From Candidatus Latescibacterota bacterium (lineage in GTDB: Bacteria; Latescibacterota; UBA2968): a DNA stretch of 64,000 nucleotides. Shown here one piece after another: positions 1 through 64,000 of this stretch. The stretch lies in contig OZ242311.1 in NCBI GenBank assembly GCA_965207885.1, positions 2,432,001 to 2,496,000 on the forward strand. The letters run 5' to 3'. How positions within the stretch are numbered: the first letter of the stretch is position 1; the number at the start of each line of letters is the position of its first letter. Under the pieces are notes generated by a model. That model saw nothing but the letters and a program-made list of their open reading frames with translations, ran no database searches and was not told where the DNA came from. The position numbers and the translations under genes are program-made.

Positions 1-22
1 TGAGGAAGTGGAAATTCGGTGA
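1..22 (+). CDS. 3' end of upstream gene (..EEVEIR*), possibly a Mec/M67 JAMM protease
   Basis: In-frame GAG GAA GTG GAA ATT CGG TGA at the window edge; identity inferred only from context next to a sulfur carrier. Confidence 0.25.
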
Positions 23-44
23 AATATAAAAAAGGAGGTAACAA

Positions 45-329
45 ATGGCTGTGACAGTTCGGATTCCAACGCCTCTGCGCAAATTTACAGGTGATCAATC
101 CGATGTAGAAGTGCAGGGCGCGACGGTTGGGGAAGCTATCGACAATCTCGAAGCACAGCATGCGGGCATTAAGGAACACATGGTCGATGAGTCGGGTGCT
201 ATTCGACGCTTTGTGAATGTGTATGTCAATGAAGAGGATATTCGTTTTCTGGATGGACCCGATACTGACCTCAGAGATGGCGATCAGGTGACTATTGTGC
301 CTGCGATTGCCGGTGGGTGTTCCTTTTAA
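45..329 (+). CDS. MoaD/ThiS/CysO-family ubiquitin-like sulfur carrier with C-terminal extension (GG-CSF)
   Basis: VRIPTPLR, RRFVNVYVNEEDIRFL and IVPAIAGG motifs; strong AGGAGG RBS. Confidence 0.9.
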   Translation: MAVTVRIPTPLRKFTGDQSDVEVQGATVGEAIDNLEAQHAGIKEHMVDESGAIRRFVNVYVNEEDIRFLDGPDTDLRDGDQVTIVPAIAGGCSF

Positions 330-345
330 TCGATATATCTGACTT

Positions 346-777
346 ATGATGCACATTTCCGCTAAAGGTGACTACGGTTTGCGCGCGGTCTTAGACCTGT
401 GTTTGCACGATGGGGAAGGGCCAGTTTTGCGTACCGATATCGCTGCGCGGCAAAATATCCCCGCAGCGTATTTGGTACAGTTGCTCAATCTTTTGCGAAA
501 AGCTGGTTTGGTACACAGTATTCGTGGTCCCAAAGGCGGACATGTGTTGTTGAAACGTCCGGATGAACTGACTGTGGAAGAGGTATTGGCTGCTCTGGAG
601 GGACCCGTCAATTTGGTGGATAAGCGCGAGAAGGCTGAGGATGCGGGAACAGATGTGCTCAATGATGTGTGGGAAGCTGTGGGGACTGCTGTACACGATG
701 TACTGTCATCGGTGACATTTGCCGATTTGTGTCGAAAGTACCGGGCGCGTCAGATGCCTGTCACATTCCGGATATGA
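346..777 (+). CDS. Rrf2-family transcriptional regulator (CymR-like, lacks the IscR Cys triad)
   Basis: ISAKGDYGLRA, IAARQNIP, SIRGPKGG winged-HTH motifs; next to cysK. Confidence 0.88.
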   Translation: MMHISAKGDYGLRAVLDLCLHDGEGPVLRTDIAARQNIPAAYLVQLLNLLRKAGLVHSIRGPKGGHVLLKRPDELTVEEVLAALEGPVNLVDKREKAEDAGTDVLNDVWEAVGTAVHDVLSSVTFADLCRKYRARQMPVTFRI

Positions 778-1700
778 TTATGGATGGCGCGAAAACTGGA
801 CATACGGTGTTGGACCTCGTGGGCAACACGCCCATGGTAAAGTTGAACTCGATAAGACCTGCAAATGGTGCTCAGCTTTGGGCGAAATTGGAATTTTTTA
901 ATCCGGCGGGTAGTGTAAAAGATCGCACGGCTCTCGCTATGGTTGAGGCAGCAGAAAAAAGTGGACAACTCAAGCCCGGTATGACCATTGTGGAACCGAC
1001 CAGTGGCAATACGGGTATTGGCCTTGCCATGGTGGCTGCAATAAAAAATTATCGGCTGATCATTACCATGCCCGAAGGCGTCAGCGACGAGCGCACCCGA
1101 TTGCTCAAAGCTTATGGTGCCGAGGTTGTGCTAACACCCACCCGCGAGGGGATGCGCGGTGCGATTGAAAAAGCGTGGACGCTTAAGGATAAAAATTGTT
1201 TTATTCCGATGCAGTTTGAAAATCCCGCCAATCCCGAGATTCACCGGCAGACCACTGCCCGCGAGATGATTTCACAACTCGAGGGCGTTCCCGATGCTTT
1301 TGTCGCAGGTGTGGGAACAGGTGGCACTGTGACCGGTGTGGGCGAAGTCTTTAAGCAAGTGCGATCAGATGTCGTGATCGTCGGGGTGGAGCCAGGGGAT
1401 TCTGCAGTGTTATCGGGCGGAGAACCCGGTCCTACTGAGATCGATGGCCTGGGCGCAGGCATGATTCCAGATGTGCTGAATACGGAAATACTGGATCGCG
1501 TGATTGCCGTATCCAATTCGGATGCGCGCAAGATGTCAAAGCGATTGGCGCGCGAAGAGGGCCTGCTGGTGGGGATTTCGTCTGGTGCAGCAGCACACGC
1601 AGCCGTTGTTGTCGCTTCAGCGATGAGACCCCAACAGATGGTCGCAACGGTATTGTGCGATACCGGTGAACGGTATTTGGGCACGTTTTTGTTTGGGTGA
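774..1700 (+). CDS. cysK: Cysteine synthase A (O-acetylserine sulfhydrylase)
   Basis: NPAGSVKDR PLP lysine, EPTSGNTGIG, GVGTGGT; ATG overlaps the Rrf2 stop (ATGA). Confidence 0.92.
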   Translation: MIMDGAKTGHTVLDLVGNTPMVKLNSIRPANGAQLWAKLEFFNPAGSVKDRTALAMVEAAEKSGQLKPGMTIVEPTSGNTGIGLAMVAAIKNYRLIITMPEGVSDERTRLLKAYGAEVVLTPTREGMRGAIEKAWTLKDKNCFIPMQFENPANPEIHRQTTAREMISQLEGVPDAFVAGVGTGGTVTGVGEVFKQVRSDVVIVGVEPGDSAVLSGGEPGPTEIDGLGAGMIPDVLNTEILDRVIAVSNSDARKMSKRLAREEGLLVGISSGAAAHAAVVVASAMRPQQMVATVLCDTGERYLGTFLFG

Positions 1701-1710
1701 TGCACGCGGA

Positions 1711-1752
1711 CAAAAAAACCCGGCATCTGTTTGAGATTGCCGGGGCTTTTTG
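1711..1752. terminator. Bidirectional intrinsic terminator
   Basis: A-tract, CCCGGCA..TGCCGGG stem, T-tract between convergent cysK and rpsT. Confidence 0.75.
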
Positions 1753-1766
1753 TTTGTGCAGATATT

Positions 1767-2024
1767 TTACGACTCAAGGTCAGCGACGTGGCGCCGTACT
1801 CTCGATTTGTAGCGGGCGGCCGCATTGCGGTGGATAACGCCTTTTTTGGCTGTTTTGTCAATGATGGACTGCGTGCGATTGATCAGTGCCTCTGCTTCTT
1901 CTTTGCTATTTGTCTCCAATATTTTTTTTAGAGAAGTACGCAAAGACGAGCGCGTACTCTTATTGCGGAGCCTGGCTCTTTCAGCTTGGCGCATGCGTTT
2001 TTTTGAAGATGCCAATGTGGGCAA
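1767..2024 (-). CDS. rpsT: 30S ribosomal protein S20
   Basis: SSKKRMRQAERARLRNKS and KKGVIHRNAAARYKSR; TTG start after AAGGAGGTG. Confidence 0.95.
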   Translation of the reverse strand: MPTLASSKKRMRQAERARLRNKSTRSSLRTSLKKILETNSKEEAEALINRTQSIIDKTAKKGVIHRNAAARYKSRVRRHVADLES

Positions 2025-2182
2025 GGGATTCACCTCCTTAGAGAGTTTTCCGAAATTCAGAGTACGAAATGTAAACATTTACAGGTATTTGCACAACCCA
2101 TTTTTCATTTTCTTGTTTTTTTCTGCTTCTGTCTTATTTTATCGCTCAGGTCTTTAATCAAATCCAATCGGGAGGAATCACA

Positions 2183-3133
2183 ATGGCATCAACTATTTAT
2201 GTCGGCACAATTGGTCAGGGTGTTTGGCGAAGCGAAGATGGCGGCGACTCATGGCGGCGTACGAGCAGCGGTATGTTCTCGGAATCGGATATTCGCGCCA
2301 TTGCCGTGCATCCAGACAATGCGTCAATTCTGTTTGCGGGTACAGAGGCCGGTATTTATCGCTCGCAAAATGGGGGAGACAACTGGGAAAAATTGGATTC
2401 GCCAATGAACGGTATGCAAATCTGGTCTCTTGCGATTCATCCCAGAAGTCCAAATACGGTTTATGCTGGCACATGTCCTTCTGCGTTGTTTCGGTCGGAC
2501 GATGGCGGTGAGACATGGAAGCAACTTTCCGTGGAACTCGTCGAGGATTGCGGTGCGATTATTCCGCGCGTCACGACTATTATCATAGATCCGACAGATG
2601 ATCAGACCGTCTATGCGGGTATTGAAATCGATGGCATGCGGATTAGCAGAGACGGCGGTGAGACATGGACATCTGGTAATGAGGGCCTTTCGAGCCTGGA
2701 CATTCACGGCCTCGCGCTTGTGCCCGGAAGTCCAAAAACACTTGTGGCTGGCACCAATAATGATGTGTGCCTTACAACCGATATGATAAATTGGACACGG
2801 CTCAATGTGAAAGCAGAGTTTCCCTGGCCCTATTGCAGGGGGGTGCTCTATATGTCAAGTGGTCGGGTGTATGTCGGCGCGGGAAATGGTCCGCCAGGCG
2901 ATGAAGGGGGGCTGTTCTACACGTCTGATCTGGGACATTCGTGGGAGCGCGCTGATCTGAATGGCAATACCAACAGCACGGTCTGGGCGATTGTTCACAA
3001 TCCCGCTGTGCCGGATTTGATGATAGCGTATAGTATTGCCGGACAAATTTTTAGCAGCACCGATAATGGCGATTCCTGGACGAAGTTCACCCGCGAGTTC
3101 GGGGAGGTTCGCGCGGTGGCTATTGCGCAGTGA
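2183..3133 (+). CDS. BNR/Asp-box beta-propeller protein (WD40/YVTN-like)
   Basis: Repeated S-x-D-G-G-x-T-W Asp boxes; GGAGG RBS. Confidence 0.8.
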   Translation: MASTIYVGTIGQGVWRSEDGGDSWRRTSSGMFSESDIRAIAVHPDNASILFAGTEAGIYRSQNGGDNWEKLDSPMNGMQIWSLAIHPRSPNTVYAGTCPSALFRSDDGGETWKQLSVELVEDCGAIIPRVTTIIIDPTDDQTVYAGIEIDGMRISRDGGETWTSGNEGLSSLDIHGLALVPGSPKTLVAGTNNDVCLTTDMINWTRLNVKAEFPWPYCRGVLYMSSGRVYVGAGNGPPGDEGGLFYTSDLGHSWERADLNGNTNSTVWAIVHNPAVPDLMIAYSIAGQIFSSTDNGDSWTKFTREFGEVRAVAIAQ

Positions 3134-3151
3134 TGCAGGTGGGGATGGTGG

Positions 3152-4804
3152 CTAAGCGAGTTTCTCTTCGGCGGCTGACCAGGTTCCGCATCTGATTTCC
3201 AGCAGGTGATCCACTGGCGTCGTAAATGTCATCAATACGCGGAAAGCAGTGGGGGCGGACTCGCTGCCCCGCAACGCCCAGAAGCGATGGGCATACGCAC
3301 CCGGTCCGATGGAAATGGCGTCGTTGTTTATGTGGTAGGTCGCATATCTGGATTTGAGGAATGCGACCTCTGCGGCCTGGCCACGCACGATACCACTGTC
3401 AAAATCCAGTTCGCCGCCGGGTACAAAATCGCACGCAATTTGAAATGGCACGCGGTCATAGCCCTCTGATTTTACGTGCAGATTAAATCCGCTATCCACT
3501 TCTTCAATTTCCAATACTGTGGTTAGCGGCGGCAGGGCGTACACATCTCTTTCTTTTCGCAAGTTGTAAAATTCCTCAAATGCGACCTCGCGCCCCAATG
3601 GCAGGTCATAACCGGGTCTGCCTCCATCTGAACTTCGGCTTATGTGCGTCATTCTGATTTTGCCATCTACTTCCTCAAAGGTCTCGCCTGAAAATTGTGC
3701 GATAGAAAAATAGCTCGCGCACAGGTTCACCGAGGCCAATTCCACGTCTCCGTGTTTTACGCCAAATGGCGATGTTATACCTGCACCTGCTGTGGCACTC
3801 GTTTTTTCGCGCCGCACGCGCCACAATTGAGCGGTTGGGTAAACCCTGGCGTACGACTCGGGCAAAGGCTCGCGCTCAAGGTTATCTACTCGCCATTCGG
3901 GGTGGGTTAAAAATGGTTCGAGTGCCCATGGCAAACCGCCGGGGGATATGGCGTATAACCAGTCTGCGACTGCCGCGTAAAATCCATTTTCTTCCCGCCG
4001 CGCCATGTTGTAATAGCTATCGACCATACCTACCAGTACAACGCGGGTGCCGTGGTCCTGTCTGCGGGAAAAACTCGTTACAACGGTTCCGTCTGCATGT
4101 AACATGTGATAGGACAAATCCAGATTTTGACGCACGGGTTCCAGAAGGTGGGGGCGATTGAGCGCGTCGGAAGCCAGTCTGAGGGCGCGATTGCAGATGG
4201 CGTTATACGTGCCTGCACTGCGCTCGATGTATTCGCCATCGGCATTGTTGTCTATTGTTTCGGCGAGATAGCTTTCAATGGTGTCCATTCCATCCAGATC
4301 GGGGAATAATTCCAGCGCCTGGGAAAGCGCGGCGACCAATACCCAGCGGTGATTCGGCGTGTGGAATCCGCCCGCGATCATGCCCGGTACAGCCGTTTGA
4401 ATAATTTCTCCGAGTACTTCGGCTATCTGGCCTGCGCCATCATCACCTGCTTTGCGAGCCGCGCGGACTACTGGTGCGAGTCCCTCGACCAGAAATCCCG
4501 TGTCTGGCGATGAATCAAAATTGGTCGTTATCAGATCAAAACATCCACTCTCCCGGCGAATTTTTCGAGCAAAAGCCGCACCTGCGAGAATGCGTGCCAG
4601 AATTTCTTCGCTTTGATAATATCGACCGCCTTCCAGAAGGTAGGCATAGCCCAGGGTGGATACCGCGCTCACATTTGTCGCACCGGCAATACCATCGCTG
4701 ACAAACCCACCGTAATCTTCTCGTCCTGCATCCATAATCTGACGGGGCAACATAGTTTCTATCTGTTCATTCAGATTTTCCAATAGTGCTTCGTATTTTA
4801 GCAT
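3152..4804 (-). CDS. Conserved hypothetical protein (HTPNHRW motif; possible heparinase II/III-like carbohydrate enzyme)
   Basis: 550-aa ORF; GGFHTPNHRWV and DGEYIERSAGTYN motifs; helical N-part, beta-rich C-part. Confidence 0.55.
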   Translation of the reverse strand: MLKYEALLENLNEQIETMLPRQIMDAGREDYGGFVSDGIAGATNVSAVSTLGYAYLLEGGRYYQSEEILARILAGAAFARKIRRESGCFDLITTNFDSSPDTGFLVEGLAPVVRAARKAGDDGAGQIAEVLGEIIQTAVPGMIAGGFHTPNHRWVLVAALSQALELFPDLDGMDTIESYLAETIDNNADGEYIERSAGTYNAICNRALRLASDALNRPHLLEPVRQNLDLSYHMLHADGTVVTSFSRRQDHGTRVVLVGMVDSYYNMARREENGFYAAVADWLYAISPGGLPWALEPFLTHPEWRVDNLEREPLPESYARVYPTAQLWRVRREKTSATAGAGITSPFGVKHGDVELASVNLCASYFSIAQFSGETFEEVDGKIRMTHISRSSDGGRPGYDLPLGREVAFEEFYNLRKERDVYALPPLTTVLEIEEVDSGFNLHVKSEGYDRVPFQIACDFVPGGELDFDSGIVRGQAAEVAFLKSRYATYHINNDAISIGPGAYAHRFWALRGSESAPTAFRVLMTFTTPVDHLLEIRCGTWSAAEEKLA

Positions 4805-4909
4805 GAATAACCCCCATGGGTGAACGACTTCCAGCAAACCGAAGACCTGCCCAATATATCCCCAATTTGCCCGTACTTCAAGAGAACTCGTTTCCCACAG
4901 GGGCCTGAT

Positions 4910-5554
4910 TCAATGCAAACTGAAACGGATCGGGATGGTCATGCGTACCGCAATTGCTCTGTCATTTTGCATGGCTGGCTCGAACAGAAATTGCCTGACC
5001 GCCTCCAGAGCTGCAGCGCGAAAAATCTCGGGGCCTTTTAAAACTCGCGGTTCGGCTACGCGCCCTTCTCTGGTCACTATAAACGCCATAATCACCTGGC
5101 CCTGTAAACCCGCTCTGCGGGCCATCTCTGGATAAACCGGGTTCACGAACTTGATCAACTCGGGTTTCTGTTCCACGATCCAGAATTCCAAAATTTCTTC
5201 CTCTACTTCCACATCGTTCTTCTGCAGCGGTGGTGGGATATCGACGACAGGTGCATCGAAATCCAGTTCTGTATCGGCTATGGTCACATCATCGGGCACG
5301 TCTTTGTCTTCTGTTTCAATGGGTACGGAGGGTCTTGGCAGAGGTGGCAATCGCTTCTTCTGATGTGTCTCGGGAATATCTTCAACCTTAAGGACTTCAA
5401 TAACTTTTTTGGTCGATTTAGAGTCGATCTTCATATCTGGAAACAATATGGCCAATCCGACCATCAGAAACAGCGTCAATGAAGTAGAACGTCTCATCAC
5501 CTTTGGATAATTTGCTTTCAAATCGGCATCTGCATGTTTTTTGCGAATCATCAT
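4910..5554 (-). CDS. Energy transducer TonB-family protein
   Basis: N-terminal TM helix, Pro-rich linker, YPEMARRAGLQGQV TonB C-terminal motif. Confidence 0.88.
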   Translation of the reverse strand: MMIRKKHADADLKANYPKVMRRSTSLTLFLMVGLAILFPDMKIDSKSTKKVIEVLKVEDIPETHQKKRLPPLPRPSVPIETEDKDVPDDVTIADTELDFDAPVVDIPPPLQKNDVEVEEEILEFWIVEQKPELIKFVNPVYPEMARRAGLQGQVIMAFIVTREGRVAEPRVLKGPEIFRAAALEAVRQFLFEPAMQNDRAIAVRMTIPIRFSLH

Positions 5555-5568
5555 TTTCTCCTTTTTAA

Positions 5569-5588
5569 AGTATTAAAATTTTAATAGT
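5569..5588. promoter_or_regulatory. Palindromic operator candidate upstream of tonB
   Basis: AGTATTAAAATTTTAATAGT; nearly the reverse complement of 8056-8075. Confidence 0.6.
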
Positions 5589-5627
5589 TCATCTCAAAAA
5601 AATATCTATTGGTTTATTATCATAACA

Positions 5628-7658
5628 TCAGTATCCTCCCTTTAGCGGACCTTCAGGACAAAAGGTATGAGCCAGTACATCGAGTTGTCGCATCTGAAGC
5701 GCCTTTGTGCGGTTAGGTGCATAGATCCCCATAGTGATTAAAAAGAAGCGAGTCTGAGCGACATCAAAGAGTGCATAACTCTTAAACGGTCCACCTTGCC
5801 ATGCGCGTGTATTCTCCCACAGTCCTTCCAGACAGACGGCCAATTTTCCCAGGAACTCTGTCTGGTAAATATTTACCTCCCCAGACGATGTTTGATCGCC
5901 GCCATAAAAACGGCTCGATACGTCATCCCATTTTTGCAAACACCAATCTGGCGTCAATTGATCGGGATGTACACCATCTTCCCAATATACCCACAACCAC
6001 AATTGTCGCCGATCTACTTGACGCGCCAGTGCCACAAAGTTCTCATTTGCATACTCATCCATTACTTCATAGCCCACCGGCACCCGCAGGCGCCAGCCAA
6101 ATTGCCGTGATAGGGCTTCAGAATGCTCGGTATTTTCTCCCGCGTGATACAGGATGGTTTCGAGCCATTTCGACATAGAGGCATCAATCGCCGACACAAT
6201 GCGGTCGCTATTGAGCGCGACTTGTTCAGCCACGCCTTGCTCATCTGTAGCTTTGACGACCACAACTATCTGATCAGATGCCCACACATCGCGGTGAATT
6301 ACTGTCTCATTTTTGGAACGCCCGGTAAACAGCGGCTGCAAGTCCTTCGCCAGAATACCATTTGCAGATGAAACAAGGATCAAATTGCGGTAAGCCCGAA
6401 AATCCCGAAACGCTTCAGGAGAGACATATACGAGATCAAATACGTACTCGGGTTGCGGCGTCAATACCGGGTCTAACAGTAAATCTTCCAGTACTGGTTT
6501 TAATTTTTCTCGGGTTGCGCCATCGGCCACAATCACAATTTTACTGGTTAGCCCAATGCCCCGGGGCAATGGATTGCCGATAAGCACATCTGCCAGCGGT
6601 TTGCTCCACCGGGCAATTTTCAGATGGGCTTCGGCTCGACCGGGCACGTCAATGAGGGGTCCAATTTTTACAGCAATGACACAGACAAATAGAAATATCG
6701 CGAGCCAGATGGCACTGTGCGACAGCGATGGGCGGCGCTGGCTGAGCAGATATTCAAAGCGTTTTACCAGATTCGGATGGCGATTTATAATGCCCAATCC
6801 TATTGGGCGCACCCTGCCAATCATTTCTGTCAGGCGCGTCAGACAGATCGCATAATCACGTGCATTGTGACCGCGATGCGCGGCATAATCATCGCAGGCC
6901 ATTTCTCGTGTTAGTGACAGTTGCCGACTCAGCCACCAGATACCCGGATTGCACCACAAAACAACTTCTACGAGGCGCTGCACCAGAATGCCCAGGGCAT
7001 CTCTGCGTTGAACATGCGCGATTTCATGCTTGAGAATTTGCTCCAGTTCAGGCGCTGACAGTTGCGATATGAGATGTTGCGGTATGAGTACGACCTGGCG
7101 AGAAATACCCAGAACTGAGGGACTGGCAATAGCATCTGAAATTCGCAAACCCACATCCACTGAGCCAATCCATCTGCGTTTGTACCGCTCAAACAGAGCC
7201 TGAAGATCTTTTCCCGCCCACTTTCCAGATCGCTTCAACCGCATCATCTGATAATATCCCAGTGCTATGCGCCCGAGCATTGCACTGGCAACGGCGAGCC
7301 ATAAAATCCAGACGACAATTGGCCAGGAAGATGTGCCGTGGCTCGACCGGGTTTTCACAGGCGTTGCTATTTGTGGTTGTGATGTCTCACTGGCGAGATT
7401 GGTATCCAGAACTCTGGTTGGAAGTATCGTTGCGTCCGATTCATCTGCAGCTTCGTATGGTGCAGGTGTGACGAGAAACAGAGGCATAATCGCCACACCA
7501 ATCACGGCGACCCACAACAGGCGGTGCAACAAAGACGCAGGCACGCGCAAACGCGAGAGCACTGCCACAATCATTGCAGCCAAAAACCCCATCCAGATCC
7601 CATTCAGCAGATAAAACACGCTGAGCCGGGCAATGGTATCAATCCATTCGCCCATCAT
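5628..7658 (-). CDS. BlaR1/M56-family membrane metallopeptidase fused to a DUF4837-like periplasmic domain
   Basis: TM helices, HEIAHVQRRD zinc motif, REMACDD; C-domain with TPQPEYVFDL, DVWA, GLWE and GGPF motifs. Confidence 0.8.
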   Translation of the reverse strand: MMGEWIDTIARLSVFYLLNGIWMGFLAAMIVAVLSRLRVPASLLHRLLWVAVIGVAIMPLFLVTPAPYEAADESDATILPTRVLDTNLASETSQPQIATPVKTRSSHGTSSWPIVVWILWLAVASAMLGRIALGYYQMMRLKRSGKWAGKDLQALFERYKRRWIGSVDVGLRISDAIASPSVLGISRQVVLIPQHLISQLSAPELEQILKHEIAHVQRRDALGILVQRLVEVVLWCNPGIWWLSRQLSLTREMACDDYAAHRGHNARDYAICLTRLTEMIGRVRPIGLGIINRHPNLVKRFEYLLSQRRPSLSHSAIWLAIFLFVCVIAVKIGPLIDVPGRAEAHLKIARWSKPLADVLIGNPLPRGIGLTSKIVIVADGATREKLKPVLEDLLLDPVLTPQPEYVFDLVYVSPEAFRDFRAYRNLILVSSANGILAKDLQPLFTGRSKNETVIHRDVWASDQIVVVVKATDEQGVAEQVALNSDRIVSAIDASMSKWLETILYHAGENTEHSEALSRQFGWRLRVPVGYEVMDEYANENFVALARQVDRRQLWLWVYWEDGVHPDQLTPDWCLQKWDDVSSRFYGGDQTSSGEVNIYQTEFLGKLAVCLEGLWENTRAWQGGPFKSYALFDVAQTRFFLITMGIYAPNRTKALQMRQLDVLAHTFCPEGPLKGGY

Positions 7659-8044
7659 GTTTCATCCTCCTCTGCCTTCTGAATCATTTTGTGAATGCGG
7701 GCAAGGTCTTGCGCATCGAGTTCTTCATTTTCCACCAGATTGAGTACCAGAGTTTCTGGCGAATTGTCGAAAAAGCGACTCATCAGATACTGAATGGCGC
7801 TTCGCTGTGCATCCTCTCGCCCCACGATTGGATAATACACAAAAGCTCTGCCTTCTTTTTCATGCCGCAAATAACCCTTCTGTTCCAGAATGCGCAATAT
7901 TGTCAATACCGTGCTATACGCCGGAGATTCACGTCCAGCGAGTGTGTTGACAACCTCGCTCACTGTAGCCGAGCCGCGATCCCAAATCACCCGCATCAAT
8001 CTCAGTTCGGCATCTGTCAGAGTAGGGGATCTTCGCCTGCCCAT
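7655..8044 (-). CDS. BlaI/MecI/CopY-family repressor
   Basis: LTDAELRLMRVIW, AYSTVLTILRILEQKGYL, GRAFVYYP. Confidence 0.92.
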   Translation of the reverse strand: MGRRRSPTLTDAELRLMRVIWDRGSATVSEVVNTLAGRESPAYSTVLTILRILEQKGYLRHEKEGRAFVYYPIVGREDAQRSAIQYLMSRFFDNSPETLVLNLVENEELDAQDLARIHKMIQKAEEDET

Positions 8045-8055
8045 ATATAGCCCTC

Positions 8056-8075
8056 ACTATTAAAAATTTAATACT
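8056..8075. promoter_or_regulatory. Palindromic operator candidate upstream of blaI-like gene
   Basis: ACTATTAAAAATTTAATACT; weaker copy at 8110-8129. Confidence 0.6.
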
Positions 8076-8202
8076 TTCAAAACAAATATGACCAAGAAGA
8101 AAGTGAATGTCAATTAAAAAATTAATAGTTCAACAGAAAAAAAGACAAACTGGTAGGAGGGAGACGCCCTCGCGCTCCAAAATCCCAAACGGGGACACGG
8201 GG

Positions 8203-9183
8203 TCACTTGAACTTCAAGGGCTTGCCTTCACGGGCGGATTGATAAACCGCTTCGAGGAGTGCTACTGTGCGGCGGCCTTCGCGTCCATCTACGGATAAGG
8301 GCGTTCCTCTGGTCACGGCATTTACCACGTCTTCGACTATGCTGTGGACGTTATTTTCTACGCTGTCGAGTTTTTCCTGAAGCCCTGTGCCGTAAACCGT
8401 CATTTCGCCATTTAGAACGTCGTGTAGCAAAATGCCGCCTTCTGTTCCGTGTACCTCGGCGCTGAAATACACACTCTGGGGAAAGGTCGTGGTGCCCAGG
8501 ATTGTGCCTTTTGCTCCGTTCTCGAAATTCAGGATTGCCAGCCCGATGTCTTCGGTCTCAATCTCGTGATTTACAATGTCGATTTCACCGTACACGGAAA
8601 CCGGGTCGCCCATAAACCAGCTCAATACGTCAAGCAGATGGGCGCCCTGATTGGCCAATGAGCCACCGCCATCCATAGCCCATGTTCCGCGCCAACCATC
8701 GTCGTGGCGAAAATATTCGTCATTGCGGAACCACTTAAAACGCACTTCACCCAAAATCATCTTGCCCAGCCAGCCTTCCCGAATCGCGGTTGCTATCTTG
8801 ACATTGCCATCCACGTATCGGCTTTGATAATCTACACCGCACAACACACCGGCATCTTCACAAGCCGCAATGAGCCGATCACACGCTTCGGTGCTCACAT
8901 CCATGGGTTTGGTGGTTATCACGTGCTTGCCCGCTTTTGCCGCTTCAATTCCAACCTGGGCATGTTTGCCGCTCGGCGTCATCACCATGACGACATCCAC
9001 ATCATCTCGCGCAAACACATGTTCCATATTTATAACGCAGTCCGTCTCCAATTCCTGTGCCACTTCCTCGGCCAGATCGCCGTGCAGATCGCACACGACC
9101 CTCAAATCTGCCCCGGCTGTCTCTTTAATCAACCGCGCCCTGTTACGCCCCATGCCCAGGCCAATAACGCCGAAACCGACCAT
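8203..9183 (-). CDS. Gfo/Idh/MocA-family oxidoreductase
   Basis: GVIGLG Rossmann motif, GKHVITTKP, WRGTWAMDGGG. Confidence 0.88.
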   Translation of the reverse strand: MVGFGVIGLGMGRNRARLIKETAGADLRVVCDLHGDLAEEVAQELETDCVINMEHVFARDDVDVVMVMTPSGKHAQVGIEAAKAGKHVITTKPMDVSTEACDRLIAACEDAGVLCGVDYQSRYVDGNVKIATAIREGWLGKMILGEVRFKWFRNDEYFRHDDGWRGTWAMDGGGSLANQGAHLLDVLSWFMGDPVSVYGEIDIVNHEIETEDIGLAILNFENGAKGTILGTTTFPQSVYFSAEVHGTEGGILLHDVLNGEMTVYGTGLQEKLDSVENNVHSIVEDVVNAVTRGTPLSVDGREGRRTVALLEAVYQSAREGKPLKFK

Positions 9184-9206
9184 ATTATCCTCCTATCGTC
9201 TATTCT

Positions 9207-10214
9207 TCATGCACAATCGGGATGGCCTTCTTTCCACCGCCCGAAGGGAACATCGGTCTGTCCGTCCTGATTGATTTTCGACATCGCCTTTCGGGTGTCT
9301 GACCACATTTGGGTCCACACTTTTGCATCTCTCAATTCGCGCTCTGGATGTTTGCGGCTGCGCGCGACAAAGCCCGGAAATGCCTCGCGTCCAGTCGTTT
9401 GACCGATGGGATTATACCGCAGATCAAAGCTCCAGCGGATTTTATCGCTTACATTGGGCAGCGATCCGTGTACTGTGCACTTGGGAAGAAAAATGACATC
9501 TCCCCGTTTGACCGGTAGCGGTATCATGCGTTCGGCTTCAAACAGCGATTCGGGTATCTGGCGCCCACCCGCTGTTTTGGGTCCATTTCCAAAATACGAT
9601 GGGCAATGTGTCAAAAGCCCGTGTTTGTGGCTGCCGGGTACGACTTTTAGAGGGCCTTGTTCAATACCGACGTCTTCGAGTGCAAACCACACGGTCAACA
9701 TATTTGTCTCATCTGCTTCTGGTACAACCACGCCCTGATCTTGATGCCAGATCGTTTCTCCCAAAACCGGATTTCCAAACTGGTTTTTGGGCAGAATATG
9801 CTCGGGTGGTTTAATCCGCACATGTTGTACGGGATTCGAGTATATCTCTGGTCCGATGAGCGATTCCACACAATCGAGCAGGGATTCAGCTGTAAAGGCA
9901 TTGAGAACAGCCTGTCCCGCCCAGAAAGGCGTGTCTGGTTTCACATTTTGAAATGGTAGCGAGAAATCGAAATACTGTTTGTGTACATCGCCCGTTTCAA
10001 TACAGACCGCGACGAATCGCTCGGCGAAATCAAGGTCTTCGAACAAGGAAGAAATCTCTTCTTGTTCGTAAAGATCGCGGACTAAGGTGTCGAGTACATC
10101 TGTATATTCTTCAATCACAGGATCCAACACGGTTTTTGGATCCAACACGCCCTCCACCACCAGATAGCCTTCTTCTTCAAACTGTGCGGTCTGCTCGGCA
10201 GTTAGGCAACCCAT
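9207..10214 (-). CDS. PhyH-family Fe(II)/2-oxoglutarate dioxygenase
   Basis: FEEEGYLVV, WHQD, VPGSHK, HGSLPN..RWSFDLRY. Confidence 0.88.
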   Translation of the reverse strand: MGCLTAEQTAQFEEEGYLVVEGVLDPKTVLDPVIEEYTDVLDTLVRDLYEQEEISSLFEDLDFAERFVAVCIETGDVHKQYFDFSLPFQNVKPDTPFWAGQAVLNAFTAESLLDCVESLIGPEIYSNPVQHVRIKPPEHILPKNQFGNPVLGETIWHQDQGVVVPEADETNMLTVWFALEDVGIEQGPLKVVPGSHKHGLLTHCPSYFGNGPKTAGGRQIPESLFEAERMIPLPVKRGDVIFLPKCTVHGSLPNVSDKIRWSFDLRYNPIGQTTGREAFPGFVARSRKHPERELRDAKVWTQMWSDTRKAMSKINQDGQTDVPFGRWKEGHPDCA

Positions 10215-10279
10215 GGTATTTCTCCTTTTTGTGGGACGTTTAACAGCTTTTGCTATAAATCAATTTCAGAGCCCAGGCG

Positions 10280-11170
10280 CTATTGTTCTGCTGCGACCAG
10301 CGTTAGCGCACCGGGCATAATTTCAAATATCAGTTCTTTGGAGCCTTTCCCAACCTCGCCATCAAATTGAAACCAATCACTTTTCTCGCGTGTGATATGG
10401 ACTTTTTGGGCTCGAAATATCTCGACGCCGGGCATGCGGTCAAAAGTGCCATTAAAAAGTCGATAGGTATTCAACACCAGGCGAATCCACCCCGGATGTG
10501 TAAACACGCATACATCGAGAAGTCCATCATCTGGCATCGCTTGAGGGGCTATGGTTGCGCCGCCTCCAAAGTCTGGCATGTTAGCTATGACAACGAACAA
10601 AGGCGTGCGCTCAATTTCACTATCAGAATCCAATCTCAATCGCAATGTCTGAGGGCGATATGAGAGAAGCGACAGCGCAGTGAGCACCAGATAGGGCAAG
10701 AATCCGCGGCGCCCCGTCCGGTTTGCATACCGATGGGCAACCACTGCGTCTAAGCCAATACCCGCCGTAGAAAAAAACAGGGCGTTGCCCACGCGCCCCA
10801 CATCGAGTTTTCTAATCTCTGGCTGAATAAAAGCGCGACAGGCTTTTGCCGGGTCAAGAGATAAATTCAACGCACGCGCAAACGCATTGCCCGATCCAGC
10901 GGGTACTACTCCCAGGGGTATCTCTGTGCCGAGTAGCGCGCTTCCAACTTCGTTAATGGTGCCATCGCCTCCAATGGCGACCACCAGATCGAATCCCATT
11001 TCGGATGCGCTTGTTGCCAATTCCGTGGCGTGCCCCGCGTACTGCGTCACTTCAAGGGCGAAATCCATCCCCGCTTTCTCACACGCGGCAATCACGCGAG
11101 ATCGAATATTGCGGTGTACTCCTGCATGTGGATTCGCAATGAAGAGCACGCGAGAGAATTGCACACTCAT
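10280..11170 (-). CDS. Diacylglycerol/lipid kinase family protein (YegS/DgkB-like)
   Basis: ANPHAG, GGDGTINEV, PAGSGNAFAR, DDGLLD, QFDGE. Confidence 0.9.
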   Translation of the reverse strand: MSVQFSRVLFIANPHAGVHRNIRSRVIAACEKAGMDFALEVTQYAGHATELATSASEMGFDLVVAIGGDGTINEVGSALLGTEIPLGVVPAGSGNAFARALNLSLDPAKACRAFIQPEIRKLDVGRVGNALFFSTAGIGLDAVVAHRYANRTGRRGFLPYLVLTALSLLSYRPQTLRLRLDSDSEIERTPLFVVIANMPDFGGGATIAPQAMPDDGLLDVCVFTHPGWIRLVLNTYRLFNGTFDRMPGVEIFRAQKVHITREKSDWFQFDGEVGKGSKELIFEIMPGALTLVAAEQ

Positions 11171-11754
11171 GTATGTAAAAAATCGACCAGGGTCTGACCG
11201 ATATCTCTCAAAATTTTTGGCGAAGGTTGTGATACATCGATTTGTTGCACGATTTCTTTGGGATAATGCTCCAATACAGCAATTGTTTGACGGTCGTACA
11301 CATCGAATCTCTTGCGAATAATTTGTTCATTTGCGTCATCAATGCGATATGCCACGAGCGCGCGTCCAAAGAGGCGTTTGATCAGTACATCGCGGTCTGG
11401 ACAATCCAATAAGATGATCAACTTTACATTTAAGTCTTCATCGGCCATTTGAGCCTGGGCCAGTGTGCGCGGTAGGCCATCTAAAATCAATGTCTGTTCG
11501 TCGGGCTTGAAATCGCCAAAATCAGCCAGGCGCAGCATGCGTTCTCGCCACAGTGCAACGACAAATTCGTCGGGCACCAACTCGCCTTTGCGAATACTCG
11601 CCAAAGCCATTTCCCCGGGCTGGCTATTGACGTCCAATGCCCTGAGCATATCGCCACTTGAAAAATGGTATAAACCTGGTATTTGTTTTAACACACTTCC
11701 CCATGTGCCCTTGCCAGCACCAGGGGGCCCAAATAATAAGACAGTATCATACAT
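11167..11754 (-). CDS. Adenylate kinase-family nucleoside monophosphate kinase (short LID)
   Basis: GPPGAGKGT P-loop, SSGDMLR, GELVPDE, LDGLPRT. Confidence 0.85.
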   Translation of the reverse strand: MYDTVLLFGPPGAGKGTWGSVLKQIPGLYHFSSGDMLRALDVNSQPGEMALASIRKGELVPDEFVVALWRERMLRLADFGDFKPDEQTLILDGLPRTLAQAQMADEDLNVKLIILLDCPDRDVLIKRLFGRALVAYRIDDANEQIIRKRFDVYDRQTIAVLEHYPKEIVQQIDVSQPSPKILRDIGQTLVDFLHT

Positions 11755-11854
11755 CGGTATAACTCCCTCGATTGTTTTTTGACAGAATGGAAATGTGAGT
11801 GTATAATTAAGCTATCAGCGATCAATGCGATAAGAGTTAAAAGCATCTCCCATC

Positions 11855-11934
11855 CTGGACGCCTGCTTTAGGCATGCAGGCGTGACGATAGGAATAGCGA
11901 TTGTCATCGCGGCAGGATTAAAGCCGCGATCCAG
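11855..11934. repeat. Pair of inverted REP/dRS3-like palindromes
   Basis: CTGGAC-GCCTGC..GCAGGC-GTGAC (11855-11886) and GTCAT-CGCGGC..GCCGCG-ATCCAG (11903-11934). Confidence 0.55.
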
Positions 11935-11978
11935 AAGGTTTTTTCTTACCGCTGTCCGCTTTCTTACAGGAGAACATC

Positions 11979-12596
11979 ATGAACCTCGATCCCGCTGCCA
12001 TCTCGCTGAAAAAAAATGGCGATAAAATTGAAGCTCTTATCCATGGGAAGACCTCATTTGTCGATCGCCTTGCCCGCGCGTTTCCCCACAGCAATCCCGA
12101 TCAATTTGTCAGTTTGATGGACGAATTGGGGCACGAAATTGGCATTATTGAAAATCCCAAAAAACTCGACGATACTTCGCGCAATTTGCTCGAAGCCGAA
12201 CTCAAAGCCATCTACTTTGTCCCGACCATCAGTGCCATAACTTCCGTCGTAGCCAAAGGCACGGGCAGTCAGTGGACTGTTGATACCGACGATGGCGAAT
12301 ATACTTTCCGCATTCTGGGTCGAGATGCACTCAAGGGCGATGAACCGCCTGCAATTGAAATCACGGATGAAAATGGCAAGCGATACAAAATTGACAATTA
12401 CTGGGATCTCGATGCGGAAAGCCGGGACCTGACTTCTGACCTGTTGCCCGATAAAGTTATCAAGGCGCGCTATTACACCCGATCGATCTCGAGTAGTAGA
12501 AGTGGCAGAGGCAGAGGTTCGAGCAGTCGCGGTGGTAGTAGTAGTGGCGGTAGTAGCGGTAGTAGCGGCATGGGCGGATCGATTGGCATACGATGA
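11979..12596 (+). CDS. DUF1854-like protein with Ser/Gly/Arg low-complexity tail
   Basis: RAFPHSNPDQFVSL..EIGII, YFVPTI, WTVDTDDG, ITDENGKRYKI. Confidence 0.7.
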   Translation: MNLDPAAISLKKNGDKIEALIHGKTSFVDRLARAFPHSNPDQFVSLMDELGHEIGIIENPKKLDDTSRNLLEAELKAIYFVPTISAITSVVAKGTGSQWTVDTDDGEYTFRILGRDALKGDEPPAIEITDENGKRYKIDNYWDLDAESRDLTSDLLPDKVIKARYYTRSISSSRSGRGRGSSSRGGSSSGGSSGSSGMGGSIGIR

Positions 12597-12617
12597 TTCG
12601 CCGGGCATAGTGATCTG

Positions 12618-13787
12618 CTACCGCACCCCTAACAATAAGTCGGCCAGCAACTGATCCAGACGCTCATAGCCCAATCCAATGCGCCCCATTGCATCGATAT
12701 CAAATTGCACTTGTTTGAGTTCCAGCGATTTTTCCGGGCTGTATTTGCCCAGATGCTGTTCGTATTCGGGGTTCTGGTTTCCAATTTCTTGCAAGATTCC
12801 CTGAATTTCGGCATCTGCTTCAAATTGTGCCGCTTTATCCCTTAAGATATTGTACGTACGCATACACCCTGCGGCAAAATCCCATACCCCTTCTTCGTCT
12901 TCTGTGCGAAATGCGTGTGCGTCGAAGTGTCTTGGACCCGCATAACCGTTGTTTTCGAGCAAGCGCACGAGCAAAAAGGCACTTTTGTAATCTTCTGAGC
13001 CAAACCGAAAGTCCTGATCATAGCGCCCAAAACGCTGGTCGTTTAAGTCGATGTGGAAGAGTTTGCCCGCTTCGAGTGCTTGCGCCACGCCGTGATGGAA
13101 ATTTAAGCCCGCCATGTGTTCGTGTGCAACTTCCGGGTTGACGCCCACCATTTCGGGGTAATCCAGCGTTTCGATAAATGCCAGATAATGCCCGGTTGTG
13201 GGAAAGTACATATCGGCGCGCGGTTCATTGGGTTTGGCTTCGAGTGCGAAATTCAAATCGTATTTCTGGTCGCGCACGTAGTCGCACAAATAATTTAAGC
13301 CATCTCTGTAGCGTTTGAGGGCATCGATGGGATCTTTTGCCACGTTGCATTCGGCGCCTTCGCGTCCACCCCAAAATACATAGGTTTTTGCACCCAATTC
13401 GACGCCTAAATCAATGGCTTGCATAATTTTTTGCAACCCATAAGCGCGAATTTTGGGATCGTTGGACGTAAAGCCCCCATCCTTAAATACGGGATGAGAA
13501 AATGTATTGGTGGTTGCCATGGGCACGACCATGCCGCAATTTTTTAGTGCGTTTTTGAAACCGCTTACGATTTTATCGCGCTGTTGTAGTGTGGCATCAA
13601 TTGGCACGAGGTCGTTATCGTGCAGGTTAATGCCCCATGCGCCCAGTTCGCTCAAGCGTTGCACAATCCGCTCGGGCGCAAGTGTTTGGCGCGTTGGGTC
13701 GCCAAAGGGATCGCGTCCGGGATTTCCCACTGTCCACAAACCAAATGAAAATTTATCTTCTCTTGTGGGCGTATATACATCGGCCAT
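12618..13787 (-). CDS. xylA: Xylose isomerase (class I)
   Basis: [40 protein letters not shown]. Confidence 0.95.
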
Positions 13788-13906
13788 TGGACCTCCTCAA
13801 AATACGAATTAAAAATGCCAATAAAGCGTTGCAACTTCCGCGTGCAAAATATCATGGTGAAGTCTGACTGTCAATGGACATTTCCACAACTCATCGGGAG
13901 CACAAA

Positions 13907-15142
13907 ATGATTATTCGCGATCCCGTTCACGGCGATATGTCGTTTAATGAATCCGAACGCCGGGTTATGGACACGCGACAAATGCAACGCCTGCGCGGCG
14001 TGCGCCAAACAGGATCGGCATATCTGGTCTATCCGGGCTGTGTCCACACGCGTTTTGAACACTCGCTGGGCACAACGGCGATGTCGCGGCGCGTGCTCGA
14101 TGTCTTGAGACGCGGTGGCGCGCAAATCGAATCCGAGCAGGCCGATGCGGTCGCATTGGCCGCGCTGGTTCACGACATTTCGCACTTGCCCTTTGGACAT
14201 ACGTTTGAAGATGAACGCAAGCTCTTTCCCCGCCACGACACAGCCGCCCGCATGAAACATTTCTTAACGCAAACAGAAATCGCGCAAGCACTCGATGCTT
14301 CGGGCCTGCGCGATACGGTGATTTCTCTGCTTACAGATAAATCGTTTTCACCGGCGTGGATGCAGCAGATTGTGTCCAGCACCATCGATGCCGACTTGCT
14401 CGATTATTTGCGTCGCGATGCGTATTTTGCAGGCCTGCGTCAGGATTATGACGACCGAATTTTTAGCACCTTTATGCTTGCCGATGAAAATCTCGCGATT
14501 GATGTGACCCGTCTCAGTACGCGCACCGAGTTGCTGCACTTGTTACGGCTGCGCTATTTTCTTACCGAGCGCGTTTATTATCACCACGCCAAAGTGTCAT
14601 CGGGTGCTATGATTGCCAAAGCCGTCGAGATCGCCACCGAACACGGTCTTGCTGAAACCGATCTTTACACTTTGACGGACGATGCCCTTTTTCGCCATTT
14701 GCTCGGCTATAAAGACCCGCGCATTGACCGTTTGATCAACGGCGTTTGCGAACGGCGGCTGCTCAAACGCGCCTATATGATTTCGACTGCCGAAGTGGGG
14801 CGCCGGGGGCGCGATGAGTTGATTGCCACCTACAATCGATCTGTCGAGAGTAGGCAGCAGATTGAGCGGCAAATCGCCGATGCTGTGACCATTAACCCCG
14901 ACCAGGTTATTCTCTACTGCCCGGATATCTCTGCCATCAAAGAAGCGCGCGTGCGCGTTGTTACGCAAAATGGCTTGAGCCGCCTGAACGATCCCCCAGA
15001 CAATCCGCCTTTTGATGTAAAGGTCGTGGAAGACCAGTATGAACGGCTCTGGAAATTTTACATTTTTGCACCCGAAGGTTATAGAGAGCGCGTTGGAAAA
15101 GTGTGCGAGCGCGTATTTGGCGAATCAAATGCGCTGGTATAA
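13907..15142 (+). CDS. HD-domain phosphohydrolase (dNTPase/SAMHD1-like)
   Basis: IRDPVHG, QRLRGVRQ, HTRFEHSLG, LVHDISH, DADLLDYLRRD, VYYHH. Confidence 0.88.
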   Translation: MIIRDPVHGDMSFNESERRVMDTRQMQRLRGVRQTGSAYLVYPGCVHTRFEHSLGTTAMSRRVLDVLRRGGAQIESEQADAVALAALVHDISHLPFGHTFEDERKLFPRHDTAARMKHFLTQTEIAQALDASGLRDTVISLLTDKSFSPAWMQQIVSSTIDADLLDYLRRDAYFAGLRQDYDDRIFSTFMLADENLAIDVTRLSTRTELLHLLRLRYFLTERVYYHHAKVSSGAMIAKAVEIATEHGLAETDLYTLTDDALFRHLLGYKDPRIDRLINGVCERRLLKRAYMISTAEVGRRGRDELIATYNRSVESRQQIERQIADAVTINPDQVILYCPDISAIKEARVRVVTQNGLSRLNDPPDNPPFDVKVVEDQYERLWKFYIFAPEGYRERVGKVCERVFGESNALV

Positions 15143-15148
15143 CGATCT

Positions 15149-15652
15149 TTATTGGGACCGTTGTGATCGGTGTTTGACGCGATCAAATAACGGCGTGTCT
15201 GCCTGTCCCTCTATCTTTTTGTGGCATGAAGGGCATAGACTGATTAGATTGCTCAGTTGATTGGCCTCTTTTGGAGAGTCGAAAAGCCGGTACGGTATTT
15301 TGTGATGTACATCCATCTGCCGGCCGAGCGCGTCTTCTGTAATCCCACAAGACGCGCAACAAAACCCATCGCGCGCACGCGCCTTGTCCGCTTGAATTTT
15401 CCAATTTCCCCCGCGATACTCTGGACGACCTTCCAGCACGAGTTCAAAATCCTCTTCAGATTCCCAATGGGTTCTGCACTCGTTGCTGCAAAATTGGGAG
15501 CGCATGCCCTTTTCAATATACCAGCGCGGCTGGGCAAATCGCTTGTCGCATTGCATACATCGCACGGTGATATCGTCTTCGCGCCGAACTTTTTGTTCTT
15601 CTTCAAACGATAGGCGCATTTGCGGCGATGATAGATACTTTTTGTTGTTCAT
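15149..15652 (-). CDS. Small HNH endonuclease with N-terminal Zn-ribbon
   Basis: CMQC..FCSNEC; RARDGFCCASCG..DVHHKIP..NLISLCPSCH. Confidence 0.82.
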   Translation of the reverse strand: MNNKKYLSSPQMRLSFEEEQKVRREDDITVRCMQCDKRFAQPRWYIEKGMRSQFCSNECRTHWESEEDFELVLEGRPEYRGGNWKIQADKARARDGFCCASCGITEDALGRQMDVHHKIPYRLFDSPKEANQLSNLISLCPSCHKKIEGQADTPLFDRVKHRSQRSQ

Positions 15653-15815
15653 CGTTTTAAAACCTCACACATCAATAGCGCACTTGATTAGTCCAAATAT
15701 AGGTTGGAATAAATTGCAAGTCCATAGAAAGAATAGATTGTGCCCCACGTAGAGATTGGATATTGTATCTGAATTTATTATACTATCCGCACTTATACCT
15801 GAACAGGAGAAACCC

Positions 15816-18194
15816 GTGTTTAAGAATTATATCACAATCGCGATCCGCAATTTTTGGGGACAAAAAACCCATTCCATCATCAATATTGCGGGCCTTTCCG
15901 TGGGCCTGACCTGTAGTTTTTTAATTTTTATGTGGATCACCCACGAACTCAGCTACAATCAATTCCATTTGGAAGGCGACCGAATTTACCGCCTCATGCG
16001 GCATCATCACGGCATGAATAAGATCTCGACATTGTCTTCTATCCCCCAGCCAAGTGCCAAATTGCTGGAAGAGCGATATCCCGAAGTGACCGAGACCGTG
16101 CTTGTGACCTGGACTCAGCCCATGCTTTTGACACAGGGGAAACAGACTTTTCGGGATCGCGGATATCACGCTGGACCGGCCTTTTTTAAGATTTTCACCT
16201 TTCCTCTCATCCTGGGCGATCCCGAAACAGCGCTTTCGGAACCGAATAATATCGCCATCTCAGAGCGACTGGCCGAGAAGTATTTCGGAGAGGATTGGAG
16301 AAGTATTGCGATGGGGCAGATATTTGTGGTGAATAGTACGCACGCCCTGATGCAATACGATAACAAAAGTTTTAAGGTGACCGGGGTTTTTGAAAACATG
16401 CCCGTAAATTCGACGCTGAGATATGACTGTATTTTGCCAATGGCATCTTATTTGGCCAATAAACGCAGTTTTTCTCAGTGGACGGTAAATCACCTTCGGC
16501 TATACGTTCAGTTGCAAAAGGATGTCAATATCGATCAATTCAATGCCAAAATAAAAAATATTATTAGAGAGAATGATAAGACGGTTACAAGCGATGCTTT
16601 TTTACAACCCTTTCAGGATATCCATCTGTATTCCGACTACAGGAATGGCAAACTGGTCGGTGGTCGGATTGACTATGTGCGGATGTTTATTGTCGTGGCT
16701 GTGTTCATCATCCTGATCGCGAGTATCAACTTTATGAATCTATCGACTGCGCGTTCTACGCAACGCGCCCGGGAAATCGGGATTCGCAAGGTTGCCGGGG
16801 CACATAAAACAATTCTAATTGGGCAGTTTATGGGAGAATCTCTCATGATGACCATGTTCGCTGCCATTCTGGCTCTGGTTATGGTCATTTTGGTTTTGCC
16901 GTCGTTTAGCGATTTGATTAATCAGACGCTCACGACTGATCTTTTTAGTATCGAGATTCTTCTCATTTTTTTTGGTATTGCGATTGTAACCGGTTTGCTC
17001 GCGGGAAGCTATCCCGCTTTTTTCCTGTCCAATTTTAATCCCGTCGTTGTTTTGCACGGTACTTTTACACCGGGGTCGGGTTCGAGTCAGTTGCGCCGGG
17101 TGCTGGTGGTATTCCAATTTGGTCTTTCTATTTTGCTCATTATCGGTACGCTGACGGTTTATGAGCAGATTGCGTATATGCGAAATAAAGATCTGGGAAT
17201 TGACCGCGATAATCTGGTGTATATACGGTTGGAAGGTGCAGCTAAGCGGCAGTATGAGACTTTCAGACGCGAACTTTTGCAACAGCCGGGCATTGTCGGT
17301 GTGACCAGTACCGCACACAATCCACTCAGGGTAACGAGTACCGGAACAAATGCCATGTGGGCGGGTCGAGATCCCAGTTCAGAACATATTTTTCACAGGT
17401 TACAGGCCAACTACGATGTGGTCAATACCCTGCAAATGGAGCTTGTTCACGGGCGCGAATTTTCCAGAGATTTTCCCGGTGATCTCAGAAGTTTTATCGT
17501 GAATGAAGAAATGGCTCGAGCCATGGGCATGGAAAACCCGGTTGGCACCCTTCTGCGGTTTGGTCGCGAGGGTCCAATTATTGGTGTGGTTAAAAATTTT
17601 CATTTCCAATCACTGTACACCGCCATCGAACCGCTGATTATTCTTCTGAGTCCCGCCCGGACGGAGTATTTATTTGTTCGTATTGCCGCGGGACAAACGG
17701 CTGAGACTATTGCAGGTATTGAGAGGGTATTTAAGAAATTCAATGATCGTCCTTTTGAATTTTCTTTTCAGGACGAACAGTTTGAAAGGATGTATCGCAA
17801 CGAAAGCACAATGGGCACTCTGGCCACTTTTTTTGCCATTTTCGCCATTTTTATTTCTTGCTTGGGTCTGTTTGGTCTGGCGTCCTATACCGCCGAACAA
17901 CGCACTAAGGAAATCGGTATTAGAAAAATTCTCGGTGCGTCCATTCCCAATCTCGTCATTCTGCTTTCCAAAGAGTTCATCAGGCTGGTTGTCGTCTCCT
18001 TTGCTCTGGCCGCCCCGCTGGCCTATCACTTTATGAACGAGTGGTTAAATGATTTTGCCTATCACACATCTCTGGGATGGCGCGTCTTTGTTTTCGCTGG
18101 CGTCCTGTCTCTGATTATCGCCTGTATCACTGTGAGCTATCAAGCGATCAAAGTTGCCATGGCCAATCCGGTTGAATCGCTGCGGTATGAGTAG
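15816..18194 (+). CDS. ABC transporter permease, duplicated MacB/FtsX domains
   Basis: FKNYITIAIRN, RAREIGIRKVAGA, RTKEIGIRKILGAS, ANPVESLRYE; GTG after AGGAG. Confidence 0.88.
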   Translation: MFKNYITIAIRNFWGQKTHSIINIAGLSVGLTCSFLIFMWITHELSYNQFHLEGDRIYRLMRHHHGMNKISTLSSIPQPSAKLLEERYPEVTETVLVTWTQPMLLTQGKQTFRDRGYHAGPAFFKIFTFPLILGDPETALSEPNNIAISERLAEKYFGEDWRSIAMGQIFVVNSTHALMQYDNKSFKVTGVFENMPVNSTLRYDCILPMASYLANKRSFSQWTVNHLRLYVQLQKDVNIDQFNAKIKNIIRENDKTVTSDAFLQPFQDIHLYSDYRNGKLVGGRIDYVRMFIVVAVFIILIASINFMNLSTARSTQRAREIGIRKVAGAHKTILIGQFMGESLMMTMFAAILALVMVILVLPSFSDLINQTLTTDLFSIEILLIFFGIAIVTGLLAGSYPAFFLSNFNPVVVLHGTFTPGSGSSQLRRVLVVFQFGLSILLIIGTLTVYEQIAYMRNKDLGIDRDNLVYIRLEGAAKRQYETFRRELLQQPGIVGVTSTAHNPLRVTSTGTNAMWAGRDPSSEHIFHRLQANYDVVNTLQMELVHGREFSRDFPGDLRSFIVNEEMARAMGMENPVGTLLRFGREGPIIGVVKNFHFQSLYTAIEPLIILLSPARTEYLFVRIAAGQTAETIAGIERVFKKFNDRPFEFSFQDEQFERMYRNESTMGTLATFFAIFAIFISCLGLFGLASYTAEQRTKEIGIRKILGASIPNLVILLSKEFIRLVVVSFALAAPLAYHFMNEWLNDFAYHTSLGWRVFVFAGVLSLIIACITVSYQAIKVAMANPVESLRYE

Positions 18195-18227
18195 AGGCAC
18201 AGGCAAAGAATTAAATGGAGGAACTCA

Positions 18228-19004
18228 ATGGAATCCCTGCCCCTGCTTTCGGGCCATGCAATGCCTATTGTCGGTCTCGGTACCTGGCCGATGAGAGGTA
18301 ATCAATGTAAAGAGGTCATTAAACAGGCTCTCGAATTGGGCTATACGCACTTCGATACGGCCTGGATCTACCAGAATCAGCGCGAAATAGGCGAAGCCCT
18401 GCGGGAGGTCGGTGCTGATCGCTCAAAACTTTTTATAACCTCCAAAGTCGGTAGAGATTATCTGCAATATGACGTCGCGCTAAGACAGGCCGATGAGATT
18501 CTCCAGCTTCTCCAGATGGACTATGTGGATCTGTTGCTCGTTCACTGGCCCAACGAGACCGTGCCGATGGAAGGGTTCATTCGCGCTTTCAACGAGTTTT
18601 TCGATGCGGGTAAAGCGAGAAGTATTGGGGTTAGCAACTTTTCGGTCGAACAAATGGAACGCGCCCGTTCGCTATCTACAGCACCTATCAGTGTCAATCA
18701 GATTAAATATCATCCGGGTTACGAACAGCGAGATGTTTTGCAATGGTGCCTGGAAAACGATGTGGTGGTGACTGCGTATTCCCCTCTGGGGAAGAAGGAT
18801 ATTCTTCGGGATCCCGTCCTGCTGGACATCGCCCGTATCCACGATAAGACCTCTGCACATGTCGCCCTCAAGTGGCTGCTGCAAAAAGGCATGATCGTTA
18901 TTCCCAAAGCGAGTTCCCGAGCACATCTCCAGGCGAATCTCGATGTTTTTGACTGGTCCCTATCTGAAAGCGAGATGCAGTCCATTGACCGCATAGCGGG
19001 GTAA
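18228..19004 (+). CDS. Aldo/keto reductase
   Basis: GLGTW, DTAWIYQN, DLLLVHWP, IGVSNF, AYSPLG, IPKAS. Confidence 0.92.
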   Translation: MESLPLLSGHAMPIVGLGTWPMRGNQCKEVIKQALELGYTHFDTAWIYQNQREIGEALREVGADRSKLFITSKVGRDYLQYDVALRQADEILQLLQMDYVDLLLVHWPNETVPMEGFIRAFNEFFDAGKARSIGVSNFSVEQMERARSLSTAPISVNQIKYHPGYEQRDVLQWCLENDVVVTAYSPLGKKDILRDPVLLDIARIHDKTSAHVALKWLLQKGMIVIPKASSRAHLQANLDVFDWSLSESEMQSIDRIAG

Positions 19005-19009
19005 ACGAA

Positions 19010-20644
19010 ATGGATGAGAAAAACAGGCCCAATGTCGTTCTTATCATTACGGACGATCAGGGGTACGGAACTGTGGGGGTACACGGGAATGATCAGGTCA
19101 GGACGCCATATATGGATCGGTTGGCCAATGAAGGGGTGGCGTTTGACCGTTTCTACGGGCATCCGCTGTGTTCGCCTTCTCGAGCCGCATTGATGACGGG
19201 GCGGTATTTCTATCGAACCGGAATCCTACACACGTCTCGAGGGGGTGCATTAATGTCGGGCGATGAGGTCACTGCCGCCGAGCTGTTTCGAGATGCCGGG
19301 TACCGCACCGGGATTTTTGGGAAGTGGCATCTCGGTGACAATTACCCAATGAGGCCCATGGACCAGGGATTTGAGAAAGCTGTGTGGCACAAAGGAGGGG
19401 GGATCGGGCAAGCCCCCGTAAGGCCAAATAGCTACTTTGACTCACTTCTGTGGCGAGAAGGAGAAGATTTCCAGGCGAAAGGGTACTGCACGGATGTCTT
19501 CTTTGACGAGGCCCTCGCGTTTATCGAGGAATATCAAAGCGAGCCGTTTTTTATCTATATTCCGACGAATGCGCCGCACGGTCCTCTCGAGATCAGTGAC
19601 GAATATGCGGATCCCTATCGCGAGATGGGTCTGGATGACAGCGTCGCACGAATCTATGGGATGGTCGAGAATATCGATGACAATATTGGGCGACTCCTGG
19701 AACTGCTGGAACGTCTCGGGCTGGATGAAGATACAATAATCATCTTTACGTCCGACCACGGTCCCGCGGGCGGCAGGTACAATGCCGGACTCAGATCCAC
19801 AAAAGGAGATGTGTACGAAGGCGGGATTCGCGTTCCGTATTTCATGAGGTGGCCGAAAGGGATGCCGGCTGGTTTCAAAACCGACAAGATTGCCTCACAT
19901 ATCGATGTTCTGCCCACTTTGTTGTCGCTTTGTAACGTGGATTCTCCCTCTGATCTCAGGATGGATGGCGTGGATCTGACGCCCCTGATTCGAGGTCATG
20001 ATGTGGAATGGCTTGATCGCACACTTTTCATTCAGACACACCGGGGGAGCCGTCCGCGACAGTACCACAACTGTACGGCGCTCACCCAACGCTACAAGTG
20101 GTTGGGTTATCCCGGTACCGGTGGACAGTGGGATTTTGAGACTTCTTCGACTGACCTCGTGATGGAGCTGTACGATCTCGAAGACGACTCTGGCGAAGAG
20201 AAAGAGATAGGTGGCCAGATGCCCGATCTTGTAGCGCAGATGAGGAAAGACTACGACGCCTGGTTCGACGATGTGGCTTCGGATTGGCAGGTGGGGGTCA
20301 TTCACATTGGGAATTCGGCCGAGAATCCTCTCACGCTGTGCCGCTATCAGGATTCAGAATACATATCCGAACTGCCACACGGCTGGCGTGTGAAGGTCGA
20401 ACAGAGCGGAACCTATGAGTTTCGAATCAACCGTGAGTCGCTAAATGGCGCGGGTGCCCTCGGGGTTCAGTGGCAGGGGGATACTCAGAGAAGCCCGCTG
20501 GCTGCGGGAGAGAATACAGGACGATTCGAGCTTGAAGCGGGGGACGGCAATCTGGAGATCTGGTTCGAGCTCGAAGATATAGGTCGCGTGACGTTTTCAA
20601 GCAATTTGACGATTGGGGATGTGGAGGTGGATTACCTGGGGTAG
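19010..20644 (+). CDS. Arylsulfatase (S1, formylglycine-dependent)
   Basis: PNVVLIITDDQG, CSPSRAALMTGR, GKWHLG. Confidence 0.92.
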   Translation: MDEKNRPNVVLIITDDQGYGTVGVHGNDQVRTPYMDRLANEGVAFDRFYGHPLCSPSRAALMTGRYFYRTGILHTSRGGALMSGDEVTAAELFRDAGYRTGIFGKWHLGDNYPMRPMDQGFEKAVWHKGGGIGQAPVRPNSYFDSLLWREGEDFQAKGYCTDVFFDEALAFIEEYQSEPFFIYIPTNAPHGPLEISDEYADPYREMGLDDSVARIYGMVENIDDNIGRLLELLERLGLDEDTIIIFTSDHGPAGGRYNAGLRSTKGDVYEGGIRVPYFMRWPKGMPAGFKTDKIASHIDVLPTLLSLCNVDSPSDLRMDGVDLTPLIRGHDVEWLDRTLFIQTHRGSRPRQYHNCTALTQRYKWLGYPGTGGQWDFETSSTDLVMELYDLEDDSGEEKEIGGQMPDLVAQMRKDYDAWFDDVASDWQVGVIHIGNSAENPLTLCRYQDSEYISELPHGWRVKVEQSGTYEFRINRESLNGAGALGVQWQGDTQRSPLAAGENTGRFELEAGDGNLEIWFELEDIGRVTFSSNLTIGDVEVDYLG

Positions 20645-20748
20645 GGATAAAACGGTGCGGAATTGTAAAGATGGATGTAAGGTGTCTATTCAAAGCTGTA
20701 ACCTATTTTGTTTTTTTGAGAAAATTCAGTCCGAACATTTGATACATT

Positions 20749-20901
20749 CGAGAACGTATGAATGACCTTGGTGTGCCAAATGAGGCTCTAACACTTACAG
20801 GTGGGATTCACGGTACGTGGAATTGGTTGCCGTGGTTTGATGTGACAATGATTCAGGTGGATCGGTTTTTGCAACGAACATGGAAGACAATAGAGAAATG
20901 A
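20749..20901 (+). pseudogene. C-terminal remnant of an alpha/beta hydrolase
   Basis: RERMNDLGVPNEALTLTGGIHGTWNWLPWF..DRFL; stop overlaps the next ATG; in-frame stop just upstream. Confidence 0.45.
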
Positions 20902-22013
20902 CTGATGGAATAGAGAAGCCACTAAGTGTAGCAATGAAACGGCATCGGTGTGATGATAGTGAGAATGAGTTATATACGCGTTTTCGTTATTCTCCTGTCG
21001 AAGGGCTTGGTTACGAGCCTGGTGTTGGGCGAAGAGATCCGAGTTCGATTATCAAGGTTGGCGATCTTTATTACGTCTGGTACACACATTGCACTGATAC
21101 GAGATATAAATGGTTGAACGCAGACTTGTGGTATGCGACGAGTCCCGATGGGTATGTATGGACAGAGCTTGGTCCAGCCGTGGAGCGTGGTCCGGCAGGT
21201 GCCTGGGATGATTACAGTGTGTTTACATGTAATATTCTCGTCGCCGATGGCAGATACTATCTGGTTTATCAGGCCGAGACCATGCCCGAACGCGGTTTGG
21301 GTATCAACGTAGTGGGCATGGCAAAGGCAGACTCTCCGGATGGGCCGTGGGAGAAGTTGCCTGAGCCAGTCTTGGAAACCGCTCCTGATGGAAAATTTGA
21401 GGTGCCAGATCTAGATCAGGTGCATAAACGGAAAGTTATTAAAAAAGGGTCGTGGGATAGTGCTGCAGTTCACGATCCGGGGCTTTTGGTGCGCGATGGC
21501 AAGTACTGGCTATATTACAAAGGGCATGGAGTCGGAGATATCATGTTTGCCGATTCGAAGTGGGGCGTGGCGATTGCTGATCACCCTGAGGGCCCTTATG
21601 AGAAACATCCGCTGAATCCAATTACAAATAGCGGGCACGAGGTCTGGGTTTGGCCCTGGAAAACAGGTGTGGCTGCAATGGTTGATTGGGCGGGTCCTGA
21701 GAAGGGATCAATTCAATACGCGGAGGATGGCTTGAACTTTGAGGTGATGGCAACGCTGGAAGATATTCCACCTGCAGGAGGGGCTTATATTCCCGATAAA
21801 TTTACGGATACAAAAGATGGCAAGGGGTTTAGCTGGGGGCTGTGTCATTACGGACGGTCCGACTGGAATTTTCTGGTGCGCTTCGATTGTGATCTGGAAA
21901 GAGGACGGGAAAAACAGCTTGCCTGGTCTTATTTCCAGCACTACAGCACGATCCGCGATGTGATGATTAATCCAGAAAGGTTCAATGTGCCACCAGAGGC
22001 GTTGCTGGGATGA
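20898..22013 (+). CDS. GH117-family glycoside hydrolase (3,6-anhydro-galactosidase-like five-blade propeller)
   Basis: SxAxxR signature (LSVAMKR), RRDPS, DLWYATS, VHDP, NPITNSGHE. Confidence 0.8.
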   Translation: MTDGIEKPLSVAMKRHRCDDSENELYTRFRYSPVEGLGYEPGVGRRDPSSIIKVGDLYYVWYTHCTDTRYKWLNADLWYATSPDGYVWTELGPAVERGPAGAWDDYSVFTCNILVADGRYYLVYQAETMPERGLGINVVGMAKADSPDGPWEKLPEPVLETAPDGKFEVPDLDQVHKRKVIKKGSWDSAAVHDPGLLVRDGKYWLYYKGHGVGDIMFADSKWGVAIADHPEGPYEKHPLNPITNSGHEVWVWPWKTGVAAMVDWAGPEKGSIQYAEDGLNFEVMATLEDIPPAGGAYIPDKFTDTKDGKGFSWGLCHYGRSDWNFLVRFDCDLERGREKQLAWSYFQHYSTIRDVMINPERFNVPPEALLG

Positions 22014-22043
22014 TAGAATTTTGAAGCTGTAATTTATGATGAT

Positions 22044-23153
22044 ATGAGCGAAATCGTTAAGATAAGAACGCGGCTGTTCGAAGTGCCATTGGCGGAGGTG
22101 CTGGTCGATGCCAAGCATGGCGACCATAGTCACTTCGAGTTGATTACCGTGACGATAACACTGAAGGATGGGTACGAGGGAACCGGGTACACTTATACCG
22201 GTGGTCGCGGTGGCAGGTCGATTAAAGCTATGATCGACGCGGATCTGGCTCCCAGGTTGATTGCCAGGAATGGGGCGGATGTGGAAGAGATCAACGATTG
22301 GTGCGAATGGTATATTCATTACGTCGGTCGTGGCGGGGTTTCGTCATTTGCGATATCGGCGATCGACATCGCTCTTTGGGATATCCGCTGCAAACGCAAG
22401 GACCTGCCCTTGTGGAAAGTTTCGGGTGGGGCGGGTGCGAGTTGCAAAGCCTATGGTGGAGGTATTGATCTGAATTTTCCTCTCCCGAAACTCCTCGATA
22501 ACATCCGTCGCTATCTCGATAAGGGTTTCAATGGGGTCAAGATCAAGGTTGGGCAACCCACTCTGGATGAGGATGTAGATCGGGTCCGGGCAGTTCGAAA
22601 GCTTATTGGTCCAGATATTGCTTTCATGGTCGATGCAAACTACTCGATGAGTGTCCAGTACGCTATTGAGGCGGCTAACCGATTTAAGGCGTTCGATATC
22701 CTGTGGTTTGAGGAGCCTACGCTTCCAGATGACTATCTGGGTTATGCCGAGATTGCCGATGCTACGGGAGTGCCTCTATCGATGGGCGAGAACCTTCATA
22801 CGATACATGAATTTGGCTACGCTTTTGAACAGGCTAAGCTCTCTTATATTCAGCCTGATGCTTCCAATTGTATGGGGATTACCGGCTGGCTAAAGGTTGC
22901 CGAATTGTCGCGTAAGTACGAAGTTCCAATATGCTCTCATGGCATGCAGGAGTTGCACGTCAGTCTGGTTTCTGCGCAACCCAATGCAGGTTGGATGGAG
23001 TACCACAGCTTTCCAATCGACGAATACACGAAGCGTCCGTTGAAGATCGAAAACCACCGGGCGATTGCGCCTGATGATCCTGGAATCGGCGTAGAATTCG
23101 ACTGGTCTAAACTCGAACCTTATTGCGTCTCTGATCTGGTATTCGGCGAATAA
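22044..23153 (+). CDS. Enolase-superfamily enzyme, 3,6-anhydro-galactonate cycloisomerase-like
   Basis: [56 protein letters not shown] resemble the Vibrio EJY3 cycloisomerase as recalled. Confidence 0.78.
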
Positions 23154-23173
23154 GCGTCTGGTTCCTCATCGAA

Positions 23174-24289
23174 TCACGGTGAAATTTGCAACTTGCCGAA
23201 ATGAATATGAGTACGCGGCGTATCTGGTGTGCCGCTGTCCCACACGCAACGGAAGTCCCCCGGCGCAATTTCAATAAGTGTGGGATAAGAGTTCTTAATC
23301 CCGGCATCGTAGAAGGTTTTCTCTTCGCTCCAGGTGTCTCCGGGATTTTTTGTTTTGTACCGCAGAGAAGTCCGACCTCCGTTGGGAAATCCCGGTGCTT
23401 TTACTCTTTGGGGAGGCCCGTCGCTGTACACATAGATATGCGTGCCATTCGAGGATCGGCCAAAGAAAGCTTTTGACTTGGCGTTGTGCAGGTCGGGTTC
23501 GGGTTTGGCGACACTCCAGGTCTGGCCACCGTCACGGCTTACGCTCGAATAGGCTCTGGGCGGGTCCGTCGTGCGATCGGTTTCGTCGTAATCGGCCGTT
23601 CGCATGACAATCCATAGTTCCTTTGGTGTTTCTCCCGGCGCGATATTTCCCTCATGTAGGAAAACACGAGCATTGGTGGGTTGGGGAATATATGCTTCGA
23701 GCTTCCATTCCAGCAGGCTGGTACTGCTGAGAACGAAGTGGTCACGCGAACCGCGTGGGTCTTCTTGCAGCGTGTTGCGGTGGGCTGGCAGGAGATACTT
23801 GCGTACCGAGTCGATCTCTGTGGCAACGATGCTCGAGCACGTGATGAGCGGCCCTGCATAGTGCATCGCCATTTCCACCTGTGTCCAGGAATAACCGCCA
23901 TCTGCGGTGAATGCACCGACCAGTTGAGATTCTTCGCTATTCTTCTGAGCTATCGGGCAGCGCATCGCAAAGCACCAAATGACGTCCTGTCCGGGGGCGC
24001 GGTAAAGAACTGGATTCGCGTAGGCAAATTGCACTATACCCTGACGCTGGCGATGATCGAATATCATCACGGGTTCCTCCCAGGTATCCCCATCGTCGGT
24101 TGAGAGCGTCGCGAGAATGTCTCCCATGTCTTTCTTGCCGTTGACCATCGCCCCGAAGGCCACAATGAGATGCCTCTTCTTCTGCCCTGGAATAATGACC
24201 GGTTGCCACACGCGCCAGGCCTGCGGATGCTGCTCAACCCGGCGAACTACGCGAAGGTCCATAACATCTCCTCGATAATTCTGCATCAT
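23174..24289 (-). CDS. Sialidase-like BNR-repeat protein
   Basis: STDDGDTW, TADGGYSW, SRDGGQTW Asp boxes; SYPT near the C-terminus. Confidence 0.75.
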   Translation of the reverse strand: MMQNYRGDVMDLRVVRRVEQHPQAWRVWQPVIIPGQKKRHLIVAFGAMVNGKKDMGDILATLSTDDGDTWEEPVMIFDHRQRQGIVQFAYANPVLYRAPGQDVIWCFAMRCPIAQKNSEESQLVGAFTADGGYSWTQVEMAMHYAGPLITCSSIVATEIDSVRKYLLPAHRNTLQEDPRGSRDHFVLSSTSLLEWKLEAYIPQPTNARVFLHEGNIAPGETPKELWIVMRTADYDETDRTTDPPRAYSSVSRDGGQTWSVAKPEPDLHNAKSKAFFGRSSNGTHIYVYSDGPPQRVKAPGFPNGGRTSLRYKTKNPGDTWSEEKTFYDAGIKNSYPTLIEIAPGDFRCVWDSGTPDTPRTHIHFGKLQISP

Positions 24290-24444
24290 CTATCTCCTCG
24301 ATTTGCGTTCAAAATTTTTTTAAATTTAAGATCTGCATAATTATCAGTACTTCCAAGCTGGAAATTACCCTCTGTTAAATCGCCATTCAATCTAAGGGGG
24401 TTGGGCATTGACATTCTATACAACTTTCATATAAGGAGGACAAT

Positions 24445-25461
24445 ATGACACCCATCAGACTTGGTGTTGTTGGTCTTGGTCTTGGTCAATGGATAGTAGA
24501 AACTGTGAAGAAAATCGAGGGTGCCCACGTTGTGGCAGCTGCTGAGAATATGCCTGCTCGATTGGACAGTATGGGTGGTTATAGAGCCTATGAGAAGAAA
24601 AATGATCTCAGGCTTTACGAAGATGCAGACCAGATGATGGATGCCGAATCGTTGGACGCGGTCGCACTTGCGGTGACGCCCAAACATCGCAGGGCGCTGA
24701 TTGAATCGGCTGGCAACAGGGGCATCCCAATGCTGATTGAGAAGCCCTGGGCAGGGACAGTGGAAAGTGGAAGAGCGTTGGTTGACTTGTGCAACAGTTT
24801 TGATTTGCCCTGTCAGGTCGAATTTCCGATCCGTTGTATGCCTGCAATGGTGCGGTTGCGAGAACTCCTGAAAGGTCCTCTCGGAAATGGGTGGATGGCG
24901 AATGGCAATCTGATGGTGGGCTGGTGTCCTCCGCCAGAATCAAAACACTGGGATCCGGAAAACCACAATGGGCTTATCAACGAGTGCTATGTACATCTTT
25001 TCGACACGCTGGCATTTTTACTGGGCAAGCCCAAATCCGTATTCTCATTTGGGGGATCGTTCAGAGGTAGCCCAATGCCGGATGCGGCCGCAGCAGTCAT
25101 TGAGTTCGAATCTGGAGCCTCCGCTTCGCTGACTTGTGGTGGCATTGGTGCTGCGTGTGCTGATGGCGGACATCTTCTGGATATTTGGACAGAGAACGGA
25201 CTGGCACGCATAACTGGCACGCAATGGCTACCGGATACGCTGGAATGGGCCTTGAGGGAGGCCAAAGAATCTACAGTCGAGACGTTTCAGGCGCCTGAGC
25301 GGACGACCCTGATGGAGTACAATATGCGTGCATTTTTCAACGCTGTCCGAAGTGGCACCCCTGTAGCTGCAACACCTGAAGACGGACTGATTGCGACAGC
25401 CGTCGCGATGGCCATTCAGGAATCTATTATTACGGGGAATCGCGTTGCGGTGGACTGTTAG
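24445..25461 (+). CDS. Gfo/Idh/MocA-family oxidoreductase
   Basis: LGVVGLGLG, IEKP, HLFD; TTGACA promoter-like site and AAGGAGG RBS. Confidence 0.85.
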   Translation: MTPIRLGVVGLGLGQWIVETVKKIEGAHVVAAAENMPARLDSMGGYRAYEKKNDLRLYEDADQMMDAESLDAVALAVTPKHRRALIESAGNRGIPMLIEKPWAGTVESGRALVDLCNSFDLPCQVEFPIRCMPAMVRLRELLKGPLGNGWMANGNLMVGWCPPPESKHWDPENHNGLINECYVHLFDTLAFLLGKPKSVFSFGGSFRGSPMPDAAAAVIEFESGASASLTCGGIGAACADGGHLLDIWTENGLARITGTQWLPDTLEWALREAKESTVETFQAPERTTLMEYNMRAFFNAVRSGTPVAATPEDGLIATAVAMAIQESIITGNRVAVDC

Positions 25462-25494
25462 GCAAACTCGATTCTGATCCGCCCCCTCTCTGTT

Positions 25495-26382
25495 CTAACC
25501 CAGATCTGGCACTCGCCAGTTGGCATACCAGCGAGAGTCTTCTGGGGGTGCTTTATCCCCGCTCTGCATAGAAGCAAAATTTTTCATTCGGGGGCGGATC
25601 TCCTCGTCCCAGATACGCTCAATCTGCCCGTAGGTCAGCGGGGTGTGATCGGGTTTTAAACGCTCGTATTCCGTTAGAAGTTCTTTTGCTTTTTCAGATA
25701 TATGTGCTGCCGTATCAGCCGCCATTTCTTCTCCTGCTCGCCGGCTGGATGTATCCACATAATCGCCCTGGGCGAAATGAGGCCCTGGCACGTCCGGTCC
25801 GGGAAGCCGGGACAGATCTACACAGTCCGGGGCCACGGCCCACAGCAGCGATGTTTCGCCTCTTCCCGCGTGGCCTCCCATGCCCCGGTCGTCTTTGAAT
25901 CGGGATTCCCCTGTGCCCATACTCATAAGAGAATAGAGGCGGACGGAAACGTGTTGCTGGAGGATTTCAATTACAACGGGTACGTCCAGGCGGTGTGGTC
26001 CCGAATGTCCGGAGAAGAGCACGGCTACGTGAAATCCCAGGGCATCGACGGCGCGGATGTGATAGCAGAGATTTTTTAAAAAGATCCACGGTGGCACCGC
26101 TGTAAGCCAGGGGCGGACGTCACCCACCCGTTCGTGTGCCCAGGTCCCGTAGCCTCCCGATTCGTGGCAGTGCCAGTATTCGGGCGGGGCTACAATGCCT
26201 CCGAATGACCGGGCGGCCTGACACACTACTCCGTGGGCACGCAGCGCGTCCAGGCCCAGGGCGTTCACCGGCCCGTGGGGTTCACACAGGCCATAGGGCA
26301 AATACACCACTGGACAATCCTCAAAGGCGGCTTCCAGTTCATCGGGAAACATGCGTTCCCAGCGGACTTCTCTCCGTTCCAT
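25495..26382 (-). CDS. Creatininase-family amidohydrolase
   Basis: LPYGLCEPHG..GLD, SGH, GHAGRGETS. Confidence 0.85.
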   Translation of the reverse strand: MERREVRWERMFPDELEAAFEDCPVVYLPYGLCEPHGPVNALGLDALRAHGVVCQAARSFGGIVAPPEYWHCHESGGYGTWAHERVGDVRPWLTAVPPWIFLKNLCYHIRAVDALGFHVAVLFSGHSGPHRLDVPVVIEILQQHVSVRLYSLMSMGTGESRFKDDRGMGGHAGRGETSLLWAVAPDCVDLSRLPGPDVPGPHFAQGDYVDTSSRRAGEEMAADTAAHISEKAKELLTEYERLKPDHTPLTYGQIERIWDEEIRPRMKNFASMQSGDKAPPEDSRWYANWRVPDLG

Positions 26383-26480
26383 GGTTCAGGCTCCTTATGT
26401 TGAATGGAGAATGAGATAAAAGGCCGGATGAAATTTAGGCTATAAATAAAAAAAGGCTATGATTAATCTCATACATCCGC

Positions 26481-28922
26481 AAGTACGACAAAAGCACTTG
26501 ACAACTATTGCCGAAAACGCCTTCTTACCAGCCATCCATGCGCAAGAAACGGCCCTTGTAGTTCCTACACGTAGAGGAGATTAGAAGATGGACGACGCGA
26601 TGCGTGAAACGTTCGCACGACAAGGCTATATCGTCGTGCCCAACGTGCTCAATCAACAGCAGTTGGACGAGCTCAATCAAGTCTACGATCAGCATATCCA
26701 CGAGCGGGAGGAGACGCTGTCCACGGCCCGCACTGACAAACAGAACCGTAAGAGCATCCGGGAGCGCGACACACGCCAGACAACAGATCGGCACGGCAAC
26801 ACCTACGTGGGGAGAAGGTTATGGAGCAAGGCCTACCGGGACCTGATCGACAACGAGACCATGCTGCCCATCCTTGAAGAGCTTCTCGGCGACCCGACGT
26901 GGGGCCATGCCCCAGCACATATGCCGGCAGAGCTCCGCCCCTTGTTCCGGCTGGATCACGACAATATACATTACAAGCCCGGCCGGAAACCGACAGACGG
27001 CGAGGACAAAGGCGGGACACTCCACGGCGGCCCTGGCAACTTTCATATCACGTGTGTGTATGAACTCAAGACAGTCGGACCAGATGACGGGGGCTTCGGG
27101 TGCGTTGTCGGCACACACAAGCCGGCCAATGAGCAGAAACTGACGGACATCGACGGCGACTGGCGGCGGAACTGGTGTGACACGGAGTGGACGTCGCAGC
27201 TGCCAAACTGGGATGAAGATGTGCCGGTGCACCGCGTCGAGGCCAGGGCTGGGGACTGCATTTTGTTCAGTGAGAAGCTCAAACACGGTACGATTCCGTG
27301 GGCAGGGAGCGACGAGCGCCGCACCCTCTTCTACAAGTATGTTCCTTTCGGTATGCACCACGGCGACGTCGCGTACGACACCAACGACCCCGAACTCACG
27401 GAGCGGCAGAAACGGATCCTGGAGTTCTCGCCGTGCTGGTTTAACGATCCCCGTGAGGACAAAGACTACTCCGCGAACCCTGCGCTTACAACGCTCCATC
27501 CGCTGGCGTGTGTGGAGAGCGATCCGGGTGTGTTGCTGCCGGGTATGTCGCCGCCGCACATCCGGCTGACGGACGAGACCAGGGCAATGCTGAGTGCCAA
27601 CTGAAGATTCGAAACATAAAACAGCCTTTTTGTTTCGAAACCGTGGGTATTCAATTTGAATGCCTGCGGTTTTTGGTTTAATTGATGCTGGATTTGAGAT
27701 CCTTCACGTTTGGGAAGAGCCGACCAAAAATCATGATCGATGGCGTCAGAATTGTTTTCACGCTCTGCCCAACGGATTCTATATGGTCTGTAAGAAGAAG
27801 CAATAAGTACGACAAAAACACTTGACAACGACTGCTGAAAACTCCTTCTTACCAGCCATTCATGCGCAAGAAATGGCCCTTTTAGTTTCTACACATAGAG
27901 GAGATTAGAAGATGGACAATGCGATGCGTGACACGTTCGCACGACAAGGCTATATCGTCGTGCCCAACGTGCTCAATCAACAGCAGTTGGACGAGCTCAA
28001 TCAAGTCTATGATCAGCATATCTTTGAGCGGGAGGAGACGCTGTCCACGGCCGGCACCGACAAACAGAACCGCTTCTACATCGGCGGGCGCGACACACGC
28101 CAGACAACTGACCGGCACGGCAACACCTACGTGGGGAGAAGGTTATGGAGCAAGGCCTACAGGGACCTGATCGACAACGAGACCATGCTGCCCATCCTTG
28201 AAGAGCTTCTCGGCGACCCGACGTGGGGCCATGCCCCAGCACATATGCCGGCAGAGCTTCGCCCCTTGTTCCGGTTAGATCACGACAATATACATTACAA
28301 GCCCAGCCGGAAACCGACAGACGGTGAGGACAAAGGCGGGACACTCCACGGCAGCCCGAGCAGCTTTCATATCACGTGTGTGTATGAACTCAAGACAGTC
28401 GGACCAGATGACGGAGGCTTCGGTTGCGTTGTCGGCACACACAAGCCGGCCAATGAGCAGAAACTGACGGACATCGACGGTGACTGGCGGCGAAACTGGT
28501 GCGACACGGAGTGGACGTCGCAACTGCCAAACTGGGATGACGATGTGCCGGTACACCGCGTCGAGGCCAGGGCTGGGGACTGCATTTTGTTCAGTGAGAA
28601 GCTCAAACACGGTACGATTCCATGGGCGGGGAGTGGCGAACGTCGCACCCTCTTCTACAAGTATGTTCCTTTCGGCATGCACCACGGCGACGCCGCGTAT
28701 GACACCAACGACCCCGAACTGACTGAGCGGCAGAAACGGATCCTGGAGTTCTCGCCGTGCTGGTTTAACGATCCCCGTGAGGACAAAGACTACTCCGCGA
28801 ATCCTGCGCTTACAACGCTCCATCCGCTGGCGTGTGTGGAGAGCGATCCGAGTGTGTTGCTGCCGGGCATGTCGCCGCCGCACATCCGGCTGACGGACGA
28901 GACCAGGGCAATGCTGAGTGCC
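26481..28922 (+). repeat. Tandem duplication of an about 1.12-kb unit (26481-27598 and 27805-28922)
   Basis: Near-identical DNA at constant offset 1324, including about 107 bp upstream of each start codon. Confidence 0.95.
26588..27604 (+). CDS. PhyH-like Fe/2OG enzyme, copy 1 (HGG variant)
   Basis: FARQGYIVVPNVL, LHGG, DGGFGCVVGTHK, AGDCILFSEKLKHGT, RRTLFYKY. Confidence 0.8.
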   Translation: MDDAMRETFARQGYIVVPNVLNQQQLDELNQVYDQHIHEREETLSTARTDKQNRKSIRERDTRQTTDRHGNTYVGRRLWSKAYRDLIDNETMLPILEELLGDPTWGHAPAHMPAELRPLFRLDHDNIHYKPGRKPTDGEDKGGTLHGGPGNFHITCVYELKTVGPDDGGFGCVVGTHKPANEQKLTDIDGDWRRNWCDTEWTSQLPNWDEDVPVHRVEARAGDCILFSEKLKHGTIPWAGSDERRTLFYKYVPFGMHHGDVAYDTNDPELTERQKRILEFSPCWFNDPREDKDYSANPALTTLHPLACVESDPGVLLPGMSPPHIRLTDETRAMLSAN

Positions 28923-28928
28923 GGCTAG
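27912..28928 (+). CDS. PhyH-like Fe/2OG enzyme, copy 2 (HGS variant)
   Basis: Paralog of 26588-27604 with the same length (338 aa). Confidence 0.8.
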   Translation: MDNAMRDTFARQGYIVVPNVLNQQQLDELNQVYDQHIFEREETLSTAGTDKQNRFYIGGRDTRQTTDRHGNTYVGRRLWSKAYRDLIDNETMLPILEELLGDPTWGHAPAHMPAELRPLFRLDHDNIHYKPSRKPTDGEDKGGTLHGSPSSFHITCVYELKTVGPDDGGFGCVVGTHKPANEQKLTDIDGDWRRNWCDTEWTSQLPNWDDDVPVHRVEARAGDCILFSEKLKHGTIPWAGSGERRTLFYKYVPFGMHHGDAAYDTNDPELTERQKRILEFSPCWFNDPREDKDYSANPALTTLHPLACVESDPSVLLPGMSPPHIRLTDETRAMLSAG

Positions 28929-28957
28929 AACTTTTTGGCCAAATGATAGCGAAAATA

Positions 28958-28994
28958 GAAAAATGCCGTGAGATTTTTTCTCACGGCGTTTTTC
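28958..28994. terminator. Terminator/REP-like palindrome
   Basis: GAAAAATGCCGTGAGA-TTTT-TTCTCACGGCGTTTTTC; related copy at 31912-31948. Confidence 0.65.
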
Positions 28995-29020
28995 ATTGAT
29001 TCACCGTAGAGAAAGGAGCT

Positions 29021-30895
29021 GTGTCGATGAAGAAGCAAACCCCGGAAGCCATCCTGGCTGGATTTGAGAAACGGGTGGATGCAATGTTCCGCGCAGAATC
29101 GGGCACCCCCCTGGTGCGCGCCAAGAAGCAGAAACCACTCGGCCTGGGGCGCGGTAACTACGTTCGAGCCTACTCCTATTCCATCATGGCGTTTGCCGCG
29201 CGCTGCCTGTATCTAGGCGAGATGCTGGATGAGGCAAATGCCGCACTGGCCGAAAATGCCCAGCACTACCTCGATAACCCAAAGGACATAAATGACCGCG
29301 ACAGTTTCCACTGGCATGCGGAAATCGTCATGCGGCTGATCGAGATGTACGGCACCAACGGGACGGAGCATCCTGGCCGCATCACCAAAGAGACCGAGGC
29401 CTTCGCGCTCAAACCGGTCTGGCTTTATGCCAAAATGTGCTCGTGGCTAAGCAAGGCGGAGGTCAAGGACTCGCAGACCTGGCACATTTACGGGTCCGAG
29501 AACCATCATGCCATGGACTTCACGGTGAATTGGCACTTCTCCAAGCTCGCCAGGAATCTGCCCGAATATAGGAACCTCAAGTTTGATGACGGCGCCACGG
29601 CCGAGGATCACTACCGCGCCTGGAACGAGTACTTCATCGCTTACTGCCGTGAACGGGCCCGCAAGAGCCTGTGTATCGAAATGATGAGCGATGGATATAA
29701 CGCCACGCTGATCAGAGGATTCTATAACTTCTACGACTTCGGTGGTCCACCAGTACAGCGCTCGGCCGGGATGTTCCTCGATCTCTACTTTGCTTACTGG
29801 GCGCAAGAGCAGATTGGTGGGCATATGGGTGGCGGCGGGTCACGCAGAAAGGGGGAGAAAGCGTTCTACCAGAACCGGGATCACGGAAACGCTCCGTTGG
29901 CCTGGTTCTACTTCGCCATCGGCAAGCAACCAACGGTCAATGGTCATGACGTCAACGCTGCACTCAGCGCTTACCGCCCCCCGACCGTAGTGGCCGATAT
30001 CGCGTCCGACGTAAAGGGACGCGGCCGCTACGAAGTGCGACAGCGTACACAGGGTCTCGGGAAACAAGGCCATTCGTTTCCCATGGTGGCAGTTGCGAGC
30101 AAAGCGCCGAATCAATTGCGAACCGACGGTGGTGGCATTCTGCGCTACAGTTTCTGTGACTCTGCCTTCATCCTGGGTACCCCAATGACCGAGGCGCGAC
30201 CGCTGTCCGATTGGGTCGCGATCAGCGCACAGAATCGTTGGCAGGGTGTGATCTTTGCCGGCGAAGACGATGCCCGCATCGTTCCTCTTGTGCGTCCCGA
30301 GGACAACAGGGTCGTTCTCAATGCTCAGTGGTCCGTCCAAAGCAAGGGTAGCCTAATCACACAGAAGCTCAAGTACCACAAGGGTGGCGCCGAGATGAAC
30401 GTCTGGATGTCGGAAAAAGGCTTGAGCGCACCAGTTGAGGAAGATGGTGTGGTATTTGTGGAAGCAGAAGGCGCATGGGCAGCTATTCGCGTGTCCGATG
30501 GAGGCTTCATGTGGAAGGAGGGCTCATACACCGTCAAGGCTGAAGATGGCAGTACACGTAAGACGCCTCCCGGAAGGATCATGGCGCTTAAGGGCGAATA
30601 CGCCCCCATCATTCTCGAGGTTATGGCCAAGAGCGATCTCGATAGCTTCGACACGTTCAAAGCGAAGGTAAAAGGTTGTGAGATGAGCATGGATGGAGCC
30701 ATTCTTAGATACACCACGATCTACAGCGACCTGTTGACCTTCGACACCAGCTTTGAGAAAACGCCCAGCATTAACGGCAAGCCAGTCAACTACGCCCCGA
30801 AGAAGGTCTTTGAAAGCCCTTTTCTTAATGCCGACTACAATAGTGGTATCGTCACCATTAGTAAGGGTAAGCGGAAGAAGGTGTTGGAATTCTGA
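29021..30895 (+). CDS. Conserved hypothetical protein (possible carbohydrate-active enzyme)
   Basis: 624-aa ORF, GGAG RBS with GTG start; GSENHHAM and SAQNRWQG motifs; family not confidently identified. Confidence 0.6.
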   Translation: MSMKKQTPEAILAGFEKRVDAMFRAESGTPLVRAKKQKPLGLGRGNYVRAYSYSIMAFAARCLYLGEMLDEANAALAENAQHYLDNPKDINDRDSFHWHAEIVMRLIEMYGTNGTEHPGRITKETEAFALKPVWLYAKMCSWLSKAEVKDSQTWHIYGSENHHAMDFTVNWHFSKLARNLPEYRNLKFDDGATAEDHYRAWNEYFIAYCRERARKSLCIEMMSDGYNATLIRGFYNFYDFGGPPVQRSAGMFLDLYFAYWAQEQIGGHMGGGGSRRKGEKAFYQNRDHGNAPLAWFYFAIGKQPTVNGHDVNAALSAYRPPTVVADIASDVKGRGRYEVRQRTQGLGKQGHSFPMVAVASKAPNQLRTDGGGILRYSFCDSAFILGTPMTEARPLSDWVAISAQNRWQGVIFAGEDDARIVPLVRPEDNRVVLNAQWSVQSKGSLITQKLKYHKGGAEMNVWMSEKGLSAPVEEDGVVFVEAEGAWAAIRVSDGGFMWKEGSYTVKAEDGSTRKTPPGRIMALKGEYAPIILEVMAKSDLDSFDTFKAKVKGCEMSMDGAILRYTTIYSDLLTFDTSFEKTPSINGKPVNYAPKKVFESPFLNADYNSGIVTISKGKRKKVLEF

Positions 30896-30911
30896 TTGCT
30901 GGGAGTGATAT

Positions 30912-31637
30912 ATGGGCGTAATGACAGATGAACAGAAGAAGCACTTTCGCGAAGCAGGATATCTGCTGGTGTCGGGTTTGATTCCCGAGCATGTGGTTCG
31001 CAAGGCTGAAGACGCGATGTGGGCGGCGTTGGAAATGGACCGTGACGACTCTGAAACCTGGGGGCGTGTGTCCGTGCATGCGATCAATCAACAGCATCGT
31101 GCATCGCCAGAAAATCGAATGTTGAGTTCGCCGGATATCCTGGCGTGTTATACAGATGATATTTTGATCGCAGTTTCTGAATTGACTGGTGTAGATCGCG
31201 AGGATATCCACGCGCCGACGCAGGTTATGACTCAGAACGCGTTTCCGACGGAAGGTGAATGGAGCCACTTGAAACCTCACCTGGATGGTGGATCCGATCC
31301 GGTAAAGTACAATCGTCCGACGTTTCCCATTCCAATCCTGGTGCATTCAATTCTGTATCTGAGTGATACAGCACCGCACGGGGGATGCACGTTTGGATGG
31401 CCTGGTTCACATCAAAAGCTTCAGGGTATTGCAGAGGACAACCCAGAGAAATATCCCTACTTGTGGGACGTGAATTCGGGTAAGGACACGGTAGATATTG
31501 GTGAAGGTGTGGAATTGGTGGCAAAGCGTGGAGACATTCTGTTTTACCAAAACTTTTTTTTGCATGCAGGAAGCAAGAATATCAATGACTATCCTCGGCT
31601 TGCATGTCGTAATACATGGAAGTGGAAGGCTGTATGA
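30912..31637 (+). CDS. PhyH-family dioxygenase
   Basis: FREAGYLLV, PHLDG, GWPGSH, RGDILF..LHAGSKN..PR. Confidence 0.85.
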   Translation: MGVMTDEQKKHFREAGYLLVSGLIPEHVVRKAEDAMWAALEMDRDDSETWGRVSVHAINQQHRASPENRMLSSPDILACYTDDILIAVSELTGVDREDIHAPTQVMTQNAFPTEGEWSHLKPHLDGGSDPVKYNRPTFPIPILVHSILYLSDTAPHGGCTFGWPGSHQKLQGIAEDNPEKYPYLWDVNSGKDTVDIGEGVELVAKRGDILFYQNFFLHAGSKNINDYPRLACRNTWKWKAV

Positions 31638-31911
31638 GTGAAACAAAGAGCAGACTGGATGTTGGAGATCTCGGCGAGGAAAACATGGAATCAGACGGCA
31701 AAATACGAGATGGTAAATCGGAACATCATATGACATTTGTCTTTGGGAAATGACGTTTTGTGGTTTTGAGCAGGAGACCATTCAACAGGAATACAAGCAA
31801 ATTCTCGATGCCTGGGAATCTGTTAAGAATTCAGATTTTTCAACTTGAGCCGGAGTAACAAATGGAGATCAGATAGGACTCGAACTTTCCACAAATAATC
31901 TGTTCAAATTA

Positions 31912-31948
31912 GAAAAATGCCGCGAGAAGAAATCTCACGGCATTTTTT
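31912..31948. terminator. Terminator/REP-like palindrome
   Basis: GAAAAATGCCGCGAGA..TCTCACGGCATTTTT; related to 28958-28994. Confidence 0.6.
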
Positions 31949-32035
31949 AGATTGTTTTTTTATAATTGTTTTTCTTGCTATTTGCCCAAAAATAACTATA
32001 ATTCTCATTTAATAATCATTTTTCCGGGATGTGCT

Positions 32036-33553
32036 ATGGCTAAACACCACCAAAATCAATCGCTATACAGGTTCGCGGGGTATGCGGCACTGATTGAACA
32101 GTATGACCTCGACGTCATCCCGAATTGGCACACGTCTATGGTGATTATTAGAGGAACCCACAGGATTGATTCCCTTGGGGGGATCATCAAAGAAGTCTAT
32201 CCATCCCGGTACTGGCCCGGGGAGACATTGGGCGACCATCTGGAATTTGCACTCAAATACGATGGGACGAATCTCGCAATTCTCGCCAGCTTGTTCGAGA
32301 AAGTATCAGAGGATGATTTCCTCGACTATGTCTGCTCGAAACCGACCGGTAAGTATGCCAGGCGACTGTGGTTTTTCTATGAGTTCCTGACCGGGAAGCT
32401 ACTCCCGCTGGATGACCTGAACCGGGGAAATTACATCGATCTCCTCGAATCAGATGCCTATTATACGGTCGGGCCTGCCCGCAAGGTTCGCCGTCAGCGG
32501 ATCAACAATAATCTGCCTGGTGAACGCCGATTCTGTCCCACAATTCGTCGCACCGATATTCTTCGAGACTTTGAAACGAAAGCGTTGCATACCAGATGCC
32601 AACAAGTCGTGTCTCGATACGCGCCAGAATTGTTGAAACGCGCGCTCAGCTACCTGTACACCAAGGAAACGAAATCGTCTTATGAAATCGAACGCATCAC
32701 CCCTTCCTCAACCCGAACCGAACGCTTCATAGCACTGCTCCAACTGGCCGAGCAAGAGGATTTTTGTCGAAAACCGCGGTTGATTGACTTACAGAACCGC
32801 ATCGTTGACGCCCGGTTCCAGGATCCCGATTATCGAATGACCCAAAATTACGTCGGACAAACTGTGGCTTGGCAAAGAGAACATATTCACTTTGTGGCCC
32901 CAAAGCCCGACGATTTAGCTGGTCTTATGGAAGGTCTCATAGCCACCCACAAACGCATGGAAGCCGGTGGTGTTCCACCCGTGATTCAAGCTGCTGCCAT
33001 TGCCTATGGATTCGTCTTTCTACACCCTTTTGAGGATGGCAATGGTCGTATCCACCGCTTCTTGATCCACAATATTCTCGCTCGGCGAGGCTTTACACCC
33101 GAAAGCGTTATGTTTCCCATATCGGCGGTCATGCTGAAGAATCCATCCGACTACGACGCTTCGCTGGATGCGTTCTCCCGACAACTCATGCCTCTGGTGG
33201 AATACACCCTGGAACAGGATGGACGCTTGACTGTGCATAACGATACCGCGATATGGTACCGCTATATCGACCTGACCCCCCAGGCAGAGGCTCTGTTTCG
33301 GTTTATCGACCAGACCATTGATACCGAACTCGCCGACGAACTGGCCTTCCTGGCCAACTACGATGCGGCCAAACAAGCGATCCAAAATACCGTAGATATG
33401 CCCGACAGACAGATTGATCTTTTCATTCGCTTCTGTCTCCAAAACAACGGCCGCCTGTCCGCACGAAAACGCGCAAGCCACTTTGATTATCTGACAGATG
33501 AAGAAATTGATACTATGGAACAGGCTGTGCAATTTTCTGAGAGGTCTTCTTGA
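32036..33553 (+). CDS. Fic-family protein (long type)
   Basis: HPFEDGNGRIHR Fic motif; KETKSSYEIE inhibitory-like helix. Confidence 0.9.
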   Translation: MAKHHQNQSLYRFAGYAALIEQYDLDVIPNWHTSMVIIRGTHRIDSLGGIIKEVYPSRYWPGETLGDHLEFALKYDGTNLAILASLFEKVSEDDFLDYVCSKPTGKYARRLWFFYEFLTGKLLPLDDLNRGNYIDLLESDAYYTVGPARKVRRQRINNNLPGERRFCPTIRRTDILRDFETKALHTRCQQVVSRYAPELLKRALSYLYTKETKSSYEIERITPSSTRTERFIALLQLAEQEDFCRKPRLIDLQNRIVDARFQDPDYRMTQNYVGQTVAWQREHIHFVAPKPDDLAGLMEGLIATHKRMEAGGVPPVIQAAAIAYGFVFLHPFEDGNGRIHRFLIHNILARRGFTPESVMFPISAVMLKNPSDYDASLDAFSRQLMPLVEYTLEQDGRLTVHNDTAIWYRYIDLTPQAEALFRFIDQTIDTELADELAFLANYDAAKQAIQNTVDMPDRQIDLFIRFCLQNNGRLSARKRASHFDYLTDEEIDTMEQAVQFSERSS

Positions 33554-33662
33554 CGATGATCAAGCAATATCGCGGACGATGCTTCAAAGAATCGCGATCG
33601 CATTGAATCAAAGGGGCGAGATTAATTTTGTACCAGTGGAAGGGCAACAAGAGGTCGTGTAA
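33552..33662 (+). pseudogene. C-terminal remnant of an XRE/HigA-like HTH antitoxin
   Basis: SRTMLQRIAIALNQRGEINFVP* resembles the 'SLSMLQRIA.AL..RVEIRFVP' ending; N-terminus absent. Confidence 0.45.
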
Positions 33663-33919
33663 AAGTAGCGGGATGAATAGCGGAATCTGTCCGTAGAAAC
33701 GGGGTAACTCCACTCTCGTGTTGGGTTGGATTTACCCCGTTTGGATTTACCCCGTTTTTAGTGTATAATTTAGAAGGTTCACCTCAATCATCCTGTGCCA
33801 TCAGTTTTTCATAGGTGATGGGTAATTGAAATGTTATACATCAAATCGGGTCAAGTCCATGTTGATAGACTTTGACCTTTGGATAGGTGGAGCAACAAAT
33901 TTTTGACTGGAGGCAGAAC

Positions 33920-34111
33920 GTGAAATTTTCAGTGAATTTATCTGAAAATGAGGTCAAACGCCTACAGGCGACCGCTAAGCGACTGAATGTTCCTGTGGAG
34001 AAATTGGCTAAGGCAGCATTAACCGACCTTTTACATTCGGATGTAGATTTTGAGCACGCTGCGGAGCATGTTCTAAAGAAGAATCGGGAACTCTATCGAA
34101 GGTTGAGTTGA
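33920..34111 (+). CDS. Small DNA-binding antitoxin partner of Doc
   Basis: GGAGG RBS with GTG; ends VLKKNRELYRRLS; overlaps the toxin start. Confidence 0.75.
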   Translation: MKFSVNLSENEVKRLQATAKRLNVPVEKLAKAALTDLLHSDVDFEHAAEHVLKKNRELYRRLS

Positions 34112-34497
34112 TGCGTTATATCAGTCTGAGTGAAGTGTTAGAACTTCATCGGCGTATTATTGAAGAAAGTGGCGGATCGACGGGGTTGCGTGACCTCGGC
34201 GGATTGGAATCAGCCATCACCCAGCCCCGTATGACGTTTGGAGGTCGTGATCTTTACCCGACTCTGATTGAAAAAGCAGCCGCATTGTGTTTTTCTCTGG
34301 TTCAAAATCACCCGTTCATTGATGGAAACAAGCGAGTAGGGCATGCCGCTATGGAAGTCATGCTAATTCTGAATGGGTATGAAATTTATGCTCCCGTAGA
34401 TGATCAGGAACAGGTCATTTTAGAACTTGCTTCAGGGGATGTTTCTCGTGATAAACTGATCGAATGGTTGACAGATCCTATTGATGAAGTGAGATAA
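34111..34497 (+). CDS. doc: Death-on-curing (Doc) family toxin
   Basis: GLRDLGGLESA, EKAAAL, NHPFIDGNKR. Confidence 0.9.
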   Translation: MRYISLSEVLELHRRIIEESGGSTGLRDLGGLESAITQPRMTFGGRDLYPTLIEKAAALCFSLVQNHPFIDGNKRVGHAAMEVMLILNGYEIYAPVDDQEQVILELASGDVSRDKLIEWLTDPIDEVR

Positions 34498-35189
34498 TGG
34501 CAAAACAAAAGGCCGTAAGTGTTGCTTTGTGGGAGCAAAAACTCACGACCTTTGAAGAATTATATAATGAAGCCACACCAGAGGAACGGAAAGACCTCTT
34601 AAGACTGCATATCAACCACCTGGTCTATACCCCTGACGGGATTCAACTCGCCTTATTTGATCCCAGTAACGAAGCAGATAGGCCCAAAGTTCAGCGAGAT
34701 GGCACGTCTGGCTCCCCAACCATTCCATCGACTGAACTTTTCTGTGTGTGGGATCACTTCCCCATCCATCACTTCCGCAGGAACAAGAAGCCCATCATCG
34801 CAATCGGTCATAAGCCACAAAAACAATTCGTTACTCAAAAACTGCACCATCCCAACTATCTCAAAAGAGCCACGTATTATCACGAACTTCTTGATAAGGG
34901 CTATGTTCAATCTCAGACCGAACTTGCCAAACAGGTGGGAATTTCGAGGACCAAAACCCGATTGATTCTACGGTTGCTCAAACTGGATGAGGAAATTAAA
35001 GACTTTATCCTGAGCTTGGATGATTCAGACCCAAGGCTGAGTGCTGTGGCTGTCTATCGGTTACAACCATTACTCCAGCTTAAAAGCAAGGAGAGACAAA
35101 GAAGGAAATTTTGGCAGATGATCGAGGACCAATATCCAGGGCAAAGCACCTGCTATGAGAAGATTGCGCTATCAAGATTTGATAGCTAA
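34497..35189 (+). pseudogene. Probable serine-recombinase C-terminal remnant joined to an HTH domain
   Basis: EERKDLLRLHINHLVYTPDGIQL resembles large serine recombinase tails; SQTELAKQVGISRTK HTH; no catalytic domain. Confidence 0.45.
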
Positions 35190-35285
35190 ATAAAATAGGC
35201 GATAATTTCTCTGTAACCTTAGACTCGATTCGTTTTGGTTTATAACAGCATAAAGGGTGCTTTCTGCACTATCCACGAAAACGGG

Positions 35286-35606
35286 TCAATTCCACCACCT
35301 TTGAAAATCATCTATCCGCTTATCCATCTGCTTTACTTCTCCTTTTGTTTCAGCCATTTCATTCGCCCCTTCCACCAGCCTTTTAGCAAACTCTCTGATT
35401 TCTGGCTTATTGGTGTCCTGGAATATTTTAAGGATTTCAGATGTTTGTGTTATATGTGTGAAATTGTTATTTATTTCTTCTATCTGCCCTTTTAGGAGGT
35501 CATTTTGTTCTCGCAGGAGATTAACTGTTTCATCATTCTTTTCATTTATTTGCCGAGATAGTGCAATAAATTCCTCAATGGCTTCGTCTAATCCTTCTTT
35601 GTCCAT
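35286..35606 (-). CDS. Hypothetical coiled-coil protein
   Basis: 106-aa helical heptad-rich ORF downstream of structured leader. Confidence 0.55.
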   Translation of the reverse strand: MDKEGLDEAIEEFIALSRQINEKNDETVNLLREQNDLLKGQIEEINNNFTHITQTSEILKIFQDTNKPEIREFAKRLVEGANEMAETKGEVKQMDKRIDDFQRWWN

Positions 35607-35629
35607 ATTGTCACGTCTTTCTAAATTTA

Positions 35630-35986
35630 TGTGAATCGTGTGAAAAAGACAGGCGAAAAAAAACGCAGTTATCTTTGCGTGGTGGTGACACCTTGCAACC
35701 GCAAGGTGTCGGGCAGAGGTTACCACTCGCGCAGAGATACTGCGGGAAATCCCACGTATTTACCAGAGATCGGGTAGCTAATCCGTTCTTATATCTGGTT
35801 CTTGTATTTGGCGGGCTACCCGACCTATCGGGCTGCCCAAGTGGTAACCGTATTCGTGTGAATCGTGTGAAAATAAAAAAGCCCTGACGGTATCCAGTCA
35901 ACATGCCGAATACCATGAGGGTATTCAGGGTTGTCCGCCAGGGCTAAAAAGTATATTCGTATGTCGATGCAATCGGCTGTTGACTG
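35630..35986 (-). ncRNA. Two tandem attenuator/antisense-type structured RNA elements (putative)
   Basis: Two multi-stem terminators with U-tracts, each with an upstream competing complementary strand and followed by the same 17-nt repeat. Confidence 0.5.
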
Positions 35987-36118
35987 AATACGCAAAATTT
36001 AATGTATCCAACATCGAAGGTCAATATCTTTTACACTTCTTTACAAACTACCCGCCTTTATTGCCACGGGAGTATAAAACAAATGCCGCGTATGTCAAAT
36101 GAGAGACAGACATCTTTG

Positions 36119-36445
36119 TTACAAAAGTTTTATGATGCCAGTTATTAGGGCAGAGGCGCCAAGAATTGCCATCACAATTTTAAATGTAAAATCTCGCCTA
36201 TCTCTGGTTTCTTCTTTTACCTTTTTCTCATAATTTTCAATGGCTTCTTCTGCTGTTTTAATATCCCTGACGGTGTTTGTCACTCCATCAAGGTTTTCTT
36301 CTATACCATCAAGCCTACTGTCAAGTTTGCGCAACCACTCCGTAACCATCCAAAATGTCTGTTCGTTGTCTTCAAATCCGGCTCCGGGAAACGAAGGTTG
36401 TTCACCGGGGGTTGTGGAGCCGCCGAGGTTTTTTCTATTTGTCAT
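36119..36445 (-). CDS. Hypothetical protein, coiled coil with C-terminal TM helix
   Basis: ATGA overlap with upstream gene; hydrophobic IVMAILGASALITGIIKLL end. Confidence 0.65.
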   Translation of the reverse strand: MTNRKNLGGSTTPGEQPSFPGAGFEDNEQTFWMVTEWLRKLDSRLDGIEENLDGVTNTVRDIKTAEEAIENYEKKVKEETRDRRDFTFKIVMAILGASALITGIIKLL

Positions 36446-36747
36446 TGTTGAACCCCCAGCCACTCCCAAAGGTCTCGGCTGGCATAGCCATAATATCCCC
36501 CACTAACGCGCACAATGAACCCTGATCCTATATCGCTACCGTCTCCATATCCAAGTTCTTCGCTTAACTCCCGCGCAGTTCCTGAGTATGTGACAAAATA
36601 AATGTCTGGCGCATGTACATCACACACCTGCACAGGGGGCGAAGGGGCCATGCTCTTGCCATTTTGACTCACCAGATTCTGAATCTTTGTTTGCAATGCC
36701 AGAGCTTCATCGTCGTCAATTTGCAATGGGACGATAGCGTACACCAT
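36442..36747 (-). CDS. Hypothetical small alpha/beta protein (YYGYA..LWEWL end)
   Basis: GAGGTG RBS; tightly coupled to both neighbours. Confidence 0.65.
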   Translation of the reverse strand: MVYAIVPLQIDDDEALALQTKIQNLVSQNGKSMAPSPPVQVCDVHAPDIYFVTYSGTARELSEELGYGDGSDIGSGFIVRVSGGYYGYASRDLWEWLGVQQ

Positions 36748-36752
36748 ATTAA

Positions 36753-37295
36753 TCACCTCTCCTCGCGAATAGGGTAATTTATTTTATCTATTTTATCCCA
36801 ATATTTTTGTATCCCTTTACACCTGGTTTTGATTGTTTCGGACGCCATTTCTGTAATTCCGCTGTTGTAAGGCATGATCTGTTCTTGGAGTTGTGCTAAA
36901 TGCTTTTTTAGTCGATCTAAGTTTTTTTTAAATTCTTGCCGGATTTCTTCTGCATCCATTTCCAGCGAATAAACCATAACGATTTCGCTTCTTACAACTG
37001 TCCCTTGCGGTGGGTTGGGAGACAGGACGTCTGGTTGCATTTGAAGTACGTATCGGTTACCTGTAAACGGCACATAAAATTTCACATGATCACCAGTTGG
37101 TGATATTGAAATACTCGATTCATCAATTCGAGGAATATCTATTGTATATATTGCTTTGATTTCTTTCAACAGGTCCTTCTGTTGATCACGCACAATATAT
37201 TCATCTTGCGCGTATATACTATTATGGATGCTGGTTGATCGGGATTCGAGGTAGTCTTCAAGACGTTGGCTATGTTCGTTGAATAAATCATTCAC
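36753..37295 (-). CDS. Hypothetical protein
   Basis: 180-aa ORF, GAGG RBS; VPFTG..PP.G motif followed by a long helical hairpin. Confidence 0.65.
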   Translation of the reverse strand: MNDLFNEHSQRLEDYLESRSTSIHNSIYAQDEYIVRDQQKDLLKEIKAIYTIDIPRIDESSISISPTGDHVKFYVPFTGNRYVLQMQPDVLSPNPPQGTVVRSEIVMVYSLEMDAEEIRQEFKKNLDRLKKHLAQLQEQIMPYNSGITEMASETIKTRCKGIQKYWDKIDKINYPIREER

Positions 37296-37370
37296 ATCTA
37301 AATCCTCTTTGGTTTGTGTGTTTACGCTGTGTCAAGTAAAAATAAACGTAATACGCCTAAACCGCAACCC

Positions 37371-37412
37371 CAAAAATAGCCCGGTTTCGGGAGGGAAACC
37401 GGGCTATTTTTG
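37371..37412. terminator. Bidirectional intrinsic terminator
   Basis: CAAAAATAGCCCGGTTTC-GGGAGG-GAAACCGGGCTATTTTTG perfect 18-bp stem. Confidence 0.8.
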
Positions 37413-37541
37413 TGCCCTATAAGTGCTGGCAGGTACTGTTTGCCGAAGTACTCGCCCGAGTTGTTTTTAATTCAAAAAGAAGTACATTAGGTACTTGACT
37501 GTGCCAGCAATTCATTTGGTCACTATCCTACATAATCTCCT

Positions 37542-37573
37542 AAAAAAAAGCCCCCTTTGAGGAGGCTTTTTTT
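37542..37573. terminator. Terminator downstream of tRNA-Asn
   Basis: A8-GCCCCCT..AGGAGGC-T7. Confidence 0.7.
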
Positions 37574-37665
37574 CATCTCGTTGTTATCTTCTACTTTTCT
37601 GTTTGGTTCGGTTAACCAAATGAAAACTTTTGAAGATAGATCAAATTTTAGCGAGAAGATATTCT

Positions 37666-37741
37666 TGGCTCCGGCGGTAGGACTCGAACCTACGACCCAG
37701 TGGTTAACAGCCACTTGCTCTGCCGACTGAGCTACGCCGGA
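37666..37741 (-). tRNA. tRNA-Asn(GTT)
   Basis: TCCGGCG acceptor, TAGCTCAG, GTGG-CTGTTAA-CCAC anticodon arm, GTTCGAG, CCA end; 76 nt. Confidence 0.96.
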
Positions 37742-37932
37742 ACGTCATATTTCCAATAGCGATGAAATCTACTGGAAGTGAATAGTAGTGTCAAGCGCAA
37801 TTTTTGACCCGTTGATTTTGCGGCGTCTGAATATCAGGGCATTCCTCTTGACATCCCTCTGGTGAACATCTATGTTTCCAGAGGTTAGCCCAACCACCCA
37901 ACCTACCAGCCCTCAGTCCCAGCCCCTTGCTT

Positions 37933-38655
37933 ATGTCAGATGAAAAGTTGATACAGAGGATTGTTGCCGAAGTTGTGCGGCGGTTGAAGGCGTTGGAGGG
38001 GGGCGCGGTATCTGCGCCGGTTGACCCGCCGGTGAGTTTGGTGACAGAGGATCTGGTCAAATCTGCGATAAGTCGTGGTGGTGATGCGGTTTATGTGACG
38101 CCCAATGCGATTGTGACGCCGTTGGCGCGGGATTTGATACGGCAGCAGAAAGTGCGTCTGGTCGTGGCTGATGATGAGGCAGTGATTCAAGAGCCGCAGA
38201 AATCGAGTGTATTAGCTATTGGTGCAGACCACAAGGGATTTGAACTGAAGAAACAGATTGTGCTTATGTTGCAAGATGCCGGGCGAGAGGTGATGGATTG
38301 TGGTGTGCATAGCCCGCAAGAGACCTCTTATGTTGGTGTGGCAAAAACGGTGGCCGACGTTGTTCTGGAGAAGAATTTGATGACGGGTATTGTGGTTGAT
38401 GGGGGAGGTACGGGGGCTGCTCTCGTTGCGAATAAGGTAAAGGGGATCCGCGCTGTTTCGTGTCACGATGTGACGTCGGCCAAATTTGCCCGCGCCCATG
38501 TGGATGCCAATATTCTGTGTCTCGGTGTGGGCGTGGTGGGCGATACCGTGGCCCAAGAGATTGTTGCGACGTGGCTGAGTACCCCTTTTGAGGGGGATCA
38601 ATATGCGGCGCGTGTTCGAGAAATTGATGCGGTGGAGGATCAGAATCGGGATTGA
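37933..38655 (+). CDS. RpiB/LacAB-family sugar-phosphate isomerase with N-terminal extension
   Basis: IGADHKGFELK, ANKVKGIRA, ARAHVDANILCLG, WLSTPFEG; about 90-aa N-terminal extension. Confidence 0.82.
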   Translation: MSDEKLIQRIVAEVVRRLKALEGGAVSAPVDPPVSLVTEDLVKSAISRGGDAVYVTPNAIVTPLARDLIRQQKVRLVVADDEAVIQEPQKSSVLAIGADHKGFELKKQIVLMLQDAGREVMDCGVHSPQETSYVGVAKTVADVVLEKNLMTGIVVDGGGTGAALVANKVKGIRAVSCHDVTSAKFARAHVDANILCLGVGVVGDTVAQEIVATWLSTPFEGDQYAARVREIDAVEDQNRD

Positions 38656-38679
38656 TCTGAATGCTCTTTTAATCAGGAG

Positions 38680-39456
38680 ATGACTATGCTTTCACAGGAG
38701 CAACTGGCGCAATATGACCGGGATGGGTATGTGTTGGTGTCGGGCTTGATTCCAGAAGAGACAATTGCCAATGCGGAAGCTGCGATGTGGTCTGTGCTCG
38801 GGATGGATCGGGATGATCCGGCTTCGTGGTCTCCTTTTCCAGACGAAACAGATGGGGTGAATACAATCGCCCGCCAGGGAGTGATTGAGCATTTTGGGGT
38901 TCGTGATCCCGCTTTGCTGGCTTGTTGTACGCCCGCATTTTACGAGGCGCAGAGCCAACTGGTTCGGGAGAATGCAGATGCCTTTCACTGTCGGAAACCA
39001 CGGCCCGAGGCTGTGTGGGCACGCAGTGTATTTCCGGTTTCGAAAGGCTGGAATTATCTCAGTGGGCATGTCGATGGCGGACATCGACCTTTTGATGTTT
39101 TCCCCGGGTCATTTCGGGTTTCCTCTCTGACTTATCTCGATTCTGGTGTTGCGCAGGGCGGTGGGACCGCGGTCTGGCCTGGGACACATCGGATGTTCAG
39201 CGAGATGGCAGTGCAGGATCCTGACCGGTTTCGAATGCTGTCGGATTTTGCGAAACCGCAACAAAGGTTCGGGCTGGGAGAGCCGATTGAGTTGAGGCCG
39301 TCCCGAGGCGATGTCATGTTTTTTCATTATTTGTTAGTACACTGTGGATCTCTCAATACAAGCAATAAACCGCGTTTTGCCCTCCGGTGGATGTGTGCCT
39401 GTGATGCATGTCGCGTCTGGGAAAAACACGGCGAGTGGAATATCTGGATGCCCTGA
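38680..39456 (+). CDS. PhyH-family dioxygenase
   Basis: YDRDGYVLV, GHVDG, VWPGTH, RGDVMFFH..HCGSLN..PRFALR. Confidence 0.85.
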   Translation: MTMLSQEQLAQYDRDGYVLVSGLIPEETIANAEAAMWSVLGMDRDDPASWSPFPDETDGVNTIARQGVIEHFGVRDPALLACCTPAFYEAQSQLVRENADAFHCRKPRPEAVWARSVFPVSKGWNYLSGHVDGGHRPFDVFPGSFRVSSLTYLDSGVAQGGGTAVWPGTHRMFSEMAVQDPDRFRMLSDFAKPQQRFGLGEPIELRPSRGDVMFFHYLLVHCGSLNTSNKPRFALRWMCACDACRVWEKHGEWNIWMP

Positions 39457-39532
39457 TGTTGATGGTTGACTCGCTGTGGGGAAACCCGTATATTTTTTTC
39501 TTTATGACCTGTGTTGTTTCCTCGGGGTATTT

Positions 39533-39991
39533 GTGCTGGATAATGACCTGACAGGCATGAAATTTGCGCTCGAAGAAGCCCGCGTGGCAGCGAGCGAGCA
39601 GGAAGTGCCTATTGGCGCTGTTGTGATGCACAATGGTGAGGTAATCGCACGAGATCACAATCGCATTGTCCAACTTAATGATCCCACTGCGCATGCCGAA
39701 ATGCTCGTTATTGGGCAGGCGACAAAAAAGTTGGGCGTTCGGTGGCTAAATAACTGCACACTTTACGCAACGCTGGAGCCCTGTGCGATGTGTGCAGGGG
39801 CTATGGTGCTTGCCCGATTGTCCCGGTTGGTTTTTGGGGCTTGTGATCCCAAAACCGGGGCTTGTGGATCCCTGAGAAATATTGTGGAAGATACACGTCT
39901 GAATCATCGCCTATATGTGCGCCGAGGCGTTTTAGAAGATGCGTGTGGTCAGGTGTTGCGGGCGTTTTTTCAAACTTTGCGCGAAAAATAA
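39533..39991 (+). CDS. tadA: tRNA adenosine(34) deaminase
   Basis: EVPIGAVV, DPTAHAE, TLEPCAMCAGA, DPKTGACGS. Confidence 0.93.
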   Translation: MLDNDLTGMKFALEEARVAASEQEVPIGAVVMHNGEVIARDHNRIVQLNDPTAHAEMLVIGQATKKLGVRWLNNCTLYATLEPCAMCAGAMVLARLSRLVFGACDPKTGACGSLRNIVEDTRLNHRLYVRRGVLEDACGQVLRAFFQTLREK

Positions 39992-39997
39992 ATATTC

Positions 39998-40087
<90 letters not shown>

Positions 40088-40152
40088 AAAAACAAGCGCT
40101 CAGTCTTTGGCGGTGTATGAGGAAGCCATAGCTGACCGCTTACAGCTATATC

Positions 40153-40242
<90 letters not shown>

Positions 40243-40261
40243 AAAATATCACGAGGTTGTT

Positions 40262-40633
40262 ATGCCGCATCCGATTCGCATTACAGTTGGCGATATTGAA
40301 CTCGACGCCGAGTTAAACGATTCGCAAACAGCAGACAAAGTTCGCGAGGTTTTGCCACTGGATTGTTCGTTTAATACCTGGGGCGATGAGATTTACTTTG
40401 CAATCCCCGTTGAAGCGGGTCCCGAAGATGCATGTGAAACTGTGGCGTTAAACGACCTCGGATATTGGCCGCCGGGTCATGCATTTTGCATTTTTTACGG
40501 TCAGACCCCGGCCAGTCATGGAGATGAAATTCGTCCGGCAAGTCCCGTCAATATTATCGGACGGGTGCTGGGCGATGCCACGGTGCTCAAGTCTGTTTCG
40601 GGAGTGCGAAATATCGTGGTTGAAGCCGTTTAG
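40262..40633 (+). CDS. Cyclophilin-like fold protein (DUF369/TM1367-like)
   Basis: TWGDEIYF, GYWPPGHAFCIFYGQTP, PASPVNIIGRV. Confidence 0.8.
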   Translation: MPHPIRITVGDIELDAELNDSQTADKVREVLPLDCSFNTWGDEIYFAIPVEAGPEDACETVALNDLGYWPPGHAFCIFYGQTPASHGDEIRPASPVNIIGRVLGDATVLKSVSGVRNIVVEAV

Positions 40634-40634
40634 G

Positions 40635-40711
<77 letters not shown>

Positions 40712-40765
40712 AAATATATTGTTAAGAGGCGAGAGGTGAGATACCTCTTGTATCTCACTGTTTTC

Positions 40766-41040
40766 AGGTCGTGCTAGACGGGGAGATAGCGGTGCCCTGT
40801 AGCCCGCAATCCGCTATAGCGGGGTCGAATTCCACGTCTGAGAACCGGTATTTTGGATCGCGGTCGATGAGTAGGCAGCGTTGATCGTCAGGTCCTGCGC
40901 AACGTGCCTATGCCGAACCCCGTCAGGACCGGAAGGTAGCAGCGGTAAGCAAATCGGTGCGTGTGCCGCAGGGGCACCTGGCAGGAGCCAGCGCTCGTTG
41001 AACGCCCCGGGGTAGCGGTTCGAAGCGCGGTGCACGGCCT
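40766..41040 (+). ncRNA. ffs: Signal recognition particle RNA, large (Alu-domain) type
   Basis: GTGCTAGACGGGGAG..GCGGTGCCCTGTA Alu domain; TCAGGACCGGAAGGTAGCAGC helix 8; paired ends; upstream of dnaX. Confidence 0.93.
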
Positions 41041-41087
41041 TTTTTTCAAGTTGGGGGCTGGGGTTGGAGAGGCCCTTTGGAGTTTTT

Positions 41088-42809
41088 ATGTCTTACACGG
41101 TAATGGCCCGAAAGCGGAGGCCACAGGCATTTGAAACAGTGGTTGCACAAAGCCATGTGACCACCACATTGCAAAACGCCATTCGGCTGGGGCGCGTGGC
41201 GCAGTCTTACCTGTTTTCCGGGCCGCGAGGAACGGGTAAGACCACTACGGCGCGATTGCTCGCCATGGCACTCAATTGCGAGCAGGGGCCAACGGCTGAA
41301 CCGTGTGGGGAATGTGCTTCGTGTGTTGCCATACGCCAGGGCAACAGCATGGATGTGCTGGAGATTGACGGGGCTTCGAACCGCGGGATTGATGAAATCA
41401 GGCAATTGCGCGAAGAGGTGGGGTATGCGGCTTCGCAAGGCAAGCGCAAGGTTTATATCATCGACGAAGTACACATGCTCACGACTGAGGCTTTTAATGC
41501 CTTGCTCAAAACACTCGAAGAACCGCCAGCGCATGTTGTTTTTGTATTTGCAACTACCGAAGCTCACAAAGTGCCTGAAACCATTTTGTCGCGGTGCCAG
41601 CGCTACAATTTTCGGCGCATTCCGCCCGTGTCAATTGTGGAAGAGCTCAAAATGGCTGTAGATGAAGAAGGCGTAACAGCAGAAGAATCCGCTCTGTTTT
41701 TGATCGCGCGAAAAGCCGATGGGGGCATGCGCGATGCCCTGAGTTTGCTGGATCAGGTCATTGCATTCTCAGATGCAGATATTACGGAAGATGCCATACA
41801 AAATTTACTGGGTTTGATTCCTCGAGATGTGTATTTTGACCTGACGCAGGCCATTGTGGATCGGGATGGTGCCCGCGCTTTGGAGATTGTTGACGAACTG
41901 GCACGCGAAGGCAGTGATCTGGGTGAATTTGTGGCGGGGTTGATGGCGCATTTTCGACATTTGCTCGTTGCCTGTGCCGCGGGAGATTTAACAGATGAGA
42001 ATTTGCCAGAAGCTGACCGCGTGCAGTATGCAGAGGTCGCCGCGCAATTCGAAGAGGCAGATCTCGTGCGCATGCTCAACGCTGTGAGTGAACTCGAAAC
42101 GCAGATCGGTCGGGTGACCGAGCCTCGATTCTGGCTCGAATTGACGGTTATGAAGCTGGTGCAGATGACGTCAAGTGTAGATTTACAGGTTTTGATTGGT
42201 CGATTAGAACAACTCGAGCGGGGGTTAAAAAGTCAGGGGACGGCTACTGGAACGCGGCGGCCTTTGTCCAGCCCTCGACCTGCACCAAAGCGGAAAGCGA
42301 CATCATCCCAACCAGACACGCGCGTTAGGGGAGAGAAGTTACCACCGCGGCCAACGGCTTCCAAATCTTCACCGCCGCAACAGAGGGACAATGGTCGGCC
42401 CGTGGCAGAACAGCCACGAGAAGAAATACCGCCAGTGCCAGATATATCCTCAGAAGAGCCGCCAGACTTTTCTGTTATAAAAGATAAGTGGGAACAACTC
42501 GTACAGGCGGTGAAGAATGAGAGAATGTCTTTGGGCACATTTTTGGCCGAAGGCCGTCCACAATCGATGGATGGGCGACATCTGGTGGTGGCTTTTCAAA
42601 AGAACCTCGAATTTCACGCCAATCAGGTGCGACGCGGACGCGCTCAGGTAGAAGAAGTTGCACGCGGTGTTTTTGGTGGTACAGTCACCATTTCGTGTGA
42701 GGTTGTTTACGAGGAGAATAAAGAGCAAATAGTTGAGGAGAAGAGTGCAGAAGAAGATGAGCGCGTGCAGATGGTGATGCAGGTGTTTAGTGGGGAAGTG
42801 ATCAGATAG
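41088..42809 (+). CDS. dnaX: DNA polymerase III subunit gamma/tau
   Basis: SGPRGTGKTT, EIDGASNRGID, IIDEVHML, LSRCQ. Confidence 0.95.
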   Translation: MSYTVMARKRRPQAFETVVAQSHVTTTLQNAIRLGRVAQSYLFSGPRGTGKTTTARLLAMALNCEQGPTAEPCGECASCVAIRQGNSMDVLEIDGASNRGIDEIRQLREEVGYAASQGKRKVYIIDEVHMLTTEAFNALLKTLEEPPAHVVFVFATTEAHKVPETILSRCQRYNFRRIPPVSIVEELKMAVDEEGVTAEESALFLIARKADGGMRDALSLLDQVIAFSDADITEDAIQNLLGLIPRDVYFDLTQAIVDRDGARALEIVDELAREGSDLGEFVAGLMAHFRHLLVACAAGDLTDENLPEADRVQYAEVAAQFEEADLVRMLNAVSELETQIGRVTEPRFWLELTVMKLVQMTSSVDLQVLIGRLEQLERGLKSQGTATGTRRPLSSPRPAPKRKATSSQPDTRVRGEKLPPRPTASKSSPPQQRDNGRPVAEQPREEIPPVPDISSEEPPDFSVIKDKWEQLVQAVKNERMSLGTFLAEGRPQSMDGRHLVVAFQKNLEFHANQVRRGRAQVEEVARGVFGGTVTISCEVVYEENKEQIVEEKSAEEDERVQMVMQVFSGEVIR

Positions 42810-42852
42810 GGATTGCTGCGTTGGGAACATTGCTTTTTGAAGGAGTTAAAGT

Positions 42853-43179
42853 ATGGCAAAAGGTATGGGTGCGATGATGAGGCAGGCTCAAAAGTTGCAA
42901 GCCAAGCTGGCCAGGGTGCAAGAAGAACTGGGTGCAAAAGAGGTAGAGGCAACATCGGGTGGGGGTATGGTGACAGTAAGGGCCAGTGGGCATCAAGATA
43001 TTTTGTCGATAAAAATTGATCCCGAAGTCGTCGATCCCGAAGATGTGGAAATGCTGGAAGACCTCGTGCTGGCGGCGGTTCAGCAAGCGCGTCAAAAAGC
43101 TGCGGACATGGCCGAGGCAGAGATGCAGAAAGCCACAGCGGGCCTCATTCCGCCCGGCATGAATATGCCGGGGTTCTGA
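42853..43179 (+). CDS. ybaB: YbaB/EbfC nucleoid-associated protein
   Basis: QAQKLQ, SGGGMVTV, EMLEDLVLAA; between dnaX and recR. Confidence 0.93.
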   Translation: MAKGMGAMMRQAQKLQAKLARVQEELGAKEVEATSGGGMVTVRASGHQDILSIKIDPEVVDPEDVEMLEDLVLAAVQQARQKAADMAEAEMQKATAGLIPPGMNMPGF

Positions 43180-43224
43180 GATTGTAAACGCAAAGTCATC
43201 GCGCTGTAGTTTTTGGAGTTTTCC

Positions 43225-43818
43225 ATGGCATCAGAGGCCATTGAAAAATTGATTGTCGCTTTGAATCGATTGCCCGGTATCGGCGCTAAAACAGCACGGC
43301 GTCTCGCGCTGGAGATGTTGACATGGGATACGGAGGAGGTGCGCGGACTCGCCGATTTGATGGTGGATGTCAAGACCCGTGTGCGGCGGTGCTCAATTTG
43401 TTTTAATTTGACTGAGGCTGAGCCGTGTTCTGTGTGCAGCGATACACGCCGAGATCGTTCCAGTGTGATGGTGATTGATTTTATTGGCGATCTTTTGGCA
43501 TTTGAGCGCACCGGGCTTTATCGAGGGCTTTATCACGTACTGGATGGGCGAATTTCGCCCCTGGATGGTATTGGTCCAGAAGACTTGAATATTTCCCAAT
43601 TGCTCCAACGCTTGCGCCAGGGGGAAATTCGAGAAGTAATCCTCGCCAACGGTCCAACCGTAGAGGGAGATGCCACGGCACAATATCTGTCTCAGTGTTT
43701 GGCTCCGTTTGAAGTATCTGTCACACAAATTGCGCGCGGTTTGCCGGTGGGCAGTGATCTCGCCCTGGCAGATCAAGTGACATTGTCTCGCGCGCTGGAA
43801 GGCCGTCGGGAGTATTAA
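43225..43818 (+). CDS. recR: Recombination mediator RecR
   Basis: LPGIGAKTA, CxxC..CxxC zinc finger, TVEGDATA, ARGLPVG. Confidence 0.95.
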   Translation: MASEAIEKLIVALNRLPGIGAKTARRLALEMLTWDTEEVRGLADLMVDVKTRVRRCSICFNLTEAEPCSVCSDTRRDRSSVMVIDFIGDLLAFERTGLYRGLYHVLDGRISPLDGIGPEDLNISQLLQRLRQGEIREVILANGPTVEGDATAQYLSQCLAPFEVSVTQIARGLPVGSDLALADQVTLSRALEGRREY

Positions 43819-44460
43819 ATGCCCCAGGTAAATACCATAGAATCGAATCGCATGACGATGCCTGAGCCGCGTACCCCAAATCGGTTGTGGACAGTGCCCA
43901 ATGTCTTAACTGTGTCGCGTCTGCTGCTTACGCCAGTGTTTTTGCTGTTGATTTTTGCCGCCAACTGGTATTTCAAAATCCTCGCGTTGCTCGTCTTCAC
44001 TGTGGCCTCGTTGACTGATTTCTACGATGGGCGCATTGCGCGGCGCGATGGTACAGTGACCAACTTTGGTCGCTTTATGGATCCGCTGGCCGATAAGTTG
44101 CTGGTATCTGCAGCGTTGATTGCTTTTGTGCGTTTGGGCATGGTTGAAGCATGGCTTATCGGGGCGATGCTCGCGCGCGATGTCGTGATTACGGGATTGC
44201 GCATTTTTGCGATTCGACGAGGCAAACCCGTGGTGACCTCACAACTTGCCAAGTGGAAAACCATGCTGCAATTGGTGCTTGTTTTTGGCATTTTGGTCTT
44301 TATCAATGTGCGCGTGGTCGAAGCCGAGTTAGCCGCCCAACCAATTGTACTCGTAGGCGATATTTCTTATTGGGTTTTGAATGTCCTGGTGGCTGTTGTG
44401 ACCCTCGTTGCTGTTGTTTCAGGCGTTCGGTATTTAATTGAAAATCGCAAGACATTTTAA
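43819..44460 (+). CDS. pgsA: CDP-diacylglycerol--glycerol-3-phosphate 3-phosphatidyltransferase
   Basis: PNVLTVSR, TDFYDGRIARR, GRFMDPLADK; start codon uncertain. Confidence 0.88.
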   Translation: MPQVNTIESNRMTMPEPRTPNRLWTVPNVLTVSRLLLTPVFLLLIFAANWYFKILALLVFTVASLTDFYDGRIARRDGTVTNFGRFMDPLADKLLVSAALIAFVRLGMVEAWLIGAMLARDVVITGLRIFAIRRGKPVVTSQLAKWKTMLQLVLVFGILVFINVRVVEAELAAQPIVLVGDISYWVLNVLVAVVTLVAVVSGVRYLIENRKTF

Positions 44461-44487
44461 GGCGAGCGAATAGCTGCACCTATAGTT

Positions 44488-44961
44488 ATGACAGATTTTC
44501 GGCCTCCTGAGCCATCGTTTTTTGTCCGGTTGATAGCAACCGGCTTTTTTTCTGGCTATTCGGTTTTTGCCCCGGGAACAGCCGGATCAGGCGTGGCATT
44601 GGCGATTTATTGTCTGTTGCCACCACTGAATTGGTGGTCGTGGGGGGGGCTGCTGATCGGGTTGTTTTTCGTGGGGGTTTACACATCCGGGGCATGCGAA
44701 AAAGCCTGGGGTAAAGATCCCAAATATGTGGTGATCGACGAGTTTGTCGGATTTTTTGTGACAGTAAGTCTGCTTCCGCAGTCGGTGTTGGTGGGTATAG
44801 TTGGCTTTGTCGTGTTTCGCATACTGGATATTATTAAGCCACCGCCCGCCCGACAGGTCGAGGCGTTGCCAGGTGGGTGGGGTATTGTGGCCGACGATGT
44901 GATTGCGGGAATTTATGGACAGATGATACTATGGCTGGCATTCGCACCTTTATCGCTTTAG
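44488..44961 (+). CDS. pgpA: Phosphatidylglycerophosphatase A
   Basis: APGTAGS, DPKYVVIDE, FRILDIIKP, GIVADDVIAG. Confidence 0.92.
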   Translation: MTDFRPPEPSFFVRLIATGFFSGYSVFAPGTAGSGVALAIYCLLPPLNWWSWGGLLIGLFFVGVYTSGACEKAWGKDPKYVVIDEFVGFFVTVSLLPQSVLVGIVGFVVFRILDIIKPPPARQVEALPGGWGIVADDVIAGIYGQMILWLAFAPLSL

Positions 44962-45527
44962 AAATGCCCGTTGCTGTTAAACGGCAAGTCGTTTTTGTGG
45001 CGCGTCACTTGAGCCATTTGGGCCAGATGCGCTGGGTAAGATCTGAGGGCGTACACCTCACCCTCAAATTTTTAGGTGATGTGGAAGAAAATCGCGTTGC
45101 GGATATTGTTTCAGCCGTGCAGCAGGTCGCTTCCAAATTTCAACCCTTCGCGTTGTCAACTGCGGGATTGGGTGGTTTTCCGCGTCTTGAAAGTGCACGG
45201 GTGTTGTGGTTGGGCGTTGAAGGCGACCTGGAACAGCTAAGGATATTGCAAGGTCGGATTGCGCAGAAGCTCGAAGACCTGGGATTTGAGCGGGAGCGAC
45301 GTCCATTTTTTGCTCATGTGACGGTGGGTAGAGCGCGGCGTAAGCCGGTTCGCGCGATAGCTGAAAATGCAACAAAGTGGCGTGCGGTAAATTTTTCAGT
45401 TGATCGCGTCTCGGTGATGAAAAGCACATTGCGTCCCGAAGGTGCTGTGTACACGCCTTTGGGATACGGGATGTTCGAGGGCAGAGGGAGCGAATATCCC
45501 GGTTCAGATCGCCAAATTGTTTCTTGA
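44931..45527 (+). CDS. thpR: RNA 2',3'-cyclic phosphodiesterase (2H family)
   Basis: RTFIAL, HLTLKFLG and HVTVGR 2H motifs. Confidence 0.88.
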   Translation: MAGIRTFIALEMPVAVKRQVVFVARHLSHLGQMRWVRSEGVHLTLKFLGDVEENRVADIVSAVQQVASKFQPFALSTAGLGGFPRLESARVLWLGVEGDLEQLRILQGRIAQKLEDLGFERERRPFFAHVTVGRARRKPVRAIAENATKWRAVNFSVDRVSVMKSTLRPEGAVYTPLGYGMFEGRGSEYPGSDRQIVS

Positions 45528-45552
45528 CGTATATACAAATGTTCACTATACT
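45524..45552 (+). promoter_or_regulatory. recA sigma70 promoter with LexA-box-like site in the spacer
   Basis: TTGACG-17 bp-TATACT; ATACAAATGTTC (reverse complement GAACATTTGTAT) at 45533-45544. Confidence 0.6.
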
Positions 45553-45626
45553 TGTGGCACATTGTGCGGTGCAGAATACGAGAGGGGCTGCGCCGTGATC
45601 CCAAACCTTTTGAAGGAGAGATGCAG

Positions 45627-46688
45627 ATGGCCAAACGCAATAGTAAAGGTGCGCAACAAATGGATGGCAAGCAGCAAGCAATAGACAACGCTATTGCCCA
45701 AATCGAAAAGCAATTTGGACAGGGGGCAATTATGCGCCTGGGAGGCGAGGATGGGCAACCCCTGGTAACAGAGATTATTCCAACGGGTTCTCTAAGCCTG
45801 GATGTCGCGTTGGGCGCTGGTGGTGTCCCCCAGGGAAGAGTGGTTGAAATATTTGGTCCTGAAGGATCGGGCAAGACGACCTTGATTTTGCACATTATTG
45901 CCGAGGCGCAAAAGCGCGGTGGGGCAGCGGCGTTTGTCGATGCAGAACACGCATTGAATGTGGAATTGGCCGAGCGTCTGGGCGTAGATATCGAAAATTT
46001 ATTGATCGCTCAGCCCGATACGGGTGAAGAAGCACTCGAAATTACGGATACCCTCGTGCGCAGTGGTGCCTTTGAGGTCGTGGCTTTAGACTCTGTGGCT
46101 GCTCTGGTGCCGCGTGCCGAACTCGAAGGTGAGATGGGTGATTCTCACATGGGCCTGCACGCTCGTTTGATGTCTCAAGCTCTGCGCAAACTCGTCGGAT
46201 CAATCAGCCAGTCTAAAACCTGTGTGATCTTTGCCAATCAGATTCGCATGAAGATCGGCGTGATGTTTGGCAATCCCGAAACGACTACCGGGGGCCGCGC
46301 GCTTCCGTTTTACGCAACGGTGCGTATGGATATTCGGCGCATTGGTTCTATTAAGGACGGGCAGGAGATTGTTGGCAATCGCGTTCGGATTCGCGTGGTA
46401 AAAAACAAGATGGCACCGCCTTTTAAGGAATGTGAAGTCGATCTGATGTTTGGCGAGGGCATTTCCAGAGAGGGCAGTTTGATCGATATGGCCGAATTGC
46501 ACGGGATTATCAAGAAGAGCGGTACCTGGTTCTCTTATGGGGATGATCGGCTTGGGCAAGGACGCGAAAATGTCAAGCGCCATCTGAAAGAGAACACGGA
46601 TTTGTCTGCAAAAATCGAACGCGAGGTGCGCGAGATCGTGGGCCTTCCCGTCGATAAGGCGTTTGAACTCGGGGAAGAACCCGCCTAA
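45627..46688 (+). CDS. recA: Recombinase RecA
   Basis: [36 protein letters not shown]. Confidence 0.97.
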
Positions 46689-46832
46689 GTATGTTGTTGA
46701 CATCTCAATTTTCTCTAATTTAATTTGTTAAATGATGTTACGTATAGTCAAAAGACTGGGAATCTTATCGAGAGTGCTGGTGATAATTCCATTTTTTTTA
46801 TTTTCCCAGGTCATCAGAGAATTTGAGAAAGG

Positions 46833-49799
46833 ATGTCGCAAATGTTTTTGAACAAAGGAATAGCGTTTATCGCTGCCCTTGTGTTGCTGCTCTGCGTGGG
46901 GCAAGCCTCTGCTGCTTCCAATGCGAATAATGCTGCGGCTACTGTTGCGCAGTCTGCAGATGCGGATCTCAACGGCGATGGGATGGTTGGTTTTGCTGAT
47001 TTTTTGATCTTTGCAGGCATGTTTGGGGCAAATCAAGGCGATGATAGGTATGACGCTCGAGCCGATCTGGATGGGGATGGTGCGATAGGTTTTGGCGATT
47101 TTTTGATCTTTGCCAATGCCTTTGGCACATCCGGCTCTGGCGGCGGTGGTAGCCCTGATCTCATTGTTATAGCGCCTTCGGTAAGCGACACCCTGCTGAC
47201 GCCTGGGCAGATGTTCACGCTGAATGTGACAGTGCGCAACCATGGGAATGCACAAGCCGCTGAGACGACGCTGACGTATTACCTCTCGACCGACGCGGCG
47301 ATATCGACGAGTGATACGGAGGTTGGCACGGATGCGGTGGGTGGCCTTGCCGCTTCTGGAACCAGTGATAAATCGATCGGTTTGAATGCCCCATCGAGTG
47401 CTGGCATGTACTATTACGGTGCCTGTGTGGCGAGTGTCAGTGGTGAGAGCAATGCGGATAACAACTGCTCAGGTGGGGTGCGCGTCACGGTCAGCGATGG
47501 TGGAGAGGGTGGTCAAGGCAGTGAGACGTCCTTTGATCTGGATAACAACAGCAATCCGCAGGATATCCTCTATGCCAATGACCGATTCTATGTGCTTGAT
47601 CGGGAGGATGCAAGGGTCTATGGTTACGAGAGTGACGGTCAGCGCGATTCGGGAGTAAGCTTCCGTCTGAATAGCAGTTCTCCGTCGAGTATCACCTATG
47701 CCAACGACCGGTTCTATGTGGTTGATGAAGAGGATGATAAGGTCTATGGGTATGGGAGTGATGGTCAGCGCGATGCGGCAGCAGACTTCGATCTTGGTAT
47801 CAGTGATCCGAGAGGGATCACCTTTGCTAATGACCGATTCTATGTGGTCAATGACGGGGATGATAAGGTTTATGGGTATGGGAGTGATGGTCAGCGCGAT
47901 TCGGATGCAGACTTTGATCTGGGTATCAGCGATCCGAGAGGGATCACCTTTGCCAATGACCGATTCTATGTGGTCAATGACGGGGATGATAGGATCTATG
48001 TGTACACGAATTCTGGTCAGCGCGATGCGGCTGCAGGCTTCCGTTTGTTTACCGGTGATCCGAGGGGTATCACCTTTGCCAATAACCGATTCTATGTGGT
48101 TGATTTCTGGAATGATAAAGTCTATGGACACGGGAGTGACGGGCGGCGTGATACGGGTGCGGACTTCGATCTGCATAGCAACAATTCTCCACAGGCTGTC
48201 ACCTATGCCAACAACCGATTCTATGTGCTCGACGTTGATGATGGAAAGATCTATGGGTATGGGAATGATGGTCAGCGCGATGCGGCTGCAGACTTCGATC
48301 TGGCTAATAGTGATCCGTTTAGTATTACCTATGCCAACGACCGATTCTATGTGCTTGATCCCTCGGATGTAAAGGTCTATGCGTACACGAGTTCTGGTCA
48401 GCGTGTTGAGGATGCAGACTTCGATCTGGCTGGCAACAACAATGATCCGTCGGGTATCACCTATGCCAACGACCAATTCTATGTGCCTGATGCCGAAGAT
48501 GAAAAGGTTTATGTGTACACGATTGCTGGTCAGCGTGTTGCGATTGCAGATTTCGATCTGGCTAATACTTCTCCGTCGGGTATCGCCTATTTCGACAATC
48601 TATTCTATGTGGTTGATGCCGCAGATGAAAAGGTTTATGTGTACACGGGTGCTGGTCAGCGTGTTGGGGCTGCGGACTTTGATGTGGCTATTAGTGATCC
48701 GAGAGGTATCGTCTATGCCAACGATCAATTCTATGTGCTTGAAGTGGAAGGTGCAAAGGTTCATTGGTACGCGATTGCCGACCCCACTCCTGATCTAATT
48801 ATTGTATCACCGTCGGCGAGCAATGACAGCCCGAATACCGGCGAGTCCTTCAGTTTGAGCGTTGCGGTTCGCAACCAGGGTGCGGGTTCTTCGGCTGCGA
48901 CGTCCTTGCGCTACTACCTCTCGACCGATGATTCGATTACAACGAGTGATACAGAGGTTGGCACGGGTGCCATAGGCAATCTCACTGCGGGAGTCGCGAG
49001 TAACCAGTCAATTGACTTGAATGCGCCATCGAGTGTGGGGATATACTACTACGGCGCGTGTGTCCAAAGCGTCAGTGGAGAGAGCAATACCGATAACAAC
49101 TGCTCGAATGGGGTACGTGTCTCGACTGCAAACTTCGCTCTGGATGGCGAAAATACTGATCCGGAAGGTATCGTCTATGCCAATAACCGATTCTATGTGG
49201 TTGATGCCAGGGATGGAAAGGTCTATGCGTACACGAGTGCTGGTCAGCGCGATGCAGCAGCAGACTTTGCTCTGGATAGCAACAACACTGCGCCGGAAGG
49301 TATCACCTATGCCGACAACCGATTCTATGTGATTGATCGGGGAAATGTGTCTGATCGGGGAGATGAAAAGGTCTATGCGTACACGAGTGCTGGTCAGCGC
49401 GATGCGGCAGCAGACTTCACTCTGGATAGCGACAACAGTGCGCCAGCGACTATTACCTATGCCAACGACCGATTCTATGTGGCTGATTTTTCGACTGTAA
49501 AGGTCTATGCGTACACGGTTTCTGGTCAGCGTGTTGCGGATGCAGACTTCGATCTGGCTGAGGACAACATTGATCCGTTTGGTATTGCCTATGCCAATGA
49601 CCGATTCTATGTGGCTAATAACTCTGATAGCGAGACTAATAAGGTCTATGCGTACACAGTTTCTGGTCAGCGTGATGAGGATGCGGACTTCGATCTGGTC
49701 AGCAGTGATCCGTTTGGTATCATCTATGCCAGCGACCGATTCTATGTGGTTGATGGCGGGGATAATGCGGTCTATGCGTACACGAGTGCTGGACAATAA
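46833..49799 (+). CDS. Secreted repeat protein: signal peptide, dockerin-like EF-hand pair, two CARDB-like Ig domains, 15 NHL-like blades
   Basis: DLNGDGMVGFADF and DLDGDGAIGFGDF; PDL..VRN..YYLSTD..GACV..E..DNNC twice; about 42-aa DFDL..P.GITYANDRFYV.D....VY.Y...GQR repeats. Confidence 0.8.
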   Translation: MSQMFLNKGIAFIAALVLLLCVGQASAASNANNAAATVAQSADADLNGDGMVGFADFLIFAGMFGANQGDDRYDARADLDGDGAIGFGDFLIFANAFGTSGSGGGGSPDLIVIAPSVSDTLLTPGQMFTLNVTVRNHGNAQAAETTLTYYLSTDAAISTSDTEVGTDAVGGLAASGTSDKSIGLNAPSSAGMYYYGACVASVSGESNADNNCSGGVRVTVSDGGEGGQGSETSFDLDNNSNPQDILYANDRFYVLDREDARVYGYESDGQRDSGVSFRLNSSSPSSITYANDRFYVVDEEDDKVYGYGSDGQRDAAADFDLGISDPRGITFANDRFYVVNDGDDKVYGYGSDGQRDSDADFDLGISDPRGITFANDRFYVVNDGDDRIYVYTNSGQRDAAAGFRLFTGDPRGITFANNRFYVVDFWNDKVYGHGSDGRRDTGADFDLHSNNSPQAVTYANNRFYVLDVDDGKIYGYGNDGQRDAAADFDLANSDPFSITYANDRFYVLDPSDVKVYAYTSSGQRVEDADFDLAGNNNDPSGITYANDQFYVPDAEDEKVYVYTIAGQRVAIADFDLANTSPSGIAYFDNLFYVVDAADEKVYVYTGAGQRVGAADFDVAISDPRGIVYANDQFYVLEVEGAKVHWYAIADPTPDLIIVSPSASNDSPNTGESFSLSVAVRNQGAGSSAATSLRYYLSTDDSITTSDTEVGTGAIGNLTAGVASNQSIDLNAPSSVGIYYYGACVQSVSGESNTDNNCSNGVRVSTANFALDGENTDPEGIVYANNRFYVVDARDGKVYAYTSAGQRDAAADFALDSNNTAPEGITYADNRFYVIDRGNVSDRGDEKVYAYTSAGQRDAAADFTLDSDNSAPATITYANDRFYVADFSTVKVYAYTVSGQRVADADFDLAEDNIDPFGIAYANDRFYVANNSDSETNKVYAYTVSGQRDEDADFDLVSSDPFGIIYASDRFYVVDGGDNAVYAYTSAGQ

Positions 49800-49904
49800 C
49801 GCACGGGGAACCTGAGAAAGAAATCGCATTTTAGGCTTTGACAACAGAGTGGGTTTGCCTATTTTAATACCTGCTCTGTTGTTCTTTTTTAGCGAGAAAT
49901 TGTC

Positions 49905-50402
49905 GTGAAATTAGAAACCGATGAAGCCGTTGAAAAAGCCAAGGCGTATGCCCTGCGCTTGCTGAGCAATAGGGCTTATACAAAAAAAGAGATTTGCGAC
50001 AAACTCGCTGGACGGGGTTATGAGCAAGACGCGATTGAACAGACCCTCTCGATGCTCGATCGTCTCAATTTAATTGATGATGTGTTGTTTGCGCGTCAAT
50101 TTGTCGAGCAACGGTTGCGATTGCGGCCTTCTGGACGGGTGGCACTTGTGCGCGATCTTGTGCATCGGGGTGTTCCGACTGAGATAATCAATCGCGTTGT
50201 GGACGATGTTTTGGCAGATGTTGATATTGAAGATGTCGCACTCAATTTGTTGATGGGCAGGGCAAATCGCTACCGGGGATTATCTCGTGAGAAAGCGCTC
50301 GGGCGGATGTACGGTTTTTTGGGGCGCAGGGGATTTGAGGTTTCGGTTGCGCGAGATGTCGCTCAAAAAGTGTGGTCTAAAATAGAAAATGAAGAGGTTT
50401 GA
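49905..50402 (+). CDS. recX: Regulatory protein RecX
   Basis: ALRLLSNR..KEI..KL, LIDDVLFA, FLGRRGF. Confidence 0.88.
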   Translation: MKLETDEAVEKAKAYALRLLSNRAYTKKEICDKLAGRGYEQDAIEQTLSMLDRLNLIDDVLFARQFVEQRLRLRPSGRVALVRDLVHRGVPTEIINRVVDDVLADVDIEDVALNLLMGRANRYRGLSREKALGRMYGFLGRRGFEVSVARDVAQKVWSKIENEEV

Positions 50403-50409
50403 ATAAAAG

Positions 50410-53025
50410 ATGAAGACTGCTGTACAAATTCGTGAAGAGTTTCAGGCATTTTTTGAATCCAAAGGCCATACGCGGGTTCAAAGTGCTCCTCTATTGCCGC
50501 AAGACGATCCCACCCTGTTGTTTACCAATGCGGGTATGAATCAGTTTAAGGATGTGTTTTTGGGCACCGGGCGTCGGCCTTATTCACGGGCAGTTGATAC
50601 GCAGAAGTGTTTGCGGGTTTCGGGCAAGCACAACGATCTGGAGGAAGTGGGATTCAGTCCCAACCATCACACGTTTTTTGAGATGTTGGGCAACTGGTCT
50701 TTTGGCGACTACTTTAAAGAAGAAGCCATAGCATGGGCGTGGGAGTTGCTCACAGATGTGTGGCAGTTGCCAAAAGATCGCATGTGGGCAACGGTGTTTG
50801 GCGGCGACGAAAAGGATGGCCTGGAGGCCGATGTAGAGGCTGAAAAACTCTGGACGCGTGTGACGGATTTGCCCGCCAATCGCGTGTTGCGTCTGGGCAA
50901 GAAAGATAATTTCTGGGAGATGGGGAGTACTGGTCCTTGTGGCCCGTGTTCTGAGATACACTTTTATCTCGGCGATGACCCGACTCAACAGGATGCCGTG
51001 CCGGATGTAGATGCTGAGGATTATGTCGAAATCTGGAATCTGGTTTTTATTCAGTACAATCGCGGTGCCGATGGCATATTGCAGCCTTTGCCAGATCAGC
51101 ACGTGGATACGGGGATGGGGTTTGAGCGGATTTGTTCGATTTTGCAGGGTGTACAAACCACTTATGATACGGATGTGTTTGTGCCAATTATTGGGGCGAT
51201 CAGTGAGATTACCCGAAAGCCCTATAATAAAGACCATCAGGTACCCATGCGCGTGATTGCCGATCATGTGCGTACACTCTCATTTGCAATCGCAGATGGG
51301 GTGCTGCCGTCCAATGAAGGGCGAGGCTATGTTTTGCGGCGGATTTTGCGCCGCGCCGCGCGGTTTGGACGTTCGCTGGGGATGCATGAGCCGTTTATTT
51401 TTCGACTGGTAGAGACAGTTGTCAGTGAAATGGGTGTTGTTTTTCCCGAGGTGGCAGAAAAACGCGATCATATTACGCGGGTGATTCGGTCTGAGGAAGA
51501 GGGATTTGGCAAAACACTGGATCGCGGGCTGGAAATTTTCGACGCGATGCAGGCGAAAGGGCGTATTTCAGGGGCAGATGCTTTCCAGTTGTACGATACC
51601 TATGGCTTTCCCATTGATTTGACGCGGTTGATGGCAGCCGAAAAAGGCGTTGAGGTGGATGAGGAGGGCTTTGAAGCGCAGATGGCAGCGCAACAGGAGA
51701 GGTCTCGTTTGGCGGCTTCTTTTACAGCAGGAGTTCCAGAATTTAATGCCGAACTATCTATAGAACATTCGGAATTTGTGGGATACGAAACACTTGTATC
51801 CGATTCGCGCATTGTCGCCTGTCAACCCGCACAGGATGAGATGCTGGATCTCTATCTGGATATAACGCCATTTTATGCCGAGTCTGGCGGGCAGGTTGGG
51901 GATAAGGGTGAACTTGTAGGCGAAGGTGTGCGCTTTAAGGTAGCGACTACATTTAAGGCGGGAGAAGCAATTGTTCATCGCGGTCGTCTGTGCAATGGGC
52001 AGGCCGAAGGGCTGGTGGGGATGGATGTGAAGGCGCATGTCGATGCTGAAACCCGTTTGAATACAGCGCGCAATCACACGGCCACGCATCTGATGCATCG
52101 CGCTTTGCGGCAGGTATTGGGCGACCATGTACACCAGGCTGGCTCGCTGGTTGCCCCGGATAGGTTGCGCTTTGATTTTACGCATTTTGAAGGCGTAACA
52201 CCTGCGCAATTAGACGATATTGTGGGCATTGTCAATGACGCGGTCAGGCGGGATTGGGCTGTTGATATTTCTTTTGATACGTTGGATCGCGCCGTGGAAA
52301 TGGGTGCGATGATGTTGTTTAGCGAAAAATATGGCGATGAGGTGCGCATGGTGCAGGTGGGGGATTTTAGTCTGGAGTTGTGCGGTGGCACGCATGTGCA
52401 AAGCACCGGGCAAATTGGGCTGTTTCAGCTCACGCAAGAGACGGGTACTGCAGCCGGTGTGCGGCGCATTGAGGCGGTCACCGGGCCGGGTGCAGAAGCC
52501 ATCGTGCGCGAGCAAAAGGAAATTTTGGCCGATCTCTCGTCGCAACTGAGTGCGTCAACATCGGAATTGTCGGATAAGGTCGCGCACCTGCTTGCGCACA
52601 ATCGCGAACTCGAGCGCGAGTTGCAGAGCTTGCGGCGGGAGCAGACCGGTTCAGAGATGGATATGCTGGTGAGCAGTGCTCTGAATGTAAATGGTGTGCG
52701 CGTTGTGGCCGCGGAGGTCTCGCCGCCCGATATGGAAGGGTTTCGCACAATGGGTGACGGTTTGCGCGATGCCTTGGGTACAGAGGGCGTTGGCGTGATT
52801 GGCGCGAATTTAAATGGCAAGGCATCGCTTCTCGCTGTGGTGACGGACGATCTGATCGGTCAGGGTGTGCAGGCTGGCAATGTTGTCAAAGCCATCGCAC
52901 AGATTGTGGGTGGTGGTGGCGGTGGTCGCCCCCATCTGGCGCAGGCCGGTGGCAAGTTTCCCGAAAAGATCGGAGAGGCTCTGGCACGAGTGCCCGACAT
53001 CATTCGGGCACAGGTGGGAGGGTAA
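50410..53025 (+). CDS. alaS: Alanine--tRNA ligase
   Basis: LLFTNAGMNQFK, FFEMLGNWSFGDYFK, NHTATHL, ELCGGTH, GGGGG. Confidence 0.97.
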   Translation: MKTAVQIREEFQAFFESKGHTRVQSAPLLPQDDPTLLFTNAGMNQFKDVFLGTGRRPYSRAVDTQKCLRVSGKHNDLEEVGFSPNHHTFFEMLGNWSFGDYFKEEAIAWAWELLTDVWQLPKDRMWATVFGGDEKDGLEADVEAEKLWTRVTDLPANRVLRLGKKDNFWEMGSTGPCGPCSEIHFYLGDDPTQQDAVPDVDAEDYVEIWNLVFIQYNRGADGILQPLPDQHVDTGMGFERICSILQGVQTTYDTDVFVPIIGAISEITRKPYNKDHQVPMRVIADHVRTLSFAIADGVLPSNEGRGYVLRRILRRAARFGRSLGMHEPFIFRLVETVVSEMGVVFPEVAEKRDHITRVIRSEEEGFGKTLDRGLEIFDAMQAKGRISGADAFQLYDTYGFPIDLTRLMAAEKGVEVDEEGFEAQMAAQQERSRLAASFTAGVPEFNAELSIEHSEFVGYETLVSDSRIVACQPAQDEMLDLYLDITPFYAESGGQVGDKGELVGEGVRFKVATTFKAGEAIVHRGRLCNGQAEGLVGMDVKAHVDAETRLNTARNHTATHLMHRALRQVLGDHVHQAGSLVAPDRLRFDFTHFEGVTPAQLDDIVGIVNDAVRRDWAVDISFDTLDRAVEMGAMMLFSEKYGDEVRMVQVGDFSLELCGGTHVQSTGQIGLFQLTQETGTAAGVRRIEAVTGPGAEAIVREQKEILADLSSQLSASTSELSDKVAHLLAHNRELERELQSLRREQTGSEMDMLVSSALNVNGVRVVAAEVSPPDMEGFRTMGDGLRDALGTEGVGVIGANLNGKASLLAVVTDDLIGQGVQAGNVVKAIAQIVGGGGGGRPHLAQAGGKFPEKIGEALARVPDIIRAQVGG

Positions 53026-53033
53026 GTGCCTCA

Positions 53034-53783
53034 ATGTCGATATTCGAACAGTTGGTGGCTATTCGCAATCGCCGCGGGGCGGGGTTTTTGCCCTATCTGG
53101 ATCCCGACAGGCTCGACAAGAAAGATCTGGGGCGCACGGCCTCTCTTTGTGAAGCGCAGGGAGCAGACGCCATTTTGATTGGCGGCAGTTTTTTGTTATC
53201 CACCAATTTTGATCGCATGGTGAGCGAGGTTGTACGCGCTGTAGATATTCCGGTGATTATATTTCCCGGCGATACCAACCAGATCTCAGCGGCTGCCGAT
53301 GCGATTATGTTTTTGTCGCTTATCAGTGGTCGCAATCCCGAATTGCTGATCGGGCAACACGTCAAGGCTGCGCCAATTTTGAAAGCACACGGCTTAGAGG
53401 CCATTGCAACCGGCTACGCGCTCGTGGATACAGGGCAGCTCACCACAGCCGAATATGTGAGCAACACACGTCCCTTGCCGCGCGACAAACCCGAGATTGC
53501 AATGGCGCACGCTCTTGCCGCTGAGTATTTGGGTATGCAATGCGTGTATTTGGATGCCGGTAGCGGGCCAGAGTTGATGGTACCCGAAGAAATAGTACAG
53601 GCAGTCTGTAGTTATGTGTCGATCCCAATAATTGTCGGTGGTGGTATTCGCGATCCCAAAGCTGCGGCAGAACGGGTCGCATTGGGTGCATCTTTTGTGG
53701 TGGTTGGTAGCATTTTTGAAGAAACGGGCTGGGATGCCGCGCTGATTGGCGCGTTTGCTTCTGCCATTCACTGTCTCGACTGA
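53034..53783 (+). CDS. Geranylgeranylglyceryl phosphate synthase (group II GGGPS/PcrB family)
   Basis: LDPD, IGGS, IFPG, SLISGRNP..LIGQH, YLDAGSG, VGGGIR. Confidence 0.88.
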   Translation: MSIFEQLVAIRNRRGAGFLPYLDPDRLDKKDLGRTASLCEAQGADAILIGGSFLLSTNFDRMVSEVVRAVDIPVIIFPGDTNQISAAADAIMFLSLISGRNPELLIGQHVKAAPILKAHGLEAIATGYALVDTGQLTTAEYVSNTRPLPRDKPEIAMAHALAAEYLGMQCVYLDAGSGPELMVPEEIVQAVCSYVSIPIIVGGGIRDPKAAAERVALGASFVVVGSIFEETGWDAALIGAFASAIHCLD

Positions 53784-53815
53784 GTCCATTTTTTTGACAA
53801 TTGGGGATGGTCGTT

Positions 53816-53839
53816 ACCGTCTTTGCGGACGGTTTTTTT
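53816..53839 (+). terminator. Intrinsic terminator
   Basis: ACCGTC-TTTGCG-GACGGT followed by T-tract. Confidence 0.6.
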
Positions 53840-53855
53840 ATGTGAGCGTATTGTT

Positions 53856-54746
53856 ATGTCTATTTCTTCTGGCGCAGTGTTGTGTTACGGTGTACTGGGT
53901 ATTGATCAAATCGTGCAAGTGGCCTGGTTTCCCGAGCGCAATGGACACACGCGCGCGTTTCGAGACGAGGAATTTGCTGGTGGAGAAGCGACCAATACGG
54001 CGGTGACGTTGAGCGGATTGGGAGTTGACGTGCGGTTGATGGGGTGTGCATTGGGAGACGATCGCAGGGGTGCACTTTTTTTGCGCACGATGCGTCAATT
54101 TGACGTGGATATTCGCAGGCTCGATATAGATCCCAGCGTTCGCACCGGGCATGCCGTTATCCTGTCTGATGTCAACGGTGGACGAACAATTTGTGGACAT
54201 TTCCCCGATGTGCGCAGCAGGCCGCTAACTGAGGCGGACCTCGATGGTGTCACCCTGTTGTCGGTCGATCCCTTTTTGGGTGAAAATGCAATCCGGGCAG
54301 CTCAAATTGCACGAGAGCATGATATAACTGTGTTTGCTATTGAACTGTCCCCCGATCATCCGCTTGCAAAATTCTGTGATGTGGTGATCAATTCTGACGG
54401 TTTTATGCGCCGACACAGAATGGGTATGCCCTCGGATGTGGCGGTTGGGCTTTTAAAGGCCGGTATAGAAACTGTGGTGATTACCAGGGGAAAACAGGGC
54501 TGTCAGGTTTTTCAGGAAAATGGCAATAGTTTTGAACAGCCCGCATACCAGGTCACTGCGCGCGATACAACAGGAGCGGGAGACGCATTTCGAGCCGGTC
54601 TTATTTACGGATATTTGCAGGGATGGACGCTGACGCGCAGTGTGCAATTTGCCAGCGGAAGCGCGGCATTAACATGTGCCAGGGCTGGTGGTGCAGGCCA
54701 TATTCACGGGGAAGAACAGGTCTTGCAACTGATCGCTGAAGATTGA
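53856..54746 (+). CDS. PfkB-family carbohydrate kinase
   Basis: GGEATNTA, VITRGKQG, DTTGAGDAF. Confidence 0.9.
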   Translation: MSISSGAVLCYGVLGIDQIVQVAWFPERNGHTRAFRDEEFAGGEATNTAVTLSGLGVDVRLMGCALGDDRRGALFLRTMRQFDVDIRRLDIDPSVRTGHAVILSDVNGGRTICGHFPDVRSRPLTEADLDGVTLLSVDPFLGENAIRAAQIAREHDITVFAIELSPDHPLAKFCDVVINSDGFMRRHRMGMPSDVAVGLLKAGIETVVITRGKQGCQVFQENGNSFEQPAYQVTARDTTGAGDAFRAGLIYGYLQGWTLTRSVQFASGSAALTCARAGGAGHIHGEEQVLQLIAED

Positions 54747-54781
54747 ATTCCAAATGTTTTTGATTATGGGTGATATACACG

Positions 54782-55042
54782 ATGCTGGAACAACGGGCTA
54801 CGGTAAAAAATAAACTGGGCATTCACGCGAGACCTGCGGCTTTGCTGGTACAGGCGGCGGCTAAATTTACTTCTGAAATTACACTGGAAAAAGATGGTCT
54901 GGCAATCAATGGCAAAAGCATTATGGGCGTGATGATGTTGGCGGCGGAAGTGGATTCTGTGATCACGGTGCGGGTTGAAGGTGAAGATGCCTGCACCGCA
55001 CTGGATCATATCGTCGAAATGATTGAATCAAAGTTTGACTGA
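54782..55042 (+). CDS. ptsH: Phosphocarrier protein HPr
   Basis: GIHARPA, NGKSIMGVMML. Confidence 0.93.
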   Translation: MLEQRATVKNKLGIHARPAALLVQAAAKFTSEITLEKDGLAINGKSIMGVMMLAAEVDSVITVRVEGEDACTALDHIVEMIESKFD

Positions 55043-55045
55043 GCT

Positions 55046-56830
55046 ATGAAATATCTCAAAGGCATACAGGCGTCTCCGGGCATTGCGATTGCATCGGTGT
55101 ATTTATACGATCCAGAAGAGTTTCCCGTGGATCAACGCCGGATAGATCCTCGCGATATTCCCGCAGAAAAGGCGAGACTACAAGAGGCAATCAAAGCAGT
55201 GTCTGAGGATTTCGCAGCTACGCGGGCGCATGTCGAGGACATACTGGGCAAAGAGCACGCGCAGATATTCGACGCGCATCTGCTCATGTTGCAAGACCCC
55301 ATGCTTCTCGAGCTTACATATCCACACATAGAAAAATATAATGCCGAATACGCTTTCTGGACGACTTTCCAGAATTTGAGTCGTCAATTTGAAGCGTTTC
55401 AAGATGATTATTTGAGAGAACGCGGTGCCGATTTATTGGGCATTGCAAAGCGGGTGTTAGCCAAATTGGGGAATTGGGAAAAAGCGGGATTAGACCGATT
55501 GCCCGACAAATCGATTGTCGTTGCGCGCGATTTAATGCCCGACGATATGGCACACTTGCAACCCGACCGGGTTTTGGGGCTTGTAACAGAGGTCGGTGGT
55601 CCCACGTCTCACGCAATTATTCTGGCGCGTGGATTAGAGATCCCAGCTGTTGTCAGTGTTGCCAATGCGCTATCTGATGCGCGTATTGGCGATGTGGCAA
55701 TAGTAGATGGTCGCCGCGGACATTTTATTCTCAACCCGGATGATAAAACACTCGCGCAGTATCGGGATCTGGCTGAAAAACTGAGAAGGCGAAAAGCCGG
55801 GTTGGTCGATTCCCGAGATTTGCCCGCCCAGACTGAGGACGGTGTTCGGGTCGCGTTGCAGGCCAATGTGGAATTGCCCAGCGAGGTGCATTCTGCGATG
55901 GACTACGGCGCTGAGGGCGTCGGGTTGTATCGCACGGAATATCTCTATCTCGCCAGCGATATTTTGCCCGATGAGGCCTCGCAGGTTACCGCATATTCGC
56001 AAATGGCCAGGCGCATTGCGCCACACCCCCTCGTGATTCGCACCCTGGATTTGGGGGGGGATAAAATGTCGCATGTGCTCAATACACAGACAGAAATGAA
56101 TCCCTTTTTGGGGTTGCGTTCCATCCGGCTGACGCTGAGACACCGCGATCTTTTTAAAATACAGCTTCGGGCGATCTTAAAAGCGAGCGCCGTTGGCAAT
56201 GTGAAGTTGATGTTGCCCCTGATTTCGGGGATCGACGAATTGCGCGAAGCTCTTGCTGTACTCAATGAGGTGCGCGAAGAATTGACGCGAGAAGGCGTAC
56301 CTTTTGATCCTCAGTGTCCTGTTGGGGTCATGATCGAAGTCCCTTCTGCTGCGCTGATAGCCGATCAATTGGCGCGGGAAGTCGATTTTTTCAGCATTGG
56401 CACCAATGACCTGATCCAGTACACGCTTGCTGTTGATCGCGGTAATGATCTCGTCTCGTATTTATTTGAGCCGTTTCACCCTGCGGTCTTGCGATTGATC
56501 AAGGGCGTGGTTGATGCAGCGCATGCGGAAAATATACCGGTGACTGTTTGCGGTGAGATTGCGGGAGATCCGCATTCTGGATTGTTGCTAGTGGGCATGG
56601 GGGTTGATAAGCTGTCGATGACGCCTTCGGCATTGCCCGAGGTCAAACGCGCAATTCGCAATACATCCTTTAAGCAGCTTCAGGCACTTGGCGAAGATGT
56701 GCTCAATATGCAGGAGATCGCAAATATTCGGGCGCGCGTAAACGCCACTTTATCCGATGAGGATGACGAGACGTTCGTTGGCGGGGAAAGTGGTGAGACG
56801 ACACTACAAATGAGATTGTCATTGTTCTGA
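55046..56830 (+). CDS. ptsI: PEP--protein phosphotransferase (PTS enzyme I)
   Basis: GGPTSHA, GVGLYRTE, RTLDLGGDK, NPFLGLR, SIGTNDLIQY. Confidence 0.93.
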   Translation: MKYLKGIQASPGIAIASVYLYDPEEFPVDQRRIDPRDIPAEKARLQEAIKAVSEDFAATRAHVEDILGKEHAQIFDAHLLMLQDPMLLELTYPHIEKYNAEYAFWTTFQNLSRQFEAFQDDYLRERGADLLGIAKRVLAKLGNWEKAGLDRLPDKSIVVARDLMPDDMAHLQPDRVLGLVTEVGGPTSHAIILARGLEIPAVVSVANALSDARIGDVAIVDGRRGHFILNPDDKTLAQYRDLAEKLRRRKAGLVDSRDLPAQTEDGVRVALQANVELPSEVHSAMDYGAEGVGLYRTEYLYLASDILPDEASQVTAYSQMARRIAPHPLVIRTLDLGGDKMSHVLNTQTEMNPFLGLRSIRLTLRHRDLFKIQLRAILKASAVGNVKLMLPLISGIDELREALAVLNEVREELTREGVPFDPQCPVGVMIEVPSAALIADQLAREVDFFSIGTNDLIQYTLAVDRGNDLVSYLFEPFHPAVLRLIKGVVDAAHAENIPVTVCGEIAGDPHSGLLLVGMGVDKLSMTPSALPEVKRAIRNTSFKQLQALGEDVLNMQEIANIRARVNATLSDEDDETFVGGESGETTLQMRLSLF

Positions 56831-56851
56831 TTTTTTATAGGAGTGGGCTTT

Positions 56852-58006
56852 ATGGGCCGTTTGTTTACGTCGGAATCAGTTTCTGAAGGGCATCCAGATA
56901 AGGTGGCGGATCAAATTTCGGATGCGGTGCTCGATGCCATGTTGAAGCAAGATCCCAAATCCAGGGTGGCTTGTGAAACGCTGGTGACAACCGGGCTTGT
57001 GGTAGTCGCAGGGGAAGTGACGAGCGAGGCTACCGTGGATCTTCAGTCGCTGGTGCGCGGCGTGATTAAAGATATTGGCTATACGGATTCGAGCTATGGA
57101 TTTGATTACAAAAGTTGTGAGATACTGGTGAAATTAGATCCCCAATCGCCCAATATTTCGCAGGGGGTAACGGAGGGAGAGGGATTGCACAAAGAGCCGG
57201 GGGCGGGCGATCAGGGGATGATGTTTGGATATGCGTGTCGAGAAACACCAGAATTGATGCCGTTGCCCATTATCCTGTCTCACAAATTGGTAGCAGAACT
57301 CGCGCAAATTCGGAAAGATAAAGGGCTTTCGTATTTGCGTCCCGATAGCAAATCGCAGGTGACAGTGGAATACGATGGGGACGAGCCGGTTCGCGTTCAC
57401 ACGGTGGTGGTTTCGACACAGCACGATGAAGACGTATCGCACGAGCAGATTGTAAAGGATGTGAAAGAGAAGGTGATCCGCGAGGTGGTGCCCACGCATC
57501 TTTTGGATGGGGATACGATTTATCACGTCAACCCAACCGGAGAATTTGTGGTGGGTGGGCCATATGGCGATTGCGGATTGACCGGGCGAAAAATTATTGT
57601 GGATACGTACGGTGGGATGGGGCGTCACGGCGGCGGGGCGTTTTCCGGCAAAGATCCGACCAAGGTGGATCGCAGCGGGCATTATGCGGCGCGCTGGGTC
57701 GCTAAAAATGTCGTTGCAGCGGGCCTCGCGTCTCAATGCGAAGTGCAACTGGCTTACGCTATTGGGGTGGCAAAACCCGTTTCGGTCGCCGTAGATACGT
57801 TTGGCACGGGCAAGATTGAGGAATCAAAGATCGTTGATCTGATTGACGATCACTTTGATCTGACGCCCTCTGGCATTATTGCAGCACTCGATTTGACCAG
57901 GCCTGTGTATCGTTCTACAGCCGCTTATGGTCATTTTGGACGCGGAGAATTTACATGGGAGCAGACGGGTAAAGCCAGTGTGATAAAAAAAGCCGCGGGG
58001 CTGTAA
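56852..58006 (+). CDS. metK: S-adenosylmethionine synthetase
   Basis: [36 protein letters not shown]. Confidence 0.97.
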
Positions 58007-58038
58007 TATTTTCAATATCATCCTGCCAATTCTTTTTT

Positions 58039-58067
58039 AGCGCGGAATTCACTTCCGCGCTTTTTTT
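58039..58067 (+). terminator. Intrinsic terminator
   Basis: AGCGCGGAA-TTCAC-TTCCGCGCT followed by T-tract. Confidence 0.75.
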
Positions 58068-58087
58068 ATTTCGCGTAAATAGCGTTC

Positions 58088-59449
58088 TCATCTTTCAAGA
58101 TCGTATTGTTTTATTTTTTTGTGCAAGTTGGTGCGTTCGATGCCCAGGGCATTGGATGCGCGTGTGACATTGCCTTTGTGTCGCTCCAGTGCTTCGGCAA
58201 TGTAGTGCCGCTCAACGGCCTCCCGCACCTGACGAAGTGTTTTTCCCGTGCCGAAATCCGGGAAAGAACCGGGTTGTCTTGGAATGGACATACCATCTAA
58301 AGTGGGCAGGTCTTCGGGGTATATGGTGTCTCCTGAAACCATAATTGAGAGGCGTTCAACCAGATTTTTCAGTTCGCGGATGTTGCCGGGCCAGTCGTAT
58401 TGCAAGAGTAGATCCCGCGCTTCTGCCGATAGTGCTTTGGGTAAAAATCCATTTTCTTCGGCATAGGCGTTGAGGAAGTGTTCGGCCAGCGCGGGGATGT
58501 CTTCGCGGCGCTCCCGCAAGGGCGGCGCTGTCAATGGTATCACATTCAGACGAAAGTAGAGGTCTTCTCGAAATTTGCCCTGTTCGACTTCGGCGTGCAA
58601 GTTTTTGTTTGTCGCAGCGATGACGCGCACATCTACCCGAAAGGTTTTGGCGCCGCCTACCCGTTCAAATTCACCCTGCTCAAGCGCGCGTAAAACCTTG
58701 GCCTGTACCGACAGACTCATGTCGCCGATTTCATCGAGAAATAATGTCCCTCTATCGGCCTGGAGGAATTTGCCATCGCGCGTTTTGACTGCGCCGGTAA
58801 ATGCGCCTCGATCACTTCCAAACAATTCGCTTTCAATGAGTTCTTCGGGAATGGCAGCACAGTTTACTTTAATAAAGGAATTTTTCGCTCTGTGACTCAT
58901 TTTGTGAACAGCGCGGGCAATGAGTTCTTTGCCTGTGCCGCTTTCTCCGAGGATGAGGACGCGCCCATTGGTGGGGGCAACGCGCGCGATCTGGTTGCGA
59001 ATTTCAGTCAGGGCAGGACTTTGCCCCACCATTTCGTAGCGTCCCTCAATTTGTTGCTTGAGGTGGCGATTTTCCGCGGCGAGTTCCCGCGTTTGAAGGG
59101 CGCGAGAAATCGCCAGGAGCACTTTGTCGCGATCGAGCGGTTTTTCCAGGAAATCATAAGCTCCTCGTTTGATGGCGAGAACTGCGTTTTGCACATTGCC
59201 GTGTCCCGAAATCATGATGACTGCCAGATTGGGGCGTACTTCGAGGAGTTTGGGCAACAGGTCAAGTCCGTTGATTTCTGGCATAACAATGTCGAGCAAG
59301 ACCAGGTGAATGCGTTCTTTTTGGAGTATGTCAAGACCCGCTTTTGCCGAGGCACAGGTGAAGACCTGATAGCCTTCACCCGATAGTATCATGTCTAAGG
59401 TTCGACGGATATTTCTTTCGTCGTCAATAATGAGAATATTTTGGTTCAT
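58088..59449 (-). CDS. Sigma54-dependent response regulator (NtrX/NtrC-like)
   Basis: Receiver domain, GESGTGKE, GAFTGA, WPGNIREL, Fis-type HTH. Confidence 0.92.
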   Translation of the reverse strand: MNQNILIIDDERNIRRTLDMILSGEGYQVFTCASAKAGLDILQKERIHLVLLDIVMPEINGLDLLPKLLEVRPNLAVIMISGHGNVQNAVLAIKRGAYDFLEKPLDRDKVLLAISRALQTRELAAENRHLKQQIEGRYEMVGQSPALTEIRNQIARVAPTNGRVLILGESGTGKELIARAVHKMSHRAKNSFIKVNCAAIPEELIESELFGSDRGAFTGAVKTRDGKFLQADRGTLFLDEIGDMSLSVQAKVLRALEQGEFERVGGAKTFRVDVRVIAATNKNLHAEVEQGKFREDLYFRLNVIPLTAPPLRERREDIPALAEHFLNAYAEENGFLPKALSAEARDLLLQYDWPGNIRELKNLVERLSIMVSGDTIYPEDLPTLDGMSIPRQPGSFPDFGTGKTLRQVREAVERHYIAEALERHKGNVTRASNALGIERTNLHKKIKQYDLER

Positions 59450-60888
59450 CGCTGTTCCTCCGGTTGCGCTATGGCTCGGTCGGGAATGGGGAGTTGAAGG
59501 TCGAATTGCGCGCCCCCCATAGGGGCATCTTTGACCGAGATGTGTCCTCCGTGATCTTCAATGATGTTGTGTACTACGGCAAGGCCCAGGCCCATACCGC
59601 TTTCTTTTGTGGAAACATAAGGTTGGAAGATGCGCACGCGGTCTTTTAAGGGCACGCCCGGTCCGCTGTCAATTACGGACAGTGTAGCCGTGTCGTCAGA
59701 CGTGCGCGTGCGTATCTCGATCTGGCCGTTTTTGCCAGAGGCGTCAAGACTATTTTCTATAAGATTAATCAGCACCCGACGCATCTGCTCGGTGTCTAGT
59801 TCGAGCGCGGGCGGATTTTCCTCCAGGTCGAGGTGAATGCGAGCATCCGGGTAGAGGCGAACGACATTGTGTACACACTCATTGAGGTCGCTGGAGGACA
59901 GAGAGAGAGATGGCATGCGGGCAAAGTTGGCAAATTCTTGAACCAGAGATCTGAGATTTTCGACTTCTTCTGTGACGATTTCCGTGCAGTTGGTTACAAA
60001 TTGTTGATACGCGGGATCATTGCCAGAATATTTGTCGCGCATTTGCTGCACGGCAAGTTGAATGGGCGTTAACGGATTTTTTATTTCGTGAGCCAGGCGC
60101 CGAGCAATTTCTCGCCAGGCTGCAATTTGCTCGGCTTCGAGTCGTTTGCGTCTGTTTTCTACAAGGTCTTGCGCCATCTGGTTAAAGGATTCGATGAGTA
60201 AGCCGATCTCGTCATTTCTGCCTTTGGGGATGCGGTATTGCAGGTTGTCGCGTCCCATTTCTCGCGTGCCTTTAAGCAGTGCGTTAAGCGGGCGCGTGAT
60301 CCCAAAGCCAATGCGAACGCCAATCACAGATGCCAGAAGGACAACGCCTGCTGCGGCGACGAGAAAGGCGAGTAGAAATGCAGTGCGCAGATCGCCTTCC
60401 GCCATTTCAATATGTTTGTACGTATGTACGGCATTTTTGACACTGATGAGCGCCTCGAGTGATAGCAGGGCAGTTAGTGCGCGTTGCGAATCGGGAAGTG
60501 CGAGTACCAGTTGAAGCTGGTCGTTTTCTACTTTGGAGACCGCGGGACCTTGCGAAAGGTCTGTGTCAATCTGTTCGAGAGGCGAAACACGCAGGGTTAG
60601 ATTGTCGAGACCGGCATCTGCAAACGCGGCGTGTAAGGCATTGAGGTCGCGGTGAGGCGGTGCAGACAAAAGCTGTCCAATGTCCTGAAGTTGTCGTTTT
60701 TTGGCGTCGTAGTTCTCTTTTGCCAGAGCAAGCGCACTGGTCAGCGCACTGCCCATCTCGAGATTGACGTTGGTCTGAAGGCTCAGCGCCAAAAAGTGTC
60801 GTGCGAGTAGCGCGAGTATGAGCGTGGTGCCCAATGCCAGACCAATCAGGGAGGCGATGATGCGCCAGCGCAAGGGAATAGATCTCAT
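59446..60888 (-). CDS. HAMP sensor histidine kinase (NtrY-like)
   Basis: Two TM helices, HAMP, AWREIARRLAHEIKNPLTPI, GMGLGL. Confidence 0.9.
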   Translation of the reverse strand: MRSIPLRWRIIASLIGLALGTTLILALLARHFLALSLQTNVNLEMGSALTSALALAKENYDAKKRQLQDIGQLLSAPPHRDLNALHAAFADAGLDNLTLRVSPLEQIDTDLSQGPAVSKVENDQLQLVLALPDSQRALTALLSLEALISVKNAVHTYKHIEMAEGDLRTAFLLAFLVAAAGVVLLASVIGVRIGFGITRPLNALLKGTREMGRDNLQYRIPKGRNDEIGLLIESFNQMAQDLVENRRKRLEAEQIAAWREIARRLAHEIKNPLTPIQLAVQQMRDKYSGNDPAYQQFVTNCTEIVTEEVENLRSLVQEFANFARMPSLSLSSSDLNECVHNVVRLYPDARIHLDLEENPPALELDTEQMRRVLINLIENSLDASGKNGQIEIRTRTSDDTATLSVIDSGPGVPLKDRVRIFQPYVSTKESGMGLGLAVVHNIIEDHGGHISVKDAPMGGAQFDLQLPIPDRAIAQPEEQR

Positions 60889-60914
60889 GGTTGTGTCTCC
60901 AGGCAGAATGTTAT

Positions 60915-61523
60915 TCAGTCAAGAAGATATGGGAGCGCGCTGGGGCGAAATCTGAACAGGTCAATCCATTCAGGAGATGTGGATCTGTCCAGGGTGAAAA
61001 AGAATTCGAGAAAGCTGCCTTTTTCGATTATCTTGAGCCATTGTCGCGTGCGTTCTCGTTGCTCGGGCGAGATCGGGTTTACGTCTATCCGCACCTGCAA
61101 AGTGATAGGCTCGTCGGGAAAGGGAAGCTGAGCCAGTGCGACGCCCTGAAGGTCAGAACACGCGTGTCGAATGTCTTCAAAATGAGACGTAATCTGCGTG
61201 TCTGGTCGTGCGGATTGCCGGATGAGGCGATATTGCCCTTCCCAGATGTCGTGTTCCAAACGCCTGAGCAAGCTGCTTTGTCCCAGATTATCTCCGCGGC
61301 CTGTCCGCAGGCGAAATTGCACGGCGATAGATGTCGTCATGCCCGATTCAATGGCGTCAATGGCCCGTTTTGAAAAGAGAGAATCGATGGTTGCATCGAG
61401 GCGCAGGGTGTCGGCTTGTACATAAATATAAAGACTGTCTTGCGGTATGTGTTGTGCAAGTACGGGTTGCATGCTGGCAAGCGTGCAAACTGTGAGTGTC
61501 TGGATGATGAAGAACCGGGCCAT
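60915..61523 (-). CDS. DUF4390-like exported protein
   Basis: Signal peptide, AIESG motif; usual position upstream of NtrYX-like pairs. Confidence 0.6.
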   Translation of the reverse strand: MARFFIIQTLTVCTLASMQPVLAQHIPQDSLYIYVQADTLRLDATIDSLFSKRAIDAIESGMTTSIAVQFRLRTGRGDNLGQSSLLRRLEHDIWEGQYRLIRQSARPDTQITSHFEDIRHACSDLQGVALAQLPFPDEPITLQVRIDVNPISPEQRERTRQWLKIIEKGSFLEFFFTLDRSTSPEWIDLFRFRPSALPYLLD

Positions 61524-61530
61524 CTCGTCC

Positions 61531-62799
61531 TCACAGACCAATTTTGACGCCGGCAAAGCGATGTGATTTTACGATGAGTGTTCCCGTGCTGATTCCATAG
61601 CTGATATCTACGCGGTTAAAGAGCAGCATGCCCACGCCAAAAGCGAAGTCGGCATCTCGCCGACTTTTGCTATTTACAGAGCGATGTACACCGCCGCTTT
61701 CGGCAAAGGCATATACCCGCCCCAGGGTTTTGAGATCGATGGCATAGAGGGCTTCAGCCGCAAAAAACAAGGTGCCGCCTTCTGGCCCAATAACGCGGCG
61801 TTCTATACCTCTGAGTTGATTATTCCCATCGAGATAAAAGCGTTCGTAAAAGGGCGGACTTCCCCAGGTGCCCCCTGTTTTGACGCCGAGTGAGAAGATG
61901 TGTCCTGCGGTAACTTGCTGGTGCCGATAGAGTTCCGTGCGAAGTTTGATATAATTTGCAACTGATCCCAAAAGTTTGGAAGATAGTGTAAGTCGGGCGT
62001 TAAAATCCGTGCCTTGTCTCCAGATTGCGCTCACGGGTTGTTTGAACAGGTTAAAAGAAAGTGTGGAGAGAGCTTCCCGCCCTACGGCAGCTTTAATTTC
62101 ATTGGCGAAGATCCCACCGCCCGTGGGGATGGAAGGGTGTTGAAAGTCGCCGATTTGTATGGCTTCAAAAGCGTATTTTAAGACGAAATGGTAGGCGCGC
62201 AGGGGAGAGGGTTGACCAAAACCCATGGCAAATCCGATGCGTTCGAGATCGTAGCGCCCTCTGATATCGGGGTTTCGATCGCGAAAGATGTCGCGGTCTG
62301 CAGAAGACCCCGTTACTTGAATGTGAAATGCCTGATTGGTTTTGAGAAAGAGCGGATCGCTATAGTGAAACCCCCAGTATTTGAAGCGTTCTCCCAAACC
62401 GTATTCTACGCCGACTAATTTTCCTTCGCCACGCAGATTGGCATAATGCGCATTTGCGGACGCGCCAAAGCCATCGAGTTCGGAATATTCAAGGCTCATG
62501 CCCAGGTCGCCGAAACGCTTTTCCTGTACATAGACCACGAGAATGGCTTTGCCTTTTTCTGCACCGGGCTTGACATTGACATATGCAGTTCGGAAAAGTA
62601 GCAATCGCTCGAGGATTACGCGGCAGCGGTCGATGTCCCCTTCGTGCAGGTTATCCCCCACTTTTATGGGTAAGACCCGGCGAATGATTTCAACACGGGT
62701 TTTTTCATTGCCGCGCACTTCAATCTTTTCTATTTCATGCCCAATTTGTCCCAGGGCAGGGGTGGCAAACAGGCAGAGCAGGATGAGGTATTTGTACAT
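61531..62799 (-). CDS. Omp85/BamA-TamA family outer-membrane protein with a single POTRA
   Basis: Signal peptide, IEVRGNEKTR POTRA, ERFYLDG..LRG barrel motif. Confidence 0.75.
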   Translation of the reverse strand: MYKYLILLCLFATPALGQIGHEIEKIEVRGNEKTRVEIIRRVLPIKVGDNLHEGDIDRCRVILERLLLFRTAYVNVKPGAEKGKAILVVYVQEKRFGDLGMSLEYSELDGFGASANAHYANLRGEGKLVGVEYGLGERFKYWGFHYSDPLFLKTNQAFHIQVTGSSADRDIFRDRNPDIRGRYDLERIGFAMGFGQPSPLRAYHFVLKYAFEAIQIGDFQHPSIPTGGGIFANEIKAAVGREALSTLSFNLFKQPVSAIWRQGTDFNARLTLSSKLLGSVANYIKLRTELYRHQQVTAGHIFSLGVKTGGTWGSPPFYERFYLDGNNQLRGIERRVIGPEGGTLFFAAEALYAIDLKTLGRVYAFAESGGVHRSVNSKSRRDADFAFGVGMLLFNRVDISYGISTGTLIVKSHRFAGVKIGL

Positions 62800-63006
62800 G
62801 ATGGTAGCACTCGTGTGGTTTTTAGATACAAGTATGCAAAAACCGTGCCCGTTTCGTGAAACTTTTCGGTATAGAAATAAAATTTGGAAAAATAAGAAGT
62901 TGTGCGTATATCTAATGTCTGAAACCCGATATGCGTTGTGTGAAACAATACGACATGTGTATCTTTTTTGCAACAGGATTGCGGAATAACATTCTGGAGG
63001 GTGTAA

Positions 63007-63855
63007 ATGATGTCGGTTTCTCGTATTCTCGAAAAACTCAAGCGCGATGGGTTTTACGTGGTTGGAAATGTGATTCCCGAAGATGAGGTGGATACCGTGC
63101 GGCAAGCCATAGTGGCAGCACAGGCGCAAAAACACGCAGAGTCAGAGGCGGCACTGGCAGCAACCCGGGCGAAGGGACATCGCGTTGGCGCAGAGGGTGT
63201 GGCGAGTTTGCGGCAGGTGATTAATGAGACGCAGATTTTCGCACCTTATCTGGCAAGTCGAAAGATGATGGATGTGGTGGATGCGCTGTTTGGACCTTAT
63301 GCGCGCGTTTCTTGCACGGATTGTGTGATCAATTATCCGGGCAATGAAAGGGGGTACTGGCACGCGGATTGGCCGTATAATGCGACCAATGCGTCGCATG
63401 TTCCCGCGCCGTATCCCGATGCATTATTGCATTTGTCGTCTATCTGGATGTTGACGGCGTTTAATGAGGAAAATGGCGGGACATTTCTCGTGCCGGGCAG
63501 TCATCGATGGCTCGATAACCCGGCGGCAGGTGGGATGGACGATGTGGATCAGGATGCGCCGTATCCCTCCGAGATGCAGGTGAAGGGCGCAGCGGGCAGT
63601 GTGCTGATTTACGATAGTCGATTGTGGCATGCAGTGGCATCAAATCAGAGTGACCAACCGCGCGTGGCTTTGATTGTGCGCTATGCCCCGTGGTGGTTGA
63701 ATTTGAATCCGTCGCATATTGGCAAACCCGAGCACGAGATGATGGTGGTGGAGACAGGTGGCAAGAATTACGAATCTATACCATTGCAAAAGGAGGTGTA
63801 CGACGGGTTGCCGGAAGATGTGAAGCCTTTGTACCGTCACTGGGTTGAACAATAG
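63007..63855 (+). CDS. PhyH-family dioxygenase
   Basis: DGFYVV, WHADWP, NGGTFLVPGSH, DSRLWHA..N...PR. Confidence 0.88.
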   Translation: MMSVSRILEKLKRDGFYVVGNVIPEDEVDTVRQAIVAAQAQKHAESEAALAATRAKGHRVGAEGVASLRQVINETQIFAPYLASRKMMDVVDALFGPYARVSCTDCVINYPGNERGYWHADWPYNATNASHVPAPYPDALLHLSSIWMLTAFNEENGGTFLVPGSHRWLDNPAAGGMDDVDQDAPYPSEMQVKGAAGSVLIYDSRLWHAVASNQSDQPRVALIVRYAPWWLNLNPSHIGKPEHEMMVVETGGKNYESIPLQKEVYDGLPEDVKPLYRHWVEQ

Positions 63856-63883
63856 TTTGAAGTTACAGTAATGGAGACTCGAT

Positions 63884-64000
63884 ATGACGCCAGAGCAAAA
63901 GTATTTCTTCGATTTGACGGGATATTTGCACTTAGAGGGCGTGGTGACAGGAGATGCGTTGGCACAAGCGCAAGCAGCGGCTGATCGGTATATGCAAGTG
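63884..64000 (+). CDS. PhyH-like protein, 5' part (runs off window)
   Basis: GGAG RBS; MTPEQKYFFDLTGYLHLEGV. Confidence 0.7.
   Translation, partial: MTPEQKYFFDLTGYLHLEGVVTGDALAQAQAAADRYMQV

Follow-up and report, generated by a model that had tools for sequence, protein, structure and literature searches.

A multi-phylum family of pseudoknotted RNAs and its placement behind a putative genus-restricted terminator module in Candidatus Latescibacterota

Described systems and the layout of the locus

The fluoride, ZTP and preQ1 riboswitches combine a pseudoknot with a downstream terminator or SD platform. One of the two RNA elements described here (element B) was similar to them in that a 5' strand paired across an intervening domain and the predicted platform would compete for a part of the folded domain. 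On the other hand, it had no sequence or Rfam match to these riboswitches, its domain was larger (~170 nt), and its predicted switching helix was an internal hairpin (P6) rather than the closing stem. In the metE leader of Bacillus clausii, SAM and coenzyme-B12 riboswitches, which belong to different classes, are arranged in tandem. Both this leader and our tandem of elements A and B consisted of unrelated structured elements in series, each with its own stem and U-tract, and both elements must be passed. The two cases differed in that no ligands are known for A and B and that element A was without a conserved sensor-like core. Like the A-B tandem in the reading proposed here, the antisense RNAs C4 (of P1 and P7) and CI (of P4) control termination by RNA pairing upstream of genes on mobile DNA, and an earlier sequence-only reading of the locus had drawn this analogy. 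However, C4 and CI are released by processing and regulate in trans through target sites that are repeated, whereas no repeated complementary sites were seen here. The only repeat was a direct 17-mer and the Rfam C4 model (RF01695) had no hit in the window; this analogy was not supported.

The closest described relative of element B was sRNA-Xcc1 (RF02221), a discrete RNA of ~88 nt that was characterized in Xanthomonas campestris by Northern blot and end mapping (PMC2996969). According to the parts of the literature covered here, it is located 5' of symE in the integron cassette that is most widely distributed in Xanthomonas (bioRxiv 10.1101/2025.06.18.660453), is present seven times in Xylella Temecula1 with five copies in tandem (PMC12189769), and is found upstream of an ORF6N gene in APSE phages (bioRxiv 10.1101/2020.03.17.996009). 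Its carriers in these parts are integron cassettes, transposons, plasmids and phages, and no long form, pseudoknot or leader role is described there. The name Latescibacter was not found in our literature search among the papers listed. Rfam classifies sRNA-Xcc1 as 'Gene; sRNA', whereas the evidence from element B points to a leader with an SD or terminator platform. The title of a 2011 paper by Chen et al. reportedly calls it a trans-acting sRNA.

The window that was analysed is a stretch of 64,000 nt from Candidatus Latescibacterota (contig OZ242311.1, positions 2,432,001 to 2,496,000). Both elements were located on its minus strand, in the gap that separates the 3' end of a 116-aa ORF (36469-36119) from the start codon of a 106-aa ORF (35606-35286). 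The parts of the locus were as follows.

36071..36098, minus strand: promoter-like site TTGACA-16-TATACT (11/12 consensus in a consensus scan), just 3' of the stop codon of ORF 36469-36119
35996..36024, minus strand: promoter-like site TTGACC-17-TAAATT (9/12 consensus), aligned with the sites of the other three full copies of element A
35973..35990, minus strand: 5' arm of element A, with its partner at 35909-35891
35946..35972, minus strand: spacer of element A, containing ACGAATAT
35874..35945, minus strand: putative terminator of element A, in which 35945-35935 and 35890-35880 form a stem of 11 bp around an inner hairpin (35926-35908), with T6 at 35879-35874
35857..35873, minus strand: first copy of the 17-mer, at the A/B junction
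35679..35850, minus strand: core of element B, a full-length match to the covariance model R1 (134.5 bits)
35656..35678, minus strand: putative expression platform of element B, made of a tail (35678-35664) and T8 (35663-35656), the tail being complementary to the 5' strand and loop of helix P6
35630..35646, minus strand: second copy of the 17-mer, 3' of the element B U-tract
35286..35606, minus strand: downstream ORF of 106 aa, coiled-coil-like

All stems, the U-tracts and the exact pair of 17-mers were found on the minus strand where the sequence-only reading had placed them. The 521-nt stretch containing both elements had a folding z-score of -5.9 compared with shuffled sequences. Additionally, no sequence similarity was detectable between elements A and B, as that reading had proposed. 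Covariation showed both elements to be RNA structures that were conserved at the family level, and it is this family-level covariation that settled that the locus was more than a chance arrangement. The downstream ORF started 50 nt past the U-tract of element B.

The setting of the locus was island-like. A tRNA-Asn gene (37741-37666, minus strand) was located near the elements, and the plus strand at 31952-35189 encoded a 533-aa Fic-domain protein, a pair of a 74-aa DUF6290-like protein and a 129-aa Fic/Doc toxin, and a ParB-HTH protein of 230 aa. Within the examined stretch, no integrase was recognized. Farther away, three ORFs of 338 aa followed each other at 24445-28928 of the plus strand (24445, 26588 and 27912); the last of them was a PhyH protein according to Pfam, and their paralogy was assumed from the equal length. 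Another PhyH ORF (241 aa) was present at 30912-31637 of the plus strand. The bacterial large-type SRP RNA at 40769-41037 (plus strand, 175.5 bits) was located beside three tRNA genes; it was ordinary and of use only as a taxonomic hint. A contig of a relative (run X6) skipped 33 nt at window positions 36081-36115, just behind the stop codon of the 116-aa ORF and over the stronger of the two promoter-like sites, and continued with a different sequence after the element A terminator.

Element B and its RNA family

Element B was one copy of a large, multi-phylum and strongly covarying family of pseudoknotted RNAs. Its helices in the window were the following.

35849-35840/35727-35718, minus strand: helix P1
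35824-35816/35716-35708, minus strand: helix P1'
35815-35811/35755-35751, minus strand: helix P3
35798-35795/35766-35763, minus strand: helix P4
about 35790-35770, minus strand: apical region of P5
35744-35740/35734-35730, minus strand: helix P6
35710-35701/35696-35687, minus strand: terminal hairpin with 10 perfect base pairs

The covariance model R1 was made from an alignment of 19 diverse copies and contained 173 positions and 40 pairs. Among the 101 R1 matches that were aligned, 93.1% of the cells held standard pairs and 36 of the 40 pairs were changed on both sides. Namely, P1 (with its 10 pairs), P3, P4, P5, P6 and the terminal hairpin all covaried. None of 500 shuffles reached the observed level and partners slid by 1-3 columns were at most 47% paired; since the nested helices were counted on alignments (A3 and A5) that had been fitted to the model structure, and since the sequences were related, the shuffle statistics and the Wilcoxon tests overstate the significance. 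The copy in the window was intact and ranked 17th among the 101 matches.

An additional long-range helix, P1', in which GUCGGGUAG pairs with CURCCCGGC, was proposed by RNAalifold. Its cells were 97.5% paired, and three of its pairs had changes in both strands; one of the three occurred as AU (37), CG (29) and GC (11). P1' was absent from model R1 and therefore the alignment had not been fitted to it. Its 5' strand was continuous with P3, and it overlapped the terminal hairpin by 3 nt. Since P1 and P1' cross each other, the element B RNA is a pseudoknot. The joints of the ~170-nt domain were conserved as AAUACAA, GAAUA, UUCCCGCA and GCCCGGC, and about 50 of the 170 nt were near-invariant.

Other pairings did not stand up to the comparison. 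A helix P2 (CCCG/CGGG) reached 80.7% pairing in the 101 sequences and 72.2% in the cross-phylum set but hardly covaried, and P1' makes use of its 3' strand. Similarly, a GGGCAG/CTGCCC pairing was superseded by the P1' helix from RNAalifold. HDV-like or other ribozyme folds, which were considered by topology only, were without Rfam support. The sequence-only reading had also described an extra stem (35823-35815/35778-35770). It does pair in the window, but it was not a feature of the family, as a complement of at least 7 bp was present in 8 of the 101 copies and would compete with P1'. The apical loop of P5 was nearly always G(G)GUAGCUCC or GGUCGCUCC in alignment A3. This loop contained, in the same orientation, the GGGUAGC that is also found in the 5' strand of P1' and so could compete for the P1' 3' strand; in eight of the 101 copies, including that of the window, it was complementary to the P1' 5' strand instead.

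The family extended far beyond the window, and this distribution over many phyla, which emerged from the R1 searches, was the main point that the sequence-only reading had missed. When the 521-nt stretch was compared by BLAST with its own genome, four further matches to the B core were found that were identical to each other and 75% identical to the query. Matches were present in 24 of 61 genomes (G000 and 60 relatives), nearly all of them to element B. Model R1 identified nine B copies in the own genome and had matches in 64 of 151 genomes of the phylum, with 18/19 genomes in genus g1, 15/15 in g7 and 18/22 in g20. Most other genera of this 151-genome sample had no R1 match, and one genome had 14 copies.

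A core pattern with 17 specified bases was then scanned over one genome per species, which yielded at least 121 stretches and, among the matches listed, 80 loci. R1 matched 73 of these 80 loci (75 matches with 21-163 bits). By their record titles, 13 of the 73 listed loci belonged to Latescibacter* and 60 to other taxa, which among the matches listed were Candidatus Binatia, Nitrospirales/Nitrospira, Alpha- and Gammaproteobacteria, groups of Acidobacteriota, Gemmatimonadota/Longimicrobiales, Rhodothermales, cultured Acetobacteraceae and a few unassignable MAGs. The cultured carriers among the matches listed included Acetobacter syzygii, A. oeni and A. farinalis, Komagataeibacter melomenusus and K. 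swingsii, Gluconacetobacter aggeris and Endosaccharibacter trunci. In this cross-phylum set, again among the matches listed, 88.7% of the cells were paired and 33 of 40 pairs were changed on both sides, including all 10 pairs of P1; an SD and a start codon followed 50 of the 75 matches, many of them opening signal-peptide-like ORFs. Since the pattern pre-selects sequences, the cross-phylum figures are not a measure of prevalence.

Two groups of copies had settings of their own. The own genome contained a 2.77-kb repeat in four copies with 99.96-100% identity (at about 304.5, 630.6, 2367.9 and 2611.9 kb). This repeat (L006, G000:C1:2367700-2370900) encoded an IS1-type transposase (279 aa, DDE_Tnp_IS1), a 71-aa basic ORF and a 210-aa signal-peptide ORF, and it contained a B-family RNA with its own promoter, thus carrying four of the own-genome B copies. 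The location of B within an IS1-type repeat means that the RNA family also travels as IS cargo. At a locus shared by the g7 genomes (L045-L058 and relatives), the B copy had, in the loci examined, a promoter and a tail ending in GCGGGAUUUUUUU that pairs with the P6 5' strand. No ORF followed it in the loci checked, and a gene for a CPBP-type membrane protease was located ~700 nt downstream in some of them. This g7 copy looks like a housekeeping sRNA form of the family.

With respect to described families, nothing was found by Rfam at the gathering threshold at the elements in the window or in 15 related loci, and in E-value mode the region 35500-36200 yielded no more than noise (snoR03 and mir-4791). 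There was thus no direct match of the window elements to a described family. However, sRNA-Xcc1 gave nine sub-threshold hits in 8 of 20 of the relatives' loci listed by the pattern scan, with 26-37 bits against a gathering cut-off of 53 bits. The own genome had just two RF02221 hits with an E-value of 10 or less, both of them on B copies (28.3 and 23.1 bits), and the window copy had none at this same limit. The alignments spanned the full 87-position model. Namely, its closing helix (GUCGGGU.. with ..CCCGGC) corresponded to P1', its internal-loop arm with AAUACAA/GAAUA to P3-P4, and its second hairpin to P6, and this core architecture was present in the window copy as well. sRNA-Xcc1 and B were also similar in being multi-copy, in occurring on mobile DNA, and in standing upstream of unrelated genes on the same strand. 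They differed by the 10-bp P1 of element B that crosses P1' and forms the pseudoknot, by the P5 extension and by the terminal hairpin. Since the alignments were full-length and sub-threshold, we consider B to be a long form of the sRNA-Xcc1 fold that is not a member of RF02221 by the Rfam criterion, as the B copies tested stayed below 53 bits. The description of the element as undescribed has to be qualified, as its core was a distant, sub-threshold relative of a described RNA.

In 75 of the 101 copies a promoter-like sequence (TTGNNN-16..18-TANNNT) was located upstream of the model start, with its end at a distance of 1-14 nt (in most cases 4-6 nt) from that start; in a control stretch farther upstream (340-400 nt), such a site was present in 2 of 101. 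Since these sites ended just before the R1 start, the transcripts would begin at P1. In 70 of the copies, the SD and start codon of an ORF of 30 aa or more followed on the same strand within 120 nt downstream, typically after 15-35 nt. The 31 copies that had no such SD and ORF nearby included three g7 representatives and a subfamily ending in an A-type terminator, and both of these look like free-standing sRNA genes. No RNA run was listed as containing the stretch 35250-36500. A 167-nt contig from a run guessed to be RNA covered only the core of a related B copy; such contigs are silent on transcription.

The 5' strand and loop of P6 were complementary either to the downstream SD/start region or, as in the window, to a tail followed by a U-run. 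In the window copy, the P6 region 35744-35730 can pair with the tail at 35679-35664, just before the T8. The cognate duplex between P6 and the downstream region had a mean energy of -17.55 kcal/mol, compared with -13.41 for shuffled and -14.89 for non-cognate partners, and it was better than the shuffled one in 84 and than the non-cognate one in 76 of the 101 copies. For the window copy, a fold with forced P1, P6 and terminal hairpin (-76.1 kcal/mol) and the state in which the P6 5' strand and the tail form a terminator (-75.9 kcal/mol) were equal in energy; these energies exclude the contribution of the pseudoknot. The putative terminator of B had about 13 pairs and U8 with a structured loop of ~70 nt, and the terminator scan flagged only a local 5-bp hairpin with a T-run. 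That of A had 11 bp and U6 with a loop of 44 nt and was not called by the scan. Because of these loops, neither terminator is canonical. The family combined a covarying structured domain, a 5' position and a predicted platform pairing that is exclusive with the folded domain, which are criteria for a leader. The predicted wiring of B is ON-switch-like and similar to that of riboswitches.

A hydrophobic N-terminus or a lipobox was present in 42 of the 70 downstream ORFs according to a crude rule, and export appeared to be their common thread by this rule. Among the 53 ORFs of at least 80 aa, 34 matched no Pfam family with an E-value of 1e-4 or lower. Matches of the remaining 19 were to WD40 (3), dockerin (3), S8 (2) and M8 (2) peptidases, weakly DUF150_C/CBM65 (2), and CsgG, Sel1, collagen, SNase, superinfection immunity, DUF1232 and GFO_IDH_MocA (one each). 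No metabolic theme was seen in Pfam among these 53 ORFs, and no metabolite was pointed to. Unlike most targets of the family, the 106-aa ORF of the window had no obvious SD and, by eye, no signal peptide. Its Pfam matches were all of the coiled-coil type and below the cut-off and no homologue was found in 40 relatives, which agreed with the single orphan coiled-coil gene of the sequence-only reading.

Element A and the tandem arrangement

The terminator stem of element A was formed by AGCCCTGGCGG (35945-35935) and CCGTCAGGGCT (35890-35880) with one G-U pair included, and it enclosed an inner hairpin, GAATACC/GGTATTC (35926-35908); T6 followed. The upstream strand 35986-35973 paired with 35909-35895, and this helix could be extended to 35990-35973/35909-35891 with one bulge. 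The 3' arm (35909-35891) was located inside the loop of the terminator stem. The minimum free energy structure was the terminator state (-39.4 kcal/mol), compared with -35.4 kcal/mol for the arm-paired state. However, the arms and the terminator stem can coexist as a pseudoknot, so that arm pairing need not prevent termination.

BLAST found element A in 4 of 21 genomes of the genus. A model, R2, that was built from the four full copies had matches in eight of the 121 genomes searched from the class. These eight belonged to genus g1, and the 100 genomes from outside it had no match. Throughout the four full copies, the terminator stem was 100% paired, and the arm helix was 89% paired with four pairs changed on both sides. 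These compensatory changes were found at about 70-75% sequence identity in three genomes. Moreover, each full copy had a promoter-like site placing the start at the 5' arm; in the window this was the site 35996..36024, from which consensus matching predicted a transcription start at the same arm. A divergent subfamily followed the same plan with an equivalent arm pair of different sequence, and its stem also showed compensatory changes (e.g., AGCCTTGACGG with CCGTCAAGGCT). Divergent copies at 243.6 kb of the own genome and in G015 were located directly 5' of an SD and a gene, and those of G006, G004 and G010 were seen in the alignment only. By these comparisons, element A is a real module that appears to be restricted to the genus. 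Conservation of the spacer was confined to the four full copies and did not extend to the divergent subfamily, an observation that speaks against a sensor. Having no conserved sensor-like core, element A may be constitutive.

Two other identities of element A were rejected. It was not a high-copy repeat, since the own genome had only three A-type terminators, and it was a misfit by eye to the core-site consensus of an integron attC-like site. In two G020 loci (L154 and L155; G020:C1:4398300-4399900 and 3520500-3522100), the 5' untranslated arm of a 170-aa membrane/coiled-coil gene was complementary at 13 of 14 positions to a segment within the 3' terminator of the same gene, ~600 nt away. Type I toxin mRNAs are inhibited by fold-back through pairing of their 5' and 3' ends, and the end pairing in G020 resembled this. 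The C-terminal coiled coil of this gene resembled the window ORF 36469-36119 by eye.

Elements A and B had a common crossed topology, in which the 5' arm, the 5' strand of the stem, the 3' arm and the 3' strand of the stem follow one another. The shared architecture that had been noted earlier, a stem with a U-tract and a 5' arm in each element, was thus confirmed. Consensus matching revealed no promoter-like site between 35873 and 35850, so B would be reachable only by read-through of A. The A-B order recurred twice in G020 and once in G012. By the consensus test, the promoter was absent, and A was immediately upstream, in the window copy and in both tandem B copies of G020. The G012 copy of B was truncated after P3 and directly followed A; it was outside the promoter test. 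As the promoter and terminator of A were found at the usual position of the B promoter, B and the ORF would depend on read-through of A. The serial arrangement of A and B is plausible on these grounds. Therefore, of the serial two-input gate that had been proposed, the series architecture was retained, but a response to signals is only conjectural.

The 17-mer TTTTCACACGATTCACA was exact at 35873-35857 and 35646-35630. When up to three mismatches were allowed, the window contained these two matches and no others, against 0.22 expected, and two were reached in 2 of 100 shuffles; its 15-nt core occurred only twice in the 6.2-Mb genome, so that no further copy was found there. The repeat flanked B in one of the 101 family members, and the direct repeats of all others were at most 10 nt long. 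Hence the proposed role of the 17-mer as a designed exit repeat of both elements was not upheld, and B was rejected as a mobile element with target-site duplications for the same reason. A diverged version of the upstream copy was present at the A-B junction in G012 and in a contig of a relative. Since the pair flanked only the window B while the upstream copy recurred in diverged form, the downstream copy is best read as a duplication that came from an insertion or rearrangement of B or of the A-B unit, not as an exit signal.

Competing explanations and the proposed control of the locus

The explanation that we prefer, and consider fairly probable, is that B is a cis-acting pseudoknotted 5' leader of a widespread family, that it stands here behind the genus-specific element A so that two conditional stops follow in series, and that the 17-mers are a scar. 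An unlikely alternative is that A and B are genes for trans-acting sRNAs, of ~115 nt for A with its own promoter and terminator and ~190 nt for B by read-through or processing, and that the ORF is incidental. Detection of sRNA-Xcc1 as a discrete RNA on Northern blots in the cited work (PMC2996969) would fit this, but terminated leaders equally give discrete small RNAs on blots. The g7 shared-locus copy (15/15 genomes) and a copy at 667 kb of the own genome had a promoter and a terminator without an adjacent ORF; against these stood the 70 of 101 copies with an SD and a start close downstream on the same strand, as well as the specific complementarity of the P6 region to its own downstream SD region. 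Element A was laid out like a typical sRNA, with a stem that is followed by an unpaired segment and a terminator, whereas its divergent copies were placed directly in front of genes.

It is rather improbable that the elements are decayed remnants of mobile cassettes without a regulatory role here, where A would represent the fused 5' and 3' untranslated ends that remained after gene loss and B an insert flanked by the 17-nt duplication. This origin was suggested by G020, where an A-like leader and an A-type terminator flanked a 170-aa membrane/coiled-coil gene and both contained the same GCCCTGACGGACAAACT stretch, so that recombination between them would yield A. The direct 17-mers flanking B in the window only, the position of the region between the tRNA-Asn gene and the Fic/Doc modules, and the four other B copies on the 2.77-kb IS1-type repeat were also consistent with it. 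However, decay would hardly leave the window B intact at its rank of 17th of 101 (134.5 bits), or the arm helix of A maintained by compensatory changes in three genomes. Very little probability was given to the 17-mer being a functional exit signal or operator common to both modules, for instance with its tandem TTCACA as a protein site or a -35 box. The repeat was exact, contained TTCACA twice at a distance of 9 nt, and in its downstream copy formed a weak promoter-like site with GACAAT (9/12). Yet it was present at none of the other 100 family members and nowhere else in the genome, and such a weak promoter would start transcription inside the ORF.

According to the preferred explanation of two conditional stops in series, element A would consist of a promoter, a 5' arm and a GC-rich terminator stem with a matching arm in its loop, a genus-specific and promoter-proximal module that we accept with the same fair confidence as a part of the joint explanation. 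It would replace the usual promoter of B at the window, G020 and G012 loci, and B and the ORF would be transcribed only by polymerases that pass the A terminator. In folded B, the P6 hairpin would hold a sequence that otherwise pairs with the SD/start region; in the window copy, this sequence would pair with the tail before the U8 and form a terminator. Stabilization of the B fold would lead to expression or read-through, and the unfolded state to SD occlusion or termination. The stabilizing factor could be a ligand, an ion, a protein or the kinetics of folding. The identical 17-mers would be a scar of a local duplication or insertion and carry no signal.

A bolder version is possible, and we hold it only tentatively. 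Here, the long-form family would be a new riboswitch class, responding to some ligand or ion, that turns genes for lipoproteins and secreted proteins ON in at least eight named taxon groups (counted from record titles, several of them distinct phyla), with as many as 14 copies in one genome. In that case, the sRNA-Xcc1 RNAs found in integron cassettes, phages and islands would belong to this class as short relatives or as leaders that were terminated, and the placement of the element behind a second, genus-specific attenuator in the window would create a two-stage gate.

A 170-nt pseudoknot with hundreds of covarying copies in many phyla that was missed by the Rfam search has the hallmarks of an orphan riboswitch or a protein-binding leader. 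Its position upstream of genes for exported proteins (proteases, dockerin, WD40, Sel1, collagen-like and nuclease proteins, and many uncharacterized ones) suggests a common control signal for a part of the secretome of little-studied bacteria. The family also suggests that sRNA-Xcc1, whose annotation is that of an sRNA gene, could be understood differently, and since cultured Acetobacter, Komagataeibacter and Gluconacetobacter have copies, this idea is accessible to laboratory work. Finally, the A-B tandem would be a natural example of two unrelated conditional stops in series.
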